Source: Prasinococcaceae sp. CCMP 1430 (taxonomy: Eukaryota > Plantae > Prasinodermophyta). Taken from it: a stretch of 64,000 nucleotides of DNA. Of the stretch, positions 1 to 64,000 are shown in pieces. Below the pieces are notes generated by a model that saw nothing but the letters and a program-made list of their open reading frames with translations, was not told where the DNA came from and did not search any database. Location: positions 250,583 through 314,582 of the forward strand of contig RQSC01000033.1 in NCBI GenBank assembly GCA_013416795.1, in the 5' to 3' direction. The translations under genes were made by a program, and so were the position numbers. Positions within the stretch are counted from its first letter, which is position 1. Each line of letters starts with the position of its first letter.

Positions 1-1
1 G

Positions 2-2167
2 CGCGGCTTCGCGGCGGCGGCGCTGCGCGCGGGCAGGGGCTCCGGCCTTGAGCGCGGCGCGGTGACCGCAGGTTCCGGCAGGGAATTCTCCAGCGCGTCC
101 GCAGCGGCCGCCGAGGTCGCCGAGCTCGCGCCCGACGCGCCCGTCCTCGACGGGGACGCCGCGGCGCTCGGCGAGCTGGTCATCGAGGGGGCGGACGGGA
201 CGGCGGCCCGCAAGTCGGCGCAGAAGACCTATACGGGGCTTAACACCGTGGTCATCGACCCCAACGACTACAACCCGGTGCCGTTCGCCGACGCCGGCCT
301 GAGCGAGGAGCTGTCGGAGAAGCTGTCGGCGCGCGGCTTCACGGGCCTCTTCCCGATTCAGGCGGCGTGCCTCGAGCCCGCCATGGGCGGCCGCGACGTC
401 ATCGCGCGCGCGCGCACCGGCACCGGGAAGACGCTCGGTTTCACCATCCCCATCCTCGAGTCGCTGCTGAAGGCGCCGCAGAACCAGGGCCCGCCGCGCC
501 GCGGGCGCGCGCCGCAGGCGGCCGTGCTGTGCCCGACGCGCGAGCTCGCGCAGCAGGTGCAGCGCGAGATCGAGGAGTCGGTGCCGGGCCGCTTCTCTGC
601 GCTGTGCATGTACGGCGGGCAGAACTACCGCGACTCCGACCGCGCGCTGCGCAACGGCGTGGACGTCATCGTGGCCACCCCCGGGCGCCTGCTCGACCAG
701 CTCTCGAAGGGCGCGGTGGACTTCTCGCAGATCTCGCACTTCGTGCTCGACGAGGCAGACCGCATGCTCGACATGGGCTTCTCGGATGACGTGGAGGACG
801 TGCTGTCGTACATGGGCGAGGGCGAGCGCCAGACCATGCTCTTCTCCGCCACCATGCCGCCGTGGGTGCGCCAGCTGGCCGACCGCCACACGCGCGACGC
901 GGTGCGCATCGACCTCATCGGCGACTCCAAGGAGAAGGCCGCTTCGACCATCAGCTTCAAGGCGCTCGCCGTGCCCGAGAGGCGCTTCGCGCGCGCCGCC
1001 AAGAAGGCCGTCCTGCTCAACCTGATTACCACGTACTCGGATGCTAACACCATCATCTTCGTCAACACGAAGAGCGAGGCGGACGAGCTCTCCAACCACC
1101 TCGGCACCGTGGTGAGCTGCGAGGCGCTGCACGGCGACATCGCGCAGCAGCAGCGCGAGGTGGCCCTCGAGGGCTTCCGCAACGGGCGCTTCCGCGTGCT
1201 GCTGGCCACGGACGTGGCCGCGCGCGGCCTCGACCTGCCCGACGTCAACCTGGTCGTCCACTACGACTCGCCGAACGACGTGGAGAGCTTCCTGCACAGG
1301 TCGGGGCGCACCGGCCGCGCTGGCAAGGAGGGTGTGTGCATCTACATGTACGAGCGCTCCGGACAGGGTCGGCGCGAGCTGCAGCGCATCGTGCGCGAGG
1401 CTGGCGTCAAGTTCGAGGAGATTGCGGCGCCGCGCCCCGAGGACGTCGCCGTCGCGGCCTCGGGCGTTGCCATGCAGCGCATCGAGGGTGTCAACCCCGC
1501 CGCGATCGGCCTGTTCGAGGACAACGCCAAGGCCATGATCGATGAGTTTGGCGCCGAGGGCGCCGTGCAGCGCGCACTGGCGGTCATCACGGGTTTCACG
1601 GAGCCCCCCAAGGACCTGTCGGTGCTCAGCATGCGCGAGGACTTCGTGGCGATGCTCGTCACCTCCGAGTTCTTCAACATCGTCCGCCAAACGGACGTCT
1701 TCACTGTGCTGCAGGACACTCTCGAGCGCGGCGGCCTCTCGCGCGTCGTTGGCGACATCAACCTCACGCGTGACCGCGACCTCCCCGTGCAGGGCGCGGT
1801 GTTCGACGTGCCGCGCGATATGGCCGACCAGGTCCTGGCCGCCGAGGGTAAGTGGCCCAATGGCGTCAAGTTCGAGGCCATCACCGACGCGGCCTCGATG
1901 CCGCAGCTCGAGTTCAACGACCGCCGCGGCGGCGGCAGGGGTGGCGGCAGGGGCGGCGGCCGCGGCCGGGGAGGCTCTCGCTACGGCGGAGGAAACTTCC
2001 GCGGCCGCGGAGGTGGCCGCGGCGGGGGTGGGAGGGGTGGGAACTTCCGCCAGCGCCGCGACCGCTTCGACGGTGGGGGCGGGAGGCGCTTCCAGCACTC
2101 GTCCAGCAGGGGCCGCGGTGGAGGATACGGCGGAGGCGGCGGGGGCGGCGGGCAGTGGTACGACTAA
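2..2167 (+). CDS. DEAD-box RNA helicase, DDX21/RH3/RH9-like, with GUCT-like region and RGG tail; 5' end lies before the window
   Basis: Motifs Q (LFPIQ), I (ARTGTGKT), Ia (PTRELAQQV), II (DEAD), III (SAT), ATDVAARGLD and VI (HRSGRTGR), followed by an RGG-rich C-terminus. The frame is open from position 2; stop TAA at 2165-2167. Confidence 0.93.
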   Translation, partial: RGFAAAALRAGRGSGLERGAVTAGSGREFSSASAAAAEVAELAPDAPVLDGDAAALGELVIEGADGTAARKSAQKTYTGLNTVVIDPNDYNPVPFADAGLSEELSEKLSARGFTGLFPIQAACLEPAMGGRDVIARARTGTGKTLGFTIPILESLLKAPQNQGPPRRGRAPQAAVLCPTRELAQQVQREIEESVPGRFSALCMYGGQNYRDSDRALRNGVDVIVATPGRLLDQLSKGAVDFSQISHFVLDEADRMLDMGFSDDVEDVLSYMGEGERQTMLFSATMPPWVRQLADRHTRDAVRIDLIGDSKEKAASTISFKALAVPERRFARAAKKAVLLNLITTYSDANTIIFVNTKSEADELSNHLGTVVSCEALHGDIAQQQREVALEGFRNGRFRVLLATDVAARGLDLPDVNLVVHYDSPNDVESFLHRSGRTGRAGKEGVCIYMYERSGQGRRELQRIVREAGVKFEEIAAPRPEDVAVAASGVAMQRIEGVNPAAIGLFEDNAKAMIDEFGAEGAVQRALAVITGFTEPPKDLSVLSMREDFVAMLVTSEFFNIVRQTDVFTVLQDTLERGGLSRVVGDINLTRDRDLPVQGAVFDVPRDMADQVLAAEGKWPNGVKFEAITDAASMPQLEFNDRRGGGRGGGRGGGRGRGGSRYGGGNFRGRGGGRGGGGRGGNFRQRRDRFDGGGGRRFQHSSSRGRGGGYGGGGGGGGQWYD

Positions 2168-2492
2168 AAACATTCGGTGGCGTCTGCGCCCACGCTGTTG
2201 TATTTTTGTCATTGCGTAGAGTAAAGGACATTGAGATCATTTGAAGATTTTGAAGACGGCGGCGATCACCGCGCTCGCGCGAGCGCGACCGAGCAAGGTG
2301 TTGCGAGACGCGAGCGCGAGCGCGAGCGCTCCTCTGTTGCAAAAAAAAAAAACCAGGGGGAGGCGGCTGCACCGGCCAGCAGTGCCCTGTCGCCCCGCGA
2401 CGGGGCTTCGTTACATCGTCCCGGCGCCCTCGCGGGTGAGCGGCAAGCGTCGCGCTACCCTTTCATTTCCCTTGGCATCCCGCGGGCGCCTA

Positions 2493-3146
2493 CTAGTTGG
2501 CGCTCTGCTGTGGGCACTCGCGTTTGAGATGGTCGGAGGCACCGCATGTGTGGCAAGCGCGGGGCTCCTGGTTCTGCGGGCACTCACGACGTATGTGCCC
2601 CACCTCGCCGCACTGGTGGCAAGCCTTTTGTGAGTTGTCGACCGCGCGGCCGACATTCTTCGGGCATTCGCGCTTGAGGTGCCCGACGTCGCCGCAAGTG
2701 TGGCACGCCTTGGGTGCCGCCGCGCCGTCGCCGCCATCGCCGCCCTGCGGGCAATCGCGCTTCAGGTGCCCTACCTCGCCGCAAGTGTGGCACGCCTTGC
2801 CGACGCCCCGAGCCGTGGTCGAATCCACGGCCTTTCGCGGCGCGCGGTCCTCGCGCACCACCAGACGTCGGCCCGCGAGCTCGTAAGCGTTGAGTGCGGC
2901 GATCACGGCGGCGGCGGCCTCCACGGTCGGGAGTTGCGCGACGGCGTACCCGATGGAGCGGCCGGTGCGCGTGCGCGCCACCTCGCACGACAGAGGCACG
3001 CCAGCGCCAGGCACCTGCGCGACGACCGCGGCGAGCTCCTCTGACGTGGTCGCCCACGCGACGTTGCCGATGAATACACGGCCAGATCCCGTGGCCGCGG
3101 GCGTGGCGTTCATCACGCCCGCCGTCACCGGTTGCCCCGCGTCCAT
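2493..3146 (-). CDS. RRM (GBP2/hnRNP-M-like) plus four CCHC zinc knuckles; nucleic-acid-binding protein
   Basis: RRM runs RVFIGNVAW...GRSIGYA...LNAYELAGRRLVVREDR and is followed by four CHxCGxxxHxxRxC knuckles. Start taken at ATG 3146 (alternative 3113); tandem TAG TAG stop. Confidence 0.85.
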   Translation of the reverse strand: MDAGQPVTAGVMNATPAATGSGRVFIGNVAWATTSEELAAVVAQVPGAGVPLSCEVARTRTGRSIGYAVAQLPTVEAAAAVIAALNAYELAGRRLVVREDRAPRKAVDSTTARGVGKACHTCGEVGHLKRDCPQGGDGGDGAAAPKACHTCGDVGHLKRECPKNVGRAVDNSQKACHQCGEVGHIRRECPQNQEPRACHTCGASDHLKRECPQQSAN

Positions 3147-3155
3147 CAGCACCGC

Positions 3156-3156
<1 letters not shown>

Positions 3157-3189
<33 letters not shown>

Positions 3190-3192
3190 GCC
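3157..3192 (-). repeat. CAG/CAA trinucleotide run (polyQ if translated) just upstream of the RRM-knuckle ATG
   Basis: (CTG)n on the + strand, interrupted once by TTG. Confidence 0.8.
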
Positions 3193-3842
3193 TGCACGCC
3201 CGGGCCGCCAACGCCGCCGCGGTACAATTCCCGCGCGCCGCGCCGCCGCGCGCCCGCTGTGCGGGGCGCGGGGCGTAAGGCGCGCCCGGGGGTCGGGGAA
3301 GGGGTGAGTGCGTGGGGAAGGGGGGGGGGGGGGAGGATGGCGCGCGCCGGCCGCGCGCGGGTGGCTTTTTGATTGGGCGCCATCAAAACGCACGCGACCC
3401 GCCACGCGGGCGCGGGGCGCGCCGCTACCCTCCGCTCCCGCTGCTGCAAAGCACGCACAGGGCAATGCGGAGTGACGTGCCAAGGCCAAAATGCATTGCA
3501 AGCGAGCCAGCGCATTCAAACATACGTACGTACAGAACAGTAGACTACAGTCTATCTATCCACTGCACCAACGGCGGTCGCGCTCAACCCAAACGCGTGT
3601 TTTGGGTAAAAGACGGGAGACGGGTTTATTTTTGTGCGGCCTCGAGCGGCGGGTGTCGGGGGGGAGCTCTGGCGCCTGGCGGCCGGCCGGGCGAGGTGTT
3701 GAGTGTGTGGGTGGGTGCGTGTGGGTGGGTGGGTGGGTGCGCGTGCGGCGACGGCGGGATGGTGGGGTGTGGATGGGTGGGGAGGTGGGGGGGAGGGTAA
3801 TCTTCACAAAGGGTGACGTGCCAGGCATCAACGGCCTGCTCG

Positions 3843-6272
3843 ATGCCTGGGGCGCTCGCCGACGCGGGCGCAGCCGACAGCGAGGGCGGCTTGGACCCCT
3901 TCCAGGACGCAGAGGCGCGTGTGGAGGCCCTCGAATCCGAGTACGCGTCGTCGCTCCGGGACAAAGTGCAGGCGATGTGCGACCGCCTCACGAACGAGGA
4001 TGCGCCCGCCCTCGCAAGCGCACGCAAGCGATTCGATCGTGCGTCGCGGGCGAGCGATAAAGCGGGTGCGGCGGACGCAACCGGCGCCGATGTGGACCCC
4101 GAGCTCGCATCCGCGCGCAGCGCGCTCGCCGACGCCGTGCGCGCCGCGCGTTCATCGCAGCTGGCTGTGGCCAGCGTGAGGCAGCTCGAGGCCGCCGAGC
4201 GCAGGAAGTACCTCGAGGGCGCGGCGGTGGCGCTCGAGAGCGTGGTCGGCGGCACGTGCTCGGGCATATCCGGACCGCCGCGTGGGATCCAGGCGGCAGG
4301 TGGCGCTGCCAGCGACAACACAGGGGAACCGAGCCATGATGGTGGCAGCCAGGTCGCAGCAGGCAGGCCCGCGTCAGCTGCAGCGCTCGCAGCGTCGGTG
4401 ACGTGCGCGACGCGCGATGGCGAAGATTGCGGCGGCGGAGGCGGCAGCAGCCGGGGCAGTAGCAATCCCGCTGCGGGCCACCACAGGCAGGGGTCTTTCA
4501 CAAAAGCGGAGGTGTCGGCAATCATGGCGGAGGAGGCGGCCACCAACAGCAGCGCTGAGCGTGGGCGCGTGCTGGTGTCGGGCCACCTATTCAAGCGCGC
4601 AAGTACAGGCGTGTCGGGCATGTTTGGTGACTGGAAGCGCAGGCTCTTTGTGCTGGACGCGCGTGGCTCGCTGACGTACTACCGCGAGAAGGGGCGCATG
4701 GCACAGGCGCGCGCCTCTTTCTTCCAGAGCCGACGTCTGCCTACCGCTGACGGTGCTGAGGGCTACTCTGACTATGCGGCGCTACCGCCGACAGCCGATG
4801 GCTTCGGGGATGCTAGCGGCGACGATGGATTGTGCCTCGACGGTCTCGAGGCGCACGCGACCGTGGGCCTACTGACAGCGACTGTCAAAATCTGTCCAGA
4901 CGCCACGCTGCCGGCGCAGCGACGTTTCGCATTTCAGGTCGTGTCGCCAGATCGCACGTACCACCTAGCAGCAGAGAGCGAGGCCGAGCGCGATGAGTGG
5001 ATGGGCGCCATCGCCGCGGTCATCGGCGAGCTTCTCAATGGCAATTCCGCCTCGCCGATCGGAGCCGGCGGAGCCAGCGCGCTGGCGAGGGCTCGTGGCG
5101 GCGGTGGTATCCCGGCTCATGCCTGGAGTAGCAGTGGCGGCAGCGACGGTAGCGAGTCCACCCTTGACAGGTTGTTGACGTGCGCCGCGGGCAACGCCAA
5201 GTGCGTGGATTGCGGAGCTGAGCGGCCCGACTGGGCATCTATGAACCTCGGCGTGTTGTTGTGTATCGAGTGCAGCGGCGTGCACCGACGACTGGGCGTG
5301 TGTCTCAGCAAGGTCCGCAGCACCACGCTCGACGTGCGAGCCTGGGAGCCCAGCGTGATGGCGCTCTTCGCGGTCACGGGCAACGCTCGCGTGAATGAGA
5401 TCTTCGAGGCTCGCCTGGCGTCCGCTGAGCGTGAGGAGGAAGACTGGACGTGGTCAGCTGACGGCGGTGACTCAGATGCAGATGAGAGTGCTGATGGCAT
5501 CGTGTCGTCCGCGGCCCTCGAAGCGGTGACGAGGCCACGTTCGTCTGTTTCGGCCATCCTCAAGCCAAACCCGACGTCGCCGCTGGAGGCGAAGGAGGCA
5601 TTCATCACCAAGAAATATGTCGAGCGGCAGTTCGTGGCGCGAGTGGACGTCGCCGCACCCCGCGCAGGCATCGCCGCGCTCGCCGCGCAGGCGCGCGCTG
5701 CGGCGTTGCGCGGCGCAGCCGACGCAGTGCTCGTGCTGTGGGCATCCGGCGCCGACCTGAACACGCGCGCTTTCCCGCCACCCGAAGCGATGATCACACC
5801 TGCGGGGGGCGACTGCAGGACATGGGACGACGACGCTTCGGTGCTTGCGATGCTCACTGTCGCCGAGGGCGAGGAGGAGCCCAAGAGGTTCAAGTCTCTC
5901 GCGCACCGCTCGGCACGCGACGCCGCTGCGAAGCTGCTGCGTGTCGATGCCGACGCGCGCGCGCGCTGCAAGGCTGCGCGCGCCGGTGGGGGCACGCTGC
6001 TGCATTGCGTGGCCGCTGCGCACCACGTGGCCGCCGCCGAGGCGCTGCTGCAGAACGGCGCCGATCCGTTGTGCACCGACGCGTGCGGGCGCACGCCGCT
6101 GCACATTGCAGTCGAGCGCGGGGCGGAGGACGTGGCAGGCCTGCTCGCGCGGCGCGGAGGGGCGGCGGCGCTCGTCGCCCGGGATGCCTCTGGGCGAACG
6201 GCGCTCGATGCTGGAATCGAGCGAGGGCGCATTAGCACCGAGCTCCTCGGGCTCCTCTGTGCGCAAGAGTGA
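3843..6272 (+). CDS. ArfGAP with PH, ArfGAP zinc finger and ankyrin repeats (ACAP/AGD1-4-like)
   Basis: PH domain (SGHLFKR...WKRRLFVL...FQVVSPDRTYHLAAESEAERDEWM), CVDC-x16-CIEC with GVHRRLG and SKVRS, KEAFITKKY, and ankyrin motifs GRTPLH/GRTALD. The start codon is uncertain. Confidence 0.88.
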   Translation: MPGALADAGAADSEGGLDPFQDAEARVEALESEYASSLRDKVQAMCDRLTNEDAPALASARKRFDRASRASDKAGAADATGADVDPELASARSALADAVRAARSSQLAVASVRQLEAAERRKYLEGAAVALESVVGGTCSGISGPPRGIQAAGGAASDNTGEPSHDGGSQVAAGRPASAAALAASVTCATRDGEDCGGGGGSSRGSSNPAAGHHRQGSFTKAEVSAIMAEEAATNSSAERGRVLVSGHLFKRASTGVSGMFGDWKRRLFVLDARGSLTYYREKGRMAQARASFFQSRRLPTADGAEGYSDYAALPPTADGFGDASGDDGLCLDGLEAHATVGLLTATVKICPDATLPAQRRFAFQVVSPDRTYHLAAESEAERDEWMGAIAAVIGELLNGNSASPIGAGGASALARARGGGGIPAHAWSSSGGSDGSESTLDRLLTCAAGNAKCVDCGAERPDWASMNLGVLLCIECSGVHRRLGVCLSKVRSTTLDVRAWEPSVMALFAVTGNARVNEIFEARLASAEREEEDWTWSADGGDSDADESADGIVSSAALEAVTRPRSSVSAILKPNPTSPLEAKEAFITKKYVERQFVARVDVAAPRAGIAALAAQARAAALRGAADAVLVLWASGADLNTRAFPPPEAMITPAGGDCRTWDDDASVLAMLTVAEGEEEPKRFKSLAHRSARDAAAKLLRVDADARARCKAARAGGGTLLHCVAAAHHVAAAEALLQNGADPLCTDACGRTPLHIAVERGAEDVAGLLARRGGAAALVARDASGRTALDAGIERGRISTELLGLLCAQE

Positions 6273-6383
6273 GACGCTGCGCCGTTTTCTTCGTTGTAAG
6301 CTCATCCTGTACGATACTCTGCGGCTCGTGCCATCGCAGACGAATTTTACTGGTGCTGCGCACGTAGCAGCGGCCGTCGGTAA

Positions 6384-7178
6384 TTACTTGGGCGCGCTGC
6401 CGTCGGCCTCCTCGACGGCGATCTCGGCCTCCGCGGCGGCACCCTCGCCGGCGGCCGGCGCTGCCTCGTTCACGGCAACGGCAACCATCGCAGGGCGCAG
6501 CAATGTGCCGTCAAGCGAGAAGCCCTTGCGGAACTCCTGGAAGACGGCGTTGTCCTCCATCTCGTCGGTAGGCTGCCTCATGATAGCCTCCATGGTCTCC
6601 GGGTCGAACTGCACGCCGTCGGTCTTCACAACCTCGAGGCCGAACTTCTCCATGGACGCCAGCAGGCCCTTGTACACGCTCTGGTAGCTGTCGTTGACCT
6701 TGGCCGCCTCCTCGCTCTCCGTGTTCACCATGCCCTTGGCCTGCTCGAATGTGTCAATGGTGGGCAGCAGGCCGTCTATGATGTCGCCCTTCGCCTTGGT
6801 GGCGATCATCTCCTTGTCACGGGCCGTGCGCTTGCGGAAGTTGTCGAAGTCCGCCTGCAGGCGCAGGTACTGGTTGTTCATGTCGTCCTTGTCCGCCGTG
6901 GCCTTCTCCGCCGCTGCGAGGGCCTCCTCGGCCCCCGCCGCCGCGCTCGTCGCCAGCTCCACGATGGCGTCCGCATCCACGGCTTCCGCATCCAGCAGCG
7001 CGCGCAGCTTTGCCTCGAGGGTCTCCTCCTCCTCGGCAGCGGCGGCGTCGGCGGCCTCTTCGGCACCGACCTCAGCGTCCGAGGGGGCCTCCTCGACCTC
7101 CACCTCCGTCTCCGCTTCTGCGTCCGCTGCGCGCGCCGCGACCGCGCCGCGCTGCGCGTGCCGCGCCGCAGCAGCAGC
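6384..7178 (-). CDS. grpE: GrpE nucleotide-exchange factor, probably organellar (chloroplast CGE1-like); N-terminus runs into the gap
   Basis: YLRLQADFDNFRKR, LLPTIDTFEQA, FDPETMEAI and KGFSLDGTLLRPAMVAV are present. A VAARA-A transit-peptide-like junction precedes the acidic region. Confidence 0.93.
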   Translation of the reverse strand, partial: AAAAARHAQRGAVAARAADAEAETEVEVEEAPSDAEVGAEEAADAAAAEEEETLEAKLRALLDAEAVDADAIVELATSAAAGAEEALAAAEKATADKDDMNNQYLRLQADFDNFRKRTARDKEMIATKAKGDIIDGLLPTIDTFEQAKGMVNTESEEAAKVNDSYQSVYKGLLASMEKFGLEVVKTDGVQFDPETMEAIMRQPTDEMEDNAVFQEFRKGFSLDGTLLRPAMVAVAVNEAAPAAGEGAAAEAEIAVEEADGSAPK

Positions 7179-8097
7179 NNNNNNNNNNNNNNNNNNNNNN
7201 NNNNNNNNNNNNNNNNNNNNNNNNNNNNNNNNNNNNNNNNNNNNNNNNNNNNNNNNNNNNNNNNNNNNNNNNNNNNNNNNNNNNNNNNNNNNNNNNNNNN
7301 NNNNNNNNNNNNNNNNNNNNNNNNNNNNNNNNNNNNNNNNNNNNNNNNNNNNNNNNNNNNNNNNNNNNNNNNNNNNNNNNNNNNNNNNNNNNNNNNNNNN
7401 NNNNNNNNNNNNNNNNNNNNNNNNNNNNNNNNNNNNNNNNNNNNNNNNNNNNNNNNNNNNNNNNNNNNNNNNNNNNNNNNNNNNNNNNNNNNNNNNNNNN
7501 NNNNNNNNNNNNNNNNNNNNNNNNNNNNNNNNNNNNNNNNNNNNNNNNNNNNNNNNNNNNNNNNNNNNNNNNNNNNNNNNNNNNNNNNNNNNNNNNNNNN
7601 NNNNNNNNNNNNNNNNNNNNNNNNNNNNNNNNNNNNNNNNNNNNNNNNNNNNNNNNNNNNNNNNNNNNNNNNNNNNNNNNNNNNNNNNNNNNNNNNNNNN
7701 NNNNNNNNNNNNNNNNNNNNNNNNNNNNNNNNNNNNNNNNNNNNNNNNNNNNNNNNNNNNNNNNNNNNNNNNNNNNNNNNNNNNNNNNNNNNNNNNNNNN
7801 NNNNNNNNNNNNNNNNNNNNNNNNNNNNNNNNNNNNNNNNNNNNNNNNNNNNNNNNNNNNNNNNNNNNNNNNNNNNNNNNNNNNNNNNNNNNNNNNNNNN
7901 NNNNNNNNNNNNNNNNNNNNNNNNNNNNNNNNNNNNNNNNNNNNNNNNNNNNNNNNNNNNNNNNNNNNNNNNNNNNNNNNNNNNNNNNNNNNNNNNNNNN
8001 NNNNNNNNNNNNNNNNNNNNNNNNNNNNNNNNNNNNNNNNNNNNNNNNNNNNNNNNNNNNNNNNNNNNNNNNNNNNNNNNNNNNNNNNNNNNNNNNN
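7179..8097. other. Assembly gap (N run)
   Basis: 919 consecutive N. Confidence 1.
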
Positions 8098-8692
8098 CCG
8101 CGCCGCGGCCCTCGGGGTCGGCGCGCCCGGCGGCGGGCGGCGGGCGGCGGCGGGAGGGCGCGAGCTCGAAGTGGCCAGCTCTCCACACATCGCATCGTCG
8201 GCATCTGTTGAGCTGCCACGCGTGGACGCGCGCGCTCAACGTCCGAGTGGCACGGGCAGTGGCACGGGCCGGGGGCTGGGTGCGATGTGTGCTAGGCCGC
8301 CGCCCCCGGCCAGCCCGCAGCTGCAGCGGCGGGCCGAAGACGCTGAGGTCGGCGACGAGGAGGGTGGAGTCGACGTTCGCGACCGAGACGTGACACCCGT
8401 GCTGCTCGCCGACGTCGCCGTGTCCGTGCCAGCAACGCCAAAGGCGAAGCGCGACACAGCAAGCTGCGCGATCGCTTGCAACGACGGCGGCGCGCGCGGG
8501 GGTACGGCGCGCCTCGCGCCGCAGCGAAGCCCGCCTTGGAGGAAAATCTTGCACCGCGCCGGACGCCGCTCCGAGCCGCCAAGCCCACGCAGTGTCTCAT
8601 TGAGCGAGACCAAATGGTCCTCCCTTCGTTCGCTGCTCGCACGTCACTCAAAGTGTTCGCCGAGCGCTATCACCGCGGCGCGCAACGCGCTC

Positions 8693-9787
8693 ATGCCGCT
8701 GCGCCGGCGCATCGCGCGGCTCTCGCCACGCGCAGTGGTGGTGACGACGACACTGGTGGTGAGCGTGGCGCTCGTGGCAGCGATGTTGGCGCGGGGCGCC
8801 GGCAGCGCAACGGCAGCGCTGCAGCACGCGGTCAGCTCCCTCGCGTCGATGGCACGCGCCAGCAGGGATGAGCGCCGTGTCGTCGCTACCGCGGCGCTGG
8901 CTTTCCTCACTGTGGCGGCGCTCATCGCTGGCCTGCCGCCGGCGCCGCTCGAGATTGCTTGCGGTTTCGCGCTCGGTGCGGTCAGTGGCGGCGCCCTCGC
9001 GCTCGTCGCCAAGACGATCGGGTGTTGTGCGGCATTTGCTCTCGGTAGGGCCAGCTCTGCAGTCGTGTGGCGAACGGCATCAGCTGTCGCCATCGCGGTG
9101 AGCAGCTCGTTCGAAGGGGAGGAGAGCACGGACGAAGGTAGCGGTAGTGCGGGCGGCGATACAGGAACGGTCGACTCGGACGTGGGTGAATGCGGCGATA
9201 TCACGCGTCACCGAGACGAGACGTCACAGGGGGACGAGGTAGGTAGGGCTAGGTGCGCAGTAGCCGCTCCCACCGATGTTGGGGGCGACAGAAGGCGCCC
9301 AGCGCACGAGGAGGCGATGGCCGCGTCGAAGATCGAGACGACCAGCCAACACGCGCAGAGTGCAGCACGTGTGCTGCGGGCACTGCGGCGCGCAATCAAG
9401 CGCGCGCCGTGGCGCGGGGCACTGCTCGCGGCGGCGGCGCCGCTCCCGTGCAGCGTGAAGAATTACGGGATGGCAGCCATGCCAGAGGTCACGCTCGGCA
9501 CGTTCGCTGTTGCTACCCTGCTCGCGGGCGCCCCATACAGCGCGCTGCTGGCATTGGCAGGCTCGACCCTGGTCTCGCTCGAGGCCGAAGCTGGTGGTGT
9601 CCGAGACGGCTCGCTGCAGTGGATCCACATTGTCGTCGCTGCCCTGGCGGGCTCGACCGCGCTTGCCATTGCCGCTGCGGCAGCGTTTGCAGTGCGCCGC
9701 GAGCTCGCCGAGGAAGAGAGCGCCGACATGAAGGACTCGGGCGTCGGCGGCGTGCCGATGGACGCTGGCTGCGAACAGGCGGTCTAG
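8693..9787 (+). CDS. TVP38/TMEM64 (VTT/SNARE-associated) membrane protein
   Basis: PPAPLEIACGFALG...GGALALVAKTIGCCAAFALGR, then LAAAAPLPCSVKNYGMAA...FAVATLLAGAPY and a C-terminal TM. Start could instead be 8285; a possible intron spans 9045-9365. Confidence 0.72.
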   Translation: MPLRRRIARLSPRAVVVTTTLVVSVALVAAMLARGAGSATAALQHAVSSLASMARASRDERRVVATAALAFLTVAALIAGLPPAPLEIACGFALGAVSGGALALVAKTIGCCAAFALGRASSAVVWRTASAVAIAVSSSFEGEESTDEGSGSAGGDTGTVDSDVGECGDITRHRDETSQGDEVGRARCAVAAPTDVGGDRRRPAHEEAMAASKIETTSQHAQSAARVLRALRRAIKRAPWRGALLAAAAPLPCSVKNYGMAAMPEVTLGTFAVATLLAGAPYSALLALAGSTLVSLEAEAGGVRDGSLQWIHIVVAALAGSTALAIAAAAAFAVRRELAEEESADMKDSGVGGVPMDAGCEQAV

Positions 9788-9974
9788 CTCGGACCACGCA
9801 GCGAACGAGCTGCAGCGATAGCGTAGGCAGAAAGGCAGCCAGCGACTGCTGTTCCGTGGCACTTCAGGCAGTAACGCTACACAAGCTCGTACATTTTACA
9901 TACACTGGTCGAGGTGGCTCGCGCTGTCACGACGCAGACGCAAGGCCTGTGGTCTCACGGTTGGTGAGGCCACA

Positions 9975-11357
9975 TCAGCCGCTGCCGTCGTCGCGCGCCG
10001 CGCCCTCGACCACGGCTGCCGCAGCGCCCGCCAACGCACCGACGCCGCCGCCGACACCCGCGCCGGTTGCTGCGCTGCCCACCCCAGCGGGGTCCACAAA
10101 GAGCACCTTGGAGGAGGGCGCCGCGCCGATGGAGCTCGCGGCCGCGACCCGCAATCTGTCGAGGTAAATCTGCGAAGCCTCGGCCGAGCTCACGCCGAGC
10201 TCATCCGCAAGCTGCTGGATGCCCAGGGCGAGGCCGCTGGCCTCCAGCACGGCCGCCTCCTTCCTGCCCTCGGCCGCCAGGACCTCCGCCTCCGCCTCGG
10301 CCTTCGCTGCCAGCACCGTTGCCTCGGCCTCGGCCTTCGCCTGGACGACCGCGGCCTGGGCGTTGCCTCCCGCCACGTTGACGGCGGCGTCCCGCTTGCC
10401 CTCAGACTCGAGGATGTCCGCCCTCTTGACGCGCTCGGCAGTCATCTGCTTTTCGAGTGCGAGCTTGATGGACTGGTCAGGCAGGATGTCGCGCACCTCC
10501 ACGCGCGTGACGACCAGGCCCCACTGGCCAACGACCTCGTCGAGTTCCGCGAGCAGTGCGGCTCCGAGCGCCGCCCGCGCGGTGAAGGTCTCGTCGAGGG
10601 TGAGCTTCCCCACCGCCCCGCGCAGCTGCGTCAGCACCAGGTTCTCGAGCGCCTGGACGTGATCCTCCACCGCGTACCGCGCGAGCCGGCTGTCGAACAC
10701 CCGGTAGTACACCACCGCGTCTGCGCTGAGCGGCGCGTTGTCGGTCGTGATGCACACCTGCGGCGGCACGTCGAGCACGCGCTCGCGCAGCGAGCACTTG
10801 TAGCTCACGCTCTCGATGAGCGGCACCACGAGGTGCACGCCCGCACCCAGGCGTCTGTTGAACCGCCCGAGTCTCTCCACGAGCTGCTCGCTGCCCTGTG
10901 CGACGATTATCACCGCGCGCGCGACCCAGCCCGCAGCCGCGAACCACAGCACCGAGAGCGGGTCCGCCGCCTCCACGGGGGGGTTGCCCGTGAGAGCGGC
11001 GACGGCAATCGGGAGGGCGAACGCCAGTGCGTACGCCACGGCGTAAAAGGCCGCGGCTGAGAGCACGCACGCCGCGGGGCCGACCCATCTGTTCTGCGGA
11101 AGCTCGAACGCCGGGTCCTGCGACGACAGGGGGTCGTTCAGCACGCGCGGCGTCTTCGGGCCGGCCGCGGGAAAGCCGGGCGGCGTCAGCGGTTGCGGCG
11201 CGGCGTCGCCCGCGGCGTCGTCCACGCTGACGTATTCGAAGGGGTCGTCAGCAATATTGCCCCCGACGCCACCAGCGTCGGCCCCGCCGCCCTCGCCGCC
11301 CGCGTCCGCGCCCTCGCCGCCCTCACCCCTAGACGGTGACCGGCACCGCCGGAGCAT
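9975..11357 (-). CDS. SPFH/band-7 stomatin-like protein with N-terminal extension and TM segment
   Basis: VERLGRFNRRLGAGVHLVVP, PPQVCITTDNAPLSADAVVY, WGLVVTRVEVRDILP and QMTAERVKRADILESEG. First good ATG is at 11357. Confidence 0.9.
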   Translation of the reverse strand: MLRRCRSPSRGEGGEGADAGGEGGGADAGGVGGNIADDPFEYVSVDDAAGDAAPQPLTPPGFPAAGPKTPRVLNDPLSSQDPAFELPQNRWVGPAACVLSAAAFYAVAYALAFALPIAVAALTGNPPVEAADPLSVLWFAAAGWVARAVIIVAQGSEQLVERLGRFNRRLGAGVHLVVPLIESVSYKCSLRERVLDVPPQVCITTDNAPLSADAVVYYRVFDSRLARYAVEDHVQALENLVLTQLRGAVGKLTLDETFTARAALGAALLAELDEVVGQWGLVVTRVEVRDILPDQSIKLALEKQMTAERVKRADILESEGKRDAAVNVAGGNAQAAVVQAKAEAEATVLAAKAEAEAEVLAAEGRKEAAVLEASGLALGIQQLADELGVSSAEASQIYLDRLRVAAASSIGAAPSSKVLFVDPAGVGSAATGAGVGGGVGALAGAAAAVVEGAARDDGSG

Positions 11358-11750
11358 ACCGTGAGCCGTACGTTGAGCACGTCGGCACAGNGCCCGCCCG
11401 GCGTCGCAGCGCGCGCGGCCGCGCGCGGAGGGGCGCCCCGACCCAAAAACCCAAAACGAATCCCCGCGCGCCGATGCGCGGAACGAAACGCCTTCGTTGT
11501 TACAGTGCTTGTTACACCCCGCCACGTCAGCCGCCGCACGCGCCTGCACGTGCGATTTGACCAAAAATACAGACCCTACAAGAGCACAGCGGATTTTGAA
11601 TTCATCTTTGACTCGATTTTCGGAGCGGTGCCATACCCTAAACCCTATTCGATGGAATTTGTTGTTCGTTTGTCGAAGGGGGGGATTCGTTCGAGCTCCC
11701 CCCCCGGCCGGAGAGAAAACGCTCGCAGCGCCTCCTTTGGGTTAGTTAGA

Positions 11751-11940
11751 ATTGTTTGAGGCTTACGGCCTTCCCCCTCATATCTACAGTAGTCCTAAAG
11801 CAACTTTAAAAAACTGCTTAAACTGTAAAGTAAACTCAAATATTTCGATTGTTTGAGGTTTACGGCCTTCCCCTCATATCTACAGCAACTTAAAAAAACT
11901 GTAAAACTGTAAACTCAAATATTATTCCGTAATAATATTT
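11751..11940. repeat. AT-rich imperfect tandem duplication (two copies, 97-nt spacing) ending in a 10-bp inverted repeat
   Basis: Copy 1 at 11751-11844 and copy 2 at 11848-11923 share ATTGTTTGAGG(C/T)TTACGGCCTTCCCC..CATATCTACAG..AAACTCAAATATT. AAATATTATT (11917-11926), CCGT, AATAATATTT (11931-11940) form the inverted repeat. Confidence 0.9.
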
Positions 11941-12342
11941 ACAATCAATGAAGCGCAGCGTGATTTCGATTTCGATCGCGTCGATTCCCGCGGCGCGCCC
12001 CCGCCGGGGGGGCGCGGCGCCGTATCGAATCGCACCCGGAGCGCGCCAGGGCGGCCCCCCCGCGCGCGGTTGGGAGCCCTGGCCCAGGGGCGAGGGCGTG
12101 CCACCGTCCACGATCATGGCATCGCCCTGCCACGTTTCAATGGCCGGTGGGGAGAGCATATCATGACGTCACGCACAGGTCTCCAGCTGCATGCATGCGC
12201 ATGCAGAGCTGCGCGCAGCACCCGCGGCGTTTCATCAAACCCGCGTCCAGCATCCGATGCGGCGCCTGGGTTTGGGTGTCGGTGCGTTTTGATGGCGCCG
12301 CCGGCCCCGCGGGGGCGGCGGCCGCGCGCGCGGGGTCGGAGC

Positions 12343-15324
12343 ATGGGAGCGAGCGATGTCTTCGGGGNNNNNNNNNNNNNNNNNNNNNNNNNNNNNNNNN
12401 NNNNNNNNNNNNNNNNNNNNNNNNNNNNNNNNNNNNNNNNNNNNNNNNNNNNNNNNNNNNNNNNNNNNNNNNNNNNNNNNNNNNNNNNNNNNNNNNNNNN
12501 NNNNNNNNNNNNNNNNNNNNNNNNNNNNNNNNNNNNNNNNNNNNNNGGCGCCGGCGGTGGCCAGGCGCTCGCGGGGCAGCGGGCCGCGCCGCCCTTGGAC
12601 GCGGGCGCGCAGGACGCAGGGAAACTGCAGCACGGGGCGGACGGGCGCGGGCGGCACGGCGAGGCTGGCTCGGACGCGCAACCGTGTGCCGCCACGGCCG
12701 AGAGGGGGCCTCCTTCGGAACGCGCCCCGCGTGCGCTGTTCTCTCCCTTCGCGTACGAAGAGCAAGTGAAGCCGCGCGTCCTCCCCAAGCCCGACGCACT
12801 GAGTCTCACCGACGCGGAGGTCGACCGGGTGCTCGCCGAGCCTGCAGCGATTCAAGTCGACAAGCTGAAGTCTCCCTTCCTCGAGATCTTCGTGGACGCG
12901 CTTGTGAGAAGCATCGAGTCGCCTGCGACGGTACTAAACTCGGCGCGCGCGCAGGCCGGCACGTCCGTGTTCGCGAGCCAGCTAAAGACCGTGGCGGCGA
13001 TGACCAAGGCCGTCACCGCGATGCACTCGCACGACAAGCTCTTGCCCGTGAACGTGCGCGCCCGAGCCAAGCGACTGCTTGGTGGGACGCTTGTTGACGT
13101 TCCTCGCTTGCCCGCCTCCGAGCAGTCCGCCATCGCTGCCAGCATGTTGACGCCCGGGGCCGTCGGCGGGAAGGAGTCCGATACCAGCCTGCAGGCGGCC
13201 CAGGCGGCGGCCGACGCGAAAGAAGACGTGTGCCAGGCGGTCAAAGACGAGCGATCCAAGCGCCGCAAGAGATCGACCAACTGCCCGTCCATCAGCGCGC
13301 CCGTGCCTCGGGCAGGCGAGACTGCCGAAACCTGCGAGGAGCGGCGCTGCGCACGCATCGACGCGAATCGCCAGGCCAGCGCCCAGCGCACGCGGCGCAT
13401 GGCTGACGTGCGGAATACGCTTTCCGACTCATGTCGACTCATGCACCGCGACAAGGGCTTCCTTGAGGACGAACTGGCCTGGCTGAAAGCTAAACACGAG
13501 GCACTCAAGGCGCGAAACGCCGCAGCGGAGGCAGGCATCGCAGAGGCGCAGCGGATCAAACAGTCTGGCACCAACAGAAGCCAGGGTGAGGTGGCCGCAG
13601 AGCTCGAGCTCCGAGTCGGAGACCTGCCCGAGGTCGTTCCCGTCCCCGCTCCACCAGCGCACGTGATCGGCGCGGCCATCATGGGGATGGCAATGCCGGG
13701 GGTGGACGACGGCGGTGAGAGGCCCGGTCCCGCGACCCATGGCGAGCGCCGGCGTCCCAGCGACGGAAGTGGCGTCGCTGCTGCCGCCGGCGACCCGTCG
13801 GGCGCTGCGATCGAGAACCCGAACGGTGCCGCCGCGGGCACGAGCGCCGGCGACAGGAGCGAGCAGGCCAAGGGCGGTGATGCGACTGGGGCCGGAGGCG
13901 AAAGCGCGCAGGCACGTGGTTTGCCAACGGTGATAGGGGTGGACATGGCCGCCTTGAAGGCCAAGGAAGACGCAATGGACGGCGTCACCGAGCAGGAGCA
14001 ACGTGCGCAGTGCGTGTCGATAATGCGACGCGTCCTCACCGAATACCCCAAGGTCCTCATCTACACGCTGCTTGCGACGGCGGCGCAAGAAGGCACCGCT
14101 GCGGGGAAGATCGAAGCGGAGGAGGGTGCCGCGGGGGCTTCAGCTGCTGCGCCAGAGCGCGCTTTCGCGCAGGCGCAGGCGATGGGCGATGCTGAAAAGC
14201 TTTCCCTTGCGGAGTCCCAAATGGGGGCACACATGGACAAACAAATGTTCAGGGAGCGGCTTTTCCGACAGCAGCAGCGGCGGGCTCAGGCCCAGGCCGT
14301 GCAACCATGTTTCGAGCAGCAGCGCAAATGCGTGGTGCCGACGAGCGAGGACATGAAGACGCTGCTGACATCGCTGCAGGCGACCTCGGAGCCGCTCAAT
14401 CCTCAGTTCCTCATGGCCCAACAAACGGTCAGGCATCAGGAGCACCTCACCCGTCAGGAGGCGCAGCTCGCGCAGCAGCAGACGCAGCTCGCACAGTCTC
14501 AGGCGGCTCTTGCAAGCCAGCTGGCGCAGGGGGGACAGCTAGCACAGGGCTCCTCGGAGCAGACGGATCCGGTTTCGTTCGCACAAGACCAGCTCGCACA
14601 AGCGCAGATGCAGCTCCGCCTGGCGCGGCTTCAGCAGCAGACGCAACAGGCACAGTTGCAGCACGCACAACTGCAGCAGTCGCCCCCACGGCTGCAGCAG
14701 CAGCAGCTGCTGCAGCTCCAGTACGCGCAGCTCGAGCAGGCGCAGCAGCAGCTGCAGTTGCAACAGCAGCAACAGACGCAGCAGCAACAACAACAGGTGC
14801 AACTATTACAGCAGCAGCAGCTGCTGCGGCAGCAGCAGCAACAACAACAACAGCAGAAGCAGCTGCTGGAGCAGCAACTGCTCCAGCAGCTGCAGCAGCA
14901 GCAGCCGCAGCCACAGCCGCACCAGCAGCCAAAGGGGCAACTGCAGCCCCTGGCGCTGCCGCAAGAAATGGCACTGCTCCAGAAGGCGCAGGTGCTTGCG
15001 CGGCATTCGTCTCAAGGGCAAGAAACAGGGCAACGCACGGCGCAGCCGATGATGAATCAATTGGAGACCAGTCCGGGTAGGCTGGTGGCGTCCCAAGTGC
15101 ACCCGGGAGGCCAGCCACATGTCAGCATGGGCTTCGACGTGGTGTCTGCATTGCAGCGCGCACAACTGCGCCAGCAGCAGTTGCAGGAACAGCAGCTCCA
15201 GCTGGACGCGCAGGCGCAAGCACAGGCGCAGCAAGCGGCGCTGCTGGAGGCGGGAAATCTCAACCCCAGCTTGGCGCTGGCGAATGCGCTCGCAAAGAGA
15301 CGAAGCGATGGCGTGGGGTGCTGA
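12343..15324 (+). CDS. Large polyQ-rich protein with a bZIP-like region; probable transcription factor
   Basis: One long ORF after the gap carries a basic region plus heptad repeat at 13339-13506 and a Q-rich tail at about 14450-15240. The start is uncertain because of the 12368-12546 gap. Confidence 0.65.
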   Translation: MGASDVFGXXXXXXXXXXXXXXXXXXXXXXXXXXXXXXXXXXXXXXXXXXXXXXXXXXXXXXXXXXXXGAGGGQALAGQRAAPPLDAGAQDAGKLQHGADGRGRHGEAGSDAQPCAATAERGPPSERAPRALFSPFAYEEQVKPRVLPKPDALSLTDAEVDRVLAEPAAIQVDKLKSPFLEIFVDALVRSIESPATVLNSARAQAGTSVFASQLKTVAAMTKAVTAMHSHDKLLPVNVRARAKRLLGGTLVDVPRLPASEQSAIAASMLTPGAVGGKESDTSLQAAQAAADAKEDVCQAVKDERSKRRKRSTNCPSISAPVPRAGETAETCEERRCARIDANRQASAQRTRRMADVRNTLSDSCRLMHRDKGFLEDELAWLKAKHEALKARNAAAEAGIAEAQRIKQSGTNRSQGEVAAELELRVGDLPEVVPVPAPPAHVIGAAIMGMAMPGVDDGGERPGPATHGERRRPSDGSGVAAAAGDPSGAAIENPNGAAAGTSAGDRSEQAKGGDATGAGGESAQARGLPTVIGVDMAALKAKEDAMDGVTEQEQRAQCVSIMRRVLTEYPKVLIYTLLATAAQEGTAAGKIEAEEGAAGASAAAPERAFAQAQAMGDAEKLSLAESQMGAHMDKQMFRERLFRQQQRRAQAQAVQPCFEQQRKCVVPTSEDMKTLLTSLQATSEPLNPQFLMAQQTVRHQEHLTRQEAQLAQQQTQLAQSQAALASQLAQGGQLAQGSSEQTDPVSFAQDQLAQAQMQLRLARLQQQTQQAQLQHAQLQQSPPRLQQQQLLQLQYAQLEQAQQQLQLQQQQQTQQQQQQVQLLQQQQLLRQQQQQQQQQKQLLEQQLLQQLQQQQPQPQPHQQPKGQLQPLALPQEMALLQKAQVLARHSSQGQETGQRTAQPMMNQLETSPGRLVASQVHPGGQPHVSMGFDVVSALQRAQLRQQQLQEQQLQLDAQAQAQAQQAALLEAGNLNPSLALANALAKRRSDGVGC
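12368..12546. other. Assembly gap (N run)
   Basis: 179 consecutive N. Confidence 1.
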
Positions 15325-15548
15325 CTTTCTTCGCCTCTCGGCAGCAGATGGTCATGTACCACCTATTGTACCTGTCCAAGGTCGCTGGGCTTTTGCAGAG
15401 ATTAAAGCGGTTAATTAATGATGGCTATTGTTAAAGCTCGCGGCGAACACAGCAGCGCGACGCCTCGCGCTCACTGCTGCAGCGTTGCGGCGCCGCTGGC
15501 ACCTGCCTAGCAGAGACAGAGGGCTAGCTAGGGGGACTTGCCCAGCCG

Positions 15549-16256
15549 CTAGAGGGTGATGATCATCTCATACCACGTGTCGGTCCCGTGCACGACCTCC
15601 GACCTGCCAACCAGCTCGAAGCCGGCGCTCGCGTAAAACTGCTGCAGATGCTCCTTGCATAGGAGCCGCAGCGTCGCCACACCGCTGCCCTGCGCCGCCG
15701 CTGCGCGCTGTGTCGCTACATACGCCTCCAGCACCTTTGTGCCGATCCTCTCGCGACGCTTGTCTGGGTGCACGCACACCGAGTGGATGCACAGGGCCGC
15801 ACCATTCGGGGTGTGCTCGGACATTGATTGGTGCGTGAGTGGCCCGTCGGGCGCGCGTGTACCGCACACGAAGCCCACGAGCTCGCCCGCGCGCTCGGCG
15901 AGCAGGAAACAGTCGGACGCCGAAGAGGCGCGAAACTTGAGAGACTCAAGGGAGGCTGCCTCGTCCGCGGGATAGGACGCTGCCTGAGGTGGCCACCGCC
16001 GCAGAGAAGACGCGCACAAGCACGCGCGTGCGCGCATGAGCGAGGGTGTCAGCACCAGCGATGGTGGCGGCTAATTCTCTGTTGTGGTGTGCGGGTGGAT
16101 ACTTGGTGAGTGGGTGCGGGGTGGGGTGGGAAGGCACACGCGCTTCTGCGCACCCTCTCTCACCTCAAGCACATGCGCGCTCGCCGCATCTGCGTGCGCG
16201 TCCACAGGTGGCCGGAAGAGGAGCGCGTCCGCCGGCGCAGGCACATACGCCGCCAT
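15549..16256 (-). CDS. GNAT N-acetyltransferase, AANAT/PAA1 (polyamine/arylalkylamine) type; 2 exons
   Basis: Exon 1 is 16256-16164 and exon 2 is 15983-15549, with a GT-AG intron at 16163-15984. Splicing gives HVLE|AASYPADEAAS; also IHSVCVHPDKRRERIG and LLCKEHLQQFYASAGF. Confidence 0.88.
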
Positions 16257-16879
16257 CGCGCGCACGCGAGCGCGCGCGCGGCCGGCGAGGCGAGGAGTGC
16301 CCGCCCTCGAGCGGCACCGCTCGGCCCGCGAGGCCATGCGCCGCCGTGCGTGCGTGTGGTGCGCGGCCGGCGGCGTCGAACAGTACGGTAGCCAGACCAT
16401 GACCGCGGTCGACAGCCCAAGAAGGGCAAGTGCCGCGATGCCGGGTGCGCGTGTGCCAACAAGAAATGTGGCGGCGCGCCGGCGAAACGCCAGTCTAACC
16501 CCGGTCTAATCGCTCGATTTGGAACACGCATGGCAAAGACCCGGTCAGACGGCGTTCGGACCAGGGACAGAAGCCGGAAGACGAGCCGAAGATCCAAGTG
16601 ACCAAAATATCGAAGACTTCGAATTCGAGATTCAACAACATTGGTATCGTGACTTTTCCCGCCCACGCCTCCCCACACCCACGCCCCAGGCGTTTTGACG
16701 GCACCGACCGTCCAAGGTCAGAATGCACGCGCGTTCCGCGGCGGCGGGGCTGGTGCGGGACGCCAAGATCAAATTGAACGTGTTGGGGTGAGGGTGGGAT
16801 TTATCGGGCTAGGGCGAGCGCGCGCGCGCGCGCGCGCGCGGGTGCGCCACAGCGCGCACGCCGCCGCCCACCTGTCGTC

Positions 16880-17949
16880 ATGGCGTCCCCCGATCTTGTG
16901 TGGATGGTGAGGCGGCGCGAGACGCGCGGCGCAAGCGCAGGGGCGGCACGGGCGCGCAGGGGCGGGGGCGGGCGGGGGGGAGGGGGCGACGGCGCGCGCG
17001 CGAATGCTTCCTTTTACTTTTGCCTCCTTTCGCGGGCGGCGGCTCGCGCAAGCGGCTACGCCAGCGGGGTGCCGGCAGCAGCGCCGCCTGGAGGGTGCGG
17101 AGGCGTGCCTTCCTCCGGCGATGTCACGCTCGGTTCGCGTGATCAGCTGCGGCGCTTGGCACGCCCGGCGAAGCTGCGCGCGGCGCGAGTGGCGCCGGCG
17201 GGCGCTCTTGAGCTACGCGCGAAGTGTCGGGCGAGCAGCCTGCACTGCCGTGGGCCCCTTCAAGCGAGTGGCCTGCGCCGCACAGCGCGCCCCCGGCGCC
17301 CAGTACCGGGGCCGGAATGCGACGCGCACGTGCTCGCACCTGCGCACCGCACTGTCCTTTCGAACGTTGCCGATGGCGCAGCCGATTGTGCGCGCGTGGG
17401 GTGCGCCGCTGCGAGCGCGGGCGAGTGCGTCGCAGATTGCTCCGCTGGGCGCCGCTGCGCATCAGGAGGGCGCGCGGGTGGTTGAAGTGCCATGTGCACG
17501 CACGGTCGCACTAGGATGCCTCGCTCGAAGACTGACACCGCACGTGCCGTTCCTCTCCTCGCCCTTGAACGCCCGCCCCACAGCTCACCAAGAAGTACAA
17601 CAGCTTCCTCGTGTCGAAGCGCGACAACTGCAACAAGCGCTCGGGACTCGTGCTCACCGCCGAGCCGTGCAACATCACCGCCAAGCACTCCTTCAAGTAC
17701 AGCGGCCTTGCCAACACCACGGCGTTCGGCATTGACGCGAACGGCACCAAGGTCACCGTCTCGCGCAAGGCCAAGAACCAGGCCAACCCCTCCAAGGGCG
17801 TCAGCAAGCAGGTGTGGGGTGGCCACGGCCGCCGCATGGCCAAGGCCATCGAGGGCCAGACGAAGGCGCGCGCGGACCTGACCAAGGCCGCCAAGGCTAA
17901 GATCACGCAGCTCGCCAAGGCCGCCCGCATTGCCAAGGCGTCGGAGTAA
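16880..17949 (+). CDS. RPL28: 60S ribosomal protein eL28; 2 exons
   Basis: Exon 1 is 16880-16906 (MASPDLVWM) and exon 2 is 17584-17949 (LTKKYNSFLVSKR...TAEPCNITAKHSFKYSGLAN). The 677-nt intron runs GTGAG...ACTGAC...CAG. Confidence 0.93.
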
Positions 17950-18100
17950 TTGGTAGCAGCGTAAATAAGAGTCCTGGGGATCTGTGCGATAAACAGTGCG
18001 GCAAACGCGTCTGGACCCCGGACACGCGCACATGCGAAGCGACGTGGCGGCGGTCGACCGGGGGGGTGCGAACGTTGGCGCAATTCGGCCCTTACGTGCG

Positions 18101-19852
18101 CTATTCCTGCTTCAGCTTGTCGTACTCCGCCTGCTGCAGGAAGCGCGCTTCCACTGCGTTGCCCGAGCACTTGCGCCCGTGCAGGACGCGCTGGGCTGCA
18201 CCCGCCGCCGCCACGTCGTCGTACTCGAGCAGCACCAGACCAGCGCCCTCGCTCTTGCGAGGAATAGTAAGCGCGACGAGGGTGCCGTACTGGCTGCATT
18301 CCTGCTGCATGTCGGCGCACACGTCTGCGTACTCCTCGTCGTCCTTGAGCTCCTCCTCTGTGACCGCGTTCTTGATGCAGAGTATCTTGGACGGCACGCC
18401 AAAGGGCATCGGGCCCACGCCGCCCATCGGCGGCGGCATGCCCACGGGCGGCATTCCGGGCATGCCGGGTGGCATGCCAGGCACGCCCATCGGGCCAGGC
18501 GGGAAGCCAAGCGGGGGCCCACCCATTCTCGGGGGCCCAGCCATGGGTCCCCCCTTGTTGGCGCCCTCTGATGCGCGTCGCACGGTCAGCTTCTTGTCCC
18601 CAACCAGCATGCCATTGAGGCCCTCGCACGCGCCATCCACCACGCTGCGGTCCTCGAAAGTGATGAAGGCGTACCCCTTCGACTGCTGCGTGTCGGGGTT
18701 TTTGATCAGATCGATGGTGGCCAGCTTGCCAAAGGGTTCCACGAGCGACGTGACCTGCTCTTCGGTCAGATAGTACGGCAGCCCACCGATGAAGACGCGG
18801 TCCGGATCGTTCTGCTTCGTGAGCGCTGGGCCGCCCCCGAGGTTGCCCCCCGGCATTGGCCCCGGCATGGGCCCCATGCCCGGGCCAGGCATCGGCATGG
18901 GCATCATCATGGGAGGGGGCATGCCAAACCCCAGGCCGAGGGCGGCGAGGTTGAGTTTCGGATTGGGCCTGCAGGGTCCGAGCGCGGCCGCTTCCTGCTC
19001 CTTGTAATCGTTGGGGCGGCGCACCCGCAGCATGGCGCCCTCGAACTTGATGGCGTCGAGCGCCATCGCGTTTGACGCCTCCTCGACCGTGCGGAACTCG
19101 ACAAATGCGAACGCCTTCTCCCTGTTGAGGTAGACGTTCATGACCGGGTCGGCCTTCTCGTCGATCACGCCATTCACCGCCACCAGCGCGCCGTTGAAAA
19201 AGCTCTTGAGCGTCTCGTCCGTGCACACGGGCGGCAGGCCGCCGACGTACACGCGCCGCGCGTGGCGCGTCTGAAGCTGGTTCTGGATCGGCATCAGGGC
19301 CGGCACGCCCGGAGCACCAATGGCACCGCCCGGGGGTCTCATGCCGGGTGCCGCCATGCCGGCCCCTGGCGGCCCACCCGGGAAGCCCGGCGCCCCCGGC
19401 GGCATGCCCATGCGCTGGGCTGCGGCCTGCCCACCGGAGTTCTGCATAGCGAGGATTTCCGGCGGCGGCTCTGTCATGTCAAAGTACGTCGGTCTTCGGC
19501 GCTTGCGCTCGCTCAGTGGCGGGGGCGACGGGGTGCGCGGTCGGCGCCTGTATCGATCGCGATAGCGATCGTCGTACCCCCTCCCGCGTCCCTCGTAGCC
19601 GTCGTAGCCGCGGTCCGAGGGGTAGCCACGCCCGCGCTCGCGCTCGCGCTCACGCTCGCGGTCACGCTCGCGGTCACGCTCGCGCTCGTAGCCGCGCGGC
19701 GGCGGCGATCTGCTGCGCCTTCGCTCTTCGCCATGCTGCCGGCGCGGATCGGGGCGCTCCGGCAAGCCCGGCGGCCCCGGCAGCGCCGACTTTCCCTCCT
19801 CCACCCCGGGCGCAGCCGCTGCGCCCTGCAAGCCCGCCGCCGGCGCATCCAT
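18101..19852 (-). CDS. U2AF2: Splicing factor U2AF large subunit (U2AF65)
   Basis: RS/RE-rich N-terminus, ULM-like RKRRRPTYFDM, RRM1 (RHARRVYVGGLP...KAFAFVEFR), RRM2 (DRVFIGGLPYYL...SKGYAF) and a UHM (ILCIKNAVTEEEL...DMQQECSQYG). It appears intronless. Confidence 0.95.
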   Translation of the reverse strand: MDAPAAGLQGAAAAPGVEEGKSALPGPPGLPERPDPRRQHGEERRRSRSPPPRGYERERDRERDRERERERERGRGYPSDRGYDGYEGRGRGYDDRYRDRYRRRPRTPSPPPLSERKRRRPTYFDMTEPPPEILAMQNSGGQAAAQRMGMPPGAPGFPGGPPGAGMAAPGMRPPGGAIGAPGVPALMPIQNQLQTRHARRVYVGGLPPVCTDETLKSFFNGALVAVNGVIDEKADPVMNVYLNREKAFAFVEFRTVEEASNAMALDAIKFEGAMLRVRRPNDYKEQEAAALGPCRPNPKLNLAALGLGFGMPPPMMMPMPMPGPGMGPMPGPMPGGNLGGGPALTKQNDPDRVFIGGLPYYLTEEQVTSLVEPFGKLATIDLIKNPDTQQSKGYAFITFEDRSVVDGACEGLNGMLVGDKKLTVRRASEGANKGGPMAGPPRMGGPPLGFPPGPMGVPGMPPGMPGMPPVGMPPPMGGVGPMPFGVPSKILCIKNAVTEEELKDDEEYADVCADMQQECSQYGTLVALTIPRKSEGAGLVLLEYDDVAAAGAAQRVLHGRKCSGNAVEARFLQQAEYDKLKQE

Positions 19853-20649
19853 CGCGCCGCAGCACAGCCGCGGCGGGCGATCGCAGTGTACGTTGGCCAC
19901 GAGGCCAAGGTGACGACGACCGCCGCCGCCCCCCGCCGCCGACCCAAAAAAAAAAAAAAAAGTTGGAAAAACGTACACCCACCGGGTAGGTACATCAAAC
20001 TGCACGTGACGTCTGGCTCGAGCCGGCTCGTTGTTCCTTAGACCCTAGATCTTTTTAGAAGTATGTATTTTGATATATTGATGGTGTTTAGGTTTGACAA
20101 CAAACCTTAAAACCTCACGCCGGTTCGGTTTCGTGTTGTGTGGGGTGGGGTTTGGGACGCGGCGCGCGCGGGACCGGGTGCGGCGCGGCGCTGGCGCGAT
20201 GTTCGCATTTCGCGCGCGCCTTCCGCGCGTTTCGGCGCACCGCCGCGCCGCCAACCGAGGTTTGGAAGAGGTGGCTACATCAAGGCTGTGCTCCATCAAA
20301 GCTTTCGTGTTTTACCGTACAAGTGCCTTTCAGGCGGCGCCCGCTGCTTCCAACCAATCCCCGTTTCCCATTTTCCGTGTATTTCCCTGCGCATTCGCAT
20401 TCGCATTCGCATTCGCGGCGCTTTCGCGGGCGAGCGATCGATTGCCGCCGCCGTCGGCGTCGGCGTCGGCGCCCGGCGGGGAGAGGGGGGCCACACCGCG
20501 CGCGGCGCGCGCCCGGTGGGCTGCGCGCAGGGAGGCGCGGGTGGAGTGGGGGCGGGCCGAAGGGGTGGTTGGGTCGGGCCGGTTTTTGCAGGGCGCGTCC
20601 GCCCTCTGCCGTTCCGCGGCCGGGGCGCGAGCGCGGCCCGGCGCGCGAG

Positions 20650-22025
20650 ATGGCGTCGGCGTCGGCGCCGCAGAAGGCGGCCGCGCCGGCGGGCGGGCGC
20701 GACAACATGCCGTGGGTGGAGAAGTACCGCCCGTCGCTCGTGCGCGACATCGTGGGCAACGCCGAGGCCGTCTCGCGGCTGGAGATAATAGCGGCCGACG
20801 GCAACATGCCCAACATGATCTTCGCGGGCCCGCCGGGCACCGGCAAGACCACGTCGGTGCTCTGCCTGGCGAACGCGCTGCTGGGGAGCGCGGCGAAGGA
20901 GGCCGTGCTCGAGCTCAACGCGAGCGACGACCGCGGCATCGACGTCGTGCGCAACAAGATCAAGATGTTCGCGCAGAAGAAGGTGACGCTGCCGCCGGGC
21001 AGGCACAAGATCGTCATCCTCGACGAGGCGGACTCGATGACGACGGGCGCGCAGCAGGCGCTGCGGCGCACCATGGAGATCTACTCGCAGACCACGCGCT
21101 TCGCGCTGGCGTGCAACCTGAGCACGAAGATCATCGAGCCCATCCAGTCGCGCTGCGCCGTCATCCGCTTCACCAAGCTGTCGGACGCCGAGGTGCTCGA
21201 GCGCCTCAAGTTCGTGGTGCAGGAGGAGAACGTGCCGCACGTCGACGAGGGCCTCGAGGCGATCATCTTCTCGGCGGACGGCGACATGCGCCAGGCGCTC
21301 AACAACGTGCAGGCGACGCACTCGGGCTTCAGCTTCGTCAACGCGGCGAACGTGTACAAGGTAGGGCCTTTCATGCGAGCGATTGGGCCCTTTCATGCGA
21401 GCGATTAGGCCCTTTCATGCGAGCTCCTGCTTGGCGCTGTTCGCGGCGTGTGGCGGTGCCCTGGCGCGCGCGCGCGTGCTCGCCGCGCTGACGCGAACGC
21501 GAACACCACCGCTGCGAAGGTGTGCGACCAGCCGCACCCGACCACCGTGCGCAAGTGCGTGCAGGCGTGCATGGACGGCGACGCCGACACGGCGTTCCAC
21601 GCGCTGCACTCGCTGTGGGCGCAGGGGTACTCGGCGCTCGACCTGGTGGGCACGCTCTTCCGCGTGGGTGCGTGCGCTGCTGCCGGGTTGCGCGCTTGTT
21701 TGTGTGCTGGGGCGCGCGTGCTGGCGCGCGTAGGGGGGCGCGCGTGCTGGCGCGCGTAGGGGGGCACGCGTGCTGGCGCGCGTGGGCACGCAACCCCCCC
21801 CCCCCCTCCCCCTCCGGACGCTGACGCCGCCGCGCCGTGCGCGCCGCGGCAGTCAAAAACTTCGACATGCCCGAGTTCTACAAGCTGGAATACATCCGCG
21901 AGGTGGGCGCGTGCCACGTGCGCGTCGCGGAGGGGTGCGACACGCTGCTGCAGCTGAGCGGCCTGCTCGCGCGGCTGGCGCGGGTGAAGCGCAAGGCGGC
22001 GGCTGGGGCGCTGCCGCCCATGTGA
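20650..22025 (+). CDS. RFC2: Replication factor C subunit 2 (RFC40, yeast Rfc4 orthologue); 3 exons
   Basis: Exons are 20650-21360, 21520-21667 and 21853-22025. Motifs [38 protein letters not shown] and SRC are present; splicing restores VYK|VCDQPHP and FRVV|KNFDM. Confidence 0.95.
21364..21424 (+). repeat. Minisatellite, three copies of about 22 bp, at the 5' end of RFC2 intron 1
   Basis: GGGCC(C)TTTCATGCGAGCGATT repeated. Confidence 0.9.
21709..21786 (+). repeat. Minisatellite, three copies of 26 bp, in RFC2 intron 2
   Basis: GGGGCGCGCGTGCTGGCGCGCGTAGG repeated. Confidence 0.85.
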
Positions 22026-22128
22026 CCGAAGCCTGTGTGACCGAAGCCTGTGTGACCCAGCCCACGCGTGACCCAGCCCACGCGTGACCCGGCGCACGCG
22101 TGACCCGGCGCACGCGTGACCGGCGCCA
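22021..22128 (+). repeat. Graded 15-16 bp tandem array (7 units) between the convergent RFC2 and QNG1 stops
   Basis: TGTGACCGAAGCCTG x2, (T/C)GTGACCCAGCCCACG x2, CGTGACCCGGCGCACG x2, then CGTGACCGGCGCCA. Confidence 0.92.
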
Positions 22129-22139
22129 GCTTGCCGTCG

Positions 22140-23168
22140 TCAGTAGAACACCGTGCGGCACCGGTGGAAGGGCGGCAGCTTCGCGTCGGCACGGCGCTCC
22201 TCGCCCCACCTCCACAGGTACCAGTCCACGTGCGTCGCCAGCACCGGCGGCGCGCCGGCGCCCTCCCTCTCCGCCAGCAGCCGCGAGGCGGCCTCGCGCA
22301 CCGCCTCGACCGCCACCACCGTCGCCGCGCGGATGGCGATCTCCTCCTCGCTGCCGGCGCGCACCTCCTCGCCCGCGCGCACCTTGGCCATGAGCGCGTC
22401 CGAGTACGAGATGGCGCCCGCGGCGAGCAGGCTCTGCGGCACGCGGTAGTCCGGGTACGTCGTGATGCGCGCGATGTCGCCGAACGCGCCGAGGCCCTCC
22501 CCGCCGAACGCCCCCCACATGTCGCCCGCCACGATCTGCGCGCGCTTGTAGAAGAACACCTGCCGGCCCTCGCCGTCCACCGCGGCGTCCCGGAAGCCCG
22601 GCAGCGCGTCCGCGATGAGAGCCACGAGCCGCGACGCCGAGCCGTCGGATGCGCGCACGAGCGCGGCGGCCGACCCGCCGAAGCGCGCCAGCAGCGCGGC
22701 GCCCAGCTCGCGCAGCAGGCGCGCGCGCTCCTCCTCGTTGGGCAGCGCGCGCGGCCAGGAGAGCAGGGCGCGCGCGTAGGCGCCGGTCGCCGTGGCCAGG
22801 CGCTCGGGCGAGACGAGCGACGGGTCGCGGAGGGCGGACGCCTTGACGCCACCCGCGAGGTGCTCGTACTCCAGCTCGCCGTCCGGCCAGAAGCACCAGT
22901 TGAGCGCGTCCACCACCAGCACGCAGCGCGCGGTGAGCTCGGGGTTTGAGGGGTCGACGAGGTGCATGCCGTCGGCCGCCCACTGACGGGCGACGTGGTG
23001 TGGGGAGGGGAACAAGCCGTCGTTGGCGGGCGAGGAGGCGGTCTCGGCGTCCACGAAGTCTCGCGCGAGCTGCTCGCAGCGGGAGGGGTCGACGGCGACG
23101 AGGTGGGCCAGCTTGGAGGCGGCGCGCGCGCAGGTGCTGCGGACGAGCGCGAGCGGGCAGTCCATCAT
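22140..23168 (-). CDS. QNG1: Queuosine 5'-phosphate N-glycosylase/hydrolase (queuine salvage, DUF2419/C9orf64 family)
   Basis: VDALNWCFW, FFYKRAQI, DYRVPQ, EEIAIRA, DWYLW and the C-terminal PFHRCRTVFY. Confidence 0.92.
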   Translation of the reverse strand: MMDCPLALVRSTCARAASKLAHLVAVDPSRCEQLARDFVDAETASSPANDGLFPSPHHVARQWAADGMHLVDPSNPELTARCVLVVDALNWCFWPDGELEYEHLAGGVKASALRDPSLVSPERLATATGAYARALLSWPRALPNEEERARLLRELGAALLARFGGSAAALVRASDGSASRLVALIADALPGFRDAAVDGEGRQVFFYKRAQIVAGDMWGAFGGEGLGAFGDIARITTYPDYRVPQSLLAAGAISYSDALMAKVRAGEEVRAGSEEEIAIRAATVVAVEAVREAASRLLAEREGAGAPPVLATHVDWYLWRWGEERRADAKLPPFHRCRTVFY

Positions 23169-23367
23169 CGGAAGAGGGGGGTGGCGTCGGCGCGGCTGCT
23201 GGTGCGGGCGCCGCCGCCGCCGCCGCTGCGGCGCCGCGCCGTGCGCCTCGCTCGGGAGGGAGATTCGCCAATGTTCGTCGTACACCCTCACTTTGAATAA
23301 GTTCCGGTTGATGCCGCATGCATTTGATACAGTAGGACTACGTACGTACAGTCAAGTCCTGGACGCG

Positions 23368-23676
23368 NNNNNNNNNNNNNNNNNNNNNNNNNNNNNNNNN
23401 NNNNNNNNNNNNNNNNNNNNNNNNNNNNNNNNNNNNNNNNNNNNNNNNNNNNNNNNNNNNNNNNNNNNNNNNNNNNNNNNNNNNNNNNNNNNNNNNNNNN
23501 NNNNNNNNNNNNNNNNNNNNNNNNNNNNNNNNNNNNNNNNNNNNNNNNNNNNNNNNNNNNNNNNNNNNNNNNNNNNNNNNNNNNNNNNNNNNNNNNNNNN
23601 NNNNNNNNNNNNNNNNNNNNNNNNNNNNNNNNNNNNNNNNNNNNNNNNNNNNNNNNNNNNNNNNNNNNNNNNNNNN
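23368..23676. other. Assembly gap (N run)
   Basis: 309 consecutive N. Confidence 1.
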
Positions 23677-23888
23677 GGGGGGGGGGGGGGGGGGGGGGGC
23701 GACACGTGGTCGACCCTGCGCGCGGGCCTGGGTCGGTCGGTCGGTGCACACGTGCGTGCACGCCCCAGGCAGCAGAGTGCAGCCGGTCCGGGCCTCGTCG
23801 ACGGGCATCGCATCGCGGTGTGCGCGACGCTTCCCGCGAATTCGCGGGGGCGTTCGGTGCGCGCGGACATGCCGGCGCATACTGCGGA

Positions 23889-23992
23889 TGGGTGGGTTGG
23901 TGGGTGAGTGGGTGAGTTGGTGGGTGAGTTGGTGGGTGGGTTGGTTGGTGGGTGGGTGAGTTGGTGGGTGAGTTGGTGGGTGGGTGGGCGGG
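23889..23992 (+). repeat. GGGT/GAGT/TGGT low-complexity repeat (core GGGTGAGTTGGT), G-quadruplex-prone
   Basis: More than 10 GGG tracts separated by 1-9 nt. Confidence 0.8.
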
Positions 23993-24285
23993 TGTAGGGG
24001 GGTCCTTCGCGCCGAGGCAGATGTACTGTACTGGCTGGCTGCTGCCTGGGCTCGGCGCTCCGTCCGGCAGGGGAGGGGCAGGAGCACAGTAGTAGCTTGT
24101 AGTGGCGCCCTCCCCCTCGCCCTCGTCCCCCCCTCCCTGCGTCTCTCAGTCGCCATTCGCACACACAGCGCACTTCGTCTTTGACGTAATTCCGCGGTAA
24201 ATAATTTCAAGTCGTATTGATGCCGTCTATACATGTACGTATTCGTTCATAGCCGAAATTTCGTTTGCTCGCTCCGCGGTCCCAG

Positions 24286-26071
24286 AACGACAGGCACATC
24301 AAGGTGCGCGCGCCGCGAGGGCGCGGTGTGTGGGTGGAGTGGGGGTGGGGGTGGGGGTGGGGGGAGGGCGTGGCCATTGCAAACGCGCCGCCGTGTGCGG
24401 TTTGAGCGTCAGGCTCGCTTGGTGGTGCTCGCTGCCGCATCCTGCCTTCACGCCCGCCTGTGTCTGACTGCCAAGCCTGCTGCTCTCGCGGCGCAGATCC
24501 TCGCCAAAGCGATGAAGATGCCGGACAACCGCTTCTGCGCAGACTGTGGCGAGCGCGGGCCGACGTGGGCGTCGGTGAACCTCGGCGTGTTCTTGTGCAT
24601 CCGCTGCTCGGGGGTGCACCGCTCGCTCGGTGTGCACATATCCAAGGTGAGCACGCCGAGGCGCCGCGCTGATACTCAGAGGGGTGGCGAAGTGTACATT
24701 GCAGCGCAAGCGGAGCGCCCAGTGTGCGTGCGCGTGTGCACCTCGCTGTCTGACTCTGACTTGCTTTTCACTCTGCAGGTGCGCTCGGCAACGCTGGACA
24801 CGTGGACCCCAGAGCAGGTATTCTTCGTGAGTGGCGTCGGGAACGAGCGTGCCAACGCCTACTGGGAGTCGGGCCGCAGCGAACGCGAGCGCTGGTGGGC
24901 GGGCCAGAAGCGCCCGCAGCTGAGTGACTCGCGCAGCCTCGAAGCCTTCATACGCGCCAAGTACGAGCGCAGGGACCACGTGGCCGATCGCAGTGCCAGC
25001 CCACCACTGCCGCTGGCGTCGCGTGCGCGCTCCATCGGCTGTCCAGTGCCTGCCGGCGCTGCGTGCGCTCAAGAGGCTGCGCCCGCACAGGTTCCGGGCT
25101 CGCAGGGTGGGTTCCCCCAAGCCGCAGCCTTCAAGGCCGCTGTACCCGCTGCGCCTGCAGCTCCTGCGGCCCCAGCTGCGAACGCGAACGCGTTCGACGC
25201 GTTCGACGCTGCATTCAATACAAGTGCTCCTGCCGCTGCTGCCCAGACCGCGCAGTCTGCAAATGGCTGGGCAGCATTCGGCGACGTAGCGGCCTCAGCG
25301 CCCGCACCCACGGCCAACGCTGATCCGTTCGCGGCGGCTGCGCCTGCTGGCGCGGCTGACCCCTTCAGCACAGCGGCGGCGCCTGCCCCTGCCGCCCCTG
25401 CAGGCGCCGATCCGTTTTCGCCATCAGCACCGGCTGAAAGCGCCGCGCCGGTGGACCCTTTTGGCGCAGCCTCCGGGCCCGATCCTTTCGGTGCCTCTGC
25501 GGGGGTTCCCTCGGCAGCGGTAAACCCGGCTCCCATCCAGCCGCAGTCATCGAAGAACGACATCATGAACCTGTTCGATGCACCCGCACCCCAACAGCCG
25601 GTGCCGCCGCAACAGATGGGTGGCTTCGGCGGCGTGCCGCAGCAGGTGACGCCGCAGCAGCCGCAAATGGGCATGCCGCAACAGATGGGTGGCATGCCAA
25701 CGCATCTGGGTGGCATCGGCAGCGTGCCGCAACAGATGATGCAACACCAGCCACAAATGGGCATGCCGCAGCAGATGGGTGGCGTGCCAGCTCAGCAGAC
25801 GGGTGGCTACGCCGGCATGCCGCAGCAGATGCCGCTGCAGCAGCCGCAAATGGGCATGCCACAGCAGATGAGTGGCGTGCCAGCGCAGCAGATGGGTGGC
25901 TACGGGGGCATGCAGCAGATGATGATGCCGCAGCAGCCGTCACAAATGGGCATGCAGCAGCAGATGGGTGGCACATTCGGCCCGCCCAATGTGCTGGACC
26001 AGCTCAGCGCGGTGCCCCAACCCTCAGCTACCAAGGGGGACAAACCCGACCCCTTCGCCGGTCTCATTTAG
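24286..26071 (+). CDS. ArfGAP, SMAP/AGD5-like, with A/P/F-rich and Q/M/G-rich tail; first exon not located
   Basis: Exons are 24286-24303 (inferred), 24497-24646 and 24779-26071. Motifs CADC-x16-[16 protein letters not shown]|[16 protein letters not shown]; DPF motifs; repeated [11 protein letters not shown]. Confidence 0.88.
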
Positions 26072-26509
26072 TGGCCTGACATGCTGTCGCACACATTTCC
26101 CCCAGCGTGCCATTTCGGTGCAACCTCACAAGCATCACGACCCACCAATAACACACGATTCCCCTGTTCCCGTAAGCCTCCTGCCTCCCGCCTAGCATGG
26201 CGCAGCTCACGGCTGCGAGCTGCGCTGCCATGCCCATGCTATGCGCGCGCCGGCTCCCTCCACACGCGCATGCTTGAGCGCGCCTCTGCGGACGTCGCTG
26301 ATCAACAACCATGATGCATGCCACCCCGATTGCGACGAGCGCCGGGGGATGAAAACGCTGAACGGATCGAGTTACGCACACAGTGCGCGCCACGCGGCAG
26401 CAGGACGGCGAGTAGAGGGGGGGGAGGGAAGAGCGCGCGGGCACGACGATCATAGAGCCTGCCTCGCGCACGCGCCCACACCTGCGTGATCCGTGGGCAT
26501 CTGCGGCCG

Positions 26510-27591
26510 ATGGCGGCCTTCCGGGTGGCGACATACAACGGTGCGCCGCGCGCAGCGGAGCGGGGTGCAGCGCGCGCTTCAGAGGAGAGGCACGCGCACG
26601 CGGCGCACCCACGCTGCGCTGCGACTTATGTTGACGCGGTATTCGCTGGCGCCGTGCGGCGGGTACAGTGTTGGCCCAATGCTACACGCGCTCGGCCTTG
26701 TTCCCGAAGTCGCCCAAGAGCGCGCTGAAGCTCAAGCCGCGTCTCGCCGCCGTGCTCGCCGAGGTAGCGAGTAGCGATGCAGATATCGCACTCCTACAAG
26801 AGGTAGAAAAGGACTGGTTCGAGAGCACTCTGGCACCGGCCCTGGCTGAGAAAGGCTACGGGTGTCTCTACAAGCAGCGCACTGCCGCGAGGAAGGCCAA
26901 GCTCGACGGCAGCGCGATCCTATGGCGTCGTACACGCTTTACGCTCGCTGCTGATGTGCTTGAGATCGAGTTCAACGATCTGGCGCCAGGTGCGGGCGGC
27001 ACAGGCGGCACCGACAGCGCTCCAGTGGGCGATGGTGAGGAGCACCACACCCTCGTGCGTGACAATGTCGGGCTCGTGGCAGCATTCACATCTACCGCGG
27101 GACCATCCGCAGACGTTGTCGTTGCGACGGCGCACCTCTACTGGGACCCGCGAGCGGATGACGTCAAGGTGGCGCAGACGCGGCACCTGATCGAGGCCGC
27201 GACATGTTACGCACAGACACACGCGGGCGATGCCAAACGCGTCGTCATCGGCGGCGACCTAAACTCGCTACCTGGCTCGGAAGCGGTGCGAGCTTTCGAG
27301 GCCGCCGGGCTAGCATCAGCATACGGAACAGACACACCTGAGTTCACCACGCTGACCCCAGGCTTCACTGGCTGCATAGATTGGATCTTCCACGGCAGCG
27401 CGTTTGCGCCCACTGCCAGGCGACAGGTGCCCCCCGCCGACCGGGAGGCACTCGGCGAGGCGCTGCCGTCTCATACGCAGCCGAGCGACCACCTCATGCT
27501 CGTCTGCGACCTCGCGCCTGCCGGCAACAGCCCTGGCGACGGGTTGGAGGTTGCCGAGATCCCGTACAAGATGGCGCGCGCGGCGCAGTGA
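26510..27591 (+). CDS. CCR4/PDE12/Angel-like EEP-family phosphoesterase; 2 exons
   Basis: Exon 1 is 26510-26540 and exon 2 is 26669-27591, giving FRVATYNV|LAQ. Also LQEV, ATAHLYW, GDLNSLP, IDWIF and PSDH. Confidence 0.88.
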
Positions 27592-27665
27592 GATGGGTGG
27601 GGTTGGGGGGGCAAACGCGAGCGGCGCAGTCGGTGCTCGCGCGGGCATGTACCATTATCAATCCC

Positions 27666-29054
27666 TTACTCGCCAGGCAACCTTGGCGCCTTGCGCTGGC
27701 GTTTGCCGTCGGAGCGCGGCGTCTCTTTGTCGTCGCTGGTTTTGCGCTTCTTGCTCGAGCTGCGACCGGCCGCGGGTGAGGGTGTCGTGGCCGCCGCTGC
27801 CATCGAGAAGCTTGCGAGCGACCCGCCGACCGCCGGGTCTTGCGCCCCGTGAGCACCCGCCGCGGCTCTGAGTGGGCCCCCTAGCCCCCCGAGACTGTAC
27901 CCAACATCCAGACCACCCGTGCCTGGCATGCGCATCTGTATGCCCCCCGCTGCATTGGCCGAGTCACGGAGCTGCTGAAGCTCGGTCTCCACTCTCGCCA
28001 GCCGCTTCTGCATGTCTAGCGTCTCTATGATCTCCAGCGCCAGCGACAGATACGCCTCGGACACTGCCTTGGTCGGTGTCTTCGGCGCCTCCTCGAGGCC
28101 GTACTCGCGCATCAGCTGCTCCACGCGCTTCGCCGAGCGCGCGCCCGCTGCCGCCTGCAACTGCGCTGCAGTCGAGCGGGCCCACACGCCACGCATGTAG
28201 CGGCCCTCGTCTGGACGCGGCAGCTCACGCGCCGGCGCCATGTCCCCAGCGGCCTCCGCCGCGGCCGCACCGCCCTTCTCGTCGCGCAGCAACTCTTTGC
28301 GCTCGGCCTCCTGCTTCCTTCTCTCGCGGATGCGACCCGCCTCCTCCACGACCCGTTTCTCCTCCTCGAAGATTGCCTGTGTCCTAGAGAGCGCCCTGGA
28401 GAGCGCACGTTTGCGCTGCTGCTCACTCACGACATTGTACGGCTCGCGAATGAGCGGGTGGTTGCTCACCTCGCGCGGGTCTGCGGCGCGCGACAGCACA
28501 AGAGCGCGCGCCACCGAATAGTAGCGGTGCTTGAGCTGCTCAATCGACCGCGGCGCCATCTGCCAGCGGTCGGCGATGACCACGAAACGCAGGTCGAAGC
28601 GCTCCGCCAACTCCAAGAGGTGATCGGTTTCCTTGCGCGTCCAGTTGTCGGCGCCCGTGTCGAGGCTCTCGACCACCTTCGTGTACTCCTCGTCCGTGTA
28701 CACGACCAGGCTGACAGCCTTGTTGTACTGTGCGAAGTAGTAGTCGTCTCCATGCTCCTTCTCGCGGTCCTCACGGCTCCAGTGCCACAGCTTGAGCCCG
28801 TCCGTACGCGCCGAGTTGGAGAACTGCTTCCACGCCCACGGGTACCTCCGCTTGTCGACCTTGCGCTTGTCCTTCAGCCCCACGCCAGCGGCGGGCACTG
28901 CGGGCGCCGCACCGGCGTCCAAGAGCGCGTAGGCCTCGCGGCTCATGCCCTTTGGCTTCTTCGCGCGTTCGGCCTTCGGCTTGGGCTTCCCGCCGCCCGA
29001 GGCCCCGCCCGCCGCGCCGCCATCCACCCCGAGGATGTCGCGCACGTCGCTCAT
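27666..29054 (-). CDS. DMAP1: SWR1/NuA4 subunit SWC4 (DMAP1), SANT domain
   Basis: MSDVRDILG, GMSREAYALL, WKQFSNSARTDGLKLWHW, WTRKETDHLLELAERFDLRFVVIADRW and RSIEQLKHRYY. Confidence 0.93.
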   Translation of the reverse strand: MSDVRDILGVDGGAAGGASGGGKPKPKAERAKKPKGMSREAYALLDAGAAPAVPAAGVGLKDKRKVDKRRYPWAWKQFSNSARTDGLKLWHWSREDREKEHGDDYYFAQYNKAVSLVVYTDEEYTKVVESLDTGADNWTRKETDHLLELAERFDLRFVVIADRWQMAPRSIEQLKHRYYSVARALVLSRAADPREVSNHPLIREPYNVVSEQQRKRALSRALSRTQAIFEEEKRVVEEAGRIRERRKQEAERKELLRDEKGGAAAAEAAGDMAPARELPRPDEGRYMRGVWARSTAAQLQAAAGARSAKRVEQLMREYGLEEAPKTPTKAVSEAYLSLALEIIETLDMQKRLARVETELQQLRDSANAAGGIQMRMPGTGGLDVGYSLGGLGGPLRAAAGAHGAQDPAVGGSLASFSMAAAATTPSPAAGRSSSKKRKTSDDKETPRSDGKRQRKAPRLPGE

Positions 29055-29124
29055 CTCGCCGCGCCGCCCTCTGCCCTAACCACTCCCCCGCCTTGCGGCC
29101 GCGCGCCGCCCGCGCGCCGCGCAG

Positions 29125-29716
29125 ATGATTCTGGGGCGTGCAGGAGCGCTTCGACGGCGTCGCGGGCGTCGTGGGCACCACGGTCGGGTACACCGGCGGC
29201 GACGGCGACTCCCTGGGCGCCAGCGCGCCGGCGCCCACGTACGCCTCCGTGTGCGCCGGCGACGGCCACTCCGAGGCGATCCGCGTCGAGTACGACCCCG
29301 CGGTGGTGAGCTACGAGGAGCTGCTCGAGGTCTTCTGGGGCGCGCACGACGGGCGCGCGCGCGCGCCCGCGCAGTACGCGTCGCACGCCTTCGCCACGCC
29401 CGCGCAGCGCGAGGCGGCGGGCGCCTTCCTCGCCCGAAAGGCCGAGGACTCGCCGAGGCCCGTCGCGACCACCATCCGCGAGCCGCAGACCTTCCACCGC
29501 GCCGAGTGGTACCACCAATCGTACAAGAAGAAGAACAGGGCGCGCATTGCGCTGGTCGTGGCGTCCCTGGCGGTGGGCGCCCTGCCCGCAGGCATGGGCT
29601 TCGCAGGCCAGGAGGCGCTGCGTCAGGCCCTGCTGGGCGCGGCGGTGGTGTCCACGCTCCCGCAGCTGCTCTCGTCGGTCTTCGATCCGCTCTTCGACGC
29701 CCTCGAGAGGCGGTAG
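29125..29716 (+). CDS. MSRA: Peptide methionine sulfoxide reductase A, selenocysteine form (TGA at the catalytic position), with C-terminal hydrophobic tail; 5' exon unresolved
   Basis: TGA-TTC-TGG-GGC (U-F-W-G) at 29126-29137 is in frame with VGYTGG, PTYASVC, GHSEAIRVEYDP, YEELLEVFW and AEWYHQSY. A CAG acceptor lies at 29122-29124; stop TAG at 29714-29716. Confidence 0.85.
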
Positions 29717-29804
29717 GAAGGCGCGCGCGTCGCGCTTCGCGCGTGCGCGCCACACCTCTCCAGCGAATGGAGCAGTCGCGCGTGCCGACGGCGAGCGTCT
29801 CCGA

Positions 29805-29900
29805 GCTCTGCAAGGCCCCAATGACGCCCGTGGGGGAGAGCCACCACCTCCAGCAAGTATGCTGGTGCGGCTCCCCGCGAGGCTGACACTGGCCGGGAGC
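29805..29900 (+). promoter_or_regulatory. Candidate eukaryotic SECIS element in the MsrA 3' UTR
   Basis: ATGAC (29821-25) and TGAC (29884-87) can form the non-Watson-Crick quartet. Helix II pairs 29826-36 with 29872-83 (one bulged A), with unpaired AGA at 29837-39 and lower helices GGCC/GGCC and GCTCT/GGAGC. TGTAA lies downstream at 29936-40. Folded by hand only. Confidence 0.7.
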
Positions 29901-30041
29901 GACGGCGACCTGCGAGCCTGGCGCGCGCTGCAGCTTGTAAACTTTTTGCAGTGTTTCCTCCGCGCGCGGACGCGCGCGCGCTCGACATGACGCGGGCGCG
30001 CGGCCGCGGCCGCGGGCGGAGGACGCGCTGCGGGGGGTCCC

Positions 30042-31489
30042 ATGGCGGCGGCGGGCGCCGCTGCGCGGCCTTTCGACGTCGTCGTGTTCGGCGCCACCGG
30101 CTACACGGTGCGTGCCAGCGGTTCGCGCGCGCCCGTGCGCGGCTGCCGCCAATGCGACTGCTCGTGCGGGCGGGATGAAGCCGCCGCTGGCCCAGGCTGC
30201 GGCTGATGCGCGGGCGCGCACGGGCATCCCCGCAGGGTCGCCTCGTCGCAGAGTACCTCGCGAGGACGTACGAGTCGCCGACGGCCGCTGCGACTGCGCC
30301 GCGTGTTGGTTCCGGCGCGGCGCCGCGGGAGCCGTTGCGCTGGGCAATCGCCGGGCGGTCGCGCGAGCGGCTCGAGGCGGTGCGAGCGTCGCTCGGCGAT
30401 GATGGCGAGGATGTGGGCGTGCTCGTGGCGGACTCGCACGATGACGACTCGCTGGCCGCGCTGTGCTCACAGACGTCCGTCGTTGCGACAACCATTGGCC
30501 CGTACGCGGAACACGGCGCTGCGCTCGTCGAGCAGTGCGTGGCGAACGGCACTGACGTGTGCGATCTGACGGGCGAGCCGCAATTCGTGCGTCGCTCAAT
30601 AGACGCCCACCATGTCGCGGCGGCGCGGCGCGGCGTCCGCATTGTGCACTGCTGCGGCTACGACTCAGTGCCCTCGGATATTGGTGCACTGATTGCGGTA
30701 CAGGAGGCGAAGCGAGCGGCGCCTGGCGAGGAGGTGCATCGCGTGGATTACCTGCACGGCCCGGCGGACGGCGGCGTGTCAGGCGGAACCATCGCGAGCA
30801 TCTTCAACCTGCTGGAGAATGAGCCCTTGTCAGTGGTCATGGAGACGAGTAAGCCTTACTACCTCGCGGAAGGTGAAGCGGGGCCGGATTGCGGCACGCT
30901 CAGCGGGGTGTCTCGCGTCAGGCCGCTTGGAAACGCCTGGGCTGGGCCGTTTTTCATGGCGGGGATCAACGAGCTGGTTGTTCGCCGAAGTGTCAGCTTG
31001 CAGCCGAAAGTCTACCCCAAGGACCTGCTGTATCACGAGAGACAGGTGACTGGACGAGGTGCCAAGGGCCTCTTCAGCGCTGTGGCGCTCTCGCTCGGCA
31101 CGATGGTGGGAATGGCTCTTCTGGCCATCGGCCCGCTCCGCCGGGCCATCCGCCGCTGGCTGCCCTCGCAGGGCGAGGGGCCGACGAAGGAGAAGAACGA
31201 GACCGGCTACTTCAACATCACGCTGGTGGCGCAGGCGCCCAGCGGCAAGGAGCTCAGCCGGGTGGCCGTGCGAGGCACGCGCGATCCAGGCTACGGGGCG
31301 ACCGCCGCCATGCTGGGCGAGGCAGCGGTCGGGCTCGCGCGCACACGCGGTCGCACGCCGCCCGATGGGGCGCTCGCCGGCGGCGTGCTGACGCCCGCGA
31401 CGGCCCTCTCGACCGCGCTCGCCGACAGGCTCAACGCGGTGGGCATCGTCACCTTTGCAGCGAGCAGCGCGCCCGCCGCCGCCGCGTAG
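30042..31489 (+). CDS. SCCPDH: Saccharopine dehydrogenase-like oxidoreductase; 2 exons
   Basis: Exon 1 is 30042-30107 (FDVVVFGATGYT) and exon 2 is 30236-31489 (GRLVAEYL...WAIAGRS...TTIGPYAEHG...DLTGE...CGYDSVPSDIG...DPGYGATAAML). Confidence 0.88.
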
Positions 31490-31643
31490 GAAGCCGTCCA
31501 CACATTGTGTGAGTGGTAGCACTGAGAGCGCGTCTGTGCACAGTGACGCTCAGCTGGCCCGCGATTGGCCACCTACGTGCGTACATATTATTTCCCCACG
31601 GGAGCGTTTGTACATATAAAAACAAAGGGGGATTTGTGGATTG

Positions 31644-32492
31644 ATGGGATTGTGGATTTTGGCGAGGGCGGAAGAACCCTGCCCTGCGCGGCGCGCGCGT
31701 GGCCGGCGTGTGGGCGCGCCCGCTGCGCCACACCTCCAGCCAGCCCGCGCCCCCCTCCCCCCCCCCTGCCCAGCTTCTGCCGCGGCGGAGGCGGACGCCA
31801 CCGGCGGAGGCGGGGCGGCCGCGGGGGCTGCGGGCGCTGCAGCGCAGCCGCCGCTCGCGGTGACGCAGGCCAAGCACGTGCCCACGCCGTGGGTGAAGTT
31901 CTGTTCGGCTTGCGGTGCGGAGTGCGAGCAGGCCGTGCCCGAAGGCGAGGACAGGCTGCGCGCCGTGTGCACGAACGGTGAATGCGGCAAGGTGCACTGG
32001 CAGAACCCACGCATGGTGGTAGGCGCCATCGTGGAGCGCGACGGCGCGGTGCTGCTGTGCAAGCGCAAGATAGAGCCTTGCGCTGGAATGTGGACGCTGC
32101 CGGCGGGCTATGCCGAGCTGGGGGAGAGCGCGGCTGCCGGCGCAGTGCGCGAAACCTGGGAGGAGGCACTGTGCGCCGTGCGCGTGGTGGCGCCGTTCGC
32201 ACACTTTGACATCCCCGTCATCGGTCAGGCGTACGTACTCTTCCGCGCAGAGATGGAGGCGCCATACACCCACGCAGCTGGCGTCGAGACCCTCGAGACG
32301 CGCATGGTGCCGCTTGGCGAGCTCGAGGACTACGACATCGCCTTCAGCTCAATCAGGGTCGCCCTGCGCGAGTATACGGCGGACGCCGCGGCCGGCAAGT
32401 ACCGCGTGCACCACGGCGTGATTGCCAAGAAACCCGGCTCGCATCCTGCGGACCCGGATGGCTTCCTCTTCGAGGACCACATTGCCACGTAG
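31644..32492 (+). CDS. Nudix hydrolase with N-terminal zinc ribbon (NUDT23-like FAD/ADP-ribose diphosphatase); start uncertain
   Basis: KFCSACG...RAVC..CGKVHWQNP zinc ribbon and Nudix box GYAELGESAAAGAVRETWEEA. Confidence 0.87.
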   Translation: MGLWILARAEEPCPARRARGRRVGAPAAPHLQPARAPLPPPCPASAAAEADATGGGGAAAGAAGAAAQPPLAVTQAKHVPTPWVKFCSACGAECEQAVPEGEDRLRAVCTNGECGKVHWQNPRMVVGAIVERDGAVLLCKRKIEPCAGMWTLPAGYAELGESAAAGAVRETWEEALCAVRVVAPFAHFDIPVIGQAYVLFRAEMEAPYTHAAGVETLETRMVPLGELEDYDIAFSSIRVALREYTADAAAGKYRVHHGVIAKKPGSHPADPDGFLFEDHIAT

Positions 32493-32582
32493 TGGCTGAG
32501 TAGACGCTGGGCGGCTCAATAGCTTCGCATGCATGTACGATAAGTAAGAATGGTACTGTATTGGTACAAGAGCGCGCAGCAC

Positions 32583-33151
32583 TCACTGGTCGCGGTCAGC
32601 GGCGTCGAGAGCGTCCAGCGCCTTGTCGAGCGCTGCGTCCTCCGGATCGGCACCGTCCTCGTCGTCCTCTCCCTGCAGCGCGAGGGGTCAGCGTCAGCGG
32701 AGAGAGCACACGGTGCGCGCGGCCGAGCGGGCTTGCATCTGAGCGGGACGGGACAGTCCAGGCGCACCGCTCTCACCATGAGGATGGAGAGCTCCTTCTC
32801 CATGATGGCCCTGTTTTCCCTGGCATCTTCAAGAGCTGCGAGCTGCTGCCGGTCGAGTTTCTCGCCCGCGGCGGCCTTCGCCTCGAGTGCATCAAACCTA
32901 CGGAGCTTCTTCGCGAGCGCGCGCGCCATCTTTCCCGCGTCTGACAGCTTGTCCTTGCGCAGCGGCGCGTTGCCGTTGTGCTGCGAGCGCTCCTTCGGCG
33001 CACCGCGCTCGAGCTTCTTGCGTTTGTACGTCATTGCCGTCGACTCTGCCGCGTACGCCCGCTTGGCCGCGAGCTTGCGCATGCGGTACGAGGGCCGCCC
33101 GGCGGGGTGCGGCCTCTTCGTGCGCGGCTTGTCGCTCTTGGTGTCCGGCAT
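32583..33151 (-). CDS. Small basic/coiled-coil protein with a KKLR-x-LE-x-G-x-L-x-Q motif and acidic tail; 2 exons
   Basis: Exon 1 is 33151-32777 and exon 2 is 32672-32583 (GEDDEDG...RDQ*), with clean GTGAG/CAG junctions in phase 0. The motif resembles, from memory, the PYM1/eIF2A C-terminal helix. Confidence 0.6.
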
Positions 33152-33309
33152 GGCGCGCGAGAGGGGCGGGCTGGGTGCTGCGGGTTGGGCCCAACGCCGT
33201 GGCGGTCACCTGGCTCCTTCCCTCGCCCTCGCCCTCCACGGGGGGTTCGGGGAGCGGCGCGCGGCGCGCGCGCGCGCGCTCTGGCCGGCTGGCGGCGGCT
33301 GGCGGCGGC

Positions 33310-33526
33310 NNNNNNNNNNNNNNNNNNNNNNNNNNNNNNNNNNNNNNNNNNNNNNNNNNNNNNNNNNNNNNNNNNNNNNNNNNNNNNNNNNNNNNNNNNN
33401 NNNNNNNNNNNNNNNNNNNNNNNNNNNNNNNNNNNNNNNNNNNNNNNNNNNNNNNNNNNNNNNNNNNNNNNNNNNNNNNNNNNNNNNNNNNNNNNNNNNN
33501 NNNNNNNNNNNNNNNNNNNNNNNNNN
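33310..33526. other. Assembly gap (N run)
   Basis: 217 consecutive N. Confidence 1.
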
Positions 33527-33728
33527 GCCGCGCGCGCAGTGGCGCCGCCGCCGCCCCGCGCTGCCGCGGGCGCCGACGGTCGGAGAGGCCGCCTTTTGCG
33601 GCGCCCGAGGATTGGTCGCGCGCGAGGGCGCGCGGGCCCGTCGGGGGAGGGGATTTTTAGAGATGATTGCGGAGGGAGCGCCCGGCGCGCGCCAGCGGTG
33701 TCATCGCCAGCGTACCGCGCGCGTCGAC

Positions 33729-35880
33729 ATGGCGCAGCGCCTGTTCACCATCTTCGTGATGACCATGGCCGCGCTGTTCTGCATGGCGTGCGCGGGCGTG
33801 TTCGCTCGCGTCGAGGCGGCCAAGCAGAGGAAGGTTCGTATTCGCGCGCCAGAGCTGCGCGCAGCCGCGCGCGCATGCCACGGAGTGCGGACCGCGTGGG
33901 CGTGCGGGCCCGCTGACACTGGCCTCCGCTTGCGCTCGCCCTGCGTGCGTAGGCTGTGCGCGCGGGCACGAATGCGTTCGGTCCGAACCCAGGACCGCGC
34001 GGTCGGATGCCGAGGGCAGGGTCCGCATTTACCGATGCGCAGAAGAGGGTGTACCGTGAGGAGGCGCGCGCGATGTTTTACCACGCGTACGATTCGTACA
34101 TCCAGCACGCGTTTCCCGCGGACGACCTCGCGCCGTTGAGCTGCTCTGGCATCAAGTGGACCGGCGGGGTCGCGGCGACGCTCATCGACTCGCTGGACAT
34201 GCTGCTCATCCTAGGGAACGCGACGGAATTCGAGCGCGCTGTCGGCTGGCTCTCGACGGAGCTCACGTTTGACGTGGACGTGCGCGTCAACGTGTTCGAG
34301 ACCAACATCCGCCTGCTCGGCGGCCTGCTCGGGGCGCACCAGCTCATCCTGCTCAGCCACGAGCGCAACGGTGGTCTTCCGGGGATGCCCGCGCTTGGGA
34401 AGACCCTGCTGTGCCCAAACTACGACGGGCAGCTGCTGGACCTGGCAGGCGATTTGGCGCGACGACTGCTGCCGGCGTTCACCAAGTCCAAGAGCTCGGT
34501 GCCCCTCGCATGGGTGAACCTCCGCAGTGGCGTCATGCGCCGGGATGTGCGGCACACGTGCACCGCGGGCGCGGGCACGCTGCTCCTGGAGTTCACGGCG
34601 CTCCAACGGCTAGGCGACTCCTCGGCGCCGTGGGAGGCCCTGGCGTCCTCCGCCGCGAGCGCGCTTTTCGAGCAGCGCTCGACCAACGGACTTGTCGGCA
34701 ACACGCTGGACGCCGACTCGCAGGTATGGATGAAGCGCGAAGCGAGCATCGGCGCAGGCGTCGACTCTTTCTTCGAGTACCTGCTCAAGAGCCACCTGCT
34801 GCATGGCAAGCAAAAGCATCTGGATGAGTTCGCGTCGCTGTACGTGTCGTCTCTGCAACACATGCGCTTCCCGCGCCTGGGGCGCTGGCTGTACGATGTG
34901 GACATCGACAAGCCCAGCACGGCGAGGGCGTACATCAGCTCCCTCGGCGCTTTCTTCCCGGGCATGCAGGCGCTGATGGGCGACACGCGCGACGGCGCCC
35001 TGCTGCATGCGGAGTACGGCTCGGCCTTTCGCGAATTCGGATTCCTGCCCGAGCTGTTCACCCCATCAGGCCACCAGGTGCGCACGCCTCTTTCGCGGGT
35101 TATCAGCCGCTATCCCTTTGCGTGCTGCGTCCACCCATGCGCCCTTGTCGCTGACGTGGGGCGTCGACGCTGACATGTACGCTGCGCGCGCGCATCGTCC
35201 TCCCGAAACCTCAACAGGTGCACCCCAGTCAAAAGAGCTATCCGCTTCGGCCGGAGCACGCCGAGAGCGCCTTTCTGCTCCACCGCGCCACCGGCGACGA
35301 CCGTTTCCTGCGCGAGGCGGCGGGGGTGCTGGAAGCACTCCGCGGCACGCGGACGTCGTGCGGGTACGCCGCCGTCAAAGACGTCAAGACCAAGGTGCTG
35401 GAGGACAGGATGGAGTCGTTCTTCCTGTCGGAGACGGTCAAGTACCTGTACCTGGCCTTCGACGAGGAGGTGGACGTGCTGGAGCGCTACGTGCTGACGA
35501 CCGAGGGGCACCTCTTCCCGCTGAACGCCACGCTCCGCGCACGTCCGTCGGGCTCGAGCTGGAGCGAGCGCACCGAGGACCAGGAGTCGCACGAGACGGC
35601 GATGGCGCTGGGTGTCTCGCCGGAGTGTGCCGCCAACCTGCCGCCTCTGGGCGGGAGCGCTAGCGGCGATGGCGCGGACAAGGCCGACGAGGCCGTGCGC
35701 ACGCTGGCGCGCGGCCGGCGCTGCGCGGCCTTCATGGTGGTCAACGAGCGGCGCGACGCTGCGACCGTCGCGAGCGTCGAATCAGCGCCGTCGTGGGAGC
35801 CCCCGCACCAGCAATTCTTTGGCGCGGGGCACGGCAGCTTGGCCTCGTTGGCCTCGACGCGCGCGGACGGCGAGCTATAG
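33729..35880 (+). CDS. GH47 alpha-1,2-mannosidase, EDEM/MNS4-5 type; 3 exons
   Basis: Exons are 33729-33833 (signal anchor), 33953-35077 and 35218-35880. Motifs MFYHAYDSY, TLIDSLD, FETNIRLLGGLL, IGAGVDSFFEYLLK, YPLRPEHAES, DRMESFFLSETVKYLYL and TTEGH. Confidence 0.93.
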
Positions 35881-37176
35881 CGGGCAGCGGCACCATCCCC
35901 ACTGTGCCATACACAGCCAGCGGCGCAGCTGTCAGCCGCTGCCGTGCACCACTGTAAACTTCATGTACACTAGCGATTTCCCACGCCCAGCCGTCCACCC
36001 AGCGATTCGATTCGAGCGCCCAGGCGGATGGCACTCTGGCAGGCGGGCGGTGCACCTGCCGCCTCGTGGCCCGCCGCAGCTTCTCGCTGGCCCTCGGCTC
36101 AATTCTCCCCCAGGCTGGGCAGCCGCGGCTGCGCGCCGCCCCGGGGAGAGGATGCGCACGCTCCCACCCCTGCGGCCCTCGCCTCGGGCGTCGCCATCCC
36201 CTGCGCACGACGAGCGCTGCGCATATGCTTCACGAGCCTCCTGCCCGCCATCCCCCGGCCGCTCAATTTGGCGTGAATTGATGACGTGGCGCGACGCCCG
36301 GTCGACCCCTTCGTCAAAAGGCATGCCAAGTTTGCTCACCGACACACGTGCTGGGGTCAAACAGACCACCAAGGCCCGGCAGCGCGGCGTATCACGCCAC
36401 ATTGGTCCCATCAAAACGTCGTCCGTTTGACGCCTGGTCACCTCGCATTGCGCAGGTCAGAGCGCTTCCCAACCGACGCCTCGTCAAAACGCATGCGCCC
36501 CGCAACGGAGGGCGCGCGCTTCCTCCCGCGGGGGGGGGCGCGCCGCCCCGGAAGGATCGAAACCCAAACCCGAGCACGCGGAGGACCGACTCGGTGCACT
36601 GCTGGATCCACGGAATGTGCCGTCCTGATGCTGCGTGAGTGTAAACCCTACAAAAAATAATTGCAGGCGGCTGCAGCTTCTGCTTTTCCGTTTTTTTTGC
36701 GCCGCGTGCGGCGTCGTGCGGTGCGGGCTTCCAGCCTCGCAGCGGGGGCGAGGGGGGAGGGGGGCGCGCACGGGGCAGAGCGCGCGCGCGCGCGAGCTCT
36801 GGCGGCGCCCCTCTGACTCGATGCTCGCGATGGAGGCGTTCGACGCCACGTGCGGGCCGCTGTGCGGGCGCTGCGGCGAGGGCGGCGAGGGCGGAGAGGA
36901 CGACGGAGCTGACGATGCGATCGATCCCGATTCCTCGTGCGGCATCATGTACGTGTGCCCCGCCTGCCTCGCTTTGCGGCGGCGCGACGCGTGGTGCGCT
37001 CGTCAGGGCGGCAGGGGATGCGCGGCAGGGCGTCGCCGCCGCCGCCAAAGCGGTACGCCTCGGAGCATGGTCGCCAACGGCGGCTCGAGCAGCGGCCGCA
37101 GCGGCTACAGTGGCAGCAGGAGCCGCTCCAGTCGCAGGCGTCGCTCCCGAGCGAGCTCGAGCGCGCGTGCCGCTTC

Positions 37177-38644
37177 ATGGCGCGCCGGCAATCGGCACCG
37201 CCGCGCATGACAAAGCCGGCCGCCCCGCGCGCAGGCGCTGCGTGTGACCAGGGGCGCCGGGCCGCAAACGAGGACGCCGTGGCGCTCGTCCCGGGCGTCT
37301 TCTGCGTGCGCTCGTCGCAGACGTCCTCGGTGGACGGCATGACGGTGCGTCGCCGCGTTGCCGCGCGCGCTGTCAACAGCCCCGCAGCGACGACGCGCCC
37401 CTTTGGCCGCGGCGCGCGGCCCGCGCTGCTGGCCGCGGACGCCCNCGGACCCGCGGGCGCTTCCGCCGGCGCGGCAAGCGCGGGGGGGGGGGGATGCTGG
37501 TGTGAGTGTTTGCGGGGGGAGGGGGGGGGAGGGGGCCGGTTCTTTCTCACCAGAATCCAAATTGTGATCGCGGGAAGTTTCCCCGGTCGAGGAGGAACTC
37601 GAGGAGGAACGCGAGGAGGAACTCGAGGAGGAACTCGAGGTGGGAAAAATGAGTGCGATAGCCTGACGCGAGCCGCGGCGTGCACCCCGCGCGCATGTTG
37701 TGCAGGACGGCGACTCGGGGTCGGACGGCGGCGACCATGCGCACGACCCGCCCGCGTTTACGCTCGGGAACGGCCAACCGGAGGACGAGGGCGAGCCGGG
37801 CGGCGTGAGCACGGCCGCCTGGCTCGGCGAGACTGCGTACCACATGTACGCGGTCTTTGACGGCCACGGCGGCAAGTCCATCTCCAAGCACTGCTCGCAA
37901 AACATGCACAAGTTCCTCGCTGAGGAGGCGCGCAACATGCCCGAGGTGAAGGCAGGCGGGAAGATGAGCGCGTGGGCGGGCGACCTCTTCAAGCGCACGT
38001 TTCACAAGTGCGACAGCACGGCCGCCGAGGCCGTCGGCCAGAGCCAGGCGCAGGGCAGCGGGTCCACCGCGGTGGTTGCGCTCGTGGGCGGCGGCCACGT
38101 CGCCGTGGCCAACTGCGGCGACTCGCGCGCTGTGCTCAGCAGGGGCGGCCGCGCCGTGCCGCTCAGCTTCGATCACAAGCCGGAGCGACCCGACGAGATG
38201 CAGCGGGTGGAGAGCCTGGGGGGGCAGGTGGTGTTCTGGAACGGGTACCGCGTGCTGGGCGTCCTCGCCATGAGCCGCGCGATCGGCGATCATTGCCTGC
38301 GGCCGTTTGTCATCCCCGACCCGGAGGTGCGCACCGTCGAGGTTGGCGCGGACGACGACTTCCTCATCCTCGCGAGCGATGGGCTCTGGGACGCGCTGAG
38401 CAACGAAGACGCCTGCAATGCCGCCGCGCGCGCGCTGGCGCGGTGGAGGGAGGAGAGCGCACGCTGTGGCCAGCAGCGCGCGCGCGGTGGCCAGCAGCGC
38501 GCTCGAAAGACAGGCGAGCAGCTGGCCGCCGACGTGCTGGTGCGCCTGGCGATCGCGCGAGGCTCGGCCGACAACGTGAGCGCCGTGGTCGTCGACCTGA
38601 AGGCCCACAGGCCCAGCACCAGTGCCTCATCCTGCGCGCACTGA
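37177..38644 (+). CDS. Protein phosphatase 2C resembling clade A (ABI1/HAB1); at least 2 exons, N-terminus may extend to 37018 or further
   Basis: The exon ending at 37344 carries motif 1 (DQGRRAANEDAV); intron 37345-37705; exon 37706-38644 carries VFDGHGG, VANCGDSRAVL, DHKPERPDE, VVFWNG.RVLGVLAMSRAIGD, LASDGLWD and GSADNVSAVVVDL. Confidence 0.9.
37587..37634 (+). repeat. 12-bp tandem repeat (GAGGAGGAACTC) x4 in the PP2C intron
   Basis: Direct reading; one copy has a C-to-G style variant (GAACGC). Confidence 0.85.
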
Positions 38645-39109
38645 GCGGTCGCGCGCACCCCGGCGGGCCTCACAAGAGGGATGGAGTGGCGGCGGCTTCG
38701 GCGACAGAAACACGCTGAATGACCAGCCACGCCCCTTTTGTTCATTTTTCTTTTTTGTGCATGCGGACGGAAGCACTGGCGGCATGTCATGTGAACTACG
38801 CACCATCAGCCGGCCGGAAGGAAGGGCTGCTGATACTGTACCAAAGTATGATACTAAGCGATGCGGCGCACGCGGAATGGGGCGCGTGGGGAAGCTTGAC
38901 GGAGCGAGTCAGCACCCAACCGCCTCCGCGCGCACCGATAATGTACAGCTTGTCAAAATGGCAGCACGGCTGCACGCACGAAGCCGCGCCGCAACTGCGC
39001 TGCTATCCCGCGCCAGCGGCGCCGGAGGTGCGGAGCCTTCGCTTGTGTCTGTCGAATTCGTTGTTTACCGATACAGTACAGTCGCAGCGCATGCCACGGG
39101 GTGAGGGCA

Positions 39110-40189
39110 TCAACCCCCCGCCTTCTTGAACTGCGGACTGTTGGGGTCGCACACGCTCCCCTCGAAGTTGCTGCAGCAATCGCCATTCTTCACGCAGTTG
39201 ACGTCGCAGAAGCACGTGTCCTCCTCGTCACTCGGGAGTTTGACCTTGACGCCCTTGCCGCACGTCGCTGGCGAGCACTTGCCTGCAGTCGCGTCGAGCT
39301 CATCGCCCTCGCCCTCCTCCTCTTTCAACGCCGCGATGTAGTCGTATTCGCCGTCGCCCATCATCTGCAAAGCGCTCGCCGCTGGCACCGCGGGTATAGG
39401 CCCCGGGCTGGCGCCGTCGTCTGGCGTGCCGACCATGATGTCCTCGCAGCCTGCGCCGCATACGTTGCATGACTCGGGGCAGCAGTCGGAGAACACGAAG
39501 CAGAGCTTGTCGCAGAAGCAGACGGGGCCGGCCTCCGGGAAATCGTAGGCGAGCACGCCCGCTTCGCAATGCTCGGGAAAGCAGCTCGGCCACTCCGAGT
39601 AGGGCAGATAAAAGTATTCAAACTCTGATGCGCCTTCAGCTCGAGCGAGCCGCGCCTGGCCTTCGCTGCCAGCTCGCCCAGACCGGTCGGCGAACCCGGC
39701 ATTCCCGCGGCCTGCAGCTGCAGGCGGCGCGGGCGCGAGCAGCAGTATGAGAAGCAGCGCGCCGGCGCTCGCCGCCGCCGCGGCAGCGCTGAGCGTAGAC
39801 AACGATAGTGTGCTGTCTTTGCGGCGACCTCGCCCGCGCCGTCGCCGGGGTGGCGTGCCGTGCGGTGCAGACGCCACTGTGTTGCCTCCCTTGCTGCCGC
39901 CTGCGGCACTAACCGCGTTTCTCTGCCGCGATGTCTTCGCTGCTTCCGCCGCACGGCCCTTGATCACACAGGCCGCGGTCGCCGCTCCCTTCCTCCTCCC
40001 CCTTCCGCTGGCGCGCCCACCGAAGAATATACTCGCAGCAGCAGGCACACACTCCCCTCCTTTTTGGCACGCCGTTGCGCAACAGCAGTGGCCGCCGTAG
40101 CAACGACGGCAGCAGCACCCCGCGGCGGCCGCGGATCTGCTCGCAGCCGCCGCCGCTCGCGCGCCGCCGCCGCCGCCAGCCCCCGCCAT
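39110..40189 (-). CDS. Cys-rich secreted or membrane protein with two somatomedin-B-like modules
   Basis: CFCDKLCFVFSDCC and CFCDVNCVKNGDCC match the SMB-type C-x-C-D-x2-C-x4-D-C-C pattern, downstream of a hydrophobic segment (AGALLLILLLAP). The N-terminal part of the model is uncertain. Confidence 0.6.
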   Translation of the reverse strand: MAGAGGGGGARAAAAASRSAAAAGCCCRRCYGGHCCCATACQKGGECVPAAASIFFGGRASGRGRRKGAATAACVIKGRAAEAAKTSRQRNAVSAAGGSKGGNTVASAPHGTPPRRRRGRGRRKDSTLSLSTLSAAAAAASAGALLLILLLAPAPPAAAGRGNAGFADRSGRAGSEGQARLARAEGASEFEYFYLPYSEWPSCFPEHCEAGVLAYDFPEAGPVCFCDKLCFVFSDCCPESCNVCGAGCEDIMVGTPDDGASPGPIPAVPAASALQMMGDGEYDYIAALKEEEGEGDELDATAGKCSPATCGKGVKVKLPSDEEDTCFCDVNCVKNGDCCSNFEGSVCDPNSPQFKKAGG

Positions 40190-40687
40190 ACCTCGCCGTC
40201 AAGGTCATGCCGCTGCCGAGCGCAGCGCGCAGCGCCGCCCGTGGCCGCTGTGGCGCCCCAGCGCACGCACCGCGTCAGCAGCCACCCGCCGCCCTTGCCC
40301 CCCACCCCCCATCCCTCCGCTCGGGGGCGGCCGCAGGCCGAGCACCACCGCCACAGAGCGACATCCTAACAGCACGTGGCCGCGCGCGTGCCTCGCAACG
40401 TTGCACAAAAAAGTCGGCAGGTGGACAATTCCGAGTCGATTTTCCCACCGAACAGGTGGCCCCCCGCCCAAAGGGGACGGGGATGTTAGAAACGCATCGA
40501 TGAAAACGCCGCCTCTCAGCACGCTCTCCCCGCCTCCTTCGGTGCCGCGGGCCCGCGGCGCCCTCGGCGCTGAAAGGTTGACTGATTCGAGCGCTGCTGG
40601 CGCGGCTGGCGCGGCTGGGACCCGAATCTCGACGCGATGAGTGCGCGCAGCCGCTCTGCTCGGCGCTCGTGCGGTCGTGCGTGTCGA

Positions 40688-40688
<1 letters not shown>

Positions 40689-40746
<58 letters not shown>

Positions 40747-40800
40747 TGTGTGTGTGTGTGTCGTGCGTGTGTGTGTGTGAGTGAGTGTGTGTGCGTGTGC
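40689..40800. repeat. (CA)n microsatellite directly followed by a (TG)n-rich tract; long quasi-palindrome centred on CACGTG
   Basis: About 27 CA units at 40689-40742, then GTGT... to about 40800. Confidence 0.95.
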
Positions 40801-41440
40801 GTCACTGTCACACCGCGTCCGTGCTGGTGTGTGCACACGCGTGTCGCGGGGTGCTCAGCAACGCCGCCGCGCGTCGTGGCCGTCACGGCGTCGGTGCCAA
40901 CCGACACACGCAGCGCATGCGTCACACATGGACATGGCCATTTGACACGCCCAGCGGATCTGATTCTGTGCATGCGCGTCCGCGTTGGAACTTCCGAGGT
41001 CCATCAATGCTAACCACACGCAGTCTTCTGTGCAAAATCATGAACCCGAAACCCTAAACACATCTACGCACCGATGGGTTGGTCTAGGATCGACAAAAAG
41101 GGTCGATGCGTGGATGCTCTGAGCAGAGCAGGGGCAATTGAGCTTTAGTGGAGGGCCCAGGCGGTAGTATGCGGCACACCCGCTCTAGCTGACCCCTTCT
41201 ATTGGCGTCGGCTGCTCGGCTTATGAACGTACGAGGCCACTCCTCTCGCTCGCGGTCTCGTTCGCCATGTCGACTGTTGCTATCGCCGTTGAGACGGCGC
41301 GGTGCAGGAGCGTCCTGGAAGGGGCGACCGTGCCAACGCACGCCTGCACCGCCGCTGGTGGTGCTATTGCTCGTGTGTGCGCGCGCATCATGCGATGCGC
41401 GCAGTGCATGGCTTCGTACGCCCGCCTCGATACGCGCGGG

Positions 41441-43489
41441 TCACGGCGACAGCGGCGCGCTCCAGGCGCGCGCCAGGCGGTGGACGCGCGGCCCGCCGGT
41501 CCCGGTCCCGTCTGGCACGTACACGTCGAAGCGCTGCTCGCCGAAGCCCTTCAGCGCGAAGGAGCCCGCGGTGTCAAATCCGCACGGCGCGTTTGGGCCC
41601 GCGGCCTCCTTGAACTCGGCGCTGACGACCACGGGCGCGTCCAGCTTTCCTGCCACGGACTCGAGCCTCGCCGCTTTGTTCACCTCGCGCCCGATCACAG
41701 TGAAATCCATGCGGTCGCTCACGCCCACGTTCCCGTACGTGCACACGCCGTAGTGGAGGGCCGAGCAAAATCGCATGAGCTTGCTTCTGTCGGTGCCTGC
41801 GGACTCGTTCCTCGCGTCCACCTCGGACGCGATGTCCGCCAGTGCCACGAGCGCACGCCCGGCGGCGTCCGCAACCTTGTATGGACACGCGCCTTTTGCC
41901 AAGCGCGCGCATCGCAGCTCCTCAGAGCGCACCTGCTCATCCTCTACGATTTGGCTGCTGCTGCTGAAGTCATCCTCGTGCTGCGATCTTCGGCGAAGGG
42001 AGGCCGAGGATGTGGAAGATGGCGGTGCGACCGAACGACCGGGACTATTGCTGGCGCCACTGCGCGTCCCCGTACTTCTCCTGTCCACGTCACTGTCGGT
42101 CACGCCGCCGTCTTCGTCTCCACTCACATCGTCGTCATCCTCGTCGATCCGAAACACGATGAGGGCGCCGTCGCCCATGAACTTGAGTATCTCGCCGCGA
42201 GCGGTCGGCGAGCGCACGTGACGGGCGATGATCTCGAAGAACTCGCCCAGCATGTCCATCACTCGGGTGGGCGAGTAGCGCACGGAGAGCGCCGTGAATG
42301 AACGCAGATCGCAGAAGCAGATGACAGCGCGGATGTCAATCGTCTTGCCAAGCTGTGTCATGGTGCCCGCCATGATCTTCCTGGCCGGTGTGCGCCCGAC
42401 GTACGCCTCCATCAGGGCGTGCGCGCATATGCGCTCGAGCTTGAACGCCAATGTGGAGCTCGTCAGGCGCAGGATGGAGGCGATGAATGCAAGGTCATCG
42501 TCGCTGAAGCCGTTCGTCCTCCGCGTGCCCAGCGCCAGCATGGCTGGCGTCTGGCTTCCGTACGGTGGGGGCAGGTCGAAGGGGCTCAACAGGTACTCCG
42601 TGCAGCCTGCCTCGTAGTAGTCTTTGAAGACGGGAAATTCCCACTCCTCGCCCGGCGCCGGTGGCACCAGACGCCTACGGAGTGGTTCGTGTGTCTCCGC
42701 CACGACCGACAGCGGCGAGCTCTTGCCGCCATTCTTCGCAGCCTCGCGCGGGTGGTAATTCTTCAGTTTGTGGCGGTCTGAGACGATGCGCATGAGATCG
42801 ACCTTGCTGTACGCAACGCCGCTCTCGCGCATGCCCTCAATCTCGCCACTGTGCTCGTTTTCGCCAGGCCCGAAGACTCGCACGCTCTTGATCCAGTCGC
42901 TTCGATCTGAATCCGGGTCACGCTCTTTCATGAGCGGCTCCTCGTCGTCAGGCGAGTCCGCCAGCCCCCACTTCATGAAAATGGCGTGAATCACCGGATG
43001 GCGGATCGAGAACGCGGCGGCAGCAAGCGGCACGCGCAGGCCACAGGCGTTAAGCGCGCGCACCAGGCCGTCGAAAGAGGCGTCCAGCGGCTCCGCCCAC
43101 ACTTTGCGGTTGTCCGTTGCCCATTCGAAAATGCAGGCGAAGCGCGACACCTCGCATGGACACTCTCCGCTCTCAGAAGGGAGGAATCGCGGGCTGCGCT
43201 CGCGTGGCCGCCCCACTTCCCGTGACTCGTCGCCAACGCCGCCGCTCACGCCGTTGGCGTCTTCAGCGCCCCGCCGGTGCGGTGGCACGAAGGGATGTGT
43301 TTGTGTTCGAACCTTGTCCGCGTCCGCGTCTGCACAGGTGGAGGAGGTGACACGAGGCGAGCGCGGGCCCGAAGCGGAGCCACCCGCGAGCTCGCGCTCG
43401 GCGGCTGCGAGCCTGCGCCGCAGCGCGGCGTTCTCCGCGTGTAGCCGCGCGAGCTCGCCCGCGGCAGCGCCCGCCCCCGCCAGCGCCAT
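41441..43489 (-). CDS. Class III nucleotide cyclase with adenylate-cyclase specificity residues and an N-terminal GAF-like region
   Basis: FCDLRSFT, GEILKFMGDGALIVF, LHYG...YGNVG...DFTVIG.EVNKAARLES. Start taken at ATG 43489 (MALAG); an in-frame intron near the N-terminus is not excluded. Confidence 0.9.
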   Translation of the reverse strand: MALAGAGAAAGELARLHAENAALRRRLAAAERELAGGSASGPRSPRVTSSTCADADADKVRTQTHPFVPPHRRGAEDANGVSGGVGDESREVGRPRERSPRFLPSESGECPCEVSRFACIFEWATDNRKVWAEPLDASFDGLVRALNACGLRVPLAAAAFSIRHPVIHAIFMKWGLADSPDDEEPLMKERDPDSDRSDWIKSVRVFGPGENEHSGEIEGMRESGVAYSKVDLMRIVSDRHKLKNYHPREAAKNGGKSSPLSVVAETHEPLRRRLVPPAPGEEWEFPVFKDYYEAGCTEYLLSPFDLPPPYGSQTPAMLALGTRRTNGFSDDDLAFIASILRLTSSTLAFKLERICAHALMEAYVGRTPARKIMAGTMTQLGKTIDIRAVICFCDLRSFTALSVRYSPTRVMDMLGEFFEIIARHVRSPTARGEILKFMGDGALIVFRIDEDDDDVSGDEDGGVTDSDVDRRSTGTRSGASNSPGRSVAPPSSTSSASLRRRSQHEDDFSSSSQIVEDEQVRSEELRCARLAKGACPYKVADAAGRALVALADIASEVDARNESAGTDRSKLMRFCSALHYGVCTYGNVGVSDRMDFTVIGREVNKAARLESVAGKLDAPVVVSAEFKEAAGPNAPCGFDTAGSFALKGFGEQRFDVYVPDGTGTGGPRVHRLARAWSAPLSP

Positions 43490-44273
43490 TCGCCCGCTGC
43501 CGACGAGGTCTCGGCCTCCGCCCCCGCCGCGGGGGGAGCGGCCACAGACGCGCCACCGCTCATGGCGGCGCCGCCCCCCTCCCTCCGCCGCGCGCGCGCT
43601 CTGCCGCCGCCCCCGCTTTCGCGCGCTTTTTTCCGCGCGCGCAACGCATACAAAATCTCCGTCGGTGCATCGATGGGAGATCACATTGAAGGCGCGGCGG
43701 ATGATGAAACCCTTCAGCGCAGTCCCACACCACACGCCCGTCCCACACCGATCAAATGATAGAAAATCTCACGCGCAACGAAACGCGAGAGCGCGGCTCG
43801 CAACGACCCCGAGGCGGAAATTCATGGGGGAAATCCCGTCGCCAACCGAAGACAAAAATGCGAGCCGCTGTCTGTTTGCTCCCGCGCAATTCCGCGAAGC
43901 TTCCAGAGAGACCGGCGGAGGCCGGAAGCGCCCGCGCTGCGTTCCACGTCGGATGAGGAGAAGCGTACCATCGATTCGGTGCGAAAAGTCAGAGCAGCTC
44001 GCGCGGACGCAGTAGCGCGCGACGGGACGGATCAAATCGCTGGTATCCGGCCACTCGTGCGAGAGGCACAGCGCGCGACGCGAGACGCGTCGCGGATTCG
44101 CAGCACGGCCCGATGCCGTGTGCCAGCAGCTGACTTTTGTTTGTGCCTGGCTGACTTCGCTCGCGTGTTACGGTTCGGGTGCGCGTCGGACCGTTGGCGT
44201 CCTCGCATCACACAGGCGCTCACGACAAGGCACAAGGCTTGGCGGCATCTGTCATCCGTCTACTTTGTGTCCC

Positions 44274-45059
44274 CTAGCTAGACGGGGCGGGGTGTGGCGC
44301 TGGCGCGGGGCTGGCAGCGCCGCTGCCAGGGTGGGGCAGCTCGGAGCAGCTCGGCGCCGGCGGGTCCGCCCGCGTGTAGCACGTGGGCCCGGCGACGCAC
44401 TCCGCCCTGCAGTTGCCCTCCTGGTACACGCACCCGTTGGCCACGCACATGTTGCACATGCCCCGGAAGTCGCCCACCATGAACGACGCCGCAGCCCACA
44501 CGCCGGCGCAGAACTCCTCGGTGGCAGCGGTATCGGACGAGCCGCCGAGCTCGGCGCAGGCCGGCGCCGGTGCCTCAGCCTGGTAGCACGTGGCCTGGAA
44601 GTCGCCCAGCGGGCCGAACGAGCACTCCGCCCTGCACTCGCCCTCCTGATAGACGCATCCGCTGCTCACGCACATGTCACACATCGCCTCGGAGGCACCC
44701 GCCTCGAACTTTGCCACAGACCAGACGTCGCCGCAGAACTCCTGGGTCTGTGGGCACGTGCCCGGCATCGTGTAGCACGACACGTCCTGGACGAAGCATC
44801 CTTCGTCGCACCCGCCCAACGCGGGCGTCCACGCTTTCCCAGCGCCCACGCACGCCTCGCAGGTGTCGAAGAAGAGGGCGTCCCCCTCGGGCGCGCCCTC
44901 GGAGGAGAGCATCGGCTCTTCCGCCGCATTCGCAGCGCACGCGCCCCCAACGAGCGCGAGCGCGAGCGCCGCGCCTGCCGCGAGGAGGAGCGGCCCGACG
45001 GCGAGCACGCCCCGCGGCCGCCCTGCCAGGCGCCCCGCCGCCGCCGTTGCCGTTGCCAT
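44274..45059 (-). CDS. Secreted Cys-rich repeat protein of unknown family
   Basis: Signal-like GVLAVGPLLLAAGAALALALVGGACAA, then two near-complete repeats EFC..VW...MC.MCV..GCVYQEG.CRAEC...TCY....PAP.C and one divergent copy. Confidence 0.72.
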   Translation of the reverse strand: MATATAAAGRLAGRPRGVLAVGPLLLAAGAALALALVGGACAANAAEEPMLSSEGAPEGDALFFDTCEACVGAGKAWTPALGGCDEGCFVQDVSCYTMPGTCPQTQEFCGDVWSVAKFEAGASEAMCDMCVSSGCVYQEGECRAECSFGPLGDFQATCYQAEAPAPACAELGGSSDTAATEEFCAGVWAAASFMVGDFRGMCNMCVANGCVYQEGNCRAECVAGPTCYTRADPPAPSCSELPHPGSGAASPAPAPHPAPSS

Positions 45060-45282
45060 CGTCCCGCCCCCGCGTGTCCCCGCCCCCCTCGCCGCGACAC
45101 CTGCCGCCGCACGCGAGCGAGGAGGGCAGCCAACCCGGGCGGCCGCTTCGACCCCCTCAACCTCGCCGAGTCGGGCGACCTCGAGCGCGCGCGCTCTGGC
45201 GCCGCCCCGCCCCACCCGCCCCGAGCCCGCGAGGGCTCCCCGTCGGGCCTCGCTCAAAACGCCGCCTGCCACCTGGCAGCAG

Positions 45283-45410
45283 TGCGTGTGTGTGTGTGTG
45301 TGTGTGTGGTGCCTCTGTGTGTGCCTGTGTGTGCGTGTGTGTGGTGTGCCTCTGTGTGTGTGTGTGTGTGTGCCTGCCTGTGTGTGCGTGCGTGTGTGTG
45401 TGTGTGCATG
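45283..45410 (+). repeat. (TG)n-rich degenerate microsatellite
   Basis: Direct reading. Confidence 0.9.
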
Positions 45411-45811
45411 CACATGAGCTGCTCGCTCGCGCTGGCCTGGGCTACGACTACGACCTCGCATGGACAGTTGGCTGTTTCCAAGGTGGCAAACTTTTTCTTG
45501 TACGCGTTTGGGATACGGTCGTGGTCAAGGTCTGTGGTCGGTGTCGATGTTAGGGTAAATGAGTTAGGGTTTAGTTAGGAGTGGCACCTCCCTCGTGCGA
45601 ATTGCGCGCTGGCGGGCGAGCCCACTGCGCGTGCGCTGCGTGGCGCCCTGAGGGGGGGGGGGAGAGTGCGGCCCTCCCCCGCCCCGTATCTCCTCGACCG
45701 GACGCACGCCGCGCACGTAGTGGGCCATGGCGCCGCGAATGGGGCGCGCGGTCGGGGCGGCGGCGGTGGCGGCGGCCGCCGCCGCCGCACGTGGCAAAGC
45801 CTCGCCACCAG

Positions 45812-48800
45812 CTCGTCGAGCTTGCCGCGTGCCTCGCGCTGTGTTGCGCCGCGGCGGGAGCTGGGACGGAGGCACCACCGCCCGCGGACGGGGCGGTCGC
45901 AGCGGGCGTGCTCGCGCTGGGGGCCGAGCACGCGCACGTGGTGCCGCACGCGGCACTGAGGGACGCCGTTGCGCTCCAAGGCGCGGCCGTGGAGTTCACG
46001 CTCGCGTTCGCCGTGCTGCTTCCGGTCGGTGCGAGGGAGCGCGACCACGACAGCAGGGGTGAAGCGCACGAGCGGCAATTCCGAAGCCTGCTCTTCAAGG
46101 TGCGCATCGACGCCCTCTCACTCGCGCCGGCTGTGCGAGCAGGGACGCGCGTGCACTCGCGCTCTCGCTGACGAGCGCGTGTCACTGCTCGCCCGCCCGA
46201 ACGCCCGAGCGCAGGGCTCCTCCGATGCCGACAGAACGCCATCCATGTGGCTGCTGCCGAACGAGGACCGCCTGACGTTCCGGGTCAGCACAACGCGATG
46301 GCGGGAGGCTTGGGGCACGTCGGTCGCGGAGCTCTCACCGCGCGAATGGCACAGAGTCGTCTTCGTGGGCAGGGCGCACGGCGTGCTCGAGCTGTACATC
46401 AACGGCGCCCTCGACTCGCGCCAAGCGGTGGAGGGCGAAGTCGTGGGCAACTCGGGTCCTCTGCGACTAGGCAGGAGCGGCCCCGAGGGCGCCGGCGCGC
46501 TGCTCGCAGACGTGCGGCTGTCTGGACGCGCGTGGAGCGAGGGCGAAGTGGCTGCCGACGCGAACGCCGTGCTGTCCCGCCTCACCAGTTCGGGTGCGGT
46601 GCTGGATGTATCAGCGATTCTTGGAAGCGTGTCGCCCGGCGACGGAGGAGGAACCTCGTTGCGTCGGCAAGTTCTCGGCAAGCCCGAGCCGCCGGCGCCA
46701 GTGCCGCTGGGGGCGCGTGCTCGCGCGGCGTGCCTGCGCACTGGCGAGGAGGCCCTTTCATCAGCGCCAGGGGAGCGCTTCGTCGTCGAATGCCCAGCGC
46801 TGTGTCGAAAGGCGGCGTTTGGCTTGGCCACGGTGGCGTGGCCGCTCGGAGGGCCCGACATCTCCGCCGCGGCCCGCAGCGGAGACGGAGACGCACCCGC
46901 GCCGGTGCGCACGCACGCGCATTCGTTTGCACTGAATTCGTCCGTGTGCGGCGCGGCCGAGCGCCTCCGCCGCCTCCAGCAAGACGAGCGGGCGGGGCGC
47001 GAGGAAGTCAGGGGTGAGCAGGAGGCCTTGGACGACCCCGCCAAGGCATCGGCGGCGATGCTTGACCATTCGGCCGTGGCAGAGGATTTCCCGCTAGCAG
47101 TCACTGCAGAAATTGATGGCAGCGAGCTGCGTGTGCACGAGTGCGTAGAAATGGATGCGGACGCGCTGAAATTGGAGGCGTCCGGCGCATCGACAGCCGC
47201 GGATGTGCATGAATTGGCTCGTCGTCACGGACGCTCGCCCCTCGCCGAGGTCGCCCTGGCGCGACCAACGTACTCCCACGGCGGTGGAGGCGTGCCATTT
47301 GCGCTATCGCGCCGCGACGAGGATGGGGAGGATGCATCTGTCGCGCAAGAGGTGTGGTGGAGGATCCAAACCGGCAGCACGCCGACCCCAGTGGAAGTAT
47401 CCGATGCGCTCGAAGCTGCTCAGGTTCCGCCACTGGCCTCGGCTGCAGTGTGGCACTCTCTCGCCGAGGCGGCGGAGCACGTCACTGATGCGGAGTACGC
47501 CCAAGCACGCGCGTCCTGGGCACTACTGAGCGCGGCATCGTTCGGGGACGCCAGCGCAAATTTGGCACTGGGGTGGCGCACCATGCGCGACGAGGAGGGC
47601 GACTGTGAGAGCGCGCTCTTCTACTTCGTGCGAGGTGCCAAGCAAGCGCGTGAGGAGTGGGCTCGGCCAGGCCAGCAGCGTATCATGGAGGGTGTGCTGC
47701 TGTCCGAATCGCTGCGGCAGGTCAGGCGTGACGACAAGGCAGAAGGCGACGACCGCGCGGAGGCGCTCGCTATGGCTTCCAACGGAGGCAAGGGCGACAC
47801 TGACGCCACTATGGAACTCGCCAGACGCTACTACTTCGGGACGAACGGCTTTGCGAGGGACCACGCGCGCGCTCGTCGGTTGTACCTGGCAGCGTGGGCG
47901 CACTGCAGCTTCGTGCCCGCGGGCATTGCCGCAGCTAAGATGGCCTTCAAGGGCGAGGTATGTGATGTTTGCCGTCTTCGTATTCTCCTGGATGCGCCGC
48001 GACTCGCGCGCGCGCGTTATGGCAGAGTCTCCCCAGCTACCTCGCACAGCGAAGATGCATTCGCAGCGCTAACGTGGCTGGCCGCGCCCCCTGTCTTGAC
48101 GCGAGCGCACCCAGGGCGGCGACAAGGACCACGTCATGGCCAGAGAGCTCTTCGAGGAGGGCGCCTCGCACAACAACTCGGATGCGCTAGTTGGGCTTGC
48201 CGCGCTCATATTTGCGAGCGACGAGGGCCCGGAGGCGCTTGCTTTGTTCGAGCGCGCGGCCGGGTTGGGGGCGGCCGATGGTGCCTCCAACGCAGGCCTC
48301 ATCCTCAGGGGCGGGCTCAAGGGCGTGCAGCACGACCTGCACAAGGCACGCGCGTACTTTGGCCAGTGCGCAAGCAAGGGCAATTTCGTTTGCCTGCACG
48401 AGCTAGGCCAGATGGAAGCGCTGGCCGAAGGAGGGGCGCGGGACTGCGAGGCCGCCGTGAATCATCTGCGCGCCGTGAATGAGGTGGGGCCGTGGTCTGA
48501 ACGATTGAAGAGTGGACTGAAAGCCTTCACGGCGTCAGACACAAAGAAGGCTCTTTGGGAATACGACCAACTGGCACGAGCGGGATACGCGAGTGCATTG
48601 CACAACGCGGCATGGCTCAGGTATGAGGGACGTCTCCCAGGAGGCGGAAGTGCTGGGGGAGCTCTCGGTGAGCTGGCGCGTGCCATGCCGCATGCGCCCG
48701 CCGCGTCACCTTTGCGCGCTGCGGAGGCCGCGGCGCGCGAGTGGGACGCCGCCAAGAATCTGCCCGCAAAGCAAGGCGCCTTCCTTCACGCAGCAGTCGC

Positions 48801-49227
48801 GGAGAGCCTCCTGCGCGGGCGCAGCGCCAACGCAGATGCGGGTGCTGTCTCCTCGGCGCTCGACAGGATCCTCCACGGCGGTGGCGACGTCATCGATCCC
48901 GTCATTCGGCGCGCTGTTCATCACTACCGGATCAGCAAGGAGCTCGGCGGCGACACAGCCGCGTACGTGCTGTGTGACCTTGCTCACGGGCTCTACGATG
49001 CTAGCTCAAACGCCGAGGCGTGCTACCTGCAGGCCGCGCGCGACCAGGACGCCAGCCGGCTGGCGGTGGCACTCGCAGTCGCGCGCATTCGCATGCTACG
49101 CGCAGTGCAGGCGGCCACGCGCGCGGCAGAGGCGCGTGGCGTGAGCGCCGCGCATGCCATCGTCGGCGCCGCTTGCACCGCAGTTGTGCTGCTCTTCGGG
49201 AGAGCCCTTCACCAGCGCCACCGATAA
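45812..49227 (+). CDS. SEL1L3-like membrane protein: LamG/ConA-like domain, LCCL-like insert, SEL1 repeats and C-terminal TM; 5' end unresolved
   Basis: Exons are ?-46099, 46215-47957 and 48115-49227, all phase 0 with GT-AG introns. FRSLLFK|G...RTPSMWL...WHRVVFV...LYINGAL marks LamG; ELARRYYFGTNGFARDHARA and GLKGVQHDLHKARAYF mark SEL1 repeats; TM IVGAACTAVVLLFG. Confidence 0.78.
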
Positions 49228-49665
49228 TTACACGCTGTTCTCATTGCCACCGCTGTAGCCGAACGATGTTAGGATGCTCAGCACGTACTGCTCCGCGCGG
49301 GCGTCGCCACGCCTCGCGGCCGCGAGGGCGGCCTCGTATCCTTGCGCGTACTCGCCGAGGAACAAATACCACCAGACGCAGACGCCTGCCGCGGCCGCGC
49401 CAGTGAGCCACCACGCGTGAAAGAGCGTCTCAAGCCCCCCGACCACGCCGACCCCCGAACACACTATCGTCCATGGCTGGCACCACGGCGGCTTCGCCTC
49501 CCACACGCTGTCGGGAGCGTCGCCGAGCGTGAGCGCCAGCCGTTGCGCCCCAAGCGCCGCGCGTTCGCCCTCGCCCCCGCCCGCGCCCTCGCACGCGGCA
49601 GCCCTCGCACGCCGCATGCGCGGCTGCCGCGCGCCCCGCGCGCGCGCCCCCAATGCAGCGCACAT
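49228..49665 (-). CDS. Small membrane protein with cyanobacterial/plastid-type W-x2-KP-x-WCQPW motif (DUF6737-like, from memory); probable transit peptide
   Basis: SVWEAKPPWCQPWTIVCSG followed by two hydrophobic segments; R/A-rich N-terminus. Confidence 0.7.
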   Translation of the reverse strand: MCAALGARARGARQPRMRRARAAACEGAGGGEGERAALGAQRLALTLGDAPDSVWEAKPPWCQPWTIVCSGVGVVGGLETLFHAWWLTGAAAAGVCVWWYLFLGEYAQGYEAALAAARRGDARAEQYVLSILTSFGYSGGNENSV

Positions 49666-49976
49666 CGGGAACGGAGGAGGTCGCGCGCCCCGCCTCGCCC
49701 CTCGCCGGCCTCGGCCACCGCGGCCGCCGCCTCCGCTGTGGCGCACATGCGTGCGCCGGATTGCAAGCCCCCGACCAAATTCGGGGCGATTGGATTGCGC
49801 GGGTGCGCACGCGTGGCGTGTCACACACGCACGCGGCGGTGCGCAGCTGTGGCGCGGCCGCGCTTCGAGGGGTCGCGCCTCACGCACGGCGCGGTCTCGC
49901 CCCTGTGGCCCGAGCGGCCCGCCCGGACGGGTCCGGCGCGCCGGCGTGCCGGTCGGCCGGCGAACGACGCCGCCCG

Positions 49977-50611
49977 ATGAGCACGGACAGGCTGGTGCCG
50001 GCGGCCGAGGAGCGGCACGCGTTCTTGCACGGCGGTACGCGCCACGCGCGGGGCGCCGCGCCGGTGCTCGCCCAGCTCGGGCGCTCGCGCCCGCTCGCCT
50101 GCTCGATTGCTTGAGCGCGTCGCTGACGCGCTCGCGCGATTGCTGCTGCCGTCGTCGCCGCCGCCGCGATGCGCCAGGGCGCACCATCTACGAGTGGGAG
50201 CAGACCATCGAGGAAGTCAGCGTTTACATCCGCACGCCGCCTGGTGCGCGCGCGGCCGACCTTGACGTGCGCATTGGCGCGAGTTCGCTCTCGGTTGGTA
50301 TCAAGGGCAATCCGAACCCCTACCTGCAGCATGACACCTTCGCGCCAGTGGTAACCGGCGACTCGACGTGGACGCTCGATGGCACGGAGCTGTGCATCAC
50401 GCTCGCCAAGGCGCGTCAGGGCGAGCCGTGGACTGCTGTGTTTGCGGGTCACGAGGGCACCATGAGCGGCGCTGCCGAGCAGGCTGAGCGCAAGCGCTTG
50501 CTTCTCGAGCGCTTTCAGGCGGAACATCCGGGCTTCGACTTCTCTGGGGCGGAGATGAGCGGCGAGGCGCCCGACGCGCATACGTTCATGGGTGGCTTTG
50601 AGCGCCAGTGA
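49977..50611 (+). CDS. NudC/CS-domain co-chaperone (NudCD2-like); 2 exons
   Basis: Exon 1 is 49977-50034 and exon 2 is 50178-50611, giving RHAFLHGG|RTIYEWEQTIEEV. Also DSTWTL, LLLERFQAEHPGFDFSGAE and FMGG. Confidence 0.88.
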
Positions 50612-50768
50612 GTGGCGCCGATTCTGTCAAAAACGTGTACATTACCCTTTGTCACAAGGACGGCGCCCCCGCCGCCGCCGCGCGCCGCTGGACTCGTCGT
50701 TGCCGTCGGCGAGCTCCACACGGAGCGCCATGACATACATGGACGGGAGCGGTATAAAGGTTCTTCTC

Positions 50769-53657
50769 CTACGCGAGCGCGGCCAAGTCGCACTGGAGCT
50801 CGGCGAGACGCGCCGCGCATTCCTCTGTCGTGCGTGCGCTTACCACGGGGACGCTCGCGGCGGTGGAAGAGTCGCAATCCGACGCGCACGCGTCTGGTGG
50901 CAGCCAGCCAGCGAGGATGAAGGAGTAGGCGGCGCCGTGAGCTTCAAGCGTTGTTGAAATGCCGTTTTCGTCGATGATTGAGGTAGTCGTGTTGGGGGCG
51001 CCAATCATCACTGTGCCGCAAGCACGAGGCGGAGCGTACGACAACGAAGGCGCCAGATACGTTAGCGGCGCTGGCGAGAACGATCTGCTACATCTACGGG
51101 ACGAGCCAATCCCCCTTGGCAGGAGATACATCAAGGGAACAAAAAACTCACCTGCGGTGCCGCTCGCAGCCACACTGCGACCAAAGTTCCCATCGTCTTC
51201 GCCGTCAGGGACGCTCATCGTTGCGACCTGAGTCCATATGCCGCAGCTGCGGTGGAAGGCGTACGTGTTCGACTCTGCGGTTGCATTGGCCAGTGCTGGC
51301 GCGCCGAGCACGACGAGGTCATCGTACAGGGCCGCCGATACCACCCGCTGCCCTGGCGCGGCATCAATGGGCACGAGGAGTGCCTGCTCGCTCCAGGTTC
51401 CGCCGACGCGAACGAAGACGACACCACTGCCGACGCTGCCGCTGTCGTCGTCTGTGCTCCTGGATACAACTACGGCTGTGTCTCCATCGAGTGCCACCTC
51501 AGCGAAGCCGCCGCCAGGCTCATCGTATGCTTGGAGCAGCTTGTCCGTCTCGAGCCACCCGCCGTCCGGCATTCGATCGAACACGTACACCGCGCCACGC
51601 CCGTCGCGGTGAAAAGCGGACACCACCATCGCAGTGTCTCCTGAAATTGCGGTCGAGAAGCCAAAGCTGTCGCCAGCCACAAGCTCGTCCATGGTCTCAT
51701 CTGGGGGGCTGTAATCGAAACGCGGCGCGGGGGTCAGCTTCGCCGTCTGCTCCCACGCCCCAGTAACGTTGCTGCGTTCAAACACGTAGGCCGCCCCGCA
51801 GTCTTGACCCTCGGCGTCTTCCCCTTCTTCGTAAAGGAAGCCCTCGCACGCATGAGCGGCAGCGCCGATGACTGCCGTGTTACCGTCGATGCTCAAGCCC
51901 CACCCGAAGAGGGCGCCGGGCGTGGGGTCGTCGGGCCGGAGCACGGCCGTCTGGCTCCATGCTCCGGTGAGAGGGTCGCGCGCGTATGCGTACACGATGC
52001 CCGAGTCGGCAATGGTCGCACTGAAGTGGCTGTACGGGGCTCCAACGAGCGCGGTGTCTCCGGAGACGGCGACGGTCAGGCCAAATTCGTCGCCACTCTG
52101 AGTTTCGACAGGCTGCAGGCGGGTCACCTCCTGCCACTGGCCGCTGAGCTGACGCTCGAAGATCCAGGCGGCGCCGGTCGAGTCGTCCTTGCCCCTTCCG
52201 CCGATGGCCGCGTAGTCACCGCTCACTGCTGTGGCGACGCCGAAGTTGTCGTTGGCCTCGCGATCGTCGTGCAAAAGCTGGTCCCCGGTGACATCTGGGA
52301 CAGGCCCCGACGTCGCGCTGGCGGCGTAGGCCGCAGCTTGCGCCGCCGCTAGCTCCGCAGTAAGCGCGGTCTCGTCCGCTTCGCATTCGGCGCATTCATT
52401 GACGAGTGATGGCAGCTCGTAGATGAATGCCGTGCCATGGTCCGCTGTCCCTTCGTGGGTTGCGGTGGGGATTGCGATGACGGCAGTGTCGCCGGAGATC
52501 ATTGCGCGGCGCATTGATTGCGGGTCGCCCTGGAGGTCCTGGGGCACTTCGAGCGTGGCGACCAGTGACCAGTTGCCACACGAGCGGTGGTACAGGTGCG
52601 CTGACTCCCACGGCGTGTCATCGTGGTACGTGTACCAGCCGTCGAAGAGTGCGAAGTCTCCGCTGATGCTGACAGAGCTGCCGTCTGATCGGATGGGGGT
52701 CGCGACCTCGGGCCATGCCGTGCCTTGCTTCGTGAATATGTGCGACGTGTTGATCCACGGGGTGCCGAACATCATCGTCTCCCCGCCGAGGTCGTCCAAG
52801 TCGAGGTGCTCGCCAAAGTGGCTCAGCCGCTGTCCCTCAAGATTGTAGGCTGCTTGGAACTTCTGCTGCTCGGCCCACTCCCCATCTGCGCCGCGCTCGA
52901 AAACGTAGGCGGCGCCTCGATTAAAGTCTTCACCCGCGCTGACGATGATCGCACGGTCACCGTATAGCTTGACGCCGAATCCCAGGCGGTCACCGGGCTT
53001 GATGTCACTGGTGGTGAGTTTCGCGGTCTGCGACCACTCGCCGTTCTCGTCCTGCTCAAAGACGAACACCGCGCCGCAAAGCTGGGCGCCCTCGGCCCAC
53101 TCTTCGGCCGTCGGGTAATCCAAGTTGATCGGATCGTAGAAGACGGTGTCGACCCATGTCTCGTTGAAGCCCGCGGCGCCATCCTCGCAGTACATGTACG
53201 GTGCGCCGACCAACGCCGTGCCGTTGTGGATGTCCACGGCAAGGCCGAACCTCGAGCCCGCTGCGGCGACGTCCGACGTGAGGATGGCCGTCTGGGCGAA
53301 GGCTCCATCGGCGTCTTTTTCGAAGACGACGGCGACGCCGACGAGGCTGCCCTCCTCGCCTGGGCTGAGGAAGGTCCTCGGCGCCCCGACAATGGCCGTC
53401 TTGGTGGCATCGTCCACGTTGACCCACTGGCCGAGGCGATAGTCTTCGTCCACAGCGACCGGCAGCTCGATGCGGGTGGTCTCTTTGAAGAGGCCGTCGC
53501 TGGGATCGCGCTCGAATATCCACGCAAGCGCACCGCCCTCATCTGCGACGTCATGGTACTGGTCAGAGCCGAGGATCAGCAGATCCCCCGAGATCTCGAT
53601 CCGGCCGCCGAACGATTCGAGCTCGGAGCCGTTTGCGTGCCACAGCTGCTGCACGTG
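50769..53657 (-). CDS. FG-GAP (integrin-alpha-type) repeat double beta-propeller protein A; signal-peptide exon not located
   Basis: Repeated FG.AV...G..AL.GAP / GAAY.FER blades. In-frame intron 51151-51011 (GTGAG...CAG) restores SGTA|VMIGAP. A probable acceptor lies at 53660-53658. Confidence 0.82.
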   Translation of the reverse strand, partial: HVQQLWHANGSELESFGGRIEISGDLLILGSDQYHDVADEGGALAWIFERDPSDGLFKETTRIELPVAVDEDYRLGQWVNVDDATKTAIVGAPRTFLSPGEEGSLVGVAVVFEKDADGAFAQTAILTSDVAAAGSRFGLAVDIHNGTALVGAPYMYCEDGAAGFNETWVDTVFYDPINLDYPTAEEWAEGAQLCGAVFVFEQDENGEWSQTAKLTTSDIKPGDRLGFGVKLYGDRAIIVSAGEDFNRGAAYVFERGADGEWAEQQKFQAAYNLEGQRLSHFGEHLDLDDLGGETMMFGTPWINTSHIFTKQGTAWPEVATPIRSDGSSVSISGDFALFDGWYTYHDDTPWESAHLYHRSCGNWSLVATLEVPQDLQGDPQSMRRAMISGDTAVIAIPTATHEGTADHGTAFIYELPSLVNECAECEADETALTAELAAAQAAAYAASATSGPVPDVTGDQLLHDDREANDNFGVATAVSGDYAAIGGRGKDDSTGAAWIFERQLSGQWQEVTRLQPVETQSGDEFGLTVAVSGDTALVGAPYSHFSATIADSGIVYAYARDPLTGAWSQTAVLRPDDPTPGALFGWGLSIDGNTAVIGAAAHACEGFLYEEGEDAEGQDCGAAYVFERSNVTGAWEQTAKLTPAPRFDYSPPDETMDELVAGDSFGFSTAISGDTAMVVSAFHRDGRGAVYVFDRMPDGGWLETDKLLQAYDEPGGGFAEVALDGDTAVVVSRSTDDDSGSVGSGVVFVRVGGTWSEQALLVPIDAAPGQRVVSAALYDDLVVLGAPALANATAESNTYAFHRSCGIWTQVATMSVPDGEDDGNFGRSVAASGTAGEFFVPLMYLLPRGIGSSRRCSRSFSPAPLTYLAPSLSYAPPRACGTVMIGAPNTTTSIIDENGISTTLEAHGAAYSFILAGWLPPDACASDCDSSTAASVPVVSARTTEECAARLAELQCDLAALA

Positions 53658-53689
53658 CTGCAGCTTCGGCGTGCCGGCCGGCGGCGCCA

Positions 53690-53779
53690 CCCCGTGCGTG
53701 AGCTGCTTCTGCGCCCCCGCGGGCGCAGAAGCAGCTCACGCACGGGGGCGCAGAAGCAGCTCACGCACGGGGTGAGCTG
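53690..53779. repeat. Perfect 27-bp inverted repeat (4-nt loop) plus a direct copy of the right arm
   Basis: 53690-53716 is the reverse complement of 53721-53747; the right arm repeats at 53746-53772; a partial inverted copy follows before the N at 53780. Confidence 0.9.
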
Positions 53780-54608
53780 NCCAGCCCGGCACCGATGGCC
53801 CTGCACAGTCCCAGCAGTTGAGGCGTCCCGTCACCGCTGTCTGGCACACTGTTCGTGCTCTCGGCTGATTCGAGGCGGCCCGCAAGCGCCACAGACACCG
53901 CAGACATCACGGCAGTGCAACACGCCGTCGAGGTCTTGTCCAGTGCACGAGGCGACAAGCGCGGCCGTGCCCCAGAGAGGGCCCCAGATGGTGGCGTGCG
54001 CGGATCTCGCCGAGAACTCACCTCGGATCCGCCGGCGGTCGCTTCAGCGCGGCGCGCAGGAGCTGGTGCAGCCGCGTTCATGGCCACCATCGGATGCTCC
54101 GCGTGGCGCGCGCGCGCGCGCAGCACGCCGGGCGCGAGAGAGAGGCGAGCCTCCGCTCTCACCCCCACCACCCCTCACCCCCCCCTCCTCGCCGCGAAGG
54201 CCTTCGATGGCGCGGGGCGCCGCCGACACGTCAGTGGCGTGTGTCGCACACGTGCGTTCCACCGTCGGAGTTCGCTGGCGTCGCGCTACTGCGACACGCG
54301 GGTTACGAACTGTGTGCGTCATGATGAATGGCATGCAGACTGGTCTCTGTTCCGTAACTGTCTCGTGACCGGTGCTGCAATTGGCTGCGCTGGCCAAGAG
54401 TGCGCAGCGCGTGCTGCTGCAGGCGCCAGGACGGTGTGCCACGCGCCGTGCACGCGCCGCGCCGCGCGCCGCATCTCATGCCACACCGCGCGCGCTGCGC
54501 GAATGGCGGCGGCGGCCGTTGCCGCGTCCGTCGGCATTGACGGCGGCAGCGCACGCACGCGGTCCTCGAGGCGTCCGTCACGCGCCGGCCGGACGCCCCG
54601 CGCGAGCC

Positions 54609-55809
54609 ATGGCGGCGCAGGGCACCGCGTCAGGTGAGGGGAGGAGGGCATCCCAGATAGATGATCAGATGCCACACCGTAGCTTTGTGTCCTACTCTCA
54701 TGACGCGGTGCTAACTGAGCGCTTCCTTTCTACGTCCGTGCAGCAGACGCGGTCACCGCCCTCAAGGGCGTGCCGGAGACGATGCTTTGGCCTCTGTGGA
54801 ACCGCGCGGCCGAGACAAAGCGCCGCGATGCACTCCTGGAGGATCGCTGGGCGGTGTCGCTGGTCGACGAGCTGGCGACCGTCTACGACTTCGAGGCCAG
54901 TTTCGGGAAGCCGCGCCCGACCTTCCACGGCATCCGCGCTAGGGTGTGCGACGACCTAGTGAAGGCGCACGCAAAGAAACATGGAGAACGCGCCATGGTC
55001 GTGGCGCTAGGAGAGGGCGTCGACACTTCTCGGCTGCGCACAGGCTTCCCCGCTGAGAGTTGGACTAGCGTTGACCTGCCGGAGGTGCGTAGGGTCCAAG
55101 CCGTGTATGCGTGCTTCCCATGTCTCGCGCCCGTCTGTGAGTTGACAGCGGTCAGCTGACACTTGCCCAACGCCATTGCTTGCGGCTTGGCGGCCGTATG
55201 TGATTGAAGTCCATCGCCGCACGCGAAGCGCACGTCCCGGGCTCGAGCGAGGAGCGGCTCATCGCAAAGTCTGCCCTAGACTTCACTTGGATCGACGATC
55301 TCGCGTACGACGCCACGCGTGACGCGCCGCCGTTGATCACCGCGTGTGGTCTGCTCATGTACTTCGAGGAAGAACAGGTACGCATTGGCGCTCGTGGCTG
55401 CGCTCGCCAAACTGAGAGAAGGACGAGCACTGACCGAGCCAGCCACCGCCCAACTCCTGTGCCTGCTTGGGCCTTTATCGCGCAGGTTGTGTCCCTGCTA
55501 CGCGAAATCAGCACCCGTCTTCCCGGCGCTGAGATCTTCTTCGATAGCATCCCGCCAAGGTTCTCGAAGCGAAGCCTCACCCCCAAAGGAGTGGTCGTTA
55601 CCCCCACGTACAGTCTGCCGCCCATGCCCTTTGGTGTACGCGTCGTCGATCTGCCGGACTTTCTCAAGCGCAATGGCTGGACGCCAGTGAAGGTTCAAGA
55701 TTATTCAGCGCCGTTTCCTTCGCGCCTGCGCTTTTACTGGTGGCTTGGCACTCTGGTGCCGCCCGTGCGCGCCGCGCTTGCCGGCTCCCTCGCGCACGCG
55801 CGCTGTTGA
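54609..55809 (+). CDS. Class I SAM-dependent methyltransferase, LCM/TcmP (bacterial polyketide O-methyltransferase-like) family; 4 exons
   Basis: Exons are 54609-54633, 54744(or 54747)-55084, 55210-55377 and 55486-55809. Motifs GVPETMLWPLWNRAAE, VVALGEGVDT, SVDLPE, KSALDFTW, ITACGLLMYF and FFDSIP. Confidence 0.82.
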
Positions 55810-55965
55810 GCGCCAGACCGATGAGCGCAGTCGAGACACAGCAAGAACGGAGTCGTACGGATGGCTTTAAAAGCAATGTTAATCGCGGCGCGGCTCGCCT
55901 GTTCAGGCACCGCTGCCATTTTTCGCACACCATCATGGTCCGCTTTCGGCGCGTGCCACAGCGAG

Positions 55966-58900
55966 CTACGCAGCGAGCGCGTCCACCACGCACTGGAGGT
56001 TGGCAACGCGCTGCTCGCACGCTTCCACAGTGTGCGGGGCGGCATCGACGGCCGTCGGGCAATCTGTTGCGCACGCATCCTCGGCCATGACATCGGCCGG
56101 CAGGTCGAAAACGTCCGCTGCTCCGTGCCCGGGCGCATCGGTGCCATCTTTGGCGGTGGCGTGATAGACAGCGCTGACGACGACCGTGCCATTGGAAAGG
56201 TCGACGGCGCGCCCGAACTCGTCGCCGAGAGGCTCGCTTGGAGGCGGGGAGAGCGTGGCAACGAGGTTCCATTCGCCGCAGTTGCGACGGAAGACGTATG
56301 CAGTGCCGGTCGCGTCGTCCTCCCATATGTTCTTCACAGATCCGATCACCACGAGATTGTCGGAGATGACCGCGCTGGTTCCAAACGTCTCATTCGCGGC
56401 TACGCCACCGATGGGGCTGAGCGTGGCCTGCTCGTACCAGGCCCCATCGATGCGCTGGTAGATATGTGCAAGACCCTCGCTTGCTGACCCGACCACGGCC
56501 GTGTCGCCGGAGATGTCGAGCGCCACCCAGCTGGCGAAGCCACTCCCTTCGTTGCCGTACGAATGGGTGAGTTTCGCCTCCTCACGCCACTGGACAGTGC
56601 CGTTCTCGAGGCTCTCCCGTGCAAACACATACACTGCGCCGCGGCCATCCTGATTCCCCTCGGCTGCCACGAGCGCCAGATCTCCATCAATGGCAGTGTT
56701 GTGACCAAAAACGTCTCCGCCGGTGGCATCTGCAGGCCGCAGCACGGCTTCCTGCGCCCAGCCGCCGCCGTCCTCTTGGCGCACGTACACGTAAGCGACT
56801 CCACAGGCGAGGTCGAGCGCCTCCAAGTCTGGATTGTACTCCGAATAGTAGTCGTAAGAGATCTCGTGGGCTGTCTGGTTGAAGGGCACCCCCTCGCACG
56901 GCTGATTGTACGCCCCTATCACCACAGTGTCGCCCTGCACGGCGATACCGCCGCTGCCGCTCATGAGCGCGAAGGGCTCGAGGCCAGGCGGCTGTATCTT
57001 GGCAGTTTCGACCCACTCCCCTGCATCCGTACGCTCGAACACGTACGCCGCGCCGGTGTTGACCAGGCTAGCATTGGGCCCGGCATCCTGGCGGTGTGCG
57101 CTGATCACAGCGATGTCGCCGTCAAGCGCCACGTACCCCGCAAAGCTGTCCCCAGCCTTTCCGTCGCTGGCCATCAGCTTGGCCACCTCTTCGAACGTGC
57201 CGTCGTCCTGCCTCTCGAAGACATACGCGGCGCCCTGGAAGAGGTTCGTACCGAAGGCGCCCACAAGAATCGTGTTCCCGTCGTCTGAAGCGGCCACGCC
57301 GTGACCAAACGCGTCGTCGGCCGACCCATCTCCGTGGACGATGCGCTGAGCTTCGGATACTTCAAGGGGGTCGTCGACGTTCCCGGCAGCCATCTCGCTC
57401 TGGCGCGCAAGGAACTGCGCCTCAAAGTCTGCGTAGCTCTGCTCGCACTCGGCGCACAAGTTGGCGGGGGCCGACAGGCCAGCGAACAGGTACGCCGCGC
57501 CCTGTCCCTCGGCGTCAACTTCGTCGTTGTCGGCTCCGACGAGCGCATCTCTGCCGGAGAGACCGATGGCGCTCCCGAAAGTCTCGCCACCAGCGAGCTC
57601 GGGATCGGTCAGCACGGCCACCTCCGACCACTCCCCACACACCCTGTGAAACACGTGCGCAGAGCCGGCAAAGCCGCCCTCGCGGTTCGCTCCGGGCACG
57701 CCGGTGGCGATCACGTCCCCATCCAGCAGCGTAAGATAGCCGAAAAAGTTGTTCTCGTGACCGTCGTGAGCGCGCAGCGTCGCCTGCTCGACCCAGGCGT
57801 CGCCGCGGCGAACGAGCACGACAATCTCGCCCTCGCGGCCCCACCCGTGGAAGTCGCCGCAGCAGCCGTAGCTCGAGCCCACGGCGAGGGTGTCTCCACT
57901 GAGAGCGACTGAGCCCTCCCCGAACTTGTGGAATTGGTCGCCCCCGCTGTGCAGAATCTTTGCCGTCTCGACGTACTCGCCGCCGTTGTCGGCCTGCTTC
58001 TCAAACACGTACAGCGCCCCGCGTTCGCTCGAGTATCCGGGCGCCGCAACCACGATCGTGCCATTCTCCACGGTCTGACCGAAGCCGAAGCGATCGTCGG
58101 TGGACGCGTCGCTCGCGACGAGCGTCTGCAGCAGCGCCCACTCGCCAGTGGCGGTGTCGCGCTCGTAGACATAAGCGCGGCCGCAGCGCTGCCCCTCTGG
58201 CACGCCCTCCAGGTCGCCGAACGTCATGTTGGCCAGGTACGCGGCGTCCGTCTCCACGTCAGGGCAGGGGGTGTTGTACGCGCCAATGACGGCGGTCCCG
58301 TCGCGCAGAGCCATGCCCAGCCCAAAGTACGCGTATGGGCCCAGGTCGTCTGGCGCAAGCGTCGTGGTCAGCGACCACTCGCCAGTGGTTGGGTCCCTGT
58401 CGAAGACAACAACCGCACCGCTGTCCGTTGTCGCATTGTCGGCGTCGTAGTTGTACTTCGCTACAAGAGCAGAGTCACCATCAAGTGCGATGACGTCGCC
58501 GTACCGGTCGTCCGGTTGCGGGTCCGGCTGCGTGAGGGGCGTTGCGACGCCGAAGGTGCCGTCGACCTGGCGCTCGTACAGCCACGCTGTATCGATCAAA
58601 CAGTCAGCCTCGATGCAGCGCGATCCGACGAGCGCGTGATCCGCCGTGATGACGGTGGCGGCGCCGAAGGCGTCGCCGGCGGAGTTGGTCGGGTGCAGCA
58701 GCCGCGTCGCGTTGCTGATGAAAGTGGGCGCGGTCTCGGCGCCGTCAGACTCGGCAGAGTCGCCGCCGGGCGAGCCAGCGGGCGGCGCACACGCCCCGCA
58801 GCTCTCGGGACAGATATCGTTGAGGGTTCCGCTGATTCCGGGACTGAAGCCCTGCGCGGCGTCGCTCGAGGAGAGGTCGGTATCGCAATCAATGCCTACA

Positions 58901-59091
58901 GACGCAGCCTGCGGCACCACCGCGCAGCCTCCCTGCGAGGCGAGCTGCTGAAATGCTTCGCCCTTGGCCGTCAGCTCGTCGGCGGTGAGGTCGACGCACG
59001 ACGAGTCACCCGATTGAGCGAGTGCATCGGAAGCGGAAACGGCGACGAGGGCCGCAACTGCGACGCAGGTGGACAGTGCTGGGAGGCGCAT
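55966..59091 (-). CDS. FG-GAP repeat double beta-propeller protein B with signal peptide and N-terminal Cys module
   Basis: MRLPALSTCVAVAALVAVSASDALA signal, a C...CPESCGAC module, and two sets of FG-GAP blades separated by a CAEC helical linker. Single ORF. Confidence 0.85.
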   Translation of the reverse strand: MRLPALSTCVAVAALVAVSASDALAQSGDSSCVDLTADELTAKGEAFQQLASQGGCAVVPQAASVGIDCDTDLSSSDAAQGFSPGISGTLNDICPESCGACAPPAGSPGGDSAESDGAETAPTFISNATRLLHPTNSAGDAFGAATVITADHALVGSRCIEADCLIDTAWLYERQVDGTFGVATPLTQPDPQPDDRYGDVIALDGDSALVAKYNYDADNATTDSGAVVVFDRDPTTGEWSLTTTLAPDDLGPYAYFGLGMALRDGTAVIGAYNTPCPDVETDAAYLANMTFGDLEGVPEGQRCGRAYVYERDTATGEWALLQTLVASDASTDDRFGFGQTVENGTIVVAAPGYSSERGALYVFEKQADNGGEYVETAKILHSGGDQFHKFGEGSVALSGDTLAVGSSYGCCGDFHGWGREGEIVVLVRRGDAWVEQATLRAHDGHENNFFGYLTLLDGDVIATGVPGANREGGFAGSAHVFHRVCGEWSEVAVLTDPELAGGETFGSAIGLSGRDALVGADNDEVDAEGQGAAYLFAGLSAPANLCAECEQSYADFEAQFLARQSEMAAGNVDDPLEVSEAQRIVHGDGSADDAFGHGVAASDDGNTILVGAFGTNLFQGAAYVFERQDDGTFEEVAKLMASDGKAGDSFAGYVALDGDIAVISAHRQDAGPNASLVNTGAAYVFERTDAGEWVETAKIQPPGLEPFALMSGSGGIAVQGDTVVIGAYNQPCEGVPFNQTAHEISYDYYSEYNPDLEALDLACGVAYVYVRQEDGGGWAQEAVLRPADATGGDVFGHNTAIDGDLALVAAEGNQDGRGAVYVFARESLENGTVQWREEAKLTHSYGNEGSGFASWVALDISGDTAVVGSASEGLAHIYQRIDGAWYEQATLSPIGGVAANETFGTSAVISDNLVVIGSVKNIWEDDATGTAYVFRRNCGEWNLVATLSPPPSEPLGDEFGRAVDLSNGTVVVSAVYHATAKDGTDAPGHGAADVFDLPADVMAEDACATDCPTAVDAAPHTVEACEQRVANLQCVVDALAA

Positions 59092-60221
59092 CTTGCGTTG
59101 GTTGTCCTCGACTTGGATAATGCTGCTGCCGTCGCTGCGTGTGCGCGACGGAAGTGCACCTCGCCGCGCGAGCGCGACGCCCTCTGAGGGCCGCCGGCAG
59201 CTGGGCGCGTGTGGCGCCCGCGCCAGGGCCTGCGCGCGTGCGAGACGTCGCCTGAGCGGTGACTGCGTGTCGCGTGCGGGCATGGCGCACGCTGGAAGTG
59301 TGCACGTGGCAGTCATCCCACTGCGCGTGCCGCGCACGCGTGCCGACTCGTCGTGGGAGCGCACGCACGTTTTTGTGGTCGGGATAGATCGAATGTTTGC
59401 GTATCTATCCACATTTTTTGGTCCTCCACGTCAGCCAACATCGACCCGCGACACATTATCATCGCAGCGCGCGCGCCTTCGCCTCTCCCTTTTTCGAAGT
59501 TGCCGGAGCGCCTTCGAAACGCGCGCCGTTGCTGACGAGCTCGAGCCCCTCCCTCGAATCGGAATCCTCGCACGGTCGACAGGAGCCCTTTCGAGAGCAC
59601 ACTATCACTTCGTGCTTGGGCGGTGGTTGGACGGTTAGGCGACGCGGCGGCGTGTGCCGCACACACGCGCCGCTGGCCCGCGTGCAGCGCCACTTTTTGC
59701 GAACCCTGCTGCGATCGCGCGCGCGGCGCGTTTCGTCCCGTCAAAGGCGTCAGTGCTGGCTTTTGATGGCGCATGGCGCACTCCCGTGGCCACATGTGAT
59801 TGCTTTTCACATATGTGTATGGCGATGGGCGACTCATACAACAATTCGGGAATGTGATGCCACCAATGCCGGTTGCCAATGCCACCAACGGCACGACTGA
59901 ACCTGTTGTGTTGGAAGCGATGATGTCGATCAAAGAGGATGTAGCCCCCCGCTGGTGAGGCGGTCCGCAGCTGACTCGGGCTGGTGCCCGCACACGGTCA
60001 CGCGCCGGCGCCACAGCGCGCGCGGCCCCCCGCGCGGCCCGCCCGCGAACCGCCGGCCGCCGGCTGCCAGCGGCCCTGCGCGCCTGCGCCTCGGGGCGCC
60101 GCGCTGCGCGCTTTCGCTCGCTGAGGGGCGCTCTGGGCGAGGTGGTTGCCCAAAACGCTCGGCAAAACCACGGCCGCGCTGCCACACGTCGTCCGGGCCG
60201 TCGGACTTAGCTCCAGAGAGA

Positions 60222-62779
60222 ATGTCGCGAGGGGGCCTTGCGAGACCTCCCCGTCGGGAGCCGAGGGTCCCGCTCGCTTGGCTCGCTGCGGTGCTGGCCG
60301 CAGTGGCAGCGCTTCTGACGGTACGGGCGAGCGCTGTGGGTGACCGCGCGCCGCCGCGAACGCATCTTGAGTGTGCGTGTGCGATGATGGCTATTGCTCC
60401 AGCCTTGCTGACCGCATGGTGCCCTGTTGTGACTGCCCCTACCCCCGCGCCCCACCCTCCCGCGGTCGACGATCGGACGGACCTTAGGTCCTCCCGGCGG
60501 CCATTCCATCAATTCAGGTGTCGATCAACATAGCGAAGGCGTCAGGCAACTCGCCGGCGAGCTACGACTACGACTACGACTACGGGAGCGAGGACCACGA
60601 TGCGGAAATCCGGAGGGTCATGCTGTATTTTATGGGCCTGTTTACGGTGCCCGCGGCGCTGGGAGCGGCGCTGGGAGCCATCGCGCTGGGCATGGCGCGG
60701 GCCGGCGGCGGCGGGCGCTGGCGCGCACGTGCGGTGGCGGGTGTGTTCGTCGTACTCTCGTTCGCCTACGTTGCAATGAGCGTGGCGTACCAATGCAAGT
60801 ACCGCGACGAATGCGATACCTGGCTCGACACAACAGAGGTGCGTAAAAGAAGGCCATGGCCGGAGATGAGCGTGCGCGCGAACGACCGCCGCACGCAGGC
60901 GCGCACTGTCGTGAGCGCGGTGGCCTCATGAGCTCTAACTGACATGCGACATGCTCCCGCTCGTATGCAGTGGGTGGCGTTGTACCTGGGGATTGGCGGC
61001 TCGATAGCACTCGGCGCTGCGCTGCTGCTGGCCGTCGCCCCCTCGCCTGCCATTCTGGCGTCGAGGCTTCCAATGGTGGGCGCAATCAGCGCCCACGCCC
61101 TCGTCGGCCGCGCGGCCTTTCTCGGCATCGCCGCTCACGGCATCCTGTACTTCTTCTATTGGCTGAGCGAGGTGCGGCACGACAACGCGCGACTCATGGC
61201 GGGCTTACCACTCGCACACCCCTCTGCGTCGTTACTGACACGTTTGTGCTCTCGCTGCGCCTCCCACGCCGCGCTCACTCGTCACATCTAGGGTGGACTG
61301 TCGAGGCTCTGGTCGGAAGCCACGGAATGGCCGAGCATTGGCATTGCCAACCTGCCCGGCGTTGTCGCCCTTGTGTGCGCATTGGTGCTGGTGGCGACGT
61401 CGCATGAGTACGTGCGGCGAGCGCTCTATACTATCTTCTACACGGGCCATATCGCCGGCACTGTCGGCTTCTACGTCTTCGGCGTCATGCACACGAGAGC
61501 CGTATTCTTCTACTGCGCACCTGCCAGCGTGCTGTGGGCTGCGGAGCTCGCGCGGCGTAGTTTGAGGCTCCGCAGTGCCGCGAACGTCACTTGGCTCGGC
61601 GACGGGCTCGCGAGGGTGGAGCTGACACCCCCACAAAGGTCAAAGCTTGCTTCGCTACGTGCGGCGGGATGCGGTGAAGCGCACGCAAACATTTCCAAAG
61701 CGGCTGCTCCGATTCGCTGCTGCTCTTTGGCGGCCCGCTCTCATCCCTATTCCGTAATCGAGTGCGCTGACGGCAGGCTGGTAGCGTACGTCCGCGCGGT
61801 GGGCGTCTGGAGCAAGGCGCTTGTCTCGGTGGCAGGCATGTCGTCAGCGAAGGTGGCCGAGGTGCCCTTAGTGTTCGACGGACTGCAAGAAAGCGCGTCG
61901 ATCGGCGCCACAGGCACCAACGAGGAATTACTCCTCATTGGAGGTGGGACTGGCGTGGTACCGCTGCTAGCGTTCCTCCACAACAGCTACGTACAGCGCG
62001 GAGGCGACGACAATCCAGCCAGTCGCCCGCGCCTGGTGATAGCGGCTCGCTGCGTAGCCGACGTTGAGATGCTCGAGGCGCTTCCTGCCCATGTCAAAGC
62101 GGAGGTGACGGTGTACCACAAGACGGGTGAGGCGAATAACGCCGCAGTGCGTGAGCGCGCCGAGGCAGCGCTCGACCGGCGCGGGCCAGGCGTCACCTCG
62201 GCGGCGAGCGCTGGAGCCAGTGCCGCTGCGCTCGCACTCTGCACCCATGCCTTCGCGTTGTTCGGGTTGGTACTCGGATTCAGGATATCGTTCGAGCTGC
62301 CACAAGTGCCCACCTGGGCCCAGTCACTAGCAGCGATGACGCTGCTCAATGGCTTCGCCGTAGCCTTTTCCGTCGCGACGGCGCACGTGTGCGTGTGGCT
62401 TCTGCAAGTTCTTTCCTCTTGCCGAAGAGGACGTGCGGGCAGATGGTGGTACAAGTTGGATCGTACGCCAGACGAGGGGGTCGAACTCAGCCCGCCTACA
62501 GGAGTGTCGTCAGAGGACGAGGGAGAGAGCGAAGAGATGGTCGCACATGCCAACGACTCTGCGACGGCAGCGCCTGCCGAATGCACCCTACGCGTCGTCG
62601 ATGGTAGGGCAGACATTCCTGCAGTCGTGAAGGCCTTCGCGGCCAGCGCCGCGCTTCGAGGTGCCAAAGCGCGTGTCATGTCCGGGGGGGGTGACTCGCT
62701 GGTCGAAGCGGTGGCCACTGCTGCGGCGTCCTGCGGTGTCGAGGCCCGCGAGGCCGTGGTGAGGCTACACACCGTCTGA
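60222..62779 (+). CDS. Ferric reductase, FRO/FRE family; 4 exons
   Basis: Exons are 60222-60320, 60518-60838, 60971-61171 and 61292-62779, all phase 0. Two H-x13-H heme pairs (HALVGRAAFLGIAAH, HIAGTVGFYVFGVMH), ANLPG..AL...ATS..VRR..Y.IFY, FAD site HPYS and NAD(P)H site IGGGTGVVP. Confidence 0.85.
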
Positions 62780-63637
62780 GTTGTATGTGTGGATTTCCTG
62801 TAACTGTTTGCCAGCACAGCAATGTTCGGCGCCGCCGGGCTGTGGCGTCCCTCCCACGCAGACTCCCCCGTCCCCCTTTCGCCACTGCCGGTGCCACCCG
62901 CGAGCCCCGGCGCTGACTGGATGCATGAGCCCCCTGCTCGCGCGCGCAGGGGTTGTGGCGAACCTCCGCTGCGCCCCCCCGCGGGAGCGGGCCGTGCACG
63001 CGTTTCCGTTTCACGCTTCGTTTTGATGCGCGTCTGATCCCGCGGCGTCCCCCAACCAACGCGCGCGTTGCGGCGTTCGTTCCCCCGCGCGCGCGCGCGC
63101 GCGCGCGCCAATTCGCCAACGAGTGGTTTCGAGTTTGGATGGGATTTCGATCCGTGAATTAGGTCGTTTCGTTCGCGCGCGTGCGCGTGTTTCATCCGCG
63201 CGTTCCGACGGGGGCCGCAGTCGCGCGCGAGGAACGGCGCGGACGAACGGCGGCGGCGGCGCCTGTGAAGGAGGGGTCGATTGCACGCGCGCTGCCAGCG
63301 AGGAACGCGCGTGGGCGAAGGCCCCGCCTTGGCGGGCGCTCGGGGCGCCCCCCTCCCCGTGTAGGACCGCCCCCGGCCGGTGACCTCACCTCGGGGCCCT
63401 GGTGGCCGCCGCTGGGCGCGCCACGGGGCGCCGCACCAGCGAGCGAGCGCCCTGGGCGACGAGGGAGGGCCGCGGACACGGGGGCGGGCGGCGGCGGTTG
63501 GACACGCAGTCGCGCGCGGCCCGTACTTGGGTACCGCCGCAGAGGTCGCGGCGCGCCACTGCGTGCGCGCCTGGCGCCGCGGGGGCGCAGGCGCGGAGGA
63601 CCTCCCCCAGCCCGCGTGTTTCCCCCCACCGCGCGCC

Positions 63638-64000
63638 ATGGCGGCCAGCAAGCGTGGCAGCGGCGGAGTCGATCTCGACAACCGCAGCTGCCGCGACCTG
63701 TTCTTCCTGATTTTCTTTCTCGCCTTCTGGGTGGGCATGTTCATCGTCGCGGGCATCGCGGGCACTGAGGGCGACTACAACCGCCTGCTCTACCCGCTCG
63801 ACGGGTATGGCGAGCAGGTACGCAGCAGCGTGAGAGCGACGGCGAGGGCGCGCGAGAGGTCACTCGCCCTGCGCGAGCGAGTGGACGCGTTTACTCCGCC
63901 GAGCCCACGCGTGCGTGCCCATACCCACACCACCCCGCCCCCGAGTCGTCCTGCTGACCGCCGCGTACCCTCTGCTGTGCCGCTCGCAGTGCGGCGAGGA
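63638..64000 (+). CDS. Choline transporter-like protein (CTL/SLC44); continues beyond the window
   Basis: Exon 1 is 63638-63817 (NRSCRDLFFLIFFLAFWVGM...RLLYPLDGYGEQ); intron 63818-63989; exon 2 starts at 63990 (CGE). Confidence 0.88.
   Translation, partial: MAASKRGSGGVDLDNRSCRDLFFLIFFLAFWVGMFIVAGIAGTEGDYNRLLYPLDGYGEQVRSSVRATARARERSLALRERVDAFTPPSPRVRAHTHTTPPPSRPADRRVPSAVPLAVRRG

Follow-up and report, generated by a model that had tools for sequence, protein, structure and literature searches.

The window, that is, the whole 64-kb stretch of DNA analyzed here (GC content 64-70%), carries on its plus strand an open frame at 29129-29713 that matches the Pfam family PF01625 (PMSR, methionine sulfoxide reductase A or MsrA) with an E value of 4.4e-29 and a score of 102 bits (cutoff 23.7). 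The match covers profile positions 9-149 of 153 and starts directly after the G-C of the G-C-F-W-G motif. Direct reading of the sequence gives cag (29122-29124), a single A (29125), TGA (29126-29128), and TTC TGG GGC (29129-29137) ahead of GTG 29138, exactly the in-frame TGA TTC TGG GGC that an earlier note on this DNA had read upstream of that GTG (29126-29138). The TGA precedes the invariant F-W and, in a protein alignment of the window frame with four relatives that share its C-terminal tail and five bacterial MsrAs, occupies the column of the catalytic Cys in the five bacterial Cys-MsrAs. Both the alignment and the start of the PMSR match at profile position 9 agree with the placement of the TGA at the catalytic Cys proposed in the earlier note.

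The region from 29096 to about 30022, referred to below as the block, is most probably part of a selenocysteine (Sec) MsrA gene of Prasinoderma coloniale, namely the last ~29 nt of intron 1, the whole of exon 2, and the 3'UTR. All of its features lie on the plus strand. The retained 3' end of intron 1 (29096-29124) closes with the CAG acceptor at 29122-29124, and homology to environmental contigs begins at 29096. The A at 29125 is the third base of a split Gly codon (GG/A; a slash marks a splice site here and below) whose GG would lie in an exon 1 that is absent from the window; in the environmental contig L001, exon 1 ends GG/gtgcgt. The TGA at 29126-29128 is annotated as a selenocysteine codon at the MsrA catalytic position on the basis of the PMSR frame, the alignment with the Cys column, and the presence of the same TGA in relatives. 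The rest of exon 2 (29129-29716) comprises the PMSR domain, which extends to about 29540, and a hydrophobic C-terminal tail of ~55 residues (about 29527-29713) that is conserved in database proteins P0003-P0013, and ends in a TAG stop codon at 29714-29716. A SECIS-like element follows at 29814-29894, and the remaining 3'UTR and downstream sequence (29895-30022), common to the environmental contigs, runs to the right edge of the block at ~30020-30022.

The block lies between two divergent genes. On the minus strand, a DMAP1/SWC4-like gene (27666-29054; Pfam SANT_DAMP1_like, 2.4e-27, and DMAP1, 1.6e-7), for which there is a polyA transcript (L015), starts, in the orientation opposite to MsrA, at a codon 72 nt ahead of the TGA, in the place expected for exon 1. 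Its N-terminus, MSDVRDILGV, resembles what we take to be the canonical start of the DMAP1/SWC4 family. Another plus-strand gene ends at 27591. On the other side of the block, a plus-strand gene (30042-31489) without a Pfam match begins with an ATG ~20 nt past the right edge; its N-terminal sequence suggests a saccharopine-dehydrogenase-like (SDH-like) protein.

The substrate-binding Tyr, Glu, and Tyr of MsrA (in PTY, GH-E, and QY) are kept in the window frame as Y38, E49, and Y83, which are invariant in the alignment. Translation and alignment bear out the earlier observation that no resolving Cys pair follows the TGA: the sole Cys downstream is the near-invariant Cys of PTYASVC, and the C-terminal resolving Cys is absent. 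These features are shared by a clade of tailed proteins (P0003-P0013, including a Prorocentrum transcript) in which the C-terminal Cys is likewise absent, the NRQGxDVG loop is short by six residues so that the Asp of the GxDxG loop is missing throughout, and the domain is followed by KKNRxR and then by two hydrophobic stretches ending LPQL(L/V)S..F. Short bacterial Cys-MsrAs (for example, Rhodospirillum rubrum P0019, Brocadiia P0017, and Pirellulaceae P0022) show 50-53% identity in the PMSR domain, where F, W, Y, E, H, and QY are likewise invariant, but have a catalytic Cys, a C-terminal Cys, a full NRQGxDVG loop, and no hydrophobic tail. Judged from these sequences, a tailed MsrA clade that lacks the resolving Cys, and that has Sec (TGA) in all members examined here, may be undescribed as a clade. 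In two of its lineages (P0011 and P0013), the Sec-MsrA gene is flanked by a DUF2358 gene on one side and a rhomboid gene on the other (L021:101-1060 and 2520-3531; P0013 contigs), a synteny kept between the two and unlike both Prasinoderma contexts.

Approximately 30 ocean metagenome contigs (28 on record) are 98% identical to the window and have the same TGA. The 28 environmental contigs encode the 192-aa ORF of the window or a near-identical variant (three ORF variants), 24 of them the exact ORF. A sequencing or assembly error that conceals a true TGC or TGT at 29126-29128, which the earlier note had named as one of the results that would overturn its reading, has a negligible probability: every independent contig from TARA, ENA, or Logan that reaches the site, across many samples, reads AG/A TGA TTC TGG, and nothing was found in favor of such an error. 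The same TGA is present in L001-L012 and L023-L028, and, among the more distant lineages, in L002 and the pairs L017/L018, L019/L020, and L021/L022.

The structure of the upstream part of the gene is supplied by L001, a scaffold from TARA with 98% identity to the window, in which exon 1 encodes ...T-D-V-A-V-F-A-A (GTG TTC GCG GCA GG/gtgcgt in codons) before the split Gly codon and a 131-nt intron leads to cag/A-TGA-TTC-TGG. Exon 1 thus ends ...GTGTTCGCGGCAGG, with GT next, which confirms both the CAG acceptor at 29122-29124 and the split Gly codon proposed in the earlier note. The intron-less, mRNA-type sequences L002 and L017/L018 have a single frame from an ATG via ...AVFAMG-TGA-FW(T/Q)P..., the intron-less genomic contigs L021/L022 read M...SSEVAVFGLG-TGA-FWSPEE, and L019/L020 have an intron followed by ...G-TGA-FWSPEE. 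In total, TGA is found at the catalytic codon in all five lineages for which DNA was fetched (45-57% protein identity), and coding is conserved on both sides of it. The stretch AVFA(A/M/L)G upstream of the TGA (L001, L002, L017, and L021) is the counterpart of the ATFAAG found before the Cys in bacterial MsrAs, and translation must therefore pass through the TGA. A comparison of aligned homologues, of the kind suggested in the earlier note, gives in one and the same column Cys for the bacterial MsrAs and TGA for the four further tailed lineages.

It is very improbable that the TGA is an ordinary stop codon or nonsense mutation in an MsrA gene that has died in this species. Such a pseudogene would explain the absence of a start codon in cis, and in DNA with 70% GC all six frames are rich in long open stretches, but the TGA is present in five diverged lineages, in each of which the residues on either side are conserved and a SECIS-like hairpin accompanies it. 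The substitutions are also mostly synonymous: of the 11 coding sites that vary between the window and the environmental haplotypes, 9 fall on codon position 3, and the share of variable sites is 1.9% in the coding sequence versus 6.2% in the 3'UTR, a pattern in which purifying selection on the MsrA coding sequence appears visible. Moreover, Sec-MsrA is established in Chlamydomonas reinhardtii, Ostreococcus tauri, O. lucimarinus, and Thalassiosira pseudonana (PMC2375036). Comparison of the lineages supports UGA as a Sec codon in this gene family, with Sec insertion itself inferred. No MsrA transcripts or reads of P. coloniale were retrieved from the public data searched, and neither the spliced junction nor the Sec-codon region had a match when JGI metagenome contigs were scanned for them.

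The known algal enzymes resemble the gene described here, as far as their descriptions go, in having Sec in place of the catalytic Cys of G-C-F-W-G, in the decoding of UGA through a SECIS element in the 3'UTR, and in being missed or truncated by gene callers (PMC2375036; PMC7539508; PMC6627142); the window copy differs from them in being without exon 1. Sec-MsrA is listed with the algal selenoproteins of widest distribution (PMC7539508), and a high number of selenoproteins was reported with the P. coloniale genome (PMC7455551). The novelty that the earlier note attached to a hidden Sec-MsrA was for this reason overstated, the protein being a long-known and widespread selenoprotein of algae (PMC2375036; PMC7539508).

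The expectation of the earlier note that standard annotation would mis-model this gene proved right. The 11 nearest database proteins (P0003-P0013, 41-56% identity) are all N-truncated ORF calls that start past the catalytic site, the usual output of gene callers at an in-frame TGA. Over its C-terminal 141 residues, the window frame has 100% identity to the EukProt model PRCOL_00006119 (P0002) of P. coloniale, which bypasses the TGA in another manner: an unrelated N-terminal part of 104 residues is spliced onto ...YDPAVV at an internal AG (~29290/29291), so that the model leaves out both the Sec codon and the initial 55 residues of the PMSR domain. The public P. coloniale MsrA model is wrong in that the Sec codon is avoided by an invented N-terminus, and the correct structure of exon 1, intron, Sec codon, and SECIS element is supplied by the near-identical ocean contigs. 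Those 104 residues are encoded nowhere in the 64-kb window, and a look-up of PRCOL_00006119 in the contig index returned no record. Because its N-terminal part is absent from the window, the model probably derives from another locus, and, going by the same model, a second, complete MsrA locus may exist in the same genome.

The SECIS-like element (29814-29894) lies ~105 nt 3' of the stop codon and comprises a helix I (GGCC/GGCC), AUGA at 29821-29824, a 10-bp helix II, and GA at 29885-29886 within a 3' UGA. It resembles the eukaryotic form-II SECIS (Rfam SECIS_1, RF00031) in its AUGA/GA K-turn core, helix I, helix II of ~10 bp, internal loop, upper helix, and position in the 3'UTR, but differs in having GAGA in place of the unpaired AA and a long upper stem, and it has no Rfam match at E<=10. 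More precisely, an unpaired GAG(A) takes the place where relatives carry AAAA, AAAC, or CAAG, and the upper stem is extended to an unusual length. Only two sites in the 81-nt element vary between the window and the environmental haplotypes, and one of these, U or C at 29831, keeps its pair (G-U or G-C).

The 3' arms of the six SECIS candidates could not be aligned by MAFFT, and anchored constrained folds were chosen instead, in which the K-turn nucleotides were kept open, the two adjoining G-C pairs were closed, and z-scores were calculated against shuffled inner sequence. Under these constraints the window element folds at -32.8 kcal/mol (z -3.8); by minimum free energy alone the hairpin has a z-score of -1.06, which is unexceptional for GC-rich DNA. 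Although the helix sequences are unrelated, all lineages fold in the same manner: the K-turn is followed by helix II, then by an internal loop whose 5' side is rich in A, and then by helix III. Their z-scores range from -1.1 (L002) to -6.2 (L021). The pattern RTGACGC-N40-85-GCYGA has one match per lineage, on the sense strand and 86-163 nt past the stop codon, a statistic that is partly circular, the motif having been built from the same sequences. Both strands of the window (128 kb) contain two further matches, in neither of which the two halves pair with each other or form a SECIS-like fold. The Rfam SECIS_1 model (cmscan, E<=10) matched neither the window region nor any of five related loci, the textbook-looking element of L021 included, and since it misses the cleaner elements of the relatives too, this negative result carries no weight. 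A simple helix descriptor, which had 24 distinct starts in 128 kb (~1 per 5 kb) and yet was too strict for the relatives, was dropped as a statistic.

Homology between the window and the environmental contigs is confined to 29096 to ~30022/30028 (11 of the 28 contigs aligned), and both edges are contradicted by these contigs. On the left, each of the 16 contigs that reach the junction continues into the intron, where a CTTAC branch site and a microsatellite of the (TG)n/(GC)n type are found, and none has the sequence of the window. On the right, every contig that is long enough has the same 61-aa ORF on the minus strand, beyond which an ORF in L004 has a weak Chloroa_b-bind (ELIP-like) match, and the next gene of the window is found in none of them. 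The intron 1 microsatellite (L001:100-180; L004:1-260) is the break point of nearly all of the metagenome assemblies, and L004 is itself a chimeric contig, its first 200 nt being AT-rich foreign sequence joined via this microsatellite. Long microsatellites of the (TG)n/(CA)n type are also present in the window (40689-40802 and 45280-45420), where they cause spurious BLAST matches to environmental contigs.

Exon 1 was sought on both strands of the 64-kb window by exact and near-exact DNA matching, by tblastn with the N-terminal sequences of L001 and L002 as queries, and with two regular expressions for codons and splice donor, and was not found; neither a start codon for MsrA nor a sequence encoding AVFAAG is present anywhere in the window. 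Look-ups of two ORF variants returned no contig that extends further into exon 1. The MsrA ORF at the window locus is incomplete and has no start codon in cis, the DMAP1/SWC4-like gene filling the space upstream. The complete hidden selenoprotein of the earlier note is thus not borne out at this locus, given that exon 1 is missing from 64 kb, a DMAP1/SWC4-like gene stands upstream, and both edges of the block are contradicted. What holds of its claim is the recoding of UGA as Sec in the gene family, for which the five lineages with TGA, the conserved flanks, and the SECIS-like hairpins speak, and what fails is a complete protein encoded in the window.

A complete and functional Sec-MsrA gene could be retained as assembled if exon 1 lay outside the window, antisense within the DMAP1-like gene, or in trans, to be joined by trans-splicing, and the CAG acceptor, a CTAAC branch-point-like motif upstream of the TGA (about 29077-29081), and the identity of the protein sequence to environmental haplotypes would all suit such an arrangement. 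We consider this improbable. An AVFAxG exon ending GG/GT is found on neither strand of the 64 kb, a plus-strand gene ending at 27591 and the DMAP1-like gene at 27666-29054 take up the adjacent DNA, and the intron is only 131 nt long in relatives that are 98% identical. Furthermore, the junctions are absent from transcripts of both flanking genes, and trans-splicing is not known from the lineage of P. coloniale. We are instead fairly confident that the locus contains a genuine Sec-MsrA of the known algal kind, represented here only by exon 2 and the 3'UTR and detached from its exon 1 by either an insertion or a chimera.

The transcripts of the flanking genes place the edges of this detached fragment precisely. 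The polyA transcript of the DMAP1-like gene (L015, JGI sample 3300016765) is 100% identical to the window over 27648-29122, for which reason it very probably comes from the strain sequenced, and then continues with 9 nt foreign to the window. A second DMAP1 transcript with 111 extra nt (L014, 99.5% identical) and a genomic contig (L013, 99.2%) agree with L015 past 29122, and all three match the window only up to that position, diverging at 29122/29123. At the other edge, the same sample yields a polyA transcript of the SDH-like gene (L016) whose match to the window does not start until 30021, its ~17 leading nucleotides being absent from the window. L016 is collinear with the genome over an intron-like stretch (ACG/gtgcgt..., 30042-30210), where either an intron is retained or there is none. 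The left junction coincides with a 24-nt GC-rich stretch (29099-29122) common to the DMAP1 5'UTR and the MsrA intron, that is, a microhomology, and the right junction (~30020/30021) with an imperfect microhomology of about 10 nt.

The 5' ends of the two transcripts (L015:1-30 and L016:1-30) share CG(G/A)CACGCGGCGCGGCGCGCG in the same orientation, a nearly identical 20-mer which implies that a near-palindrome of ~40 nt lies at the center of a ~115-nt spacer between the divergent DMAP1-like and SDH-like genes. What the window retains of this spacer is 29055-29122 and 30021-30041, whereas its middle ~26 nt, the palindrome center, have given way to the 898-nt MsrA block (29123-30020). A spliced leader as the source of the common 20-mer was ruled out, as there is no AG acceptor at either junction and L014 extends upstream.

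Two explanations of the detached fragment appear about equally probable. One is that a fragment of the gene was really inserted or duplicated here by way of microhomology, the intact parent gene residing elsewhere in the genome, which fits the microhomology at both ends and the palindromic target; in addition, an imperfect overlap of 10 nt is hard to obtain as a k-mer assembly error. The other is a chimera made in assembly, to which point the transcripts of the flanking genes, apparently from the same strain and without either junction, and the absence of the junctions from all environmental contigs. In its specific form, an insertion would have been recent and confined to this strain: a break at the center of the ~40-nt palindrome in the ~115-nt bidirectional DMAP1/SDH-like spacer would have been repaired by the copying of Sec-MsrA exon 2 and 3'UTR by way of the 24-nt and ~10-nt microhomologies, yielding the 898 bp at 29123-30020. 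We put this scenario forward tentatively, at somewhat less than an even chance.

In the intact gene, exon 1 would provide the start codon together with a presequence rich in Ala and Arg and the strand ...VAVFAA-G. The presequences of L001, L017, and L021 suggest organelle targeting. We predict that selenocysteine is inserted at the UGA (29126) by means of the SECIS-like hairpin of form II ~105 nt past the stop codon and that the Sec residue attacks methionine-S-sulfoxide to give a selenenic acid. The enzyme would then be regenerated by an external thiol, which is needed because no resolving Cys is present, and the ~55-residue hydrophobic tail is probably a membrane anchor. The window locus as assembled cannot make MsrA, because it has no exon 1.

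If the insertion is real, it has left a promoter-less and start-less fragment of a selenoprotein gene between two divergent genes. The assembly is in any case to be flagged at this spot, where ~900 bp between two genes are bounded by junctions without transcript support, a matter of importance for work on synteny or promoters. For the Sec-MsrA family, the gene adds a member from the Prasinodermophyta to an already well-populated group, and it points to a clade of putatively membrane-tailed MsrAs without a resolving Cys.
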